64,000 bases of DNA from the NCBI GenBank assembly GCA_038065615.1, contig JBBTQQ010000001.1, positions 76,207 through 140,206 on the forward strand, written 5' to 3'. The stretch comes from Patescibacteria group bacterium (lineage in GTDB: Bacteria; Patescibacteriota; Doudnabacteria; UBA920; VMFF01). Shown piece after piece: positions 1 to 64,000 of this stretch (the first letter of the stretch is position 1; every line of letters starts with the position of its first letter). A program made the position numbers and the translations under genes. Below the pieces are notes generated by a model that worked only from the letters and a program-made list of their open reading frames with translations, did no database searches and was not told the DNA's origin.

Positions 1-484
1 ATATTGCCCAAGCTGGTTCGTATGCTACTACGACTTTTTTTGAATCAACATTGGTTAATCCTGCTTCTAGCTGGTTTTGTAAATGCTCCATTACTTCTTC
101 TTCACCCATTATTGCAGAAAGACCATAACCAACACAAAGAATCGGCGTTACCTTGTTCCCTATCGCTGCTTTAACCTTTAAGTTGACTTCATTATCTGTT
201 TCCCCTAAAGCTCGCCTTTCAGAATGACCAATTATGGCGTATTTAACCTTGAATTGTTTAAGCATGTCAGCTGAAATCTGTGATGTAAAAGCACCACTGC
301 TTTGCCAAAAAAGATCTTGTGAACCAAGTGTTAGCTTTGTTTTTAAAACAGGTAGATACACAAAAGGCGGACAAACTACTACTGTATTTTGTGTCTTTGT
401 TTTTGAAACAGCTAAAACAAGCTTCTCAGCTTCTTTGAGAGTCTTTGGGTTCATTTTCCAATTTGCAACTATTAGTTTCTTCAT
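1..484 (-). CDS. tpiA: triosephosphate isomerase, 5' part only (3' end lies beyond window start)
   Basis: Minus-strand translation from ATG at 484..482 gives MKKLIVANWKMNPKT...AIIGHSERR..., the classic TIM N-terminus and catalytic motifs. The frame stays open to position 1. Confidence 0.8.
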   Translation of the reverse strand, partial: MKKLIVANWKMNPKTLKEAEKLVLAVSKTKTQNTVVVCPPFVYLPVLKTKLTLGSQDLFWQSSGAFTSQISADMLKQFKVKYAIIGHSERRALGETDNEVNLKVKAAIGNKVTPILCVGYGLSAIMGEEEVMEHLQNQLEAGLTNVDSKKVVVAYEPAWAI

Positions 485-485
485 G

Positions 486-1472
486 TTATTTCAAAAACTT
501 TACAGCATCTTCAGGAGGCATTGGGTTAATTGGTATACCAGTAGCATATTCAAAACCAGCCCAAATGGCAATTCTTGGAAATATAACCAGGTGCCAGTGG
601 AAGGTTTCTTTTTTGTACGCGCTGTGAACTGCTTGTGCAAGCGGCATTGTGTGAATATAGAAGTTAAGAGGTGGGTCTGAAAGTTTTGTATATAGTCTTC
701 CTAAAACCATCTTTAAAACATTCGCGAGCTGTGTTGTTTCTTTTTCTGAAATCTCTTCAAAGTTAGAACCATGTTTTCTAGGAAGAATCCAAGTTTCAAA
801 AGGGCTTCTTGATGCATATGGCGCAAGCACGATGAAATCCTCGGTCTCATACATGACTCGTTCGTTCTGTTTTCTTTCTTCTTCTATTATTGCGCAGTAA
901 ATACACTTTTTGTGTGCTTGATAGTAATGATAGCAACCCAAAATTTCTTCATGAACATTATGCGGAACAAACGGTGTTGAAATTATCTGAAAGTGCGGGT
1001 GAATTAAAGATGCTCCTGCTTCTCTACCATGGTTGTAGAATATTTGAACATAAGCAAGGTTTTGATGTTTTGCTAATTCTAAATATCTTTGTTGTAATAC
1101 CTTTAAAGTATTAACTACAGTAGTTGTTGATTGCAATGCAATTGGCTCATTGTGTTTTCTTGTAATAACTACCTCATGATCTCCTGTCCCTGATCTTGAG
1201 ACATAGAACTCTCTATCAGCTGTTAAAGGAACATCTGAAAGTGCTTCAAACTTGTTAGGTATGACACGGATTTCCCAATTTTTTCCTTTCGGGAATCTTA
1301 CAATATCATCGTTCTTTGATTCATTACCAGGACAAAAAACACAAGCTGGAATAATCTCAGGCATATTTTGAGAAATCACTGGTTCTTGAGCAAACTGCTC
1401 TGGACGCTTGCTTCTGTTAGGTGCAATTAAAACCCAGTGTTTAGATATTGGATTTTGTCTGAATTGAGACAT
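486..1472 (-). CDS. galT: galactose-1-phosphate uridylyltransferase-like HIT-family nucleotidyltransferase
   Basis: 328 aa ORF with a C-x-F-C-P-G Zn motif near the N-terminus and an HPHFQ (HxHxQ) active-site motif typical of the GalT/HIT branch. Confidence 0.6.
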   Translation of the reverse strand: MSQFRQNPISKHWVLIAPNRSKRPEQFAQEPVISQNMPEIIPACVFCPGNESKNDDIVRFPKGKNWEIRVIPNKFEALSDVPLTADREFYVSRSGTGDHEVVITRKHNEPIALQSTTTVVNTLKVLQQRYLELAKHQNLAYVQIFYNHGREAGASLIHPHFQIISTPFVPHNVHEEILGCYHYYQAHKKCIYCAIIEEERKQNERVMYETEDFIVLAPYASRSPFETWILPRKHGSNFEEISEKETTQLANVLKMVLGRLYTKLSDPPLNFYIHTMPLAQAVHSAYKKETFHWHLVIFPRIAIWAGFEYATGIPINPMPPEDAVKFLK

Positions 1473-1981
1473 TAGTAGATATTAAAGTTTCTTGCAAAAC
1501 GACTGATCCAAGAAGAGTGACCGTAGATATAGAAGAGGCTGTTGCCATCGGTTATTAAAGCAATATCGTAGATCTCAGGATCTGCATCTATTCTTCCTTT
1601 TATTATCGCTATCTTTATATCACCCCTTGCCGTGTTGTTCTCTTTTATAATGGTCAAAGCTTTACGAACAGCTTTTTCATCTTTTGGTTTAAGTGGAACA
1701 ACAACCAAGCTCTCAGAAAGGTTTTGCGGGTTCTCAAAAACTATATTCCCCACCTCGTCTCTTTCAAGCTGCCAGTTATGTGGGTACCTAGCACTGTAAT
1801 TAAATTGGTTATCCAAGAAAAGCTTGTTTGTTTTTAACTCTGCAAAGATAAAGTCTCTGTCAAAGTAGTAACCAGATATATATATGTACGAAAGAAGCGC
1901 AGCGCCTGAAAAAAACAAAGCAAAAATCGCCCATATGAAATATCGGTTCGGATGTAATACCTTTTTCAGTTGATGATGCAT
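1472..1981 (-). CDS. hypothetical membrane-anchored protein
   Basis: 169 aa ORF with a single N-terminal hydrophobic helix. Tightly packed in the same-strand operon. No recognisable motif. Confidence 0.4.
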   Translation of the reverse strand: MHHQLKKVLHPNRYFIWAIFALFFSGAALLSYIYISGYYFDRDFIFAELKTNKLFLDNQFNYSARYPHNWQLERDEVGNIVFENPQNLSESLVVVPLKPKDEKAVRKALTIIKENNTARGDIKIAIIKGRIDADPEIYDIALITDGNSLFYIYGHSSWISRFARNFNIY

Positions 1982-1988
1982 TTTATTT

Positions 1989-2372
1989 TTAGTTAGTTTG
2001 TTTGTTTAGATAGTTCTGTAGAAATATTTGTGCAGCTAAAGAATCAATGTTTTTGCTGTGGCCTGAAATATTTTCAGCCATCTTTGAACTCAATCTCTCA
2101 TCTACCAACTCCACCTCAAGTCCACACATTGTTTCTATCTTTTTCTTAAACTCCACCACTTCTTCTGTTTTTTTGGTTGATTCTCCACTCATATTTAAAG
2201 GATTGCCTAAGACGATTTTGCTAACATCTTTTTCTTTAAGTAAGTTTGGAAGATCTTCAAAGATTTGTTCAGGGCTCCAAATTTCAAACTCAAAAGCAAA
2301 TTTTTGCTCTTCATCGCTTAAAGCCAAACCCATTCTTTTTTCACCGTAGTCAATTGCTAGTATTCTAGACAT
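1989..2372 (-). CDS. ruvX: Holliday junction resolvase-like protein YqgF/RuvX
   Basis: N-terminus MSRILAIDYGEKRMGLALSD matches the RuvX/YqgF RNase H-fold signature. 127 aa. Confidence 0.85.
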   Translation of the reverse strand: MSRILAIDYGEKRMGLALSDEEQKFAFEFEIWSPEQIFEDLPNLLKEKDVSKIVLGNPLNMSGESTKKTEEVVEFKKKIETMCGLEVELVDERLSSKMAENISGHSKNIDSLAAQIFLQNYLNKQTN

Positions 2373-3634
2373 TATTTGCTTTCGCTTAAAACAGCTTTAA
2401 TCTTAATGTTTTGTTTGTCTCTAATTACATCTAGTGTAACAGTGTCTCCGGGATTGTATTGTCTAATTAACCCCGCCAAGCTATGCGTGTCATCAATTTT
2501 AACACCATTAACCCCTGTGATTATATCAGAATCTTTAAGTCCTGCTTTTTCTGCAGAACTTCCAGGAGTGACTCCAGAAACCGGACTGCCATATTCATCT
2601 GTTCCGGTTATGATCCATGCACCATGATCAACAGGCAAATTGTTTTGTTGTTGGATCTGAGCATTGATTAAAGCGTATCTAATACCCAAAAATGCTTTAA
2701 CTATTCGTCCGTATTTTTTATAGCTCTGCAAAGCTTTTGAAATATCATTTGAAGAAATTGCAAAACCAACTGACTGTCCTTGCTGCGCCATCGCCGTATT
2801 TATACCAACTACATCTCCATACTCATTAAGTAATGGGCCACCAGAGTTCCCTGGATTGATTGCAGCGTCTGTTTGGATAACTCCTTCTAAAGTTTCAGAT
2901 GTTCCAGAACCCCCTGCTGTTATTGTTCTTCCAATCCCCGAGATTATTCCTGTTGTAACAGTATTGCTGTATTCACCTAATGAATTACCAATAGCTATGA
3001 CTCTCTGACCAATCTGAATCTTAGATGAATCAGAAAGTTTTAAATATGTAGCGCCTTTAATTGATATCTTAATAATCGCGAGATCACTTAAAGGGTCTTG
3101 TGCTAAAACTGTTGCATCAAATCTTTTTCCATTTGAGGTTACAACCGTAAATTTAGCAGTGGTGCTTGCAACAACATGTTTGTTAGTCATAATCAAACCA
3201 TCAGAACTTACAAAGAAACCGCTTCCTGCTCCTGTTTCTTTGTATTGTGGAGTTGTATTTTGCTGTTGTTGGTTCTGAAAGAACGGATCAAAGAAAAACG
3301 GGCTGTTAAATGAATTGTATTTGTTAATATCTTCAGAGATAATCACTGAAACAACAGCTGCACTTGCCTTCTTTATGACATCAACTGTATTGGGTAAGCT
3401 TTGAACATTTTCTTGTTTTTGTTCTGTTGATGCTTTGTTTTCTGTATTCTGAGCAACCACGCCTGCTACTTTTGAATTTAAACCAAAGAGTTTACTTTTG
3501 GACGCAAAAACACCACCCGCAAACCCTGAAATTGCTCCTCCAAGCACGCTAATTAAGACAATGGAAACAATTAAGCCATTGCCTAGCTTTTTGATGCTTT
3601 TTGATTCTATTGTTTCTTTTATTTCTTCTTGCAT
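2372..3634 (-). CDS. htrA: HtrA/DegP-family trypsin-like serine protease with PDZ domain
   Basis: GNSGGPL catalytic serine motif and a His/Asp triad context. N-terminal TM anchor and C-terminal PDZ-like region. 420 aa. Confidence 0.85.
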   Translation of the reverse strand: MQEEIKETIESKSIKKLGNGLIVSIVLISVLGGAISGFAGGVFASKSKLFGLNSKVAGVVAQNTENKASTEQKQENVQSLPNTVDVIKKASAAVVSVIISEDINKYNSFNSPFFFDPFFQNQQQQNTTPQYKETGAGSGFFVSSDGLIMTNKHVVASTTAKFTVVTSNGKRFDATVLAQDPLSDLAIIKISIKGATYLKLSDSSKIQIGQRVIAIGNSLGEYSNTVTTGIISGIGRTITAGGSGTSETLEGVIQTDAAINPGNSGGPLLNEYGDVVGINTAMAQQGQSVGFAISSNDISKALQSYKKYGRIVKAFLGIRYALINAQIQQQNNLPVDHGAWIITGTDEYGSPVSGVTPGSSAEKAGLKDSDIITGVNGVKIDDTHSLAGLIRQYNPGDTVTLDVIRDKQNIKIKAVLSESK

Positions 3635-3678
3635 AAACCGTCTCCTCAGGTATATATTATCACACTCTAAGCACGGTT

Positions 3679-4428
3679 TTAAGTAAGGATCTCTGGACCG
3701 CTTTTTGTAATTACAACAGTGTGTTCAAAGTGTGCTGCCAGACTTTCATCTTTGGTAGTTACAGTCCAACCATCATCTTCAATGAAAATATCATCAGTAC
3801 CTAATGTAAACATTGGTTCAATTGCGATGACTAGACCTTCTGTGAGTTCAGAACCTGTTCCTTTTTTACCATAGTTTGGAACCTGTGGCTCTTCATGCAC
3901 AGCATGCCCTACTCCATGACCAACAAGATCTCTGATTATTCCCAATTTGTTGTCATCAGCAACTTTCTGCACAGCAGCCCCAATATCTCCGACTTTGTTT
4001 CCAATCTTTGCTTCCGCGATACCAATTGATAGAGCTTTCTTAGTAAGTGAAAGAAGATTTTGGGCTTTCTCTGAAATCTTTCCAACCGGAACTGTTATGG
4101 CTGTGTCTGTAAACAAACCTTTGTACTCCATACCAATATCAAGTCCAATGGTGTCTCCTTCTTTTAAAATAGCTTCTTTTGAAGGGACTCCGTGAACAAC
4201 TACAGAATTTACAGAAGTACAAAGTCCTGCTGGAAACAAATGTCCTTTGTTACCATATCCTTTGAATGATGGTTTGCCTCCTGCTTTAAATATTTCTTGT
4301 TCTGCAAAAGTATTTAGCTCCCATGTTGAAACACCGGGTCTTACAAGCTCTGCCGTTTGTGACAAAATCCGATTTAAGATTTTCCCGCCTTCTTTAATTT
4401 TGTCTATTTCTTCTTGAGTTTTACGCAT
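3679..4428 (-). CDS. map: methionine aminopeptidase type I
   Basis: 249 aa with the conserved metal-binding D/D/H/E/E pattern (GHGVGHAVHEEP, AIEPM). Located downstream of adk/secY as in spc operons. Confidence 0.9.
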   Translation of the reverse strand: MRKTQEEIDKIKEGGKILNRILSQTAELVRPGVSTWELNTFAEQEIFKAGGKPSFKGYGNKGHLFPAGLCTSVNSVVVHGVPSKEAILKEGDTIGLDIGMEYKGLFTDTAITVPVGKISEKAQNLLSLTKKALSIGIAEAKIGNKVGDIGAAVQKVADDNKLGIIRDLVGHGVGHAVHEEPQVPNYGKKGTGSELTEGLVIAIEPMFTLGTDDIFIEDDGWTVTTKDESLAAHFEHTVVITKSGPEILT

Positions 4429-5038
4429 GTTTTAAAAACTCCGTTATCGCTCTATCAATTCTCTTTTTTACCTCTGTTCTGCTTCCTAAACCATTGATTT
4501 CTTTGTAATAATACTTAGCTTTGAAGAAAGAAACAACTTGCGCAATATTTTTTCTGTAATATTTAATTCTATTTTTTAAAGAATCAATTGTATCATCAGG
4601 GCGCTTTGAAAACTTCCCTTTAAAATATTCTATTCTGTTTTTAGCGCGCTTTAACACTTCTTTTTCTGGAATATGCAAATACAAGGCAATTGTGCTTTTA
4701 GGTGTTCTTTTAACCTGTTGCATCCATTTGTAAACAAGTTTTGCTTCTCCAATCATTTTAGGAGTGCCATCGAACAAAATACCTTTATTTTTTGGTGCAG
4801 AAAGAATCTTTTGTTTATGTATTGCTCGAACAATATCAGTCGGAGCTAACTTTCCTTTATTGGTTGTTTCTTTTAGAGCTTTCTTAACTGAAGCGCTTCT
4901 TTTGCCATTTAAAATCAACCTCATTTCGCGACCCATGTCTAAATCAAGAAGTTTATATTTATTTAGTAAGAACCTTGCTTGAGTCGCTTTTCCTGCTGCT
5001 GGATCACCAAGAAGAATAATGTTAAGGGGTTGATTCAT
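4421..5038 (-). CDS. adenylate kinase-family P-loop NMP kinase paralog (short type, no Zn lid)
   Basis: GDPAAGKATQA P-loop, an ILFDGTPK NMP-binding motif and an RPDDT...YY C-terminal motif of the ADK family. Lies immediately downstream of canonical adk. Confidence 0.6.
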   Translation of the reverse strand: MNQPLNIILLGDPAAGKATQARFLLNKYKLLDLDMGREMRLILNGKRSASVKKALKETTNKGKLAPTDIVRAIHKQKILSAPKNKGILFDGTPKMIGEAKLVYKWMQQVKRTPKSTIALYLHIPEKEVLKRAKNRIEYFKGKFSKRPDDTIDSLKNRIKYYRKNIAQVVSFFKAKYYYKEINGLGSRTEVKKRIDRAITEFLKHA

Positions 5039-5039
5039 T

Positions 5040-5702
5040 TTAAATACCTAAAGCCGCGTTAATATCAGATGTAACTTTTGGAATGATCTGGTTTCCGTCT
5101 ATCTCTACAAGCTTGGTGTGGATCTTAAGAAAATCAACAACCGGCAAAGTATCTGTCTCATACTGATCTAGTCTCTTGTTTATTGCTTCTTCTGTATCGT
5201 CTTTGCGAATTATTAGTTTACCTCCACATTTCTCACAAACTTGGTTTGGATCCCCATTTGAAATAGCTGGAGTGGTGCATACTTCACAGACTCTTCTTAA
5301 ACTCAACCTATGAAGCGTCTCTTCTCTAGGCAAACTTATATATATCGTAACTAAGTCTTTTCTGCCAATCTCTCCTAATAGCTTAAACAAAAAGTTTGCT
5401 TGACCAATTCTTCTTGGAACACCATCAAAGACAACTATTTTTGAAGAATTAATATGGGACAATTTCTCTGTTAAAACCTTTTCAATATCATCATCAGTAA
5501 GCAAAACCCCTTTGTCTATTAACTCTTTAACGTGCTTACCAAACTCTGTGTCTTGGCTTGATATCTCTCTAAGCAACCCACCCATTTCAACAAACTCAGC
5601 ATTGAGTTTTTGAACTAAGGATTCTGCTTGAGTACCTTTGCCTGAACCTTGCGGTCCTATGAATATATATGTTGATGCGTTCATGTTGTAGTTATTATAC
5701 AT
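5040..5702 (-). CDS. adk: adenylate kinase (long type with Cys4 Zn-binding LID)
   Basis: GPQGSGKGTQA P-loop, VFDGVPR motif, and CEVC...CEKCGG zinc-ribbon lid. Immediately downstream of secY. Confidence 0.9.
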   Translation of the reverse strand: MYNNYNMNASTYIFIGPQGSGKGTQAESLVQKLNAEFVEMGGLLREISSQDTEFGKHVKELIDKGVLLTDDDIEKVLTEKLSHINSSKIVVFDGVPRRIGQANFLFKLLGEIGRKDLVTIYISLPREETLHRLSLRRVCEVCTTPAISNGDPNQVCEKCGGKLIIRKDDTEEAINKRLDQYETDTLPVVDFLKIHTKLVEIDGNQIIPKVTSDINAALGI

Positions 5703-5736
5703 CTAAAAAACCGCTCTAGCGAGCGGCGTTTAAAAA

Positions 5737-7014
5737 TTAAATGGTTTCATAATCCCGCATTACCATCTGTGCTTCAATTGATTTGATGGTTTCAATGACA
5801 ACAGAAACTACGATTAACAAGCTTGTACCACCAAGAGTTAATACCTGGGTGTTAGTATATGCTTGGAAAACATATGGTAATACAGCGATCAAAGCAAGGA
5901 AAACCGCTCCAAAAACTGTAATCCTGTTTAAAACTCGATAAAGGTATTCTGCTGTTTGTCTGCCTGGTCTTAAACCAGGAACAAATCCGCCGTTCTTTTG
6001 AATGTTCTCTGAAATCTCGTCTGGGTTAAAAACAATTGCTGTGTAAAGGAAGGTGAAGAGCAGAACTAGTACAAAGTAGAGCACTGCATAGAAAGTCTGA
6101 TTTCTAAAGATTTCTACAATGTAGTTAGCTGCATTTGCAACCATGGCGCTCTTTGCTGTTAAGAAGAAATTTGCGATTAAACCAGGAAGCAACATCACTG
6201 AAATTGCAAAGATTATTGGGATAACCCCAGCTTGGTTAACACGCAAAGGTAAATGAGTGCTTACACCACCATATGTCTTGTTCCCAGTCATACGCTTTGC
6301 GTATGAAACAGGAATGTTTCGTTGTGCTTCTGTAACATATACCACAGCGGCTATGACTAACAAACCAGCTGCAATGAAAGCAATAATCATTGGTAACTTG
6401 CTAGGATCATACAAGGAAAGCATTTGCTGTAATGCTTGAGGTAATCTTGCAACTATACCAGCAAAAATGATTAAAGAAATACCATTACCAATTCCATATT
6501 CTGTGATGAGCTCACCAAGCCACATCAAAAGAATCGTACCAACAGCAATCGCTACTAATGTAATTAACCACTGGAAAGAAGTTAAGTTGCCAATCGCTGC
6601 TCCGCCCTGCGCTGATTGGAAAAGACGGATTGTGCTGTAACCTTGTAATACTGACAAAGGAACTGTTAGATATCTTGTGTATTGAGCTAACTTTGCTCTT
6701 CCTGCTTCTCCACCCTCTTTTTGTAATTCAGAGAATGAAGGAATAATTACGCTTAGAAGCTGGATGACGATAGATGCTGTGATGTATGGTCCAACACCAA
6801 GCATTGCAATTGAAAGGTTGGAAAGACCACCACCTGAAAAAATATCTAAAAGGTTAAAGAGTTGATTTTGGTTAAAGAAGTTCTGTAATGATGTTGCACT
6901 TAATCCTGGAATTGGAATGTGTGCTAAAAAGCGAGTCAAAATCAAAAGACCAATCATGATCAAAATCTTGTTGCGGAGGTCTTTAGTTTTCCAAATTAAG
7001 GCTATTTTATTCAT
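5737..7014 (-). CDS. secY: preprotein translocase subunit SecY
   Basis: 425 aa, 10-TM protein with conserved SecY plug and hinge segments. Located after rplO. Confidence 0.95.
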   Translation of the reverse strand: MNKIALIWKTKDLRNKILIMIGLLILTRFLAHIPIPGLSATSLQNFFNQNQLFNLLDIFSGGGLSNLSIAMLGVGPYITASIVIQLLSVIIPSFSELQKEGGEAGRAKLAQYTRYLTVPLSVLQGYSTIRLFQSAQGGAAIGNLTSFQWLITLVAIAVGTILLMWLGELITEYGIGNGISLIIFAGIVARLPQALQQMLSLYDPSKLPMIIAFIAAGLLVIAAVVYVTEAQRNIPVSYAKRMTGNKTYGGVSTHLPLRVNQAGVIPIIFAISVMLLPGLIANFFLTAKSAMVANAANYIVEIFRNQTFYAVLYFVLVLLFTFLYTAIVFNPDEISENIQKNGGFVPGLRPGRQTAEYLYRVLNRITVFGAVFLALIAVLPYVFQAYTNTQVLTLGGTSLLIVVSVVIETIKSIEAQMVMRDYETI

Positions 7015-7050
7015 ACGTATATATTATCACAAAAACCGAAAAAACGATGT

Positions 7051-7488
7051 TTAAGCGTTTACTTTGCCACCAGCTTTTTCTATTGTCTGTTTTGCGGTTG
7101 CAGATGCTGGTACAAACACTTCAACTTTCTTTTTTAACTCACCACCAGAAACAATCTTTACTTTCTGATCTATTGCTCTAGTGATTCCTAATTTAAACAA
7201 AGATTCCATTGTTACTTTAGCTCCGTTTTCAAACTTGTTAAGTCTTGATACTTTGACCGCAAAAGCTTCAGCGTGTGGGCTCTTGAAACCACGGAGTTTA
7301 GGTGTTTGTCTAATTAAAGGTTGGCGTCCACCTTCAAATCCTGGGCGAACATTTCCGCTCTTTCTTGATCCTTGTCCTTTAGCTCCTCTACCAGAATATG
7401 TGCCGTGTCCAGAACCAAGTCCGCGACCAACAACCTTTCTGCGCTTTGTAGAACCCTTGTATACTTTTAGTTCGTGTAGTTTAACCAT
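7051..7488 (-). CDS. rplO: 50S ribosomal protein L15 (uL15)
   Basis: Gly/Arg-rich N-terminus RGLGSGHGTYSGRG, typical of L15. Confidence 0.9.
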   Translation of the reverse strand: MVKLHELKVYKGSTKRRKVVGRGLGSGHGTYSGRGAKGQGSRKSGNVRPGFEGGRQPLIRQTPKLRGFKSPHAEAFAVKVSRLNKFENGAKVTMESLFKLGITRAIDQKVKIVSGGELKKKVEVFVPASATAKQTIEKAGGKVNA

Positions 7489-7492
7489 ATGA

Positions 7493-7993
7493 TTATTTTC
7501 TTGCCTGTCTTAATTGATCAGCTGTTTTCATTTTCTTGAATGCTTCAAAGACAGCTTTAACATTGTTTACTTTGTTAGAAGAACCAAGCATTTTGCTTAA
7601 GATGTTCTTAACACCGGCTAAATCCAAAACGCTTCTTAAAGCACCACCGGCAATAATACCAGTACCTGGACGAGCTGGGAGAAGAATAATTCTGCTTGAT
7701 TTGTACTTTAATTTAATCTGATGTGGAATTGTTCCGTTGATCAAAGGAACCATGATCATATTTTTCTTTGCTGCATTAACTGCTTTGTTTACTGATTCAG
7801 CAACGTCAACACCTTTTCTCAAGCCCATACCGACTTTTCCTTTTTTGTCACCAATAACTACGAGGGCTCTGAAACGCATGCGTTTACCACCAGCAACAAC
7901 ACGAGTAACACGCTTAATCTCAACAACCTTTTGTTCAAAGTCGCGCTTTATTGGTTCTCTGTTTGATCTCTCTCTTTTGTTATCTCTTGCCAT
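7493..7993 (-). CDS. rpsE: 30S ribosomal protein S5 (uS5)
   Basis: Conserved uS5 dsRBD and C-terminal domain. Directly adjacent to rplO with no rpmD (L30) gene between them. Confidence 0.9.
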   Translation of the reverse strand: MARDNKRERSNREPIKRDFEQKVVEIKRVTRVVAGGKRMRFRALVVIGDKKGKVGMGLRKGVDVAESVNKAVNAAKKNMIMVPLINGTIPHQIKLKYKSSRIILLPARPGTGIIAGGALRSVLDLAGVKNILSKMLGSSNKVNNVKAVFEAFKKMKTADQLRQARK

Positions 7994-7997
7994 ATAT

Positions 7998-8351
7998 TTA
8001 AAACTTTAATCCTGCTGCTCTTGCAGCATCTGCTAATGCTTTTACTCTACCATGATATTTAAACCCACCGCGGTCAAAAACAACTTCTGAAATATCTTTT
8101 GCTAAAGCCTTTTTTGCAATTGCAGTTCCAACTTCAGCAGATTGATCTGCTTTTTTTCCTTTGGTTTTTAATTCCAAGGAAGAAGAAGCAACAATCGTCT
8201 TTTGGCTAGCATCATCAATGATCTGAGCATAGATATGTTGGTTTGCACGGAAAACAACCAAGCGTGGTCTTTTTGCATCACCAGACATTCTTGCTCTGAC
8301 GCGCTTGTGTCTTCTAACTCTTTTTGCAATTTTTAGTTCTTGTCTATTCAT
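7998..8351 (-). CDS. rplR: 50S ribosomal protein L18 (uL18)
   Basis: 117 aa. C-terminal [20 protein letters not shown] is the L18 signature. Confidence 0.9.
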
Positions 8352-8361
8352 ATATTTCTAA

Positions 8362-8913
8362 TTATTTACCACCAACAGCTTTAACGACTTTACCAGCTTT
8401 TCTTCTGACAATTTCGTCTGAGTATTTGATACCCTTGCCTTTGTATGGTTCTGGTTTTTTCAAAGCTCTAACTTTTGCTGCAAATTCACCAACCGCCTGT
8501 TTATCAATACCAGTGATAGTTATGACGTTTTTTTCCATAGTAGCGGTTAAAACTTCTGGAACTTCTACAATAACTGGGTGGGAAAAACCAAGTGCTAAGG
8601 TAATTGTCTTACCTGCAATTGTTCCTCTGTAACCAACTCCGTTTATTTCCAATTTCTTTTCAAATCCTGAAACAACTCCTGTAACTGCATTTGCAATCAA
8701 AGCTCTAGTTAGACCCCAAAGAGATCTTTCAAGTTTATTTTCTTTGTTTGCTACATCTACTATGATTTCATTTTCTGAAACAGATACCAAAACCTTAGGA
8801 TGGATGACAACTGTTAAGTTGCCCTTTGGTCCTGTAATCTTCAAGGTTAAATCTTTTAATTCAGCCTTGACGCCATTTGGAATTGTAACTGGTTTTTTAC
8901 CTATACGTGACAT
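8362..8913 (-). CDS. rplF: 50S ribosomal protein L6 (uL6)
   Basis: 183 aa. MSRIGKKPV N-terminus and duplicated uL6 domains. Confidence 0.9.
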   Translation of the reverse strand: MSRIGKKPVTIPNGVKAELKDLTLKITGPKGNLTVVIHPKVLVSVSENEIIVDVANKENKLERSLWGLTRALIANAVTGVVSGFEKKLEINGVGYRGTIAGKTITLALGFSHPVIVEVPEVLTATMEKNVITITGIDKQAVGEFAAKVRALKKPEPYKGKGIKYSDEIVRRKAGKVVKAVGGK

Positions 8914-8931
8914 ATGTGTTAAATATTTCCT

Positions 8932-9324
8932 TTACCAAATTTGGCAAATTACTTCTCCACCGTATTTCTGCTTGCGAGCTTCTTTGTCAGTCATCAAACC
9001 TTTAGAGGTTGAAAGAATGGTTACTCCCAAACCACCGTTGGTTCTTGGAATTCTGTCCATTGGGACATAGATTCTTTGACCAGGCTTGCTTACGCGCTGA
9101 ATACTTGAAACAACCGCTTCTCCGTTTGAAGTATACTTAATCTTTACTGAAAGCTGCTTTAGAGAACCTTCAATTACTTCTACTCCGGCAATGTACCCTT
9201 CGCGTGCCAAGATGTTTGCAAGGTTGTGTTTTAACTTTGAGTACGGCATCAAAACGTCTGTCTTGTGGGCAGCTGCTCCGTTGCGTATTCTAGTTAACAT
9301 GTCTGAAATTGGGTCTGTAAACAT
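8932..9324 (-). CDS. rpsH: 30S ribosomal protein S8 (uS8)
   Basis: 130 aa. DPISDMLTRIRNG N-terminal signature. Confidence 0.9.
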   Translation of the reverse strand: MFTDPISDMLTRIRNGAAAHKTDVLMPYSKLKHNLANILAREGYIAGVEVIEGSLKQLSVKIKYTSNGEAVVSSIQRVSKPGQRIYVPMDRIPRTNGGLGVTILSTSKGLMTDKEARKQKYGGEVICQIW

Positions 9325-9339
9325 ATATTTAAATTAATC

Positions 9340-9534
9340 TTACCAAGAAGACTTAACAATACCTGGGATCTCACCTTTTGAAGCGAGTTCGCGGAAACAA
9401 ATTCTACACAAATCAAAGTCTCTCATATATCCACGGTTTCTGCCGCATTTCCAGCAACGTCTAACAACACGTGATTTATACTTTGGCTTTGTTCTTGATC
9501 TTAATGCTTTTGCAATTAACGATTTCTTTGCCAT
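9340..9534 (-). CDS. rpsZ: 30S ribosomal protein S14 type Z (zinc-binding)
   Basis: 64 aa with C-x2-C...C-x2-C ([20 protein letters not shown]). Confidence 0.9.
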
Positions 9535-9543
9535 ATATTTAAA

Positions 9544-10092
9544 TTATTTCTCTTGTTCCGCAAATGGGAAACCCAAGCTCTTTAAAAGTTCTCGACCTTT
9601 AATGTCATTACCTGCATCTGTCGCTATCGTAATCTGAAAACCAAAGGAATGCTCTAATCCTTCTTCTGAAATTTCTGGAAATACTGTTTGTTCTTTAATA
9701 CCAATGTTGTAGTTACCGCGTCCATCAAAAGCATTGATGTTTAAACCACGGAAATCTCTAACACGTGGTAAAGCAATGCTAACCAGCTTGTCGATGAAAT
9801 CATACATTCTCTCGCCTCTTAGTGTTACAGCAACTCCGACAACCTGATTTTCTCTAATCTTGAAACCAGCAATTGATTTACGAGACATTGTTTTAACTGG
9901 TTGCTGACCTGTGATGATTCTTAAGTCTGCAATGACTGATTCTAATAGCTTTGGATCTTTCAAAGTTTTACCAACTCCTGCATTAACAACAACCTTCTTT
10001 ACTTGAGGCACTGCTAAAACATTTTTCAGGCCGAGCTTGGTCTGCAATTCTTTTCGTATCTGCTTATTATATTTTTCTTTAAGTCTATTCAT
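9544..10092 (-). CDS. rplE: 50S ribosomal protein L5 (uL5)
   Basis: 182 aa. Conserved uL5 core. Operon position between rpsZ and rplX. Confidence 0.9.
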   Translation of the reverse strand: MNRLKEKYNKQIRKELQTKLGLKNVLAVPQVKKVVVNAGVGKTLKDPKLLESVIADLRIITGQQPVKTMSRKSIAGFKIRENQVVGVAVTLRGERMYDFIDKLVSIALPRVRDFRGLNINAFDGRGNYNIGIKEQTVFPEISEEGLEHSFGFQITIATDAGNDIKGRELLKSLGFPFAEQEK

Positions 10093-10107
10093 ATATATTC
10101 TTTAAGC

Positions 10108-10434
10108 TTAAATTGCTTTCTTGCATTTCTTGCAGATTCTCTGCTTCTTACCATCTTCTAAAATCTGATGACCAATTCTTGTTCCTTTAGCACAGTTTGG
10201 ACATACCAAGATTAACTTAGAAGGTGACATTGGTGCTGGAAAAGTAATCTTCTGTCCAGGCTTACCAGTGTGTTTCTTTTCAAATCTTGTATGCATGTTA
10301 ATAGCTTCAACCGTTACTCTCATGGTTTTTCTATCAACAGAAATGACTTTGCCTGTTTTGCCTTTATCTTTTCCGACTAAAACCGCAACATTATCGCCTT
10401 TCTTTAAATTTGTGTTCTTTATGACTGTAAACAT
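10108..10434 (-). CDS. rplX: 50S ribosomal protein L24 (uL24) with C-terminal Cys4 zinc-ribbon extension
   Basis: KOW-domain N-terminus (GDNVAVLVGKDKGKTGKV) plus a C-terminal CPNC...CKKC tail. Confidence 0.85.
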   Translation of the reverse strand: MFTVIKNTNLKKGDNVAVLVGKDKGKTGKVISVDRKTMRVTVEAINMHTRFEKKHTGKPGQKITFPAPMSPSKLILVCPNCAKGTRIGHQILEDGKKQRICKKCKKAI

Positions 10435-10435
10435 A

Positions 10436-10807
10436 TTAGATTACCTCTGGTGCTAAGCTGATAATTTTAGAAAACCCTTTATCTCTCAATTCTCTTGGAA
10501 TTGGTCCAAAGATACGTGTGCCTTTTGGCTCAACTGAATCTTTGCTTACCAAAACACCGGCATTGTCATCAAAACGAATGTAAGATCCATCTTTTCTGCG
10601 AACTTCTTTTCTGGTACGGACAATAACTGCGTAGACTTTGTCGCCTTTCTTAACTTGGCCTTTTGGAGCTGATTCTTTTACAGAACCAACAATAATATCA
10701 CCTATGCGAGCATAGCGGCTAGCATTTTTGCCATTGACTGAAAACACTGCAACTATCTTTGCTCCTGTGTTATCCGCAATTTTTATCCATGATCTTACTT
10801 GTAACAT
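10436..10807 (-). CDS. rplN: 50S ribosomal protein L14 (uL14)
   Basis: 123 aa. [18 protein letters not shown]-terminus is the L14 signature. Confidence 0.9.
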
Positions 10808-10811
10808 ATTA

Positions 10812-11054
10812 TTAGCTAATCTTTCTAATTACTTTAAAATGCTTGTCTTTAGACATTGGCTTTGTTTCTTCAATTTCAACCTTGTCGCCAATATGGTATT
10901 CATTGTTCTCTGAGTGTGCTTTGAACTTGCTTGAAACTTTGTAGCTCTTCTTATATTTTGGGTGGCGCTTCAAAGAGTCAACTTTAACAACAACGGTCTT
11001 ATCCATCTTGTCTGAAGTCACTGTTCCAATTTTTGTTCTTTTTACTTGATCCAT
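10812..11054 (-). CDS. rpsQ: 30S ribosomal protein S17 (uS17)
   Basis: 80 aa. OB-fold with [14 protein letters not shown]. Confidence 0.9.
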
Positions 11055-11063
11055 ATATTTAAA

Positions 11064-11270
11064 TTACTTAGATTGCTTAGAACGTTGTGTTAATACTGTT
11101 AGAATTCTTGCGATAGTTTTCTTAACTTTAGAAAGCTCGCTGTGATTCTTTAATTCACCTGAATTAAGCTTGAAGCGCATTTCTCTGCTTTGTTCCTGAA
11201 GTGCTGAAAGGTCTTTGCGCAACTCCTCGTCATTCTTTACTTTTAATTCTTTGATATCCATATTAGTCAT
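11064..11270 (-). CDS. rpmC: 50S ribosomal protein L29 (uL29)
   Basis: 68 aa helical protein with an ELKxKxxxELxxxLxxL pattern. Overlaps the rplP stop by 8 nt. Confidence 0.85.
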
Positions 11271-11673
11271 TCTTAGTTATGAACTTAGTCTTTATAGGCA
11301 GTTTGTATGATGCCAATCGCATAGCTTCTTTTGCTAGTTCCAAAGGAACTCCATCCATCTCAAACAAAATCTTTCCGCGTTTTACAACTGCTACGAAGTG
11401 GTCAACTGCACCTTTTCCTCCACCCATTGGAGATTCATTACCGTGTACTGTAACTGGTTTGTCTGAAAATACTCTGATCCAAACTTTACCACCTCTTTGG
11501 ATGTATCTGGTCATAGCTCTTCTGGCAGCTTCAATCTGTCTTGCTGTTACCCAAGAGTTTTCATATGCTTTTAAAGCATATGCGCCAAAAGCAATTTCGT
11601 TTCCTGCCATTGCTTTACCTTTGGTATGACCGCGGTGATGTTTGCGGTGTTTAAGTTTTTTAGGAATCATCAT
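11263..11673 (-). CDS. rplP: 50S ribosomal protein L16 (uL16)
   Basis: 136 aa. [15 protein letters not shown]-terminus and RMGGGKG motif. Confidence 0.9.
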
Positions 11674-11686
11674 ATGGTTATATAAA

Positions 11687-12379
11687 TTACTTTACTTCTC
11701 TCTTTGGTCTAAATGCTGGTCTTGGTGCTTCTGCTGTGTTTACTTTCTCAAAAACTTCACCTTTGTTAATCCAAACTTTTACGCCAATTGTTCCGTAAGT
11801 TGTAAATGCTGTTGCTTTTGCAAAATCAATATTAGCTCTTAGAGTATGTAAAGGAAGTTTTCCTTGGGAGAGCCATTCTGTACGAGCGATTTCAGCTCCA
11901 CCCAAGCGTCCACCAGTTGCAATCTTAACACCCTTTGCTCCTGCATTCATGATCTGTTCAATTGATTGCTTCATTAATCTTCTGTAGGAAACACGCTTTT
12001 CAAGAGAGTCTGCAATGTTTTGAGCAATAACAGCTGCTTGAAGGTTGATGTCTCTTACCTCTTCAATGTTTACTTTAACGTCTTTCTTTAAGCCGATCTT
12101 TGCTTTGAGTTTCTTCTTTAAATCTTCAATACCATTACCACCTTTACCGATTATCATGCCTGGCTTTGTTGATTTGATGATTACTGTAACTCCTCCGTCG
12201 TTTAAACGCTCAATATCAATTCTAACTAATCCTGCTTTTTTCAAGAGGTTGTTTAAGTATTCACGAATGCGGACATCTTCACGCAAGGTTTGCGCAAAGT
12301 GAGTCTTGGAAAACCATCTGGACTTCCAAGTCTCAGTAATGTTCATTCTAAAGCTTGTTGGGGAAATTTTATGTCCCAT
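11687..12379 (-). CDS. rpsC: 30S ribosomal protein S3 (uS3)
   Basis: 230 aa. [12 protein letters not shown]-terminus and KH domain. Confidence 0.9.
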
Positions 12380-12389
12380 ATGTTTCTAA

Positions 12390-12968
12390 TTAAACTCCGC
12401 TCTTTCTATTAAATAGTCTACGCTTTTGGGTAACAGTGCTCTTTTTAATATCCTGCTCCCCTTTATCAACTTGATTACGAACTCCTGGCTTGTTAACCTC
12501 TTCTGATAGTTCTTCTTTAGAAGTCTTTGCTTCTGTTGGTTTTTCTGCCTTTACTTTCTTCTCGAATCCAAGTCCTGCAATAGTGTGTTTTGCTTTACCA
12601 TCTCTTTCTTCTAAAAGAACATTAATATGACTAAAAGGTTTTCTTAATTCAGATGCGCGTCCTTGTGCTCTTGGCATGTAACGCTTTAACTTTGGTCCGC
12701 CATCTACTGTAATGGTTTTAATATACAAACTTTCTTTTTTTAAGTTAAAGTTGTTAGAACCATTTGAAATTGCTGATCTAATAACATCGGCAATGACTGC
12801 AGAAGCTTTCTTGCTTACAAAACGAAGCTGAACTAAAGCATCCAAAGCATACATGTTTTTTACAAGGTTAGTTACCAAGCGTGCTTTGCGTGGGCTAATT
12901 CTTACAAAACGAGCATGTGCTTCAGCTGTTTTAATAATATTCTTTTTTTCTGTGGTCTTCTTTGCCAT
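12390..12968 (-). CDS. rplV: 50S ribosomal protein L22 (uL22) with long charged C-terminal extension
   Basis: uL22 core (ISPRKARLV...) followed by about 70 extra Lys/Glu-rich residues. 192 aa, versus about 110 typical. Confidence 0.85.
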   Translation of the reverse strand: MAKKTTEKKNIIKTAEAHARFVRISPRKARLVTNLVKNMYALDALVQLRFVSKKASAVIADVIRSAISNGSNNFNLKKESLYIKTITVDGGPKLKRYMPRAQGRASELRKPFSHINVLLEERDGKAKHTIAGLGFEKKVKAEKPTEAKTSKEELSEEVNKPGVRNQVDKGEQDIKKSTVTQKRRLFNRKSGV

Positions 12969-12984
12969 ATATATTAAATATCAG

Positions 12985-13317
12985 TTATTTCTTTTTCTCT
13001 GGTTCTTTTACTTCTTGCATCTTTGCTTTTTCTGCTTGAGCTGCTGCTGCTTCCTGTTCTTTTGCCATCCTACCACCATGTCTGAAGAACTTACGTGTAG
13101 GAGAAAACTCACCAAGCTTGTGTCCTACCATGTTTTCTGTAACAAAAACTGGTAAATGGATTTTTCCGTTATGTACTTCAAAAGTAAAGCCGACCATTTC
13201 TGGGAAAATAGTTGATTCACGAGACCAGGTCTTGAACTTAGATCCAGGTTTTGCACCCACTAATCTTTTCAAGATTCTTTCGTCTATATATGCGCCTTTT
13301 TTAAGTGAACGTGACAT
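12985..13317 (-). CDS. rpsS: 30S ribosomal protein S19 (uS19)
   Basis: [12 protein letters not shown]...HNGK...VGHKLGEF signature plus a Lys/Ala-rich C-terminal tail. Confidence 0.9.
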
Positions 13318-13318
13318 A

Positions 13319-14155
13319 TTATTGGTATCTTCTCTTAACTATAAACTTGGAGCTTGGCTTTTTCTTGTCTCTGGTTCTAACACCCAAAGCATGTTTGCCC
13401 CATGGGGTCTTTGGATATTTCATACCGATTGGGTTATGACCTTCTCCTCCACCGTGTGGGTGGTCTACAGGGTTCATTGCTTTACCTCTGACAGTTGGTC
13501 TTCTACCCATTAATCTAACTCTTCCTGCTTTCCCGATTCTTACATTCATCCAATCAGTGTTTGAAACCTGACCCATTGTTGCCATGCTATTTTCAGAAAC
13601 CTTACGAATTTCTCCGCTTGGCATTTTTAATAAAGCATAACCATCTTCAACTGTTTGTAAAACTGCATAACTACCAGCACTTCTTGCTACGGCTCCCTTT
13701 TTTCCAGGAATGAGTTCAACATCGTGAACAAAAGATCCTGCAGGGATGTGCTTAATTAACATTCTGTTGCCTAGCTGTGGTTCTGCTTTTACTGAAGTAA
13801 TAACTGTCTGACCAACTTTCAAACCATGTGGTGTTATTATGAATCTCTTTTCTCCGTCTTTGTATGAAAGTAGAGAAAGGAAAGAAGATCTGCCCGGTGC
13901 GTATTCAACGCTTAATACCTTTGCTGGTATGTCCATTTTATCAGCACGAGAGTAGTCAACAATACGAACGATTTTCTTGAAACCACCACCTCTATGACGG
14001 ACTGTAATCTTACCGGAGAAGTTTCTTCCACCACTCTTTGATTTTGAGAGCATCAAATTCTTTGGAGTCTTTGCGCTCTTGTTCAAAACAGAGTAATCAG
14101 TTACTGAATGAATTCTTCGTCCGCTGCTAGTTGGTTTGTAGAGTTTAACTGCCAT
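13319..14155 (-). CDS. rplB: 50S ribosomal protein L2 (uL2)
   Basis: 278 aa. Conserved GRNxxGxITxRHRGGG and HPHGGGEG motifs. Confidence 0.95.
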
Positions 14156-14175
14156 AATCCTTAAGTTATTCTAGG

Positions 14176-14556
14176 CTAATTAGCCTGAGCAATTGTGTTT
14201 CCTGGTTTTAATGTTACAACTGCTTTCTTCCAATCAGATGTTCTACCCGCAATCTTTCCGCGATTTACTATCTTACCCTTCACTGTGATTATATTAACGC
14301 GCAAAACTTTAACATCATATACTTTTTCAACTGCGTTTCTAACTGAAATCTTGTTTGCTTTCTTGTTGACTTTAAAAACATACTGGCCTTTTTCCATTCC
14401 TTTGAAGCTTTTTTCTGTAACCAAAGGCTTAACTAAAATCTTGTAAGCATCGCCAGTGTTTTCCTTGGACTTTGCTTTGGTTTCAGACACTTTCAAATCA
14501 GCCGTTTCTGGCTTCTTTGCTTCTTTTTCAGTTTTGTCTTTTCCAAATATTGCCAT
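14176..14556 (-). CDS. rplW: 50S ribosomal protein L23 (uL23) with N-terminal extension
   Basis: uL23 core (ILVKPLVTEKS...VNKKANKISVRNAVEKVYDVKV) preceded by about 30 charged residues. Confidence 0.85.
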   Translation of the reverse strand: MAIFGKDKTEKEAKKPETADLKVSETKAKSKENTGDAYKILVKPLVTEKSFKGMEKGQYVFKVNKKANKISVRNAVEKVYDVKVLRVNIITVKGKIVNRGKIAGRTSDWKKAVVTLKPGNTIAQAN

Positions 14557-14566
14557 TGCTTTTAAA

Positions 14567-15208
14567 TTACTTTAAATATGTCTTCTCAATTATTGATAAT
14601 GATGCTTGCGAAGTAATGACCGCGTCTGAATTCATGATATCAACAACGTTTAAGCTGTTTGCAAAGATTACCTTTACGTTCTTTAAGTTTCTTGCTGATT
14701 TAACAATCCCTTCATCATTCTTTGGAATGACTACTAAGAACTTCTTTGCAGACTTTGATATATTCTTTGAAATATTGTTTAACCAAGCGCTCATTTCTTT
14801 AGTCTTTGGGGTCTTCATTTCTAATTCAGAAAAAACTAAGAAATTATTTTCAGAAGCCTTGTCAGACAAGGTCATGTACAATGCTTTTCTCCACTGCTTC
14901 TGGTTCATCTTTAATTCATGGTTGCGATTTGCGCGAGGTCCAAAAGTAATACCACCATGTCTCCAGATTGGGGATCTAATAGATCCGGCTCTAGCATTAC
15001 CAGTTCCCTTTTGTTTCCATGGTTTCCTTCCACCACCGCGAACTTCTCCGCGAGTCTTTGTGTTTGCAGAACCTTGGCGGGCATTAGCAAGTTGAATTCT
15101 AACTGCTAACTGAATCAATTCTACAACAGGAGTAATTTCAAAAATCTTTGGATTTAATTCCAATTCTCCTGCTTGCTCTAGTTTCTGATTATATACTGTG
15201 GTCTTCAT
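14567..15208 (-). CDS. rplD: 50S ribosomal protein L4 (uL4)
   Basis: 213 aa. uL4 fold with a Gly/Arg-rich loop (RGGGRKPWKQKGTGNARAGS). Confidence 0.9.
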   Translation of the reverse strand: MKTTVYNQKLEQAGELELNPKIFEITPVVELIQLAVRIQLANARQGSANTKTRGEVRGGGRKPWKQKGTGNARAGSIRSPIWRHGGITFGPRANRNHELKMNQKQWRKALYMTLSDKASENNFLVFSELEMKTPKTKEMSAWLNNISKNISKSAKKFLVVIPKNDEGIVKSARNLKNVKVIFANSLNVVDIMNSDAVITSQASLSIIEKTYLK

Positions 15209-15211
15209 ATG

Positions 15212-15868
15212 CTATTTCTTCTTTTCTTTCTTTTCAGTTCTCTTAACTTCCAAATCCTTAATCTTTCCTGTTGAAACAATTTCAACAAGACCGTTTCTGT
15301 GTCCAGGAACAGCGCCTTTAACAGCGATTAAGCTTCTCTTTGGATCAATATCAACGATTTGTAAGTTTTTAACAGTAACACCAACGCCACCCATTCTTCC
15401 TGCCATTCTTAAACCTTTGCGAACGTGTTGTGGAAAACGTTGACCAATAGAACCGACAGCGCGTGGCTTGTCGTGTCCGTGAGATGCAGGCATACCAGCA
15501 AAACCGTGTCTCTTAACTGCACCAGCAAAACCGCGGCCTTTCATAATGCCGGTTACATGGACCATCTCGCCTACTTGGAAATCAGCAATATCGATTTTTT
15601 TACCAACTTCAAACTGAGCAAGATCTTTAACTTTAAACTCTTTCAAAACAGCAAAATTGCCCAACCCCTTAAAGTGGCCGGCCAATGCTTTTGAATGATT
15701 CTTCTTTTTTCCATATCCAACCTGGACTGCTTCGTATTTATCCTTTTCTTTGCTCTTAATCTGAGTAACAATAACAGGGCCAGCGTGTAAAATGGTTACG
15801 GGAATAGCTAACCCTGATTCCAGGAAGTAAGAAGACATATTAAGTTTTTTTGCTATTGTGAACTTCAT
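15212..15868 (-). CDS. rplC: 50S ribosomal protein L3 (uL3)
   Basis: uL3 begins MKFTIAKK... at the internal ATG (15868..15866). The ORF caller's 16-codon extension (MILPVKWLVLVFCLKT) is unlikely. An alternative start at 15916 is possible. Confidence 0.8.
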   Translation of the reverse strand: MKFTIAKKLNMSSYFLESGLAIPVTILHAGPVIVTQIKSKEKDKYEAVQVGYGKKKNHSKALAGHFKGLGNFAVLKEFKVKDLAQFEVGKKIDIADFQVGEMVHVTGIMKGRGFAGAVKRHGFAGMPASHGHDKPRAVGSIGQRFPQHVRKGLRMAGRMGGVGVTVKNLQIVDIDPKRSLIAVKGAVPGHRNGLVEIVSTGKIKDLEVKRTEKKEKKK

Positions 15869-15884
15869 TGTTTTTAAACAAAAA

Positions 15885-15950
15885 ACCAAGACGAGCCACT
15901 TGACCGGAAGAATCAATAGTTATTGATTCTCGGCAAACGAACCGTCTTGG
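15885..15950 (-). promoter_or_regulatory. nested stem-loop RNA element about 17 nt upstream of the rplC start (possible translational operator or processing site)
   Basis: Outer 8-bp stem ccaagacg(15885-92)/cgtcttgg(15943-50) encloses an inner 8-bp hairpin gaatcaat/attgattc (15910-15929). It lies in the unusually long (about 190 nt) rpsJ-rplC spacer. A second hairpin gcagc-N7-gctgc sits at 15976-15992. Confidence 0.35.
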
Positions 15951-16106
15951 TTCTTTAAAGTGTTTTCGTTGTGATGCAGCTTTTTAAGCTGCGGGGAAAG
16001 TTTTTAATCTTCTCTTAGAACTTTGTTGGTTCAGAAGTTATCCTTACTTGGAACTATTCTGTAACAACTCATTCTATTTTGTTTTGAGCTCTAAAGCCCC
16101 GACAAT

Positions 16107-16424
16107 CTAATTCATCTTTATCTCAACATCTACTCCAGCTGGAAGATTCAAATTTGTTAATGAATCTACTGTTTTAGGTGTTGGATCTGTAATATCAATT
16201 AATCTCTTATGAACACGCATTTCAAACTGTTCTCGGCTATCCTTGTGCACAAAAGTTGAACGAAGTACCGTGTACTTGGTTTTTTCAGTTGGCAAAGGAA
16301 TAGGACCGGTGATAGTTGCTCCGCTTCTCTTTGCGGTGTCTACAATCTGTTTTGCAGACTGATCAATCAATTTGTGGTCGTATGCTTTGATCTTTATTCT
16401 GATCTTGCTTTTAGAAGCGTCCAT
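16107..16424 (-). CDS. rpsJ: 30S ribosomal protein S10 (uS10)
   Basis: 105 aa. [14 protein letters not shown]...[13 protein letters not shown] signature. Confidence 0.9.
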
Positions 16425-16469
16425 TTTTGCTGTGTTAAGTTGCGGGATTAGTTGATTAATTACTTGCTT

Positions 16470-16498
16470 ATTTTAAACTAAAGCCTTGCTTTTGTCAA
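16470..16498 (-). promoter_or_regulatory. sigma70-like promoter for the S10 operon
   Basis: Minus-strand TTGACA (16498-16493), 17-nt spacer, TAAAAT (16475-16470). About 40 nt upstream of the rpsJ ATG. Confidence 0.5.
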
Positions 16499-16515
16499 AG
16501 AGGTCAGAAAATACC

Positions 16516-16851
16516 CTAAGAAACAATTTTTGGGGCTTTTCTTCTAACCCCAACAATCTGCTTGTTTTCATCTAAAATGAGCTCTAAGAAAGGTAAACCC
16601 ATGAATTCAACATATTTAAATCTAGCTAAGATGTCATCTTCCCCTTTGTTCTCTAGATACGAGTTCAACATTACACAGGTAGCGCCTGTGTCTACCAAAA
16701 CATCAATAGCATGGGCTAATTCTTCGTTTTTGTTATCTTTCTCCCAATTAGCAATTGCATCGTTTATTGCATCACTCTCTGTTAGCTCAGCATTCAATGC
16801 TGGCATAGTATTGAGCTCTTTTTCAAGATTTGTTTGATGCTCTCTGTTCAT
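16516..16851 (-). CDS. hypothetical acidic protein (orphan gene between tuf and rpsJ)
   Basis: 111 aa ORF with no recognisable motif. Its start codon abuts the U-tract of the tuf terminator. Confidence 0.35.
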   Translation of the reverse strand: MNREHQTNLEKELNTMPALNAELTESDAINDAIANWEKDNKNEELAHAIDVLVDTGATCVMLNSYLENKGEDDILARFKYVEFMGLPFLELILDENKQIVGVRRKAPKIVS

Positions 16852-16888
16852 AGAGTTTAAAAGAGACCCCTAAAACAAGGGGTCTCTT
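16851..16888 (-). terminator. rho-independent terminator downstream of tuf
   Basis: Hairpin agagacccc-N8-ggggtctct (16862-16887) followed on the minus strand by a tttaaa U-rich run. Confidence 0.6.
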
Positions 16889-16901
16889 TAAATTACATAG
16901 A

Positions 16902-18092
16902 TTACTTAGTGATCTTTGTTACAACACCTGCACCAACTGTGTGACCACCTTCGCGGATAGCGAAGCGGAGCTTATCTTCCAAAGCAACAGGGGTAATCAA
17001 TTTAACATTGATCTTAACTGTATCACCAGGCATTACCATTTCCTGACCTTCTGGCAAAATAACTTCACCAGTAACGTCAGTTGTTCTGATGTAGAACTGT
17101 GGTTTGTAACCCTTGAAGAATGGGGTATGTCTACCACCTTCTTCTTTGGTTAAAATGTATACTTCACCTTCAAACTCTGAGTGTGGAGTAACAGATCCTG
17201 GCTTTGCCAAAACCTGTCCACGTTCAACTTCATCTTTCTTAGTACCACGAAGCAAAATACCTGCGTTGTCACCAGCTTGACCTTCGTCCAACTGTTTGTT
17301 GAACATTTCAATACCAGTAACTGTGGTTTTGCTTGTTGGGCGAATACCGATGATTTCGATTTCTTCACCAATTTTGACCATACCTCTCTCAATTCTACCG
17401 GTAACAACTGTTCCGCGGCCTTCAATTGAGAAGATGTCTTCAATAGGCATTAAGAACGGCTTGTCTGTTTGTCTGACTGGGTCTGGGATAAATGTATCCA
17501 AGGCTTCAATAAGCTTTACGATGGATGGCTCACCCATTTCTGAGGTGTCACCTTCCAAGGCTTTCAAAGCAGAACCACGAATGATTGGAGTGCTCTTTCC
17601 GTCATAGTGATACTTAGTCAACAAATCACGAATTTCTTCTTCAACTAAATCCAAGAGTTCTTTGTCTTGAACCATATCACACTTGTTCATGTAAACAACA
17701 ATGTGTGGCACACCAACCTGGTATGCGAGCAAGATGTGCTCTCTTGTCTGAGGCATTGGACCATCAGTTGCAGAAACAACCAAGATAGCGCCGTCCATTT
17801 GAGCAGCACCAGTGATCATGTTCTTTACGTAGTCTGCGTGACCTGGACAGTCAACGTGAGCATAGTGTCTCTTATCAGATTCGTATTCTGCGTGAGAGGT
17901 GTTAATAGTAATACCGCGTGCCTTTTCCTCTGGAGCATTGTCAATGCTGTCATATGCACGAGCTTTAGCCTTGCCTGATTTGGCAAGAACTGTAGTAATA
18001 GCTGCAGTCAAAGTAGTCTTACCGTGGTCGACGTGACCAATGGTTCCGACGTTGACGTGCACCTTATTACGTTCAAACTTTCCTTCTGCCAT
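16902..18092 (-). CDS. tuf: elongation factor Tu
   Basis: 396 aa. [17 protein letters not shown] and NKCD GTPase motifs, near-identical to canonical EF-Tu. Confidence 0.97.
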
Positions 18093-18193
18093 TGTGCTTT
18101 CCTTTACTGCCCGAGCTTTACAGCTCTCCAGGGCATTACAATTAATTATTTTTATGGGGAAATAAAATTACGCATTATGTATAACGCGTAAAG

Positions 18194-18222
18194 ATATTAA
18201 CAAATTTGCCCCTTTTTGTCAA
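18194..18222 (-). promoter_or_regulatory. strong sigma70-like promoter for tuf
   Basis: Minus-strand TTGACA (18222-18217), 17-nt spacer, TAATAT (18199-18194). About 100 nt upstream of the tuf ATG. Confidence 0.6.
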
Positions 18223-18256
18223 AACTCAAGGATTTGTCCACACCTGTGGAATGTCG

Positions 18257-18469
18257 CTATTCTAGCTCAGTCACAGCCTCTGATAACTCTCGATCAGCCC
18301 ATGCTTCCGTGTGCTGCATTTCCTTACTCAATGCCGCCAGATTAACATCTGACTCCCTAATATCCTTATCTAACTCGTCTATCAACGCCGCAGTCTTATG
18401 CATGAACTGGGCATTTGCCTGTTTTAGGTTATCACTTAAGCTATTTAATTCTTGTGTTGTGGTATCCAT
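18257..18469 (-). CDS. hypothetical small helical protein (70 aa)
   Basis: ORF lying 3 nt downstream of the 687-aa gene, so probably co-transcribed. Helical/charged composition. Confidence 0.4.
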   Translation of the reverse strand: MDTTTQELNSLSDNLKQANAQFMHKTAALIDELDKDIRESDVNLAALSKEMQHTEAWADRELSEAVTELE

Positions 18470-18472
18470 AAA

Positions 18473-27232: not shown

Positions 27233-28015
27233 ATGTCATATATTCACGCAACTATTTTAGGAATTATCGAAGGGCTTACAGAGTTCCTTCCAATCTCCTC
27301 TACAGCACATTTAATCCTTGCTTCTGATTTAATGAATTTGGTTCAAAGCGAGTTTAACAAAAGCTTTGAGATAATCATCCAGATGGGTGCGATCTTCTCA
27401 GTTGTTTTCCTGTATTACAAAGATATTTTTAAATGGGCGATGATAAAAAAGCTCTTTGTTGCCTTTGTTCCAACAGCGATTATTGGTCTTCTGCTTTATA
27501 AGTTCATAAAAGGATATTTAATCGGCAACACTGTTGTTGTTCTCTGGGCTCTAGCTATTGGCGGTTTATTATTGATTATATTTGAAAGGGTTTTTGCAAA
27601 GAAAATAGCTGCTAATGAATCTGAGAGTATGGGATTAAGTGAAATTACTTACAAACAATCTTTCATTGTTGGTTTGTTTCAATCAATCGCTGTGATACCA
27701 GGAGTTTCTCGCTCTGCAGCAACAATAATCGGCGGAATGCTTTGGGGGGTTAAAAGAAAAGTAATTGTTGAGTTTTCTTTTTTGCTTGCTGTTCCAACAA
27801 TGGTTGCAGCAACTGCTTTAGATATTTACAAAAACATGGGTGCTTTTACTAACAGCGACTGGAAAGTTTTGTCACTTGGTCTTGTTGTTTCTTTTGTAAC
27901 CGCGGTTCTAGCTATTAAATTCTTCATTGCATATATTCAAAAGAATACTTTCAGTGCTTTTGGTTGGTATCGGATTCTTCTTGTGATTGTTTTTGCGACA
28001 ATATTCTTTGGATAA
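27233..28015 (+). CDS. uppP: undecaprenyl-diphosphate phosphatase
   Basis: ILGIIEGLTEFLPISSTAHL N-terminal signature of UppP/BacA. 8 TM segments. Confidence 0.9.
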   Translation: MSYIHATILGIIEGLTEFLPISSTAHLILASDLMNLVQSEFNKSFEIIIQMGAIFSVVFLYYKDIFKWAMIKKLFVAFVPTAIIGLLLYKFIKGYLIGNTVVVLWALAIGGLLLIIFERVFAKKIAANESESMGLSEITYKQSFIVGLFQSIAVIPGVSRSAATIIGGMLWGVKRKVIVEFSFLLAVPTMVAATALDIYKNMGAFTNSDWKVLSLGLVVSFVTAVLAIKFFIAYIQKNTFSAFGWYRILLVIVFATIFFG

Positions 28016-28047
28016 AGAAAAACGCTGCTTTAGAAAGCAGCGTTTTT

Positions 28048-29247
28048 TTAAACATTCTTTAAAGCTCTAAGATTAGCTTTTGTTTTTCTTGCGTACTGAC
28101 GCAAATTCTTAGGACAGGAAACTTCAAAGTCTAATTTTGCTCCGTTATTTAACCAACGTCTCGCCGATTTTATAGCGCCACCAGGCAAGTGATGCGCTGT
28201 TGCAATAAACTCAACCAAATCAGTTGTGTGTGAACGCCATGTATTTTTTAAAACCTGTTTTTCTTTTGGAGAACATTGCCTTAACAAGACTGCAAGATTG
28301 TATATACTGAAACAAAAAGCAGCCGCGTGATGTTCTGAACCTCTTAATTTAACTACGCTTGAAGGAATAATTTCTTTCTTAACACAATCAGCAACCACTG
28401 AGGCTCCTCTTTTTTCCTTAGAAGTCTCATAAAGAGCATAGGAAGTAAATTGATATGGGCCAAAAGAAGTCATATCATCATATATTGCTGGAATACTGTA
28501 GACATATCTAGAACCTGCGTTTTTTAACAAGAAGCTAAAAACATCTCTGTTCAACTCCCCATCTGCTGATGGCATTAATTCGGTTAAAGCATAAGCGGTT
28601 AAATGCTTTGAATCTAAAGAATTAGATATTGCTCTTAAAAGTGCTGCTTCCTCTTTGTCTAAACCCAATCTCGTAAATAGTTTCTCCCAGTCCATGTTAG
28701 CCTCAACTGTTTGGATGGCCGCTTCTACTGTTTGAAGATATGCCCTTAAATCAGTTCGCTGAGGATCTTTAGATGTGTATTCTTTTTTTAATTGAGTAGC
28801 TGCTTGTCTGAAAACCGTATTGGTTTTGCGTCTTCTTTTAGCAAAGCTCTCCTTTTTATCAAAAAGCGTATCTAGTTGATCGTAAAAGTTAATTTTAGCA
28901 ACCTTCGGTACTTCCCCGCTTATACCAGTAAAGTACGCAAACAAGCTATTAGCAGGGAATTTTCTCCCTTCTAGTGAACCTGTTGGATACTCACTCAGCT
29001 TCTTTACTTCATTCTCAGCGACATTGCTAGGGGCAACCTCTGGTTCAATCGCACCAGCTAGTCTGTCAACTTTAGAACCAACAGCCAAATATGCCCCGGC
29101 GCCTACCATCTTTTTCAAAAATGCTCTACGACTTTCTTGATTGTTGGTTTCTTCTTCTGAAGACTCAGAAGGAACAACTGCTTCCGGTTGTTCTAAGATT
29201 CCCTCTGGTCGTTCTTTACTAGGATCAAAACCAATTCTTTCTGGCAT
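28048..29247 (-). CDS. hypothetical exported protein with twin-arginine signal peptide
   Basis: SRRAFLKKMVGAGAYLAVG Tat motif after an acidic N-terminal region. 399 aa, no recognisable catalytic motif. Confidence 0.45.
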   Translation of the reverse strand: MPERIGFDPSKERPEGILEQPEAVVPSESSEEETNNQESRRAFLKKMVGAGAYLAVGSKVDRLAGAIEPEVAPSNVAENEVKKLSEYPTGSLEGRKFPANSLFAYFTGISGEVPKVAKINFYDQLDTLFDKKESFAKRRRKTNTVFRQAATQLKKEYTSKDPQRTDLRAYLQTVEAAIQTVEANMDWEKLFTRLGLDKEEAALLRAISNSLDSKHLTAYALTELMPSADGELNRDVFSFLLKNAGSRYVYSIPAIYDDMTSFGPYQFTSYALYETSKEKRGASVVADCVKKEIIPSSVVKLRGSEHHAAAFCFSIYNLAVLLRQCSPKEKQVLKNTWRSHTTDLVEFIATAHHLPGGAIKSARRWLNNGAKLDFEVSCPKNLRQYARKTKANLRALKNV

Positions 29248-29251
29248 ATGT

Positions 29252-30502
29252 TTAAGCTATTCCAGGAACCGGATATTTTAAACTAAAGTCAATTACTGCT
29301 TGTTTAACTTCTTCAAGCTTTGCTTCGTCGTTCCTGTTGGTTATTGCACTATCAATTAAATCAGCGACTATGTCCATTTCATCTTCTTTCATGCCTCTTG
29401 TAGTTAGCGCAGGAGTTCCTAAACGGATTCCTGATGGATCCATTGGTTTTCTCTGGTCATACGGAACCATGTTTTTGTTTACAGAAATACCAATGTGCTC
29501 TAAAACTTTTTCAGCTTCTTTTCCTGTTACTCCTTTGCTTCCGAAAACATCAACTAACATCAGATGGTTGTCAGTACCTCCTGAAACAATACGATACCCT
29601 TTTTCGGCAAGCTTAGAAGCTAATCTTTTAGCATTCAAGATGATTTGATGGGTGTATGTTTGATATTCGGGTTTTAAAGCTTCTGCGAATGCGATTGCTT
29701 TAGCTGCATTAATATGATCATGCGGACCACCTTGTACTCCAGGAAATACTGCTTTGTCTATTGCAGAGGCAAACTGTTCTTTACACATGATTATGGCCCC
29801 TCTTGGTCCACGAAGAGTTTTGTGTGTTGTTGTCGCAACAACATCAAAATATGGCACTGGGCTGTCTAGTTGTTTTCCTGCGATTAAACCTGAAATATGA
29901 GCAATGTCCGCAAATGTGTATGCTCCAATTTTGTCCGCTATTTCTTTAAAACGCTTCCAATCTAATGTTCTTGAGTAGGCTGAAAATCCTGCAATAATCA
30001 TTTTTGGTTTTTCTGCTAAAGCGATCCTTTCAACCTCATCCATATCAATCTGCTCTGTTTCTTTGTTAACGGTATATGGGATTATATTGAAAAGCTTTCC
30101 TGAAAAGTTCATTGGATGACCATGGGTTAAATGTCCACCCTGATCAAGTGAAAGCCCTAGCACTTTGTCTCCTGGTTGTAAGAGCGCGAAGTACACCGCG
30201 ATGTTTGCAGGTCCACCTGAAAGAGGTTGAACATTAACATGCTCTGCTCCAAAAAGCTCTTTAGCACGTTCGATTGCTAAAGTTTCTGCTTTATCTATAA
30301 CTTCATTTCCACCATAGTATCTTTTTCCAGGATATCCTTCAGAGTATTTGTTTGTTAGGATGCTTCCCATTGCTTCAAGGACTGCTTCTGAAACATAGTT
30401 CTCAGAAGCGATTAACTCTAGTCCTTGTTTTTGTCTTTTTTCTTCTTCCTTTATTATTTCGTAGAGTACTGGATCTTGTTTTTGAATGTTTGAATAGTTC
30501 AT
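29252..30502 (-). CDS. glyA: serine hydroxymethyltransferase
   Basis: 416 aa. PLP-lysine context TTTHKTLRGPRG and conserved SHMT N-terminus. Confidence 0.95.
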   Translation of the reverse strand: MNYSNIQKQDPVLYEIIKEEEKRQKQGLELIASENYVSEAVLEAMGSILTNKYSEGYPGKRYYGGNEVIDKAETLAIERAKELFGAEHVNVQPLSGGPANIAVYFALLQPGDKVLGLSLDQGGHLTHGHPMNFSGKLFNIIPYTVNKETEQIDMDEVERIALAEKPKMIIAGFSAYSRTLDWKRFKEIADKIGAYTFADIAHISGLIAGKQLDSPVPYFDVVATTTHKTLRGPRGAIIMCKEQFASAIDKAVFPGVQGGPHDHINAAKAIAFAEALKPEYQTYTHQIILNAKRLASKLAEKGYRIVSGGTDNHLMLVDVFGSKGVTGKEAEKVLEHIGISVNKNMVPYDQRKPMDPSGIRLGTPALTTRGMKEDEMDIVADLIDSAITNRNDEAKLEEVKQAVIDFSLKYPVPGIA

Positions 30503-30588
30503 TGGATTTTAAAATTAAGAATCTTGTGGTTCTTTGTATATCTTTCTTTTCAGTTTTTTGAGAATTAGCTCATTTTTAAAATCTCCAG

Positions 30589-31257
30589 TTATTTTAACGC
30601 TGCAAAGATTTGTTTCTCTGAGATTGGGCCCTGGCGTAGCACCTCTATATCGATTTCTTCTTGTTTGCCAGTACCTTTTTTTGAAATCTTAACAAAGCTT
30701 GAAGGCTTAACCCTCTTAAGCTTCCCTGCATCTATAATTATATCAGGTTTAAACTTTCTGTCTTTAAACTGCGAAAGAACGTCTTTTAAGGAGTATGGAT
30801 CAAAACCGCCTTTTTCAGAAGCAAAGTTTGCGCTAGTTGCTGTGATTGGACCAGCTTTTTTGGCAAGATCTAAAGCAAAATTATTCTTTGCAGTACGAAT
30901 TCCGAGATATCCCGTGCGTGCAGTTAACTTTTTTAATACTTTATTTTTTGATTTTAAAGGCAGGGCCATTGAAAGAGGTCCTGGAATAAACTTTTTAGCA
31001 AGTTTTTCAGCAACTGAATTCCACTGAACATATTTTTTCGCAACAGCAATAGAAGGAACAAAAATATGAACCGGTTTTTTAAACCCTCTCTCCTTTATCT
31101 TATACATCCTCTCAATTGCTTTTTTGTTTGAAATTAAAGCAGCCAAACCATACGAAGTGTCTGTTGGATAGACAACGGTTTTTCCTTTTTTAAGGGAACT
31201 AACAGCAAACCTTAAAACTTTACTGTAATTGGTTTTGCTTAATTTCAGGATAATCAT
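30589..31257 (-). CDS. tsaC: L-threonylcarbamoyladenylate synthase (YrdC/Sua5 family)
   Basis: VYPTDTSYGLAA motif and YrdC fold. 222 aa. Confidence 0.8.
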   Translation of the reverse strand: MIILKLSKTNYSKVLRFAVSSLKKGKTVVYPTDTSYGLAALISNKKAIERMYKIKERGFKKPVHIFVPSIAVAKKYVQWNSVAEKLAKKFIPGPLSMALPLKSKNKVLKKLTARTGYLGIRTAKNNFALDLAKKAGPITATSANFASEKGGFDPYSLKDVLSQFKDRKFKPDIIIDAGKLKRVKPSSFVKISKKGTGKQEEIDIEVLRQGPISEKQIFAALK

Positions 31258-31310
31258 ATTCCAAGTATATCAAAAATAACGGGTTGCCACACCTGGCAAC
31301 CCGTTACCCT

Positions 31311-33665
31311 TTAAACAACAAAGTTAATCAACCTGTCAGGAACAAACACTATTTTTCTAATCTTAGCTTTTGCAATTGCGTTGCTTACTGTTTCAATCTT
31401 TAAAGCTTCTACCTTTACTGCTTCTTCTGGCGAGCCCCTTAATATTGCTAAATTTCCTCTAAACTTTCCATTTACCTGAATTACATATTCAGAAGTTTGG
31501 GTTACCAGTTTGACTTTGTCATATACAGGCCACTTCTGGACAGTAACACTTCCTTTTCCTCCTAGCATTTTCCAAAACTCTTCTGAAATATGCGGTGCAA
31601 AAGGAGCTAGACATATTGCAAATTTCTTTAGTGTTTCTTTAGAAATATTTTCTCCAAAAACAGCATTAATGAATTCCATGAAAGAAGAAATCGCGGTGTT
31701 AAACTTCATGTCATTAATTGCATCACCGACTTTCTTGATTAACTTGTGTATTTCAACTTCTACCTTTTCTGAATCCTTGTTTTTGCTGGATGCATTTTTT
31801 TCAACAAGGCTCCAAGAACGCTGCAAGAAACGATATACACCTACAACTCCTTTTTCATTCCATGAGATTGTTTGTTCGTGTGGTCCTAAGAACAACTCAA
31901 ACATACGCAGGGCATCTGCACCATACTGCTTAATTATCGCATCAGGATTAGCAACGTTTCCTTTGGATTTAGACATCTTTTCACCATCTTCACCCAATAT
32001 GATCCCATGTGGTTGTCTGCGTTTGTAAGGTTCACTTACAGGAACCAAACCTTCATCAAACAAGAACTGATTCCAAAAGCGAGAATACAAAAGATGCAGA
32101 GTGGTATGCTCCATTCCCCCAAAGTATATGTCTATTGGCAACCAATACTTCAAACTCTTTAAATCAGCAAAACTCTTTTTATTCTTTGGATCTGCGTAAC
32201 GTAAATAGTACCAAGAGCTTCCGGCCCACTGCGGCATGGTGTTAGTTTCTCGTTTTGCTTTGGTTCCGCATTTTGGGCACTTTACATTAACCCACGATTC
32301 AATTGCAGCAAGCGGGGATTCTCCTGTGCCTGTTGGTTCATATTTCTTAACTTTGGGAAGTTTAACTGGAAGGTCTTTTTCAGGAACAGAAACAATTCCA
32401 CAATCAGGACAGTGAATTAAAGGAATTGGTTCACCCCAATATCTTTGTCTTGAAAAAACCCAATCTCGAAGTTTGTACTGAATCTTGCTTGTTCCAAATT
32501 TCTGAGTAATTCTTTTTTTTGCTTCTTGCCAATCAAGACCGTCAAACTCACCTGAGCTAATTAGCTTCCCTTTTTCATTAACAACAATACGCATTGGTAG
32601 TTTGTATTTCTTTGCAAATTGCTCATCTCTAACATCATGGCTTGGAACTGCCATAATCGCGCCGGTACCGTAAGAGATGAATACATAATCAGCAATGAAA
32701 ACAGGTATTAGTTCTTTTGTCGCCGGATTTATTGCAGACACCCCCTTTAATTCAAACCCAGTCTTTTCTTTTTCTAAAGCAGAACGCTGTAAATCAGTCT
32801 TGTTTTTTGCTTCTTCAATGTATTCTGAAACTTGATCCCAGTTTCTAATATTCTTCTGTAACTGTAAAAGCAATGGGTGCTCTGGAGCTAAAACCAAATA
32901 TGTTGCTCCGAATATTGTGTCTGGACGAGTAGTGAAGACTTTCACTTTTTGATTCTCACCAGCTATTTCAAACTCAATATCAGCACCTTCACTTCTTCCA
33001 ATCCAATTTTCTTGTTGCAACTTAACAGATTCAGGCCAATCTAAAGACTCAAGTCCATCGATTAATTTCTGCGCATATTTTGTTATCTTTAAATACCACT
33101 GCCGCATTTCTTTCTTTTCAACCGGAGTTCCACAACGCTCACATTTTCCATCAACAACTTCTTCGTTAGCTAGCCCTGTTTTGTCTTTAGGACACCAATT
33201 AATTAGCAATGTTGCTTCGTATGCTAATCCTTTTTTAAAAAACTGGAGGAAAAGCCACTGAGTCCATTTGTAGTATTCAGGATCAGTTGTGTTAACTTCT
33301 CTAGACCAATCAAAGCTTAACCCCAAAGAATTAATTTGTTTTTTGAAATTCTTAATATTCTGCGCTGTTGAAAGTTGCGGTTGCACCCCCATCTTTATGG
33401 CATAATTTTCTGCTGGCAAACCAAAAGCGTCCCAACCTAATGGGAACATTACTTCATTTCCTTGCGCTCTTAAAAATCTAGACGTTACATCAGCAGCAAC
33501 GTATGATCTTAAATGTCCTGTGTGTAAACCAGCTGCTGAAGGATATGGAAATTCAACAAGGATATATTTTTTTGGTTTCTTCGAAAAATTCTTTGAATAG
33601 TAAACTTTTTTCAAAGACCAAAATTTCTGCCATTTTTTCTCTATTTTCTCAGGATTGTACCGCAT
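31311..33665 (-). CDS. leuS: leucyl-tRNA synthetase
   Basis: 784 aa. HTGHLRSY (HIGH) and KMSKS motifs, with an editing domain. Confidence 0.95.
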   Translation of the reverse strand: MRYNPEKIEKKWQKFWSLKKVYYSKNFSKKPKKYILVEFPYPSAAGLHTGHLRSYVAADVTSRFLRAQGNEVMFPLGWDAFGLPAENYAIKMGVQPQLSTAQNIKNFKKQINSLGLSFDWSREVNTTDPEYYKWTQWLFLQFFKKGLAYEATLLINWCPKDKTGLANEEVVDGKCERCGTPVEKKEMRQWYLKITKYAQKLIDGLESLDWPESVKLQQENWIGRSEGADIEFEIAGENQKVKVFTTRPDTIFGATYLVLAPEHPLLLQLQKNIRNWDQVSEYIEEAKNKTDLQRSALEKEKTGFELKGVSAINPATKELIPVFIADYVFISYGTGAIMAVPSHDVRDEQFAKKYKLPMRIVVNEKGKLISSGEFDGLDWQEAKKRITQKFGTSKIQYKLRDWVFSRQRYWGEPIPLIHCPDCGIVSVPEKDLPVKLPKVKKYEPTGTGESPLAAIESWVNVKCPKCGTKAKRETNTMPQWAGSSWYYLRYADPKNKKSFADLKSLKYWLPIDIYFGGMEHTTLHLLYSRFWNQFLFDEGLVPVSEPYKRRQPHGIILGEDGEKMSKSKGNVANPDAIIKQYGADALRMFELFLGPHEQTISWNEKGVVGVYRFLQRSWSLVEKNASSKNKDSEKVEVEIHKLIKKVGDAINDMKFNTAISSFMEFINAVFGENISKETLKKFAICLAPFAPHISEEFWKMLGGKGSVTVQKWPVYDKVKLVTQTSEYVIQVNGKFRGNLAILRGSPEEAVKVEALKIETVSNAIAKAKIRKIVFVPDRLINFVV

Positions 33666-33668
33666 AAT

Positions 33669-34070
33669 TTAAATATTTCTCTTCGGACGGATAGTCATAG
33701 CTGCAAAAGCATTCATCAGGATTGCTAAAACAGACATATGAATTAAACCAACAACATAAATGTATTCTGCGGAAGTTTCTAAAACATCAAAATTTGAATA
33801 TATAACTATCAAGGCAGCAAGCAGTGTATACACATAACTACTTTGTCTAAAATGATATTTCCATTTAAAGTCTCTATGATCTTCTAATGTAATAACCGCG
33901 AAATTACCGATTAAAAGAAAAATCCCGCCGAAAATAACTAGAAGGAGTAAATACAAAGCATTGGGATGCCAAAGTGTTCCTAAGTCAGTACCATACGCAA
34001 TTAAAAATGTATCAACAATTGCGATTGGAAATACAAAGAAAAGATAGAAGATTGGGGTTAGTTTTTTCAT
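33669..34070 (-). CDS. hypothetical 4-TM membrane protein
   Basis: 133 aa hydrophobic ORF in the operon. Confidence 0.4.
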   Translation of the reverse strand: MKKLTPIFYLFFVFPIAIVDTFLIAYGTDLGTLWHPNALYLLLLVIFGGIFLLIGNFAVITLEDHRDFKWKYHFRQSSYVYTLLAALIVIYSNFDVLETSAEYIYVVGLIHMSVLAILMNAFAAMTIRPKRNI

Positions 34071-34074
34071 TGTT

Positions 34075-34908
34075 TTAAATCTTAAACAAAGTTTTTGCGT
34101 TTAGAGTAGTTTTTTCACAAACTTCTTCAAAGCTTAATCCTTTAACCTCTGCGATGAACTGTGCTACATACCGCACATATTCAGGCAGATTTCTTTTACC
34201 GCGATATGGTGGTGGAGCAAGGTACGGAGCGTCTGTTTCTAGGACAATCCGCTCTAAAGGGCAGTTCTCTATTACTTCCTTTAAAACCCCGCTTTTATCA
34301 AAGGTAATTATACCATTTAAGCCAATGTATCCGCCAAGCTCTAAAAACCGCTGTGCCATATCCCAATTGCTTGTAAAGCTGTGAATTTCAAATCGAGAAG
34401 GCTTCTCATTTTTTAACATTTCTAAGATATCTTCGTAAGCATCCACAGAACCGTTTTGAGTACGACAGTGAATGACCAAAGCCTTGTCTAATTCTTTTGC
34501 TAATTTGATCTGTTGAAGAAATGCTTGCTTTTGAATTGTTTTGACTTCATCAAAAGTTTTATCTTCAGGAAGACGATAGTAATCAAGACCACACTCACCA
34601 ATTCCAACAACTTTTGGATCTTCTGCTAGTGCTTTGTAGTACTCATAATCAAAATGCTCTTCACGACTAATGAAGTGTGAATCTTCTTCGTCTATCTCCT
34701 GAGAAATTGTATGTACAGGATGTAGACCTATAACCGCGTAAACATTCTCATGATTTTTTGTTAAATCAACCGCTCTTTTAGAAGTATCTTTTTGTGTCCC
34801 CACGTTATTAATAATCACACCGGCTAGTAATGCTTGTGTGATTATCTGTTCTCTGTCTTCTTTAAACGCGGCAAGATTTACGTGCGCGTGAGTATCATAC
34901 AGTTTCAT
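34075..34908 (-). CDS. tatD: TatD-family metal-dependent hydrolase (DNase)
   Basis: MKLYDTHAHVNL N-terminal HxH motif and conserved downstream His/Asp ligands. Confidence 0.85.
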   Translation of the reverse strand: MKLYDTHAHVNLAAFKEDREQIITQALLAGVIINNVGTQKDTSKRAVDLTKNHENVYAVIGLHPVHTISQEIDEEDSHFISREEHFDYEYYKALAEDPKVVGIGECGLDYYRLPEDKTFDEVKTIQKQAFLQQIKLAKELDKALVIHCRTQNGSVDAYEDILEMLKNEKPSRFEIHSFTSNWDMAQRFLELGGYIGLNGIITFDKSGVLKEVIENCPLERIVLETDAPYLAPPPYRGKRNLPEYVRYVAQFIAEVKGLSFEEVCEKTTLNAKTLFKI

Positions 34909-35506
34909 TGACTTGTTCTGGTTTCTTTTTAAATCTAACTAAGAATCTTTTTCCCATAACTTGTGCGTGAGTATATACACGACTTGCGTGAATATTGTAT
35001 TGAGCTATTTCTTTCTTCCATTTTTCTTCATCATCCTGAGTAACTAAATCAACAATTTCAAAACCATTTTGATCTAAGAGAGCAGGAAGCTCATCAAGAC
35101 TAAACGGCGTTGCTTTAGGAGTTAATGTTTCTACAACAACGACCTGACCATTTTCAGAGATAATCCTTTTCAATTCAAGAAATATTTCTAATTTTGCATT
35201 TTGATTCCTAGCAGGTTCTCCAAAAAGATTCCCTATGTAAACCTCATCAACTGAACCATCGGCAATTGGCAAATTTCTACCATCTGCTTCGACAAAATAA
35301 AAATTGTCAGGATACATAGAGCCTCGCATTTCCTACTTTATATCAACTCCGACATACATTTCATCCGCAGGAATTTCTTTTAAACCTGTTTCTGGAAAAG
35401 GATGAACAAAGTTACCTAGGTCAAGATATACTTTACGCGGCTGTAAACCACGTATCTCTCTTTGAGAGACAATCCTGTTATGTTCACTACGGTTTCCTGG
35501 CATCAT
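34895..35506 (-). pseudogene. class I SAM-dependent methyltransferase interrupted by an in-frame TAG
   Basis: One reading frame runs MMPGNRSEH...VYLDLGNFVHPFPETG...MYVGVDIK-TAG(35335..35333)-EMRGSMYP...VEADGRNLPIADGSVDEVYIGNLF... MTase motifs I, post-I, II and III lie in order across the stop. Motif I is degenerate. Confidence 0.5.
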
Positions 35507-35508
35507 GG

Positions 35509-36936
35509 CTATTCGATCCTCGGAAAAAGCGGTTCGACTTTTGTAATCGAATCACTTTCAAATACTTTTCGTATTTTATCAGCTGTTTTAGGCATAAACG
35601 GTGCTAATGACAGCCCAATCAGCTTTACCTCAGCCCCTAGCACTGACAACACTGCATCAAGTTTTTCTTGGTTTGCACTATCCTTTGCCAAATCCCAAGG
35701 CTTTGTTTCATCAATATACTGGTTAGCCCAGGCAATTGCTTCCCAAATTCTTGCTAAAGCTTCATGAAAGCGAAAACCCTCAATCATTTCTAAAACTTCC
35801 TCTAGTTTATCGTGTGGTTCTACTATTTCTGATATTTCTCCATGAGAATATTTCTCAATCATATTTGTCAGACGAGAAACAAGGTTACCTAAACCATTAG
35901 CTAGATCACCGTCGTATCTTGCTTTTATCTTTTCTTCTGAAACATCTCCGTCTTGTCCAAAAGCAATTTCTCTCATCAAAAAATATCTAACAGCGTCGCT
36001 TCCGTATTTATTTACCCAGTCATTAGGATCAATGACATTACCCAAGCTCTTGCTCATCTTCTGGTTATTAGCTGTTAAATACCCATGGGCAACAACACCT
36101 TTTGGCATTTCAATATCAGCAGCTAACAAAAGTGCTGGCCAAATGATACAGTGGAATTTAATGATATCCTTACCAACAACATGCCATGTTGCTGGCCAAT
36201 GTTTTTTAAAGAGTTCTTTGTCGCCGTGAAATCCGATTCCTGAAACATAGTTAATTAAAGCATCAACCCAAACATAGACTGTTTGATTCTCATCCCAGGG
36301 CAAAGGAATTCCCCACTTAACGTTTGGTCTACTAATCGCAATGTCATTAAAACCTTGTTCTAATAGACTTAAGATTTCTTTGCGGTGTGCTTCTGACCAA
36401 ATTTTGAATTCATTCTTTTCTATTTTTTCTTTGATCTTGTCTGTAAAAACAGACACTTTAAAGAACCAATTTTTTTCTGTAATTGATTCTGGTTTGGTTT
36501 GGTGTTCTGGACAAACTCCATCTACCAATTCTTTCTCTGTTAAAAAAGCTTCGTGTCCAGTGCAGTAAAGACCTGTGTATTCTCCTTCGTACAAATATCC
36601 GTTTTTTTTTATTTTCTCCAAGATATCAGAAACAGCTGCAATGTGATCTTGATCTGTTGTTCTAACAAAACGATCAAAAGAAAGATCAAGGTTTTTCCAA
36701 GCCTCTTCAAAATATTTGTAAGTCTGGTCTGCGAAAGCCTGCGGTTCTAAGCCTTGTGCTTTAGCATAGTCTGCTATTTTAGCACCGTGTTCATCTGTTC
36801 CTGTCAGAAAGAAAGTTTGCTTACCCGCAAGCCTTGCAAGGCGTGCTAAAACATCTGAAGCCACCTTTTCGTAAGAGTGGCCAATGTGCGGTTTTCCGTT
36901 TATATAGTCAATCGCGGTAGTAATATAGTACTTCAT
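35509..36936 (-). CDS. metG: methionyl-tRNA synthetase (short form)
   Basis: 475 aa. HIGH (INGKPHIGHSYE) and KMSKS motifs. Confidence 0.95.
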   Translation of the reverse strand: MKYYITTAIDYINGKPHIGHSYEKVASDVLARLARLAGKQTFFLTGTDEHGAKIADYAKAQGLEPQAFADQTYKYFEEAWKNLDLSFDRFVRTTDQDHIAAVSDILEKIKKNGYLYEGEYTGLYCTGHEAFLTEKELVDGVCPEHQTKPESITEKNWFFKVSVFTDKIKEKIEKNEFKIWSEAHRKEILSLLEQGFNDIAISRPNVKWGIPLPWDENQTVYVWVDALINYVSGIGFHGDKELFKKHWPATWHVVGKDIIKFHCIIWPALLLAADIEMPKGVVAHGYLTANNQKMSKSLGNVIDPNDWVNKYGSDAVRYFLMREIAFGQDGDVSEEKIKARYDGDLANGLGNLVSRLTNMIEKYSHGEISEIVEPHDKLEEVLEMIEGFRFHEALARIWEAIAWANQYIDETKPWDLAKDSANQEKLDAVLSVLGAEVKLIGLSLAPFMPKTADKIRKVFESDSITKVEPLFPRIE

Positions 36937-36937
36937 G

Positions 36938-37963
36938 CTATGATTTGTCCTTTAAAGTATCCCATTCCTCGATTATTACTTGCATTACTGCAACAACTGG
37001 TACCGCAAGCAAAATACCAAAGATTCCAGCTAATTTAAATCCAATTAATATTGCTACTAAAATGACTAACGGAGAAACACCGACTGTTTTTTGCATAATC
37101 TTTGGAACCAAAACATATCCTTCAATCTTTGAAAGAACAAGATACGTAATCATAACAACAACAGCTAGAGTTGGACTTTGTAAGAAAGCAAAGAAGATTG
37201 CAGGTATTGCTGCTACAAAAGGACCAATGTACGGAATCAATTCAAAGAATCCACTCAAGATTGCAAGAACTAGAGCATACTTAACACCTAAAACTGTTAA
37301 AGCAATGAAAGTAATTGCAAATATGATTGCTGAGACTATGATCTGACCAATCATCCAAAGACCAATTTTCTTTTGAATCCTTGTGATGATGTGTAAGGCT
37401 TTTGGCTGACTTTCTTTTGGAACAAGTGTATATACAAAATTCTTCATCCCGTTCTTTTCAGCTAGTAAGTAGAAAGAAACGACTAACACTGTAACAATCT
37501 CAATGAAGCCATTAAAGACTCCTAGTGTTCTGCTGAAAAAGTTTTCTGAAAGATCATTAAACTGATTTGCAAGCGACTGAACATTCTTGCTAACAATTTC
37601 TGTTAAATTAAATTCACTTAAGAAACTACCTGGTCCTATCTTGCTTGAAATTTCACTTGCTAGAAAATCATTATTTGTCACCTGCTGGAATTGTTGAATC
37701 ACAGGAGGAGTTACTAAGAAACCAATCAAAACAACAAAAGCAAGGGCGATTATGTAAACCGCAACAACGCTAACGCTTCTTGGAATGCGCCACTGCAAAA
37801 GCATTTCCACTAAAGGTTCAAGAGCTGATGCTAGAGTTATTGAAATCAAAAGCAGGATCAATATGTCTTTTATTGTCCATGCAAAAAACAAAATCAGACC
37901 AAGAACAGTGATCTTAACAAGTGTTGATGTAGCTACGCTTATATCTGTCTCTCTATTAAACAT
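36938..37963 (-). CDS. AI-2E family transporter (UPF0118/PerM-like)
   Basis: 341 aa, 8-TM protein with the AI-2E family topology and conserved C-terminal region. Confidence 0.7.
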   Translation of the reverse strand: MFNRETDISVATSTLVKITVLGLILFFAWTIKDILILLLISITLASALEPLVEMLLQWRIPRSVSVVAVYIIALAFVVLIGFLVTPPVIQQFQQVTNNDFLASEISSKIGPGSFLSEFNLTEIVSKNVQSLANQFNDLSENFFSRTLGVFNGFIEIVTVLVVSFYLLAEKNGMKNFVYTLVPKESQPKALHIITRIQKKIGLWMIGQIIVSAIIFAITFIALTVLGVKYALVLAILSGFFELIPYIGPFVAAIPAIFFAFLQSPTLAVVVMITYLVLSKIEGYVLVPKIMQKTVGVSPLVILVAILIGFKLAGIFGILLAVPVVAVMQVIIEEWDTLKDKS

Positions 37964-37969
37964 CTGTAA

Positions 37970-47245: not shown

Positions 47246-47487
47246 TTCATGTGCAATATATCATCTAATCCACCACCTCTTGAATATACTCTTGAGGTTG
47301 TATTTTATTCGGGAACTTTAAATCCGCTAATATACCACACCAAGTATCTTCATTTGAAGAATTATCAGAAACACTTCTACTGCAAACCTTAGTCAGCAGC
47401 ACTCTGGTTATCTAATAATGCGAGACAGATTATCCGAAGCCTTAACCGCAGATATGATCTATCAAAAATAGTTTAACAGGAATATAT

Positions 47488-47527
47488 AAAAAAGCGAACC
47501 CGTTCCAGCAAGCTGAAACGGGTTCAC
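47488..47527 (-). terminator. rho-independent terminator of the DGR target gene
   Basis: Minus-strand gaacccgtttcagcttgctggaacgggttc followed by gcttttttat. Confidence 0.65.
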
Positions 47528-47583
47528 GATTCGGACGCAGAGTCCAAGAATCAGACGAAGGACCAAAGCACCAAGCAGCCGAG

Positions 47584-48204
47584 CTACTTGCGAACGGCGG
47601 CGAAACGGCAGCGGCCATCCCACCTGTCCTCGAAGAAGTCGAGGTTAAGCTCGCGCCCGCCGCCCCAACCGTCGAGATACGGCACGCGGCGGTCGCCATC
47701 AGCGCTCGTCCAGAGCGAGCCGAGGCAGATGATTGGGAACTTGCGCTGCTCTTCCGGGTGCGTCTCGCCGAAGGCGAGCGATTCCGGTAGGATCGCTGCG
47801 CGAAGCCCAAGCTTGTCGAGCTCTACCAGTACGACGTCGCTTTCCATCTCCCGATCGAAATGCACCAGAACGATCTCGGTGCTGACTTCGCCCTTCCTAG
47901 TGAACGGGAAGTTCTTCTCGGTGATATTCTCGTTGACGTAGCGGTAGTTACCGGCCTTGATCATGTCAGCGAGATTGCGACCGTAGTTGATCAGCACGAG
48001 GAACGTGTTGGTCAACAGCGCGACCATCTGGTTGATCACCAGTCCGAAGCGCTCCTGCAAGTTGCCGCCGGCCTCGAATACGGCCTGCGCTTGCGGCTTG
48101 CTCATCCGCCGCAAGATTGGATCCAGAAGGCCTTTGAGTGCCCCGATCTGTTCATCGTTGGCTGGCACGACTGGGGTCTGCGACGTGATCGACGGTGTCG
48201 TCAT
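47584..48204 (-). CDS. DGR target (variable) protein, probable C-type-lectin-fold C-terminus
   Basis: GC-rich ORF. Likely start MTTPSITSQ... at 48204 with a GGAGGAG SD; the caller's start is 48291. The C-terminal 44 codons are the VR, ending CRFAAVRK, which is reminiscent of CLec-type VR ends. Confidence 0.7.
   Translation of the reverse strand: MTTPSITSQTPVVPANDEQIGALKGLLDPILRRMSKPQAQAVFEAGGNLQERFGLVINQMVALLTNTFLVLINYGRNLADMIKAGNYRYVNENITEKNFPFTRKGEVSTEIVLVHFDREMESDVVLVELDKLGLRAAILPESLAFGETHPEEQRKFPIICLGSLWTSADGDRRVPYLDGWGGGRELNLDFFEDRWDGRCRFAAVRK
47588..47721 (-). repeat. DGR variable repeat (VR) at the 3' end of the target gene
   Basis: 134 bp aligned to TR with 20 A-to-N differences (to C, G or T). 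The identical GC-rich 24-nt 3' end (ctgccgtttcgccgccgttcgcaa) looks IMH-like. It encodes ...GSLWTSADGDRRVPYLDGWGGGRELNLDFFEDRWDGRCRFAAVRK-stop. Confidence 0.85.
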
Positions 48205-48409
48205 CGTCTTACTCCTCCAGAGAGTTGTTTGTTGCCATCCCTTGCGGAATGCTCTGCTCGGATGTGAGCTAAGAGCTTCAGATATAATCATTATTATAGC
48301 TAAAGCACTCTGCCCAATTTAGTTCTATATTTTGACATATTCATATACTTCTGTCAAGTGGCACGGGGCTACACTTTGTATATGATATACTACCTATGTC
48401 GCACAATAT

Positions 48410-49402
48410 ATGACAGAAACAAAAAACAAAAGCAAAGAAAAAACCCTAGAAAACTCCCTAACCAAATATATCCGGGAGTTTTTAGAGTATTGTGAAATTG
48501 AAAAAAACAGAAGCATGTTAACCATTCGTAACTATGCTCACTACCTTAATCGCTTTGCCCTGTTCTGCGCATCAGAAGGAGTTTCAAAACCAGAGCAAAT
48601 TGATTTTGAATTAGTTAGAAGATATAGGCTATACATCAACCGTTTAATCGATGAATCAGGAAAACATTTAAAGCAGATAACTCAAAACTATCATGTCATT
48701 GCTGTGCGTGCTTTCCTTAAGTACATGATGAAGCGTGATATTAAAACTCTTGCCCCAGAAAAATTAGATCTTGCAAAAACTCCAAGTCGAATGGTTGAAT
48801 TCTTAGATTACGATGAAGTACAAAGACTCTTTGAAGCAACTGATGAAGAAAAAGAAGAAATTCTAAGACTTAGAGACAATGCGATCTTACAAACCCTGTT
48901 TGCAACTGGTCTTCGTGTTTCAGAACTTTGTTCTTTAAAAAAAGACCAGATAAACTTTAAGAGAAACGAGTTCACAGTTCGAGGAAAAGGAGACAAGTTA
49001 AGACTAATATTCCTCTCTTCAGAAGCAAATGATGCTTTACAGAAATATCTAAAGAAGAGAAAAGACAATTCAAAGTTTCTTTTCATTGCACACAAACAAG
49101 TTGGTATTGCTGTTGAAAAAGAAATCGCGAGCTTTGGACAAAACGCATCTGGATTAACTCCAAGAAGTATTCAGAGGATTATTAAAAAGTATGCCCTCAT
49201 TGCTGGGATTATGAAAAAGATATCTCCACATACCTTAAGACACAGCTTTGCAACAGACCTCCTTCAGAACGGTGCTGATATTAGAAGTGTTCAAAGCATG
49301 TTAGGACACGCATCTATTACAACAACTCAAATATATACCCACATTACAAACCAACAACTTAGGGAAATACACACTAAGTTTCATAACAGAAGGAAGAAAT
49401 AG
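48410..49402 (+). CDS. tyrosine recombinase XerC/XerD-like integrase
   Basis: 330 aa. R...HxxR...Y catalytic set: HTLRHSFATDLLQNGADIRSVQSMLGHASITTTQIYTHI. Confidence 0.85.
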   Translation: MTETKNKSKEKTLENSLTKYIREFLEYCEIEKNRSMLTIRNYAHYLNRFALFCASEGVSKPEQIDFELVRRYRLYINRLIDESGKHLKQITQNYHVIAVRAFLKYMMKRDIKTLAPEKLDLAKTPSRMVEFLDYDEVQRLFEATDEEKEEILRLRDNAILQTLFATGLRVSELCSLKKDQINFKRNEFTVRGKGDKLRLIFLSSEANDALQKYLKKRKDNSKFLFIAHKQVGIAVEKEIASFGQNASGLTPRSIQRIIKKYALIAGIMKKISPHTLRHSFATDLLQNGADIRSVQSMLGHASITTTQIYTHITNQQLREIHTKFHNRRKK

Positions 49403-49427
49403 AAAAAACACCCTTTAAAGGGTGTTT

Positions 49428-50117
49428 TTAAATTATATCTTCTTTTGTAACGTTCTTGGTCTTCCCAATAGGTAAATCACCTAACTCTAATTTGTTAATT
49501 CGTATTCTTTTTAAATTCTTTACTTTGTAACCAACCTTGTCGAACATTCTTCGAATCTGACGTTTTTTACCTTCATGAATTGTCATGTAGATTTTCCCGC
49601 TGCGAATCCTTGCTTCTGCAGGAGCTGTTGTGTAATCTTCACCGATAACTACGCCTTCTCTGATTTTTTGTAAGTCTCCATCAGAAATATCTTGGCTTAA
49701 AGTAACCTCGTATTCTTTCTCATGTTCATACTTTGGATGCGCCAGCTGTTCTGTTAAATCACCATCATTGGTAAAAAGTAAAAGTCCTTCTGTAAAGAAA
49801 TCAAGGCGACCGACTGTCCAAACTTTGCTTTGAAGTTCTTTTGGGAGAAAAGAATATACGCTTCGTCTCTTCTCCGGATCAAAACGAGAAGTAATGTATG
49901 CTTTTGGTTTGTTTAAAGCAATGTAGTAGAAGTTTTTCTCAGGTCTGATTAACTTACCTTTGTAAGTAACCTGATCTTTGTCAGGATCTACCTTGTCTCC
50001 AAGCTTTGCGATGTTGCCATTAATTCGAACTTCTCCTCTTTCAATAAAAATCTCAGAGCCTCTTCTAGAAGCTATGCCTGCATTGGATAGAAATTTTTGT
50101 AATCTTTCAATTGTCAT
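49428..50117 (-). CDS. pseudouridine synthase, RsuA/RluB family
   Basis: N-terminal S4 domain (RLQKFLSNAGIASRRGSEIFIERGEVRING) and catalytic RLD motif (GRLDFFTEGLLLFTNDG). Confidence 0.8.
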   Translation of the reverse strand: MTIERLQKFLSNAGIASRRGSEIFIERGEVRINGNIAKLGDKVDPDKDQVTYKGKLIRPEKNFYYIALNKPKAYITSRFDPEKRRSVYSFLPKELQSKVWTVGRLDFFTEGLLLFTNDGDLTEQLAHPKYEHEKEYEVTLSQDISDGDLQKIREGVVIGEDYTTAPAEARIRSGKIYMTIHEGKKRQIRRMFDKVGYKVKNLKRIRINKLELGDLPIGKTKNVTKEDII

Positions 50118-50120
50118 AAT

Positions 50121-51002
50121 TTACCACCTTCCACTTGAACCACCACCACCTGAAAATCCTCCACCAAACCCACCGAACCCACCACCAGATCCGCCTGATC
50201 TTCCTCCACCAATCCACCAAGGAAAAACTCCTGTTTTCTTCCCCTTTTCGTAATTCTTAGAAACGATGTAATCAAAAAGTAAACCAATTGGAGTAAAGAG
50301 TAAAACCATTACTAATGAATATACCCAAGTTCCTAAGAACAGCCCAAAAAGTCCACCACAGAGGGCTCCAACAATACCACCTGCCCACCATGATTTAGAT
50401 CTTGCGAAAACACTTGAAAGAAAAGAGAAGACAAAAAAGAAAAGAAAAAAGAAAAAGTTAAAGTTAATATTAACCTTTGGTTTTGATACTGGGATATCAA
50501 CCTGTTCGCCCGAAAGCTTCTGAATGATTAAGTCTGTCGCTGTATTAACTCCACCGTAGTAATCGCTCTTTTGGAAAGCTGGTGTTAAGACATTTCGTAT
50601 GATAGAAGCGGATTCAGCGTCAGTTAAATCACCTTCCAAACCATACCCTATCTCTATCCTCATCTCCCTATCTTCAAGCGCAATTAACAACAACAAACCA
50701 TTGTTCTTGTCTTTTTTTCCAATACCAAAATCTTTGAAAAGCTTTACTGCATAATTTTCAATATAGTCTCCACCAAGATTTTTAACTGTTACAACAGAGA
50801 CTTCATTAGTGCTTTGTTGTTCATACGCAGAAAGTTTCGTCTCTAGACTTTGTTTTTGTTCAGCTGTGAATATTCCCGCAAAGTCATTAACAAAGCCGGA
50901 TGGATTACCCGGCTTTGTGTACGCTAAAGTTTGAGACGCTGTTAATAGAAGAACCGTGCCTAAAAGCGTTACAATGAAATTTTTTCTGCTATCAGTGAAC
51001 AT
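50121..51002 (-). CDS. TPM-domain (YgcG-like) protein with TM segment and Gly-rich tail
   Basis: YVNDFAGIFTAEQKQSLETKL...EVSVVTV TPM-domain N-terminus, a C-terminal TM helix and a GGGRSGGSGGGFGGFGGGFSGGGG tail. Confidence 0.75.
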   Translation of the reverse strand: MFTDSRKNFIVTLLGTVLLLTASQTLAYTKPGNPSGFVNDFAGIFTAEQKQSLETKLSAYEQQSTNEVSVVTVKNLGGDYIENYAVKLFKDFGIGKKDKNNGLLLLIALEDREMRIEIGYGLEGDLTDAESASIIRNVLTPAFQKSDYYGGVNTATDLIIQKLSGEQVDIPVSKPKVNINFNFFFFLFFFVFSFLSSVFARSKSWWAGGIVGALCGGLFGLFLGTWVYSLVMVLLFTPIGLLFDYIVSKNYEKGKKTGVFPWWIGGGRSGGSGGGFGGFGGGFSGGGGSSGRW

Positions 51003-51553
51003 TAAAAGTTAACTTCAGGAGTTTTTTCTGCTCCTGCTTCTGCTTTAAACAATGTTCTTTCTTGAAAACCAAAAGTCTTTGCAATTATGTTTGAAGGAAA
51101 TGTTCTAACCGCGATGTTTATCTGGGTTACATTGTCATTGTATCTTCCTCGTTCAACTGCAACTCTGTTTTCAGTTCCAGCAAGCTCAGCGCTTAAATCC
51201 TGGTACAAAGGAACTGTTGAAATTGCAGGATTTGCTTCAATCACAGCAATTAAACGACCAAGGCTTGTTTCTAAATTGCTTGCAGCAGATGCTTTAGCAT
51301 CAACTGTAGATGCAGCTGCAAAAGCTGTTCTGGCATCTGTTACTTCTTTTGCAAAAGCAAGTTCTTGTTTGCTACCTCCCTTTACCGTGTTAACAAGGTT
51401 TGGGATTAAGCTTAAACGTCTCTGGTATTGGTTTTCTACCTGAGCCCATTGGTTATCCACTGCTTTATTCGCCCTTACAAGGTTGTTAAAAGAAAGAACA
51501 CCCCAAAGAGCTACTAAAACCAGTAATAATATGAACAAATTGAGTTTTTTCAT
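51002..51553 (-). CDS. lemA: LemA family protein
   Basis: N-terminal TM helix plus the conserved NQWAQVENQYQRRLSLIPNLV LemA motif. Paired with a TPM-domain gene, as commonly seen. Confidence 0.8.
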   Translation of the reverse strand: MKKLNLFILLLVLVALWGVLSFNNLVRANKAVDNQWAQVENQYQRRLSLIPNLVNTVKGGSKQELAFAKEVTDARTAFAAASTVDAKASAASNLETSLGRLIAVIEANPAISTVPLYQDLSAELAGTENRVAVERGRYNDNVTQINIAVRTFPSNIIAKTFGFQERTLFKAEAGAEKTPEVNF

Positions 51554-51717
51554 GGTTTCCTTTTCTTTCGGCTTTAAACTTTAGAATTAATTTATGCCGT
51601 TTATACTATCATTATACTGACTTTTAGAATAAAGGGGAAGAAAGCATTTGCACAGGAATATTCTTTGTGCTCTAATAATTATATATTTTGGAAACAAATA
51701 TTTAGGATACACAAAAA

Positions 51718-52389
51718 ATGAAGATTTTAATTGTAGAAGATGAAGTCAGATTAAGCGATGTTTTGAAAAAGAACTTGGAGACAGAGTACTTCATAGTTGA
51801 TGTTGCTAATGATGGAGACATTGGCGCAAAAATGGGTTTGGAGCATGATTATGATTTGATTGTTCTGGATCAGATGCTGCCCGGCAAAACTGGAATGGAA
51901 ATCTGCAAACTACTGCGCGAGTCCGGAAAAACAATGCCGATTATAATTCTCTCTGTTAAATCAGAAACCACGACTAAGATCGAACTATTAAATGCAGGAG
52001 CTGATGACTATTTAATAAAGCCATTTTCATTTGAAGAATTGGTTGCAAGAATCAGGGCGCTGATGCGCAGACCACAAAGTATTCAGGAAGAAATCTACAA
52101 AGTTGATGATTTAACTCTTGATACAAAAAGACAAACAGTAAAACGCGGCGACAAAGACATATACTTAACAAGGAAAGAATTCATGCTTTTAGAATATCTT
52201 TTAAAAAACAGAGATATTGTTCTTTCAAGAGCCATGATTATGGAACATGTTTGGGATATGTATGCTGACCCTTTTTCTAACACCATTGAATCTCACATTT
52301 TAAGCCTGAGGAAGAAAATTGATCTCCCAAACAAACAAAAGCTTATACAAACAGTGCCTGGCAGAGGGTACAAACTTAGTTTTGTGTAA
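51718..52389 (+). CDS. OmpR-family response regulator
   Basis: Receiver domain (DLIVLDQMLPGKTG, phosphoacceptor Asp) plus a winged-helix C-terminus (RGYKL). Confidence 0.9.
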   Translation: MKILIVEDEVRLSDVLKKNLETEYFIVDVANDGDIGAKMGLEHDYDLIVLDQMLPGKTGMEICKLLRESGKTMPIIILSVKSETTTKIELLNAGADDYLIKPFSFEELVARIRALMRRPQSIQEEIYKVDDLTLDTKRQTVKRGDKDIYLTRKEFMLLEYLLKNRDIVLSRAMIMEHVWDMYADPFSNTIESHILSLRKKIDLPNKQKLIQTVPGRGYKLSFV

Positions 52390-52446
52390 TTAAAAGCCTT
52401 AAACAAGACTTTTTTAAACTCCTCATATATATTTTATATATTCTTT

Positions 52447-52480
52447 AGCTAAACTTCAGCATCTTTTAGCTATTTTTTTA
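52447..52480 (+). terminator. weak AT-rich hairpin plus T-run after the response-regulator gene
   Basis: gctaaa-N11-tttagc followed by tatttttttatt. Confidence 0.3.
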
Positions 52481-52538
52481 TTACTAACCAACTAACGAAA
52501 CAAAACGGCAATCAAAAAAACTATAAGGAGGAACAAGG

Positions 52539-53390
52539 ATGACAAGCACAGTGAGAGCTTTTCGGAACTGGAGTGCAAGGCGGCTAGAATTAAATCCAAA
52601 CCCGTATCTTTCGGGGAATTTCAAACCCGAAGAATACCTAAGGACTTACTACCCTGCCTTGCCTGAGTCATCTATTTTTAGGCATGCGGAAACGCTCCAG
52701 AACGTATCTGAAGAAAACCTGACACTCTTACGCTTCTACGCTGATGCGCAAGTGCAGCTACAGCCCACAAGAGATTGGTTGTGGATGCTTGAGGTTGGAG
52801 GCGGTCCCACGATCTATCAACTGATCAGCCTTTCGAGATTAGTTGATAAGATTTGCTTTACTGACTTTCTCATACCGAATCTAGATTCGGTCGAGAATTG
52901 GATCAGAACCGGACATGACACGCGCTGGCTTTCCTACATCAGAGCAGCGCTACAATACGAACAAGGGAAAGCCCCAACAAACATGGAGGTCTTGCTCAGA
53001 GAACGAGAACTGAAGCGAAAAATGTCTCTGGTTAGATATGATGTGCTAAGAGACCGCTTTTTCGCGACAGCGCCAAAAGAGTATGATCTGGTCAGCTCAA
53101 ACTTCTGCATTGAGTGTATCAGTCAAAGCAAGGTTGTCTGGCTACAAGCGCTCCGAAACATTAGCAAGAGAATTGCAGAAGGAGGCTGTTTGGTCATGAC
53201 TGCTCTGCGTATGGCGAGCACCTACAACATCCATGGTCGGATTCTTCCTGCTACTCCGATTGACGAAACAGATGTTTGGAAAGCACTTCGTGATCTTGAT
53301 TTTTCAAATATCAAGATCAGTTCCCGCGACTGTCTCGGAAAAAACGAATACAACGGCATGATCTATGTCATGGCTCGAAAAGACTCCTAG
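52539..53390 (+). CDS. NNMT/PNMT/TEMT-family SAM-dependent N-methyltransferase (eukaryote-type family, PF01234-like)
   Basis: FKPEEYLRTYY matches FNPRDYLEKYY, and LEVGGGPTIYQLISLSRLVDKICFTDFLIPNLDSVENW matches [39 protein letters not shown] of human NNMT (recalled from memory). A strong AAGGAGG SD is present. The cassette is noticeably more GC-rich than the host genes. Confidence 0.8.
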   Translation: MTSTVRAFRNWSARRLELNPNPYLSGNFKPEEYLRTYYPALPESSIFRHAETLQNVSEENLTLLRFYADAQVQLQPTRDWLWMLEVGGGPTIYQLISLSRLVDKICFTDFLIPNLDSVENWIRTGHDTRWLSYIRAALQYEQGKAPTNMEVLLRERELKRKMSLVRYDVLRDRFFATAPKEYDLVSSNFCIECISQSKVVWLQALRNISKRIAEGGCLVMTALRMASTYNIHGRILPATPIDETDVWKALRDLDFSNIKISSRDCLGKNEYNGMIYVMARKDS

Positions 53391-53398
53391 GGGGCTCT

Positions 53399-54028
53399 AT
53401 GACAACATTCAAGGTTCGGAACGCTAGGACTTGTGACTACGAGGAATTTGCTGATGCCGAACGCATCGCATGGACTGGAAGCGAGGTTCCAATCATCAAC
53501 AGAGAACAATTCCTAACATGGCTCGAGATTTTCCCGGAAGGACTGCTCGTAGTCGAAACAGGCGGCAAAGTATGTGGGCATCATTTCTCTCAGATACGGG
53601 AGTTTGACGTATGCGACTACAAAGACAATCGTAGCTGGGACGAACTAACAGAAGATGGATTTTGCCGAACAACCCACGACCCGAAGGGAAATGTTCTCTA
53701 CGGAGTCAGTGTCTCAGCATCAATCCGAGGCGCAGGCAGATTTGTTTTTGAAGCAGCAGTGAAACAAATACACTCACTGCATTTACCAAGGTATGTTGGA
53801 GCTTGCAGAATACCTGGACTAACGACGTACGCCGAAAACAAAGGTATGAGCTCTGACAAAGTTGTTTCTGAGTATGTCTCAAATGTTCTCTTGGGGAAAC
53901 TCAAGGACAAGACCCTCTCTGCTCTGCTGACAGTCGACGGAGTTCGTTTCGTGCGCCTGGTTCCAGGATACTTCACTGATGCCCAGAGCAATAACTGGGC
54001 ATGCCTCATTTGTTATGAGGCAGATTGA
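53399..54028 (+). CDS. GNAT-fold acetyltransferase-like protein
   Basis: 209 aa. Beta-alpha-beta pattern with an R-x-x-G-x-A motif-A-like IRGAGRF segment. An AGGGGG SD lies 8 nt upstream. Co-oriented with the methyltransferase, 8 bp downstream. Confidence 0.5.
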   Translation: MTTFKVRNARTCDYEEFADAERIAWTGSEVPIINREQFLTWLEIFPEGLLVVETGGKVCGHHFSQIREFDVCDYKDNRSWDELTEDGFCRTTHDPKGNVLYGVSVSASIRGAGRFVFEAAVKQIHSLHLPRYVGACRIPGLTTYAENKGMSSDKVVSEYVSNVLLGKLKDKTLSALLTVDGVRFVRLVPGYFTDAQSNNWACLICYEAD

Positions 54029-54054
54029 TTCATCTAGATCTTCGGAACCAACTT

Positions 54055-54088
54055 GGAGGGCGCTTGATACAAAGCGCCCCTCCTTTTT
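54055..54088 (+). terminator. strong GC-rich rho-independent terminator after the methyltransferase-GNAT cassette
   Basis: ggagggcgctt-gatacaa-agcgcccctcc followed by ttttt. Confidence 0.75.
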
Positions 54089-54134
54089 AAGTACATAGTT
54101 TTTGTATATACTATAAATACTTTTTAGAGGGACT

Positions 54135-56228
54135 ATGGATTACAGATATCTCATTGAAATCTTTGCGGCACTAATCGGCATCTTCTGCGTAGGTCTAAGT
54201 TTTATCATGCTGATGCACTGGCGCGGTAAAAAAGACGTCGGCTATTTTTCTTTCAGTATTTTAAGCGCAGGGCTGTGGATTCTTTCTGTATATTTTGCTG
54301 ATATTTCCACTGATTTACCAGGGCTTGTTTTCTGGACAAAGCTTGCTTCAATCTGCGCTTTGTTTTATGTTTTCTTTTTCGTTATTTTCGGATATTCGTT
54401 CAGACATCCAGGAAAAAATTGGAAAATATATCTTGCACTAATTCTCCCTATTCTTGCAAATACAATATATCTATACAGATTTCCATTAAACGAAGTGTAT
54501 GTTTCTGACCCGTTTATTGGTTTTAGTTATGACCATCCTGTTGGAGGAATTTTAAGCGGAAACTTTTCTTTATACCTACTCCTCTTCCTCATATATTACA
54601 TGATTGGTTATGTTATTTTGCTGTGGAAGTACGGAACACTTCCTCTTAGAACAAGACTTCAAATTAAATACATCTTAATTGGCACAACTATTTCAATTAT
54701 CGCTGCTGCACTTTTTGATATCCTTTTACCACTTCAAGGCATTGACTATCTATATGCTTTAGGGCCTGCTTGTACTGCTCTTTTAATCTTAAGCACTGCA
54801 TATGCAATAGCGAAACATAATCTTTTAGAGATTAAAGTAGTCATTCAGCGAGGAGTAATCTACTCTCTTTTGATCGCTCTTGTTGTTGGCTTCTATCTCC
54901 TTCTTCTGTTTATACTTCGTTCCGTATACTTTGAACCAACAGGAAAAACCGCAAGCCTTGTTAGCGCGATTATTACCACCTTACTAGGTATCTTTGGTGC
55001 TCCTTTGTTAGAAAGAATTTTAAGGAAAATAACTGACAAGGTGTTTTTCAAAGAACGCTATGACTATTCCAAAGCAGTGCAAGAGTTAGTTAGAATATTA
55101 AACGAAGAAATAGAGTTTGAAGCACTAGTTAATGAAAGTAAAAATACTCTTCAGAAAATACTTAAAACTAAAACAATTCATTTTCTTTTTCTAAAATCAA
55201 ATCCTGATTCAGCCCTATCCGAACATACCCAAAAAAATGGACTATTAAGCTCAGAACACATCCAGGGCATTAGAGGAATACTTCTAGTAGATGAATTAAG
55301 TAATGAAATTCTAATATCTGGCGCTAAATATTACGATACAGAACTAATTGTTCCGCTTTTAGCAGCCCAAAAGGTGATTGGTCTTGCTTTTGTTCCAAAG
55401 AAACTTTCAGGCGAACAATATTCTAATCAAGACATTGACCTATTAAATGTTTTCTCATTACAAGCTGGGGTCTCTTTGGAAAAAGCAAGATTACTCTGGG
55501 AGGTTCAAAGATATTCTAATGAACTGGAACAGCGTGTTGAAGAAAGAACCCATAGGATTCAACAGCTTCAGCAAGAACAAAAAAACTTTATGAATGATAT
55601 TTCACATTCTCTACAAACTCCATTAACTGTCATTAAAGGAGAGCTTGATTTCCTTAAGATGCGCTCTAAACCAATAAAAGAGTTGGGGAAGTTTGAGAAA
55701 TCAGTTGATGAAATATCTCGTCTAATCTACAACCTCCTTAAACTAGCAAAGATTGAAATGCAGGATATGGGCGCTAAAAAAGAACGGATCAACTTAAGCG
55801 TTCTCCTTGAAGATATAATCGAGTACCTGGATGTGCTTTGTAAAACAAATGATATCAAGATCGTAAAAAATATTCAGTCTGATGTTTTTGTTTTAGGTAA
55901 CGCTGAATCTTTAGAAACACTGATTACTAATCTAACAAGCAATGCAATAAAGTACATAGCGAACAAGAAAATAATTACGATCACGCTTCAAAAAACTGAC
56001 CATGTTGTGCTATCTATTAAAGACACTGGTATTGGTATAGAAAAAGAAGATTTAAAATATATTTTCAACCGTTTCTACAGAGTCGGCACTTCTAAATCAG
56101 AAGTTTCCGGAACAGGATTGGGTTTGGCAATCTGCAAAAAAATAGCCCAGAACCACGGCGGAGACATTTCTGTAGAAAGCATTCCAAAACAAGGAACAAC
56201 TTTTACAGTTAGGTTCCCTTTAATTTAA
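54135..56228 (+). CDS. sensor histidine kinase with polytopic N-terminal membrane domain
   Basis: About 8 TM helices, a central GAF-like region, HisKA H-box (MNDISHSLQTPLT) and HATPase_c N/G1/G2 boxes (GTGLGLAICKKIAQNHGGDI). Confidence 0.9.
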   Translation: MDYRYLIEIFAALIGIFCVGLSFIMLMHWRGKKDVGYFSFSILSAGLWILSVYFADISTDLPGLVFWTKLASICALFYVFFFVIFGYSFRHPGKNWKIYLALILPILANTIYLYRFPLNEVYVSDPFIGFSYDHPVGGILSGNFSLYLLLFLIYYMIGYVILLWKYGTLPLRTRLQIKYILIGTTISIIAAALFDILLPLQGIDYLYALGPACTALLILSTAYAIAKHNLLEIKVVIQRGVIYSLLIALVVGFYLLLLFILRSVYFEPTGKTASLVSAIITTLLGIFGAPLLERILRKITDKVFFKERYDYSKAVQELVRILNEEIEFEALVNESKNTLQKILKTKTIHFLFLKSNPDSALSEHTQKNGLLSSEHIQGIRGILLVDELSNEILISGAKYYDTELIVPLLAAQKVIGLAFVPKKLSGEQYSNQDIDLLNVFSLQAGVSLEKARLLWEVQRYSNELEQRVEERTHRIQQLQQEQKNFMNDISHSLQTPLTVIKGELDFLKMRSKPIKELGKFEKSVDEISRLIYNLLKLAKIEMQDMGAKKERINLSVLLEDIIEYLDVLCKTNDIKIVKNIQSDVFVLGNAESLETLITNLTSNAIKYIANKKIITITLQKTDHVVLSIKDTGIGIEKEDLKYIFNRFYRVGTSKSEVSGTGLGLAICKKIAQNHGGDISVESIPKQGTTFTVRFPLI

Positions 56229-56274
56229 TAGATAAAAAAGGAAAAGCACAGTGAACTTGCTACCAGTATATATA

Positions 56275-56305
56275 CAAAAAACGCTTTTGTTTTAAAGCGT
56301 TTTTA
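56275..56305. terminator. bidirectional hairpin terminator between the kinase gene (+) and the DUF3105 gene (-)
   Basis: aaaacgctttt-gtttt-aaagcgtttt with T/A runs on both sides. Confidence 0.55.
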
Positions 56306-56317
56306 AAATATCCTTAA

Positions 56318-56824
56318 TTAATCTGCTAACTTTTCTGGTGAGTTATTTATATTTGCTTTAATGAAGCTTAATATTTCTTCTTGATTAAAGCTATCTAATT
56401 TTTGTAGTCTACCCCAAGAAGCAAGTGCGATCTTAGAATCATTGTTAGCTCTAGGAGTAACGACAACAGAACCTGGATTTTGACGTCCTATTATTTCTAA
56501 CTCACTCTTAGTTTGCTCATCGATGTCTTTGTAAGAAATCCAGATTCCGCCATGTTCCAAGTTATGAATCAGCTGCTCATCTGGTAACGGGTTTTCATAA
56601 ACACCCCAATTTGCTTGTTGAGCATAATGCGGTCCAGATGTAGGTGGATTAGAATTATACGGTTCGTGAGTTGCTCCAACATCAATGTGGGTAGCTGACT
56701 GCAAGTCAACAAGTTCTCCTTTTAAAATAGAATCTTGTGCTGGAGTCTTGTCATTCTTAATTAACCAAATTCCAAGACCAACAAACAATATCAATGTAAT
56801 CAAAACAGTTGTAACGGTTTTCAT
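56318..56824 (-). CDS. DUF3105-like exported protein
   Basis: N-terminal TM/signal, conserved PPTSGPH and NLEHGG motifs. 168 aa. Confidence 0.6.
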   Translation of the reverse strand: MKTVTTVLITLILFVGLGIWLIKNDKTPAQDSILKGELVDLQSATHIDVGATHEPYNSNPPTSGPHYAQQANWGVYENPLPDEQLIHNLEHGGIWISYKDIDEQTKSELEIIGRQNPGSVVVTPRANNDSKIALASWGRLQKLDSFNQEEILSFIKANINNSPEKLAD

Positions 56825-56841
56825 ATATTTTTAAGCTTTAA

Positions 56842-59010
56842 TTATATTTTTAATTTAGATTCAACCCGTTTTAATAGAACAGCGTTGGTTGCAACAATGA
56901 TTGATGAAGCAGACATAAGCAAAGCAGAAATTTCTGGTCTTAACATTAGTCCAAATGAGGTGTAAAAAACACCGGCTGCAACAGGAATAGCCAAAACATT
57001 GTATATCGCCGCCCAGAAAAGATTCTGCTTCATTTTAGTAACAGTTGCTTTAGAAAGGCGTATAGCAGCAACAATATCATATGGATCGGATTTCATCAAA
57101 ACAATATTACCAGTCTCAATCGCGACGTCTGTGCCAGCGCCAATAGCGATACCAATGTCAGCCTGTGCTAAAGCAGGAGCGTCATTAATACCATCACCAA
57201 CCATGGCCACAAACTTTCCTTCTTCCTGCAGTTTTTTTACGTATTTTACCTTATCCTCTGGTAAGACCTCGGCAAATATGCGATCAATACCTAATCCCTG
57301 ACCAACTGCTTCAGCAACTTTCACATGATCGCCGGTAATCATAATTACTTCTAACCCCAATTCTTTTAATTTTTGAACTGTTTTTTTGGAACTCGGTTTG
57401 ATAGCATCTGCCACGGCAATTATGCCAACAAGTTTGCCGTCTATGGACAAAATACTAAGGGTCTTTCCTTGGTTTGCAAGCTTATCAATTTCACCTCTTG
57501 CAACTGTAGCATCGACGTTGTTGTTCTGCAACAATTTTTCATTGCCTGAAAAAACAGTCTTTCCGTCTATGACACCCTTGATACCAAAACCAGCAATTGA
57601 AGACATTTGAATTCCTTGTTTCAGAATCAATCCACGATTCTTAGACTCATCAATAATTGATTTAGAAATCGGGTGATTGGAACCTAAACCAACACTGGCC
57701 TGATATATTAAAACGTCATCTTCGCTAAAACCATTAAAAGCTATAACGTCAGTGACTTTAGGCTTACCTTCTGTGAGAGTACCAGTTTTGTCCAAAACAA
57801 TGGCAGTAAGACGTGAGGTATTTTCTAAGGTCGCGGCGTCTTTAATGAGAATATTATTTTTTGCTCCAATACCTGTTCCTACTGCAACGACCGTTGGGGT
57901 GGCAAGTCCAAGCGCATCCGGACAAGCAATAACTACCGCTGAGATGGCAAAGGTCAAAGCAGTAAGTGCTGATGCGTCAGCCCCAAAATACCAACTCAAA
58001 AATGTTGCCAACCCTGAACCAACCGCAACTATAACCAACCTCCCTGCCCAACGATCTGCAATACGCTGACCTGGTGCCTTAGAGTTCTGGGCTGTTTCGA
58101 CCATTTTAATAATATGAGCGAGTACGGTTTCTGAACCCACTTTTGTAGCTTTAAACTTTATAACCCCCGTAACATTAACTGAACCACCAACAACTTTGTC
58201 GTTAACAACTTTAGTAACTGGCATTGATTCACCTGTCACTAATGATTCATCAATAGTACTTTCGCCTTCTGTAATTACACCGTCTACCGGTATTTTGTCA
58301 CCTGGTTTTACTAGAACAATATCATCTTGTATAATCTCGGCGCTTTGAATATTAAACTCCAAACCGTTTCGTATTACGGTTGCTTTCGGAGGTACTAAAT
58401 CAAACAAAGCTTGTAAAGAATCTGAGGTTCCTTTGCGCGAACGCATTTCCATCCAGTGACCAAAGAGCACAAAGGTAACTAACAATGCAGCTGCTTCATA
58501 GAACGTTTCTTCTGAACCAATAAAGGTTAGCAGGACGCTAAAGGCATATGCAGCGAGAACGCCGGTTGCTATTAAGACCGCCATGTTAAGCTTTTTTGCT
58601 TTCAAGGAATAGTATGTACCAGTTATGAAGATAGAGCCTGTCCAAAAGACAATTGGTGTGGTTAGAATAAAAAGAATCCAGTTGATTGGAATTGGAGTTG
58701 GTAGATTAAGCTTAAAGAAATTAACTCCAACCGGAGAATAGAGGAAAATCGGTATTGAAAGCAAAAATGAAATCAAGAATCGTTTACGCATATCTGCTTC
58801 CATATGCTTGGCCATAGCAGGATTAGTCATTGCTGATTCGTGATCATGGTGACTCATCTCCTGCATATTTTCTGTTTGAGGGATAGTTGTTTCTTTAGGA
58901 ATTAAATCCATGCCACAACCAGGACATTTACCTGGCGCACTTCTTATTACTTCCGGATGCATCGGACAAGTATAGATTGTATTTGATTGTTGATGATTGT
59001 GATTATTCAT
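56842..59010 (-). CDS. copA: P1B-type heavy-metal (probably Cu/Ag) translocating ATPase
   Basis: DKTGT, GDGINDAP and HP motifs. TM6 motif is CPD (VIACPDALGLATP) rather than CPC. N-terminal CPMHPEV...CPGCGM metal-binding domain and a His/Met-rich N-terminus. Confidence 0.85.
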   Translation of the reverse strand: MNNHNHQQSNTIYTCPMHPEVIRSAPGKCPGCGMDLIPKETTIPQTENMQEMSHHDHESAMTNPAMAKHMEADMRKRFLISFLLSIPIFLYSPVGVNFFKLNLPTPIPINWILFILTTPIVFWTGSIFITGTYYSLKAKKLNMAVLIATGVLAAYAFSVLLTFIGSEETFYEAAALLVTFVLFGHWMEMRSRKGTSDSLQALFDLVPPKATVIRNGLEFNIQSAEIIQDDIVLVKPGDKIPVDGVITEGESTIDESLVTGESMPVTKVVNDKVVGGSVNVTGVIKFKATKVGSETVLAHIIKMVETAQNSKAPGQRIADRWAGRLVIVAVGSGLATFLSWYFGADASALTALTFAISAVVIACPDALGLATPTVVAVGTGIGAKNNILIKDAATLENTSRLTAIVLDKTGTLTEGKPKVTDVIAFNGFSEDDVLIYQASVGLGSNHPISKSIIDESKNRGLILKQGIQMSSIAGFGIKGVIDGKTVFSGNEKLLQNNNVDATVARGEIDKLANQGKTLSILSIDGKLVGIIAVADAIKPSSKKTVQKLKELGLEVIMITGDHVKVAEAVGQGLGIDRIFAEVLPEDKVKYVKKLQEEGKFVAMVGDGINDAPALAQADIGIAIGAGTDVAIETGNIVLMKSDPYDIVAAIRLSKATVTKMKQNLFWAAIYNVLAIPVAAGVFYTSFGLMLRPEISALLMSASSIIVATNAVLLKRVESKLKI

Positions 59011-59018
59011 GTGAGTTA

Positions 59019-59612
59019 TTAATATTTTGAGATCATTTCAAACAATTTGTCGTTGTTTATAGCCATATTCGCATCATCAAAGACGTCCCTAACTATTCCT
59101 TGCTTGTCTATCATTATATAGGTGTGCCCTGGAAGTTGCCCTGCATGCATTGAAGACCCCATTGATACAATTCCGAGCTGACGAGAAGAAATCGCGTCCT
59201 GATCGAATAACGTGGTAACTTTTGCTAGATCCGGCATTTTATCAATCGCTTTCTGCCAGTCTGCTACTGAATCGGCTACTACTGAATCGGCTATTATGTC
59301 ATCGCTGTTGAATCGATTGTCTGTACCGAAAGCTGCCATTTGATCCCAACAAGCTGGATAACACATTAATCCTTCATTGAAAAACAAAACAGCATTCTTT
59401 CCCTTTAAACTAGAAAAATCATAAACATTCCCAGTATTGTCTCTAAGCTGCATATCAGGCAAAGGCTTGCCTATCAAACTATTGGTACTTGTTATTGCTT
59501 TCTGCTCCTGTTCACTAGTCTTGCTGGTATTTAATAGCGCTAACCCTAAAACTACCAAAGCAATAGCAATTAAGCCGACTAAACCTATTCCCTTTATTTT
59601 ATCATTAATCAT
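59019..59612 (-). CDS. membrane-anchored thioredoxin-fold protein (TlpA/SCO-like)
   Basis: Single TM anchor. Cys pair in LMCYPACWDQ. Start taken at the internal Met to avoid overlap with ccdA; the caller's start is 59636. Confidence 0.55.
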   Translation of the reverse strand: MINDKIKGIGLVGLIAIALVVLGLALLNTSKTSEQEQKAITSTNSLIGKPLPDMQLRDNTGNVYDFSSLKGKNAVLFFNEGLMCYPACWDQMAAFGTDNRFNSDDIIADSVVADSVADWQKAIDKMPDLAKVTTLFDQDAISSRQLGIVSMGSSMHAGQLPGHTYIMIDKQGIVRDVFDDANMAINNDKLFEMISKY

Positions 59613-60462
59613 GTTTTTTAAATTGTTTAATAGCATAAATTATTAGCATAACGAAAATCAACAGAACGATTCCTGCCCATACTGACTCTGGAACTTTTTG
59701 AGTAAATCCGCGAATTGAACTGACGATATTAGCAACAATGATATTAGTAGAAAGCTGATAATTGGATTGCATCGCCAATCTGTTTACTAGAGCTAAATAT
59801 ATTATATATATACCGACACCAAGAAAAACAAAACCAGCGACAGCACTAGCCAAGTTAAAACGCCAGGTAAAATCTTTGATCTTTAAAGTTCTTGGTTTTC
59901 TTAAAGAAACAAATTTTTGTGTGAAGTTTATCTTGTCCAAATAAAAAGCGATTAAGAATAGAGGAGTTACCATACCTAAAACATAACTCAATGTGTAGAC
60001 ACCACCCCAAAGAATGCTTCCGCTTGTAACTGAAAGTGCTAAAACTCCTGCCAGCACAGGCGCGCAACATGTTGTTGCTATAGCTGAAAAAATACCAAGC
60101 ATATAAACAGAAAGGACACTATATTTCTTTACCGAAGGTTTTATGAATGCCGGCAATGACATATCCATACCGATCAGAAGCGCTATACCTAAACCAGAAA
60201 GCATTAATCCTCCTAAAGTAAAAACTAAATTATGATATCTATTAAATACCTGAGCCAAAGCTGAAGCCCCAAGACCTATTGGCAAGAAGACTGTCAAAAT
60301 CCCTAGGAAGAATATAAAGGTCATTAAGACTACCTTGTATCGTTCTTTAAACACTGACCCTAAATATGAGGGCAGCAAAACTGTTATGCAGCATGGTGCA
60401 AACAGAGCAGCTATTCCGGCAATGAATGCCGCGACTATTGATGTGCTTGAAAGTAAATCCAT
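59605..60462 (-). CDS. ccdA: CcdA/DsbD-family transmembrane thiol-disulfide electron transporter
   Basis: 6-8 TM protein with a conserved Cys pair in the first TM region (FAPCCITVLLP) and a second Cys region (TTCCAPVLAG). Confidence 0.65.
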   Translation of the reverse strand: MDLLSSTSIVAAFIAGIAALFAPCCITVLLPSYLGSVFKERYKVVLMTFIFFLGILTVFLPIGLGASALAQVFNRYHNLVFTLGGLMLSGLGIALLIGMDMSLPAFIKPSVKKYSVLSVYMLGIFSAIATTCCAPVLAGVLALSVTSGSILWGGVYTLSYVLGMVTPLFLIAFYLDKINFTQKFVSLRKPRTLKIKDFTWRFNLASAVAGFVFLGVGIYIIYLALVNRLAMQSNYQLSTNIIVANIVSSIRGFTQKVPESVWAGIVLLIFVMLIIYAIKQFKKHD

Positions 60463-60465
60463 AAG

Positions 60466-60666
60466 TTATTCCTTAAACCTTTCGTCGTCTTCAACAGACA
60501 AACTTTTTGCTTCTTCCTTGTTAATGGCTAGTTTAGCAATGAGGTAATTGCAACTATCGTGTGTACTACACCACACTTCACAATCTTTTGCAGTCTTTTC
60601 GTCCGTGTATTTTAATTTACAAATTTTGCATTGGTAGATAGTCATAAATTTTTTAACCTTCTCCAT
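60466..60666 (-). CDS. small Cys-rich putative zinc-ribbon protein (66 aa)
   Basis: CKICK...CEVWCSTHDSC: four to five Cys plus His in 66 aa. Confidence 0.4.
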   Translation of the reverse strand: MEKVKKFMTIYQCKICKLKYTDEKTAKDCEVWCSTHDSCNYLIAKLAINKEEAKSLSVEDDERFKE

Positions 60667-61355
60667 GTAAAATGTTCGTAAACACTAGACCAATAAAAAC
60701 CGAGAATGATTGCAAATAACAACTCCTCAAGCGGGATGCCGGTGACAAGGACACCTGATAAGTTTTCCAGATTCCAAACTTGCCTAACGTAACCCGGATA
60801 TGCTGCAATTAGAACCAAAAAATAGAAGTAATAGAGGATGAAAAATAACACGGCACTAATAAACATCTTTTTTGTTAAATCTGGTCGGCAATAAGCAGCA
60901 AGCAAACCGCCAATTGTTCCCGCAATTATAAAATCGTATATTGGATTGAGGTTGGTGCTGAAAAAGAAAAAGATTATCAAAACAGGTACTGACCACCAAA
61001 TGGCACGATGGAATCGGTGTCTGTAAGAATGGTGATTACTGGAAATCTTTCTTTCAATCTTATGGAATATCGCACTATATAAAGAGAAGACTATACCACC
61101 GGCTGCAAAGGCGAAAATCAAACTCTCAATATCGAAACCCGTACGGTGTGCCAGGTCAAAAAGTGATGGTGGGCTCCAATAAGCGGGAACAAAAATCGGT
61201 TCAGTAAATCCAAGTAAAGATGTCCACAAACTAATGATAAGCATTTCTTTCCTTGCTCTACTATTTTTCAGAAAAAAATAAATTATCGCCCATATCACGA
61301 CAAGAAGTAAGCTCCAGAATAACCAAACTAGTTGTGGCTCATGAATATTGATCAC
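60642..61355 (-). CDS. hypothetical polytopic membrane protein
   Basis: 237 aa, about 6 TM helices, no motif recognised. Confidence 0.45.
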   Translation of the reverse strand: MINIHEPQLVWLFWSLLLVVIWAIIYFFLKNSRARKEMLIISLWTSLLGFTEPIFVPAYWSPPSLFDLAHRTGFDIESLIFAFAAGGIVFSLYSAIFHKIERKISSNHHSYRHRFHRAIWWSVPVLIIFFFFSTNLNPIYDFIIAGTIGGLLAAYCRPDLTKKMFISAVLFFILYYFYFLVLIAAYPGYVRQVWNLENLSGVLVTGIPLEELLFAIILGFYWSSVYEHFTWRRLKNL

Positions 61356-61356
61356 T

Positions 61357-61797
61357 TCATTCTAAATCCCATATTAATGATCGTTCCGATATACCACCAA
61401 CATCTTTTATTCTCAACTCAATATATTTTGGAACTGAATTAATGCTTCTAAAAATCAAAGTTCCTTCTCGATGATGACCACCAGACCCAGGTCCTTCCCA
61501 AGACAAAGGTTCAAAAACATTCCCTTTATCATCAATTAAACTTATAACCTTTGTGGGATCCTGATCTAACTCTTCTGAGTGGGTAGTAAAAGTAACTGTG
61601 AATTTCCATTGACTTGTATTTTTTCCTAAATCTATCGGTGTTGCTTTAACGAGCACCGAACCTTGTTCATCAGTTTTAGTTTGCCATTGCTTTACAACCA
61701 CCTGCTGATTACCCCTGTTCTGCCCTTTGTAAACCATAAAATAATAATAGGACAAAAAGATTAATATTAAAATAGCCACCAATCGCAAGTATCTCAT
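61357..61797 (-). CDS. hypothetical exported protein
   Basis: 146 aa with N-terminal TM/signal. Co-oriented in the copper locus. Confidence 0.4.
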   Translation of the reverse strand: MRYLRLVAILILIFLSYYYFMVYKGQNRGNQQVVVKQWQTKTDEQGSVLVKATPIDLGKNTSQWKFTVTFTTHSEELDQDPTKVISLIDDKGNVFEPLSWEGPGSGGHHREGTLIFRSINSVPKYIELRIKDVGGISERSLIWDLE

Positions 61798-62234
61798 ACT
61801 CCTTTTACTTTCTGTACTTTATGAATCATGTATATAATTCCTGCGACGTTAAAAAGTAGTCCTACCCAGAAAAATTGCGTCTGGTATTGAGCAATAAAAG
61901 TTACCAATCCGACAGTTCCTAGAATGGGAAGGATATTGGTTAAATAATGCGCACAACAAGATATCATGGCAGCGGTCGATGTGGTTGCTGTTACTCCCAA
62001 GACTTTTCCTGAACCACGACCACTGGCGACTAATATTTTTAAATAAGTGTACAATCCAACCTGGATACCAAAACCTAAAGCTAGACTGATGATAAAATAC
62101 CAATAGGTTGCGAATTGTGTTTTGGCAAACGACCAGTCTGAAATTAAACCAACTACTAAGAAATACAATATCAACATTATCAGGGTAGCAATTACGCCAT
62201 TGCGCATCGGTTTTTCGATGAAAGATCGCTCCAT
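61794..62234 (-). CDS. hypothetical 4-TM membrane protein
   Basis: 146 aa hydrophobic ORF. Overlaps the downstream gene by 4 nt. Confidence 0.4.
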   Translation of the reverse strand: MERSFIEKPMRNGVIATLIMLILYFLVVGLISDWSFAKTQFATYWYFIISLALGFGIQVGLYTYLKILVASGRGSGKVLGVTATTSTAAMISCCAHYLTNILPILGTVGLVTFIAQYQTQFFWVGLLFNVAGIIYMIHKVQKVKGV

Positions 62235-62240
62235 AGAAAT

Positions 62241-62492
62241 TTAAACGTAAGCAGCAGGGTCTTCATCGAACTGCTGTTTACAATACTCAGAACAAAAATA
62301 ATAAGGATTGTTCTGATATTCTGTCTTTATCATGTCATTTACAGACATACCACAAACGGGATCTTTGTGCCCAACATTTGTTGGCTTAACAAAATAACCA
62401 GATTTAGTTATTTTTTTTATTAATGACTTAATTTTGTGATGCATAGTATATTTTTTAATGACAACTGTTATGATCAGAATTAGATTCCACAT
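62241..62492 (-). CDS. YHS/TRASH-domain metal-binding protein
   Basis: DPVCGMSV...YYFCSEYCKQQFDEDP matches the YHS domain consensus (C-G-M, Y-F-C-S, C). Confidence 0.7.
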   Translation of the reverse strand: MWNLILIITVVIKKYTMHHKIKSLIKKITKSGYFVKPTNVGHKDPVCGMSVNDMIKTEYQNNPYYFCSEYCKQQFDEDPAAYV

Positions 62493-62694
62493 CTTTTTTA
62501 TCTTTGTTTTGACCTGTTTTTTTCTTAATTATGAAATGCCATATTGCATATACTGCCAAAAAACCTAAAATAATCCATGTGCCTACTCCGAAACTCTTAG
62601 CCCCTACGCCAAAAAAGAGAATCAAAATAACAGGTGCGAGACAGCAAGCCATCATCAACCACATCATTTTAGAATCATGATTATTATGATTCAT
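62455..62694 (-). CDS. small His-rich membrane protein
   Basis: 79 aa. N-terminal HNNH and C-terminal SDHNSCH flank two TM helices; ACC within the TM region. Confidence 0.35.
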   Translation of the reverse strand: MNHNNHDSKMMWLMMACCLAPVILILFFGVGAKSFGVGTWIILGFLAVYAIWHFIIKKKTGQNKDKKDVESNSDHNSCH

Positions 62695-62709
62695 ATACTA
62701 GATTTGTTT

Positions 62710-63015
62710 CTACTTTTCAGTCTTAATACTTGAATTATGCATCCAAACCATGTAAGCACCGAATATCCATGCGAAGATGGCAAAAAGAATTGCGCCCCAT
62801 ACAAAACTTCCAAAGGTTAACCAAGTAAAACCGGGCAAGGTTTCAAATAGTGTGTGGTGCAGTTCTACTGCTCTTGTACTTCTCAGAGGTAAAAGCCCGC
62901 CTAATAGACAAACAATATACACTATTTCTGAACCAAGTATGCACTTCTTAACATAAGACGATAATGATAGTTTTCCCATATATTTGTTATTAAACGATTT
63001 CTCCGCGCTTCTCAA
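62710..63015 (-). CDS. hypothetical membrane protein (101 aa)
   Basis: Two or three TM helices in the operon. Confidence 0.35.
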   Translation of the reverse strand: MRSAEKSFNNKYMGKLSLSSYVKKCILGSEIVYIVCLLGGLLPLRSTRAVELHHTLFETLPGFTWLTFGSFVWGAILFAIFAWIFGAYMVWMHNSSIKTEK

Positions 63016-63211
63016 GCATCATGTGATGGATCGTTCCGACCTGAGCCCAGATTGCGATTAGAATAAGGATGATGGCGCAAAACAAAGCGTCAAACTTCGT
63101 AACACCAAAAACAAGATTATCGGATCCTCCTAAGATTGCGCCAATAAATACAATCACTCCTGCTAAACCCACGATAACACTAACTACATGCATTATTTTT
63201 GATAATTTCAT
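62990..63211 (-). CDS. hypothetical small membrane protein (73 aa)
   Basis: Two TM helices in the operon. Confidence 0.35.
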   Translation of the reverse strand: MKLSKIMHVVSVIVGLAGVIVFIGAILGGSDNLVFGVTKFDALFCAIILILIAIWAQVGTIHHMMLEKRGEIV

Positions 63212-63238
63212 ATTTTTATTAGTTAATTAATCTAACAT

Positions 63239-63466
63239 TTAAGCTTTTAAATCCCTTTCTTTTTCTTCAAACTCTTTTTTATCAATCTCACCCTTAGCAT
63301 ACCTTTCCTTTAGGATATCCAGGGCTGATTTTTTATGGAACTTTTCACAGTTACTTCCGCCAAATTCTTTGACTGCCCAAACAATGAGCAAAATAATTAC
63401 AACCCAAAAAACTAACATCATAATACCTCCTCCAATACCCCACATATGACCATAGTTGTACCACAT
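63239..63466 (-). CDS. SHOCT-domain membrane protein
   Basis: TM helix followed by ILKERYAKGEIDKKEFEEKERDL (SHOCT motif). Confidence 0.65.
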   Translation of the reverse strand: MWYNYGHMWGIGGGIMMLVFWVVIILLIVWAVKEFGGSNCEKFHKKSALDILKERYAKGEIDKKEFEEKERDLKA

Positions 63467-63470
63467 ATTT

Positions 63471-63761
63471 TTACCTATTTGATAAGGTGTAAACCTTAAT
63501 TAATTCTTTAATAGCTTTTTCTTCTTGATTCTCATGTTTAATCTGATGCGTGACATGGGTCTTAAGGTGATTCTCAAGCAAAAAAGCATCCAAGCTCTTA
63601 AGCGACCTTTGAATGGAAAGAGACTGCTCCAAAAGAACCGGGCAATACTGTTCAGCTTCAATGGCCTTAATCAAACCCTCTAGCTGCCCCCTTATAATCT
63701 TTGCTCGATGAATAGCTCGTTTCTTAAGCTTCTGGTCTAATGCGTGTTGCATACTTATCAA
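63471..63761 (-). CDS. csoR: CsoR/RcnR-family metal-sensing transcriptional repressor
   Basis: 96 aa helical protein with the conserved RIEGQ-like RGQLEGLIKAI segment and the metal-ligand pattern C (YCPVLLEQ)...H...H. It heads the copper-related operon. Confidence 0.7.
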   Translation of the reverse strand: MISMQHALDQKLKKRAIHRAKIIRGQLEGLIKAIEAEQYCPVLLEQSLSIQRSLKSLDAFLLENHLKTHVTHQIKHENQEEKAIKELIKVYTLSNR

Positions 63762-63825
63762 CTGTTTTAATTCTTAAATACCCTATACCCCTATATACTA
63801 TCATATGGCATTTTACTGTCAAGTC

Positions 63826-64000: not shown

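Follow-up and report, generated by a model that had tools for sequence, protein, structure and literature searches.

The locus described here lies within a 64,000-nucleotide window (the whole stretch of DNA that was analyzed) and consists of four genes, all on the forward strand and all at the positions given for them in an initial annotation of the same DNA. The first (51718–52389) encodes an OmpR/PhoB-type response regulator (RR) composed of a receiver and a winged-helix domain. It is followed by the gene for a 283-aa SAM-dependent N-methyltransferase (MT) of the NNMT/PNMT/TEMT family, PF01234 (52539–53390), the gene for a 209-aa, stand-alone GNAT-fold enzyme of an uncharacterized clade, referred to as protein X (53399–54028), and the gene for a polytopic membrane sensor histidine kinase (HK; 54135–56228). 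MT and X are separated by the previously reported spacer of 8 bp (53391–53398). The ribosome-binding sites first called for the two genes are real: a Shine-Dalgarno AAGGAGG (52525–52531) sits 7 nt before the MT start, with a GGAGGA core that is invariant in relatives, and GGGGG sits 4 nt before the start of X.

The flanking genes match their original description as an OmpR-type regulator and a polytopic sensor kinase. Pfam assigns Response_reg (3.5e-27) and Trans_reg_C (6.9e-24) domains to RR, which is 59–68% identical to the module regulators of three other loci (L007, L015, and L016). HK is comprised of HisKA_7TM, a weak GAF-like region, HisKA, and HATPase_c, with roughly nine hydrophobic segments connected by short loops and no extracytoplasmic domain.

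Membership of MT in PF01234, the Pfam result that had been expected, is supported across the full domain (E = 7.3e-31; 107.8 bits, where the gathering threshold is 25; residues 27–281 on model positions 15–261 of 261), with 120.8 bits for the module MT of L007 and 76.1 bits for that of L015. Sequence matches in the PDB include NNMT (5e-13), PNMT (4e-12), and INMT (2e-9). Both motifs noted at the outset are present and conserved. The N-terminal FxPxxYLxxYY box reads F28-KPEE-Y33-LRT-Y37-Y38, and its tyrosine columns are invariant across module MTs; the GxGPTIYQ SAM-binding loop (G87-G-G-P-T-I-Y-Q94) is kept in all of them. Residues on the ribose/adenine side of SAM are likewise conserved in all module MTs, with G87, D109, and D168 corresponding to G63, D85, and D142 of NNMT. 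Thus, MT resembles NNMT, PNMT, and INMT (TEMT) in its full-length family match, and NNMT in its loop, its D85 and D142 equivalents, and its tyrosine cluster (Y20, Y24, and Y25, plus Y204, kept as Y229). It differs from the animal enzymes in sharing only ~25% identity with them and in its substrate site, where Asp197 and Ser201 of NNMT, which have a role in nicotinamide binding, are replaced by Ala222 and Ala226. The first of these positions is alanine in all module MTs. Bacterial members of the family had been called rare, which is overstated, as NCBIfam has two bacterial PF01234-type families, GntF and SCO2525. MT clears the 60-bit cut-off of the GntF equivalog model (NF041360) with 70.2 bits, a marginal score for a 273-position model, while the MT of L015 falls below the cut-off (51.9 bits). 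No guanitoxin-pathway genes occur near MT, the neighbors in all lineages being RR, X, HK, and housekeeping genes, and its place in a two-component module sets it apart from toxin-cluster PF01234 genes such as GntF. “Guanitoxin N-methyltransferase GntF”, the name given to these genes by NCBI, almost certainly over-annotates them.

Neither protein X nor its close relatives match any Pfam or NCBIfam model, and GNAT models are reached only transitively, through distant members (P0126, P0149, and P0145) and NCBI-annotated plasmid homologues. The GNAT-like fold first ascribed to X is nonetheless supported by an AF2 model (pLDDT 84) and by fold searches. Its nearest relatives are the GNAT-like decarboxylases that belong to loading modules of polyketide or toxin pathways, in CurA (GNAT_L, 2REE), GphF (6MFC), and SxtA (7UCI), rather than N-acetyltransferases. 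In the pyrophosphate-binding loop between beta4 and alpha3 (R/Q-x-x-G-x-G/A), G111-A-G113 of X aligns with G329-L-G331 of CurA; the G-x-G is near-invariant in the X family, and retention of the Q/R that leads the motif is not clear. The catalytic dyad of CurA has been defined previously (PMC3701320). CurA His389 corresponds to L176 of X, in a column occupied by L, T, V, F, A, D, M, or S among 21 X-family members versus histidine in all three decarboxylases. Thr355 corresponds to C136 (Cys in 17/21 members and Ser in 2/21), so that the side chain there is still polar or nucleophilic but of another kind, and the Arg404 column contains Phe, Leu, or Met, with one Ser. The canonical GNAT Tyr or Glu is absent from X at the mapped positions, and the family has a near-invariant His61 of its own. 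X also differs from the CurA, GphF, and SxtA domains in standing alone rather than within a PKS or NRPS loading module beside a carrier protein, with no ACP or PKS found in any locus examined. The initial label of “N-acyltransferase” was therefore too strong, and acyl transfer by X remains putative, given that it has neither the His of the decarboxylases nor the Tyr/Glu of canonical GNATs. PilZ fusions occur among distant X-like domains, and some distant relatives adjoin, or are fused with, C-N hydrolases. The clade so defined, of ~240 to 680 cluster representatives, is kin to the polyketide-loading decarboxylases, has different catalytic residues, and has repeatedly been wired to signaling through 7TM kinases and PilZ.

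Several conserved elements punctuate the locus, all on the forward strand. Just 3′ of RR lies a hairpin with a T-run (52392–52415) that is terminator-like in relatives (AAAAGCCTTTTACAAGGCTTTTTT in alignment A3) and weakened in this window (AAAAGCCTTAAACAAGACTTTTTT); a hairpin and T-run occur at the same place in L007, L015, and L016. Between RR and MT is a conserved block (52424–52485), a candidate promoter or operator that may bind the regulator. It contains a direct repeat, TTTAGCTA, at 52444–52451 and 52465–52472 (21 bp from start to start). Only one such pair exists in the 64-kb window, and 43 of 1000 shuffles reached it, a modest statistic. Analogous phased repeats are found in L007, L015, and L017, and those of L016 are not significant. 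The block is nearly invariant in eight loci despite saturated synonymous sites, which is weaker evidence than it looks because intergenic DNA in the clade is generally conserved (78–86%). The terminator proposed between X and HK (54055–54088) was recovered by a terminator scan as an 11-bp hairpin (54055–54082) followed by T5 (54084–54088). It is conserved with two compensatory pairs (−22 kcal/mol), and equivalent hairpins are present in L007, L015, L016, and L017. A promoter-like block with the ribosome-binding site AGAGGGA then precedes HK (54096–54134), within which all close relatives retain TTTTTTGTATATACTGTAAATACTTTTTAGAGGGAC (alignment A4). The terminators, together with the helically phased direct repeats ahead of the enzyme genes, suggest that the locus is transcribed as three units and that the regulator controls MT and X.

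The order RR-MT-X-HK is found in approximately ten close loci (L001, L003–L006, L008–L011, and L013), as well as in L012 and the JGI contig of P0024. It is also found in L007, where MT and X are each 38% identical to those of the window and the other flanking genes differ. In L015, the four genes are joined by an MT-like/AdoMet decarboxylase fusion; in L016, the PF01234 enzyme is replaced by a B12-radical-SAM enzyme and an AdoMet decarboxylase, with X retained between RR and HK; and L017 possesses X and HK only. Four orthologous genes are thus kept in the same order at 30–60% identity and in unrelated neighborhoods. RR, X, and HK are orthologous and co-diverging across lineages, and the kinases beside X in L007, L015, L016, and L017 are orthologous to HK over their full length, including the 7TM part. 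The constant pairing among the recovered loci, all of which carry X and which sample only ~8 independent lineages, is that of X directly 5′ of an orthologous HisKA_7TM kinase. Partner enzymes differ between lineages, and all of them use SAM. Purifying selection on MT and X is strong (dN/dS of 0.06–0.13 for both and 0.08–0.13 for MT, with dS >1). The constancy of the X-kinase partnership was a point missed by the initial annotation.

On balance, we favor the view that a response regulator, one or more SAM-dependent enzymes with X, and a 7TM kinase constitute a conserved module, with MT and X as its central enzymes. The module is previously undescribed and occurs in Patescibacteria-type bacteria with tiny genomes, and it probably produces or alters a small amine that is either controlled or sensed by the system. 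The most plausible chemistry is still the one first proposed, in which a small amine is modified under two-component control, and the AdoMet decarboxylase partners strengthen it; we infer this chemistry, and the ligand of HK, from gene context. In the mechanism envisaged, the phosphorylated regulator would bind the repeats at 52444–52472 and switch on MT and X. X would then transfer the acyl group of a CoA- or carrier-bound thioester to an amine, probably one that the cell itself makes from polyamines or SAM, because other lineages add an AdoMet decarboxylase. The PF01234 enzyme would N-methylate that amine, and the membrane-embedded 7TM domain of HK would sense the product, resulting in an autoinducing loop of synthase and receptor like those of agr, comQXPA, or luxMN. 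No exporter was found in the module within this window.

A second possibility, also raised by the initial annotation, is inducible detoxification, in which the 7TM kinase would sense an external amine-type compound (a host polyamine, antibiotic, or toxin) and the regulator would induce MT and X, which would N-methylate and N-acylate the compound and so inactivate it. This scenario, too, fits the synteny and the regulatory layout, GNAT and N-methyltransferase enzymes are classic xenobiotic modifiers, and the C-N hydrolases beside or fused to some distant X relatives are in keeping with it. However, the AdoMet decarboxylase and B12-radical-SAM enzyme in the modules of other lineages point to amine synthesis in the cell rather than capture from outside, and variation of the tailoring enzymes around an unchanging X-kinase pair resembles product diversification more than defense against a single toxin. 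Moreover, known resistance systems such as vanRS-HAX and bceRS-AB usually leave the regulator and kinase genes side by side and place the enzyme genes outside them. Detoxification is therefore considered unlikely, albeit worth serious attention.

Protein modification is considerably less probable. Here, X would acylate and/or MT would methylate HK, RR, or an envelope protein and thereby tune signaling directly, which would suit the strict adjacency and co-divergence of X and the kinase, the PilZ fusions of distant X-like domains, and, by analogy, the PilZ-GNAT protein PixB, which regulates behavior via its acetyltransferase domain (PMC8316039). The partner enzymes (AdoMet decarboxylase, B12-radical-SAM enzyme, and PF01234 N-methyltransferases) are, in contrast, small-molecule enzymes. 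It is about equally doubtful that X is a true decarboxylase of the CurA/GphF/SxtA type acting on a malonyl-type thioester, with MT acting on the acyl unit as in MT-GNAT loading modules. The position of His389 is variable and mostly hydrophobic, those of Arg404 and Thr355 are changed, X lacks a nearby ACP or PKS, and MT belongs to an N-methyltransferase family rather than to the metal-dependent C-methyltransferases of those modules.

Base composition has a bearing on the origin of the enzyme pair. The higher GC content first observed for MT and X was upheld (46.5% and 47.8%, versus 36.5% for RR and 35.2% for HK; ~47% against ~35%), and their GC3 values rank second and third among the 49 ORFs of the window (z = 2.1 and 1.7). 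A recent lateral cassette, dropped between a pre-existing RR and HK without a necessary functional link, would account for this excess, which extends to all close relatives, and for the faster evolution of MT and X relative to RR and HK; it is nevertheless highly improbable, given an arrangement shared at only 30–60% identity with unrelated flanks, the native composition of the L015 and L016 modules, a GC3 that stays high among clade members although synonymous sites are saturated, and the absence of flanking repeats, tRNA, or integrase at the MT-X junctions and of plasmid or phage copies or links. The claim of a laterally acquired cassette in a two-component operon is consequently not supported, as the same order occurs in all close relatives and in lineages at 30–60% identity. 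The recovered homologous systems largely hold MT and X between RR and HK, with native composition in L015, which comes close to the pattern that the initial annotation had itself named as speaking against a cassette; L016, also native, has X without a PF01234 enzyme. The X of L017 has a GC3 of 0.75. In a weaker version, an ancient event would have replaced MT and X of an existing module with copies from a GC-richer lineage, which is a reasonable possibility, though one we lean against. The GC excess of MT and X in the clade is an old, maintained feature, not a recent insertion.

The best reading is thus of an operon coupled to a kinase, through which a small amine is made or tailored, and the operon is possibly a pair of signal synthase and receptor. 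Taken further, and only tentatively, the module could be a hitherto unrecognized small-molecule signaling circuit of Patescibacteria (CPR), in which X and the SAM enzymes specific to each lineage make an N-acylated, N-methylated autoinducer or host-directed signal derived from polyamines or SAM, with the 7TM kinase as its receptor. If true, the X family would represent a new class of signal synthase from the GNAT branch of the polyketide-loading decarboxylases. Patescibacteria live attached to other cells, and their tiny genomes encode few regulators. In these organisms, a two-component system whose enzyme operon has stayed with it across deep divergence is a concrete, testable candidate for small-molecule signaling or amine handling.

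The agrBDCA, comQXPA, and luxMN modules are quorum-sensing systems in which a synthase and receptor are paired through polytopic kinases. By analogy, the module described here resembles them in that a putative signal-making or -modifying gene adjoins a multi-pass kinase without a large external domain, together with a cognate regulator, and in that the enzyme genes appear to have a separately regulated promoter and a tailoring chemistry that differs by lineage. On the basis of adjacency, co-divergence, and phased repeats, the product may be the HK ligand and may induce its own synthesis. Unlike those systems, the module has neither a peptide precursor nor a known autoinducer synthase family (LuxI, LuxM, AgrB, or ComQ), its enzymes lie between regulator and kinase, and its signal is putative. 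A further parallel may be drawn with PixB of Myxococcus xanthus, a PilZ-PilZ-GNAT protein (PMC8316039). In both cases a GNAT-type enzyme has a direct link to a signaling input, as in the PilZ-fused distant members of the X family, but the connection in PixB is a fusion to a c-di-GMP receptor, while that of X is adjacency to a kinase.

The four genes of the two-component locus all lie on the forward strand and at exactly the coordinates of the initial annotation. They encode an OmpR-type regulator (RR, 51718–52389), a 283-aa methyltransferase (MT, 52539–53390), a GNAT-like protein (X, 53399–54028), and a HisKA_7TM/HisKA/HATPase_c kinase (HK, 54135–56228), with the domains of RR and HK assigned by Pfam. 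MT and X are separated by a spacer of 8 bp. The ribosome-binding sites and GC-stem terminator-like hairpin that had been described are likewise present: AAGGAGG is located 7 nt 5′ of the MT start, a run of five Gs lies 4 nt 5′ of the X start, and a G+C-rich hairpin (54055–54082), followed by T5, separates X from HK. Measurement also upheld the claim that MT and X are richer in GC than their flanks, both in total GC (46.5% and 47.8%, versus 36.5% for RR and 35.2% for HK) and in GC3, for which MT and X (z = 2.1 and 1.7) come second and third when all 49 of the window’s ORFs are ranked. An antisense ORF at 53698–54009 was rejected as a gene and is most likely a by-product of this higher GC.

Close relatives of MT (69–93% identity) and X (74–94%) occur in only a few Patescibacteria MAGs. 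A scan of species genomes returned two loci, both from close relatives, and a metagenome scan returned one short locus (L018). In every close relative with enough sequence (L001, L003–L006, L008–L011, and L013), the gene order is regulator, MT, X, kinase. The same order recurs in more distant lineages, including L007, which has unrelated flanking genes and an MT, X, and HK that share only 38–40% identity with those of the window, a JGI contig encoding the X relative P0024 (X 54% identical), and L012 (X 42% identical). As an aside, taxonomic labels of the MAGs are inconsistent. For instance, a comparison of L013 (CAYIKZ010000012.1) with L004 (JBTSKZ010000022.1) shows synteny near-identical to the window, and proteins 92–97% identical to its own, in a MAG tagged “uncultured Candidatus Saccharibacteria”; “Candidatus Doudnabacteria” is the label of a more distant relative, and “Patescibacteria group” that of the window’s proteins.

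An exhaustive profile search for distant relatives of X, yielding 676 representatives at E ≤1e-3 and 18 at ≤1e-30, revealed further versions of the module in which the partner enzymes differ. L015 encodes a regulator, a fusion of an MT-like domain to AdoMet decarboxylase, a PF01234 MT, X, and a 7TM-GAF kinase. L016, from a member of the Parcubacteria, encodes a regulator, a membrane protein, a B12-radical-SAM enzyme, an AdoMet decarboxylase, X, and a 7TM kinase, while in L017 X is followed by a 7TM-GAF kinase. Across lineages of these kinds (L007, L015, L016, and L017), the regulators (59–68% identity; L007, L015, and L016), X proteins (30–57%), and kinases (32–38% over their full length, 30–42% in the 7TM part) are orthologous, and the divergence of X parallels that of the kinase sensor, with L007 and L017 closest and L015 and L016 farthest for both. 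Since the same pairing is seen with varying partners, the constant feature is X directly upstream of the orthologous kinase, as found in the roughly eight lineages sampled through loci reached from MT or X relatives. The PF01234 methyltransferase is one among several SAM-using partner enzymes. In L016 (9916–12310), another histidine kinase, this one with a PAS domain, comes directly after the module kinase together with a response regulator of a single domain, which suggests that the pathway there is branched or multi-kinase.

This distribution bears directly on the proposal that MT and X form a cassette recently acquired by lateral transfer into the two-component operon. The pair lies between regulator and kinase in all close relatives with enough sequence, and synonymous sites among these relatives are saturated (dS 1.1–2.7). 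Recent insertion is therefore ruled out by conserved synteny together with saturated dS. Searches around the pair gave little or nothing: repeats flanking it, direct or inverted, were just short matches at chance level; no tRNA genes lie within the 44–60 kb region of the window; Rfam, at a permissive E-value, detected no riboswitch or other RNA in 51400–56400; and PADLOC found no defense system, returning only a weak receiver-domain match for RR. A plasmid search had no match for MT and gave only distant, GNAT-annotated relatives of X, and a phage search had no match for X. The account of a freshly inserted, eukaryote-type gene thus falls, and in its place stands a more general, testable module.

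The compositional anomaly itself is real. GC3 is 0.41–0.51 in MT and X versus 0.26–0.34 in RR and HK in every close relative, and because this excess is shared despite saturated dS, it must be old and maintained. Purifying selection acts strongly on MT and X alike (dN/dS 0.06–0.13). Two explanations fit. One is ancient replacement of MT and X, inside an existing module, by counterparts from a GC-richer lineage, with amelioration still incomplete; the other is a compositional constraint specific to these genes. In L015 and L016, the module genes are native in composition. In L007 (4516–6046), X alone is GC-rich (GC3 0.45) and the neighboring MT is native (0.34). The X of L007 is nearest, at 57% identity, to that of the GC-rich L017, where GC3 of X reaches 0.75, a hint that X may have passed between lineages on its own.

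Protein X is matched by no Pfam or NCBIfam model, and its relatives, apart from the distant ones described below, are all annotated as hypothetical. An AlphaFold2 model built from a 12-sequence alignment is confident (pLDDT 84, pTM 0.82). When the X-family profile was compared with the whole PDB, the top three matches were CurA (7e-5), GphF (0.015), and SxtA (0.021), and distant family members are matched by Pfam Acetyltransf_1 and annotated as GNAT by NCBI; these results show that “GNAT-like” was the right term. CurA, GphF, and SxtA, the nearest relatives of X in the PDB, are decarboxylases acting on malonyl-type thioesters. The catalytic dyad of the GNAT-like decarboxylases consists of His389 and Thr355 in CurA numbering (PMC3701320). 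To map residues, the three proteins were merged with 21 X-family sequences, and the numbering was anchored on R387, H389, R404, Y419, and T355 of CurA. His307 corresponds to H93 of X, which is invariant throughout the alignment, and Thr355 to C136, a position occupied by Cys in 17 of the 21 sequences and Ser in two. His389 falls on L176, in a variable, mostly hydrophobic column, while Arg404 and Tyr419 correspond to F192 and Y206, respectively. The position of the missing His is also that of the general-acid Tyr of canonical GNATs. X was rejected as a functional CurA-type decarboxylase because it lacks the equivalent of His389. It retains the G-x-G pyrophosphate-binding loop and has near-invariant residues of its own (His61 and Cys136). 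The most fitting description of X is that it forms a novel, uncharacterized branch within the GNAT-like clade, probably with acyl-thioester binding retained.

Distant X-family domains also occur in larger proteins (P0056, P0073, P0096, P0148, P0059, P0105, P0126, and P0149), fused to PilZ, radical-SAM, amidohydrolase, or carbon-nitrogen hydrolase domains, and a Priestia plasmid carries a stand-alone relative beside a carbon-nitrogen hydrolase and a second GNAT. PilZ is a c-di-GMP receptor domain. Of about 14 multidomain relatives that were tested, 4 carry a fusion to it, which hints that X-like domains are signaling-linked enzymes. By analogy of domain makeup, the PilZ-GNAT protein PixB (PMC8316039) may serve as a precedent.

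The methyltransferase is a full-length member of PF01234 (NNMT_PNMT_TEMT; E 7.3e-31, 107.8 bits, residues 27–281 on model positions 15–261 of 261), in agreement with the initial annotation, and both of the motifs cited there, the FxPxxYLxxYY box (F28 to Y38) and the GGGPTIYQ loop (87–94), were found. Bacterial members are indeed uncommon, although not new, as NCBIfam already holds the GntF and SCO2525 families. By sequence, the nearest solved structures are human NNMT (5e-13), PNMT (4e-12), and INMT (2e-9). The residues that bind SAM (NNMT G63, D85, and D142) are kept in all module MTs, as are the clustered tyrosines (Y20, Y24, Y25, and Y204). The position of NNMT Asp197 is Ala in these enzymes, making a nicotinamide-like site unlikely. 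In NCBI, the protein (MEK7651730.1, 52539–53390) is named [quoted passage not shown], as are its relatives. On the GntF equivalog model, the window’s MT scores a marginal 70.2 bits versus a cut-off of 60, and related module MTs score 52–82 bits. The name is an over-call, since no other guanitoxin-pathway genes lie near MT; orthology to GntF was rejected on the marginal score and wrong context, and the naming across these genes is likely a systematic mis-annotation.

The spacers of the module are also conserved. Comparison of window positions 51554–51717, 52390–52538, and 54029–54134 with their equivalents in L001–L013 showed intergenic DNA to be 78–86% identical within the clade, where dS of the genes exceeds 1, so that its non-coding DNA is under unusually strong constraint. 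Directly after the regulator gene, relatives possess a hairpin and T-run with an intact AAGCCTT...AAGGCTT stem; in the window (52392–52415), it is weakened by a stem mismatch and loop changes, and read-through from RR into MT and X may be higher in this genome. A block of ~60 bp (52424–52485) is nearly invariant in eight loci and contains TTTAGCTA twice, 21 bp apart, a pair unique within the window. Because intergenic DNA of the clade is generally conserved, conservation alone is weak evidence for an operator here. Exact direct repeats 5′ of the enzyme genes, spaced by 11 or 21–22 bp, were compared with dinucleotide shuffles. They beat the shuffles in four of five lineages, with the observed repeat reached by 43/1000 shuffles for the window, 3/1000 for L007, 1/1000 for L015, and 10/1000 for L017; those of L016 were not significant. 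The hairpin between X and HK has an 11-bp stem in which two pairs are preserved through changes on both sides, and a conserved promoter-like block lies between it and the kinase gene. Hairpins recur between X and the kinase in L007, L015, L016, and L017, and after the regulator in L007, L015, and L016. OmpR-family regulators bind tandem sites. The repeats would match such sites, and the predicted layout fits three transcription units.

Two neighboring elements deserve mention. A complete diversity-generating retroelement (45698–48291) is flanked by rpsO on one side and a gene for a XerC-like integrase on the other. It comprises a reverse transcriptase (45698–46753, reverse strand), bAvd (46831–47094, forward strand), a template repeat (47112–47245), and a variable repeat (47588–47721) located 3′-terminally in a target ORF (47584–48291, reverse strand; 235 aa, 59% GC, GC3 0.76, no Pfam match). 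The repeats are 85% identical, with all mismatches at template adenines. The same slot holds a reverse transcriptase and bAvd in L001 and is empty in L006. Just 3′ of the kinase, a copper/redox cluster (56318–60462, reverse strand) encodes a DUF3105 protein, a heavy-metal P-type ATPase with HMBD, an AhpC/redoxin-like protein, and a DsbD_TM protein. The version in L004 also includes a YHS-domain protein; that in L005 has a CsoR-type repressor instead. The best NCBIfam similarity of RR is to CopR/CzcR-type regulators, under their cut-offs. The cluster is probably outside the module, as it is absent beside it in L001, L006, and L010.

Nothing on this arrangement turned up in searches of the literature on HisKA_7TM, bacterial PF01234, and CPR quorum sensing. 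The component parts are of known kinds; the novelty lies in their conserved wiring and in the clade to which X belongs. X and the kinase are co-inherited, and their partners are SAM-dependent, soluble enzymes. HK, which has about nine hydrophobic segments connected by loops that are all short, is predicted to sense within the membrane. In the proposed mechanism, RR would drive transcription of MT and X, X would move an acyl group from a thioester onto an amine, and MT would N-methylate the same amine. The amine is probably made by the cell from a polyamine or SAM, since the module of other lineages includes AdoMet decarboxylase. As the leading alternative, MT and X may be induced to modify an amine that comes from outside. 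Synthesis is favored over this alternative by the variation of tailoring enzymes around a fixed X-kinase pair and by the presence, in the module elsewhere, of a precursor-making enzyme. Under synthesis, HK would sense the product, and the module would constitute a synthase and receptor loop, comparable to those of agr, comQXPA, and luxMN.
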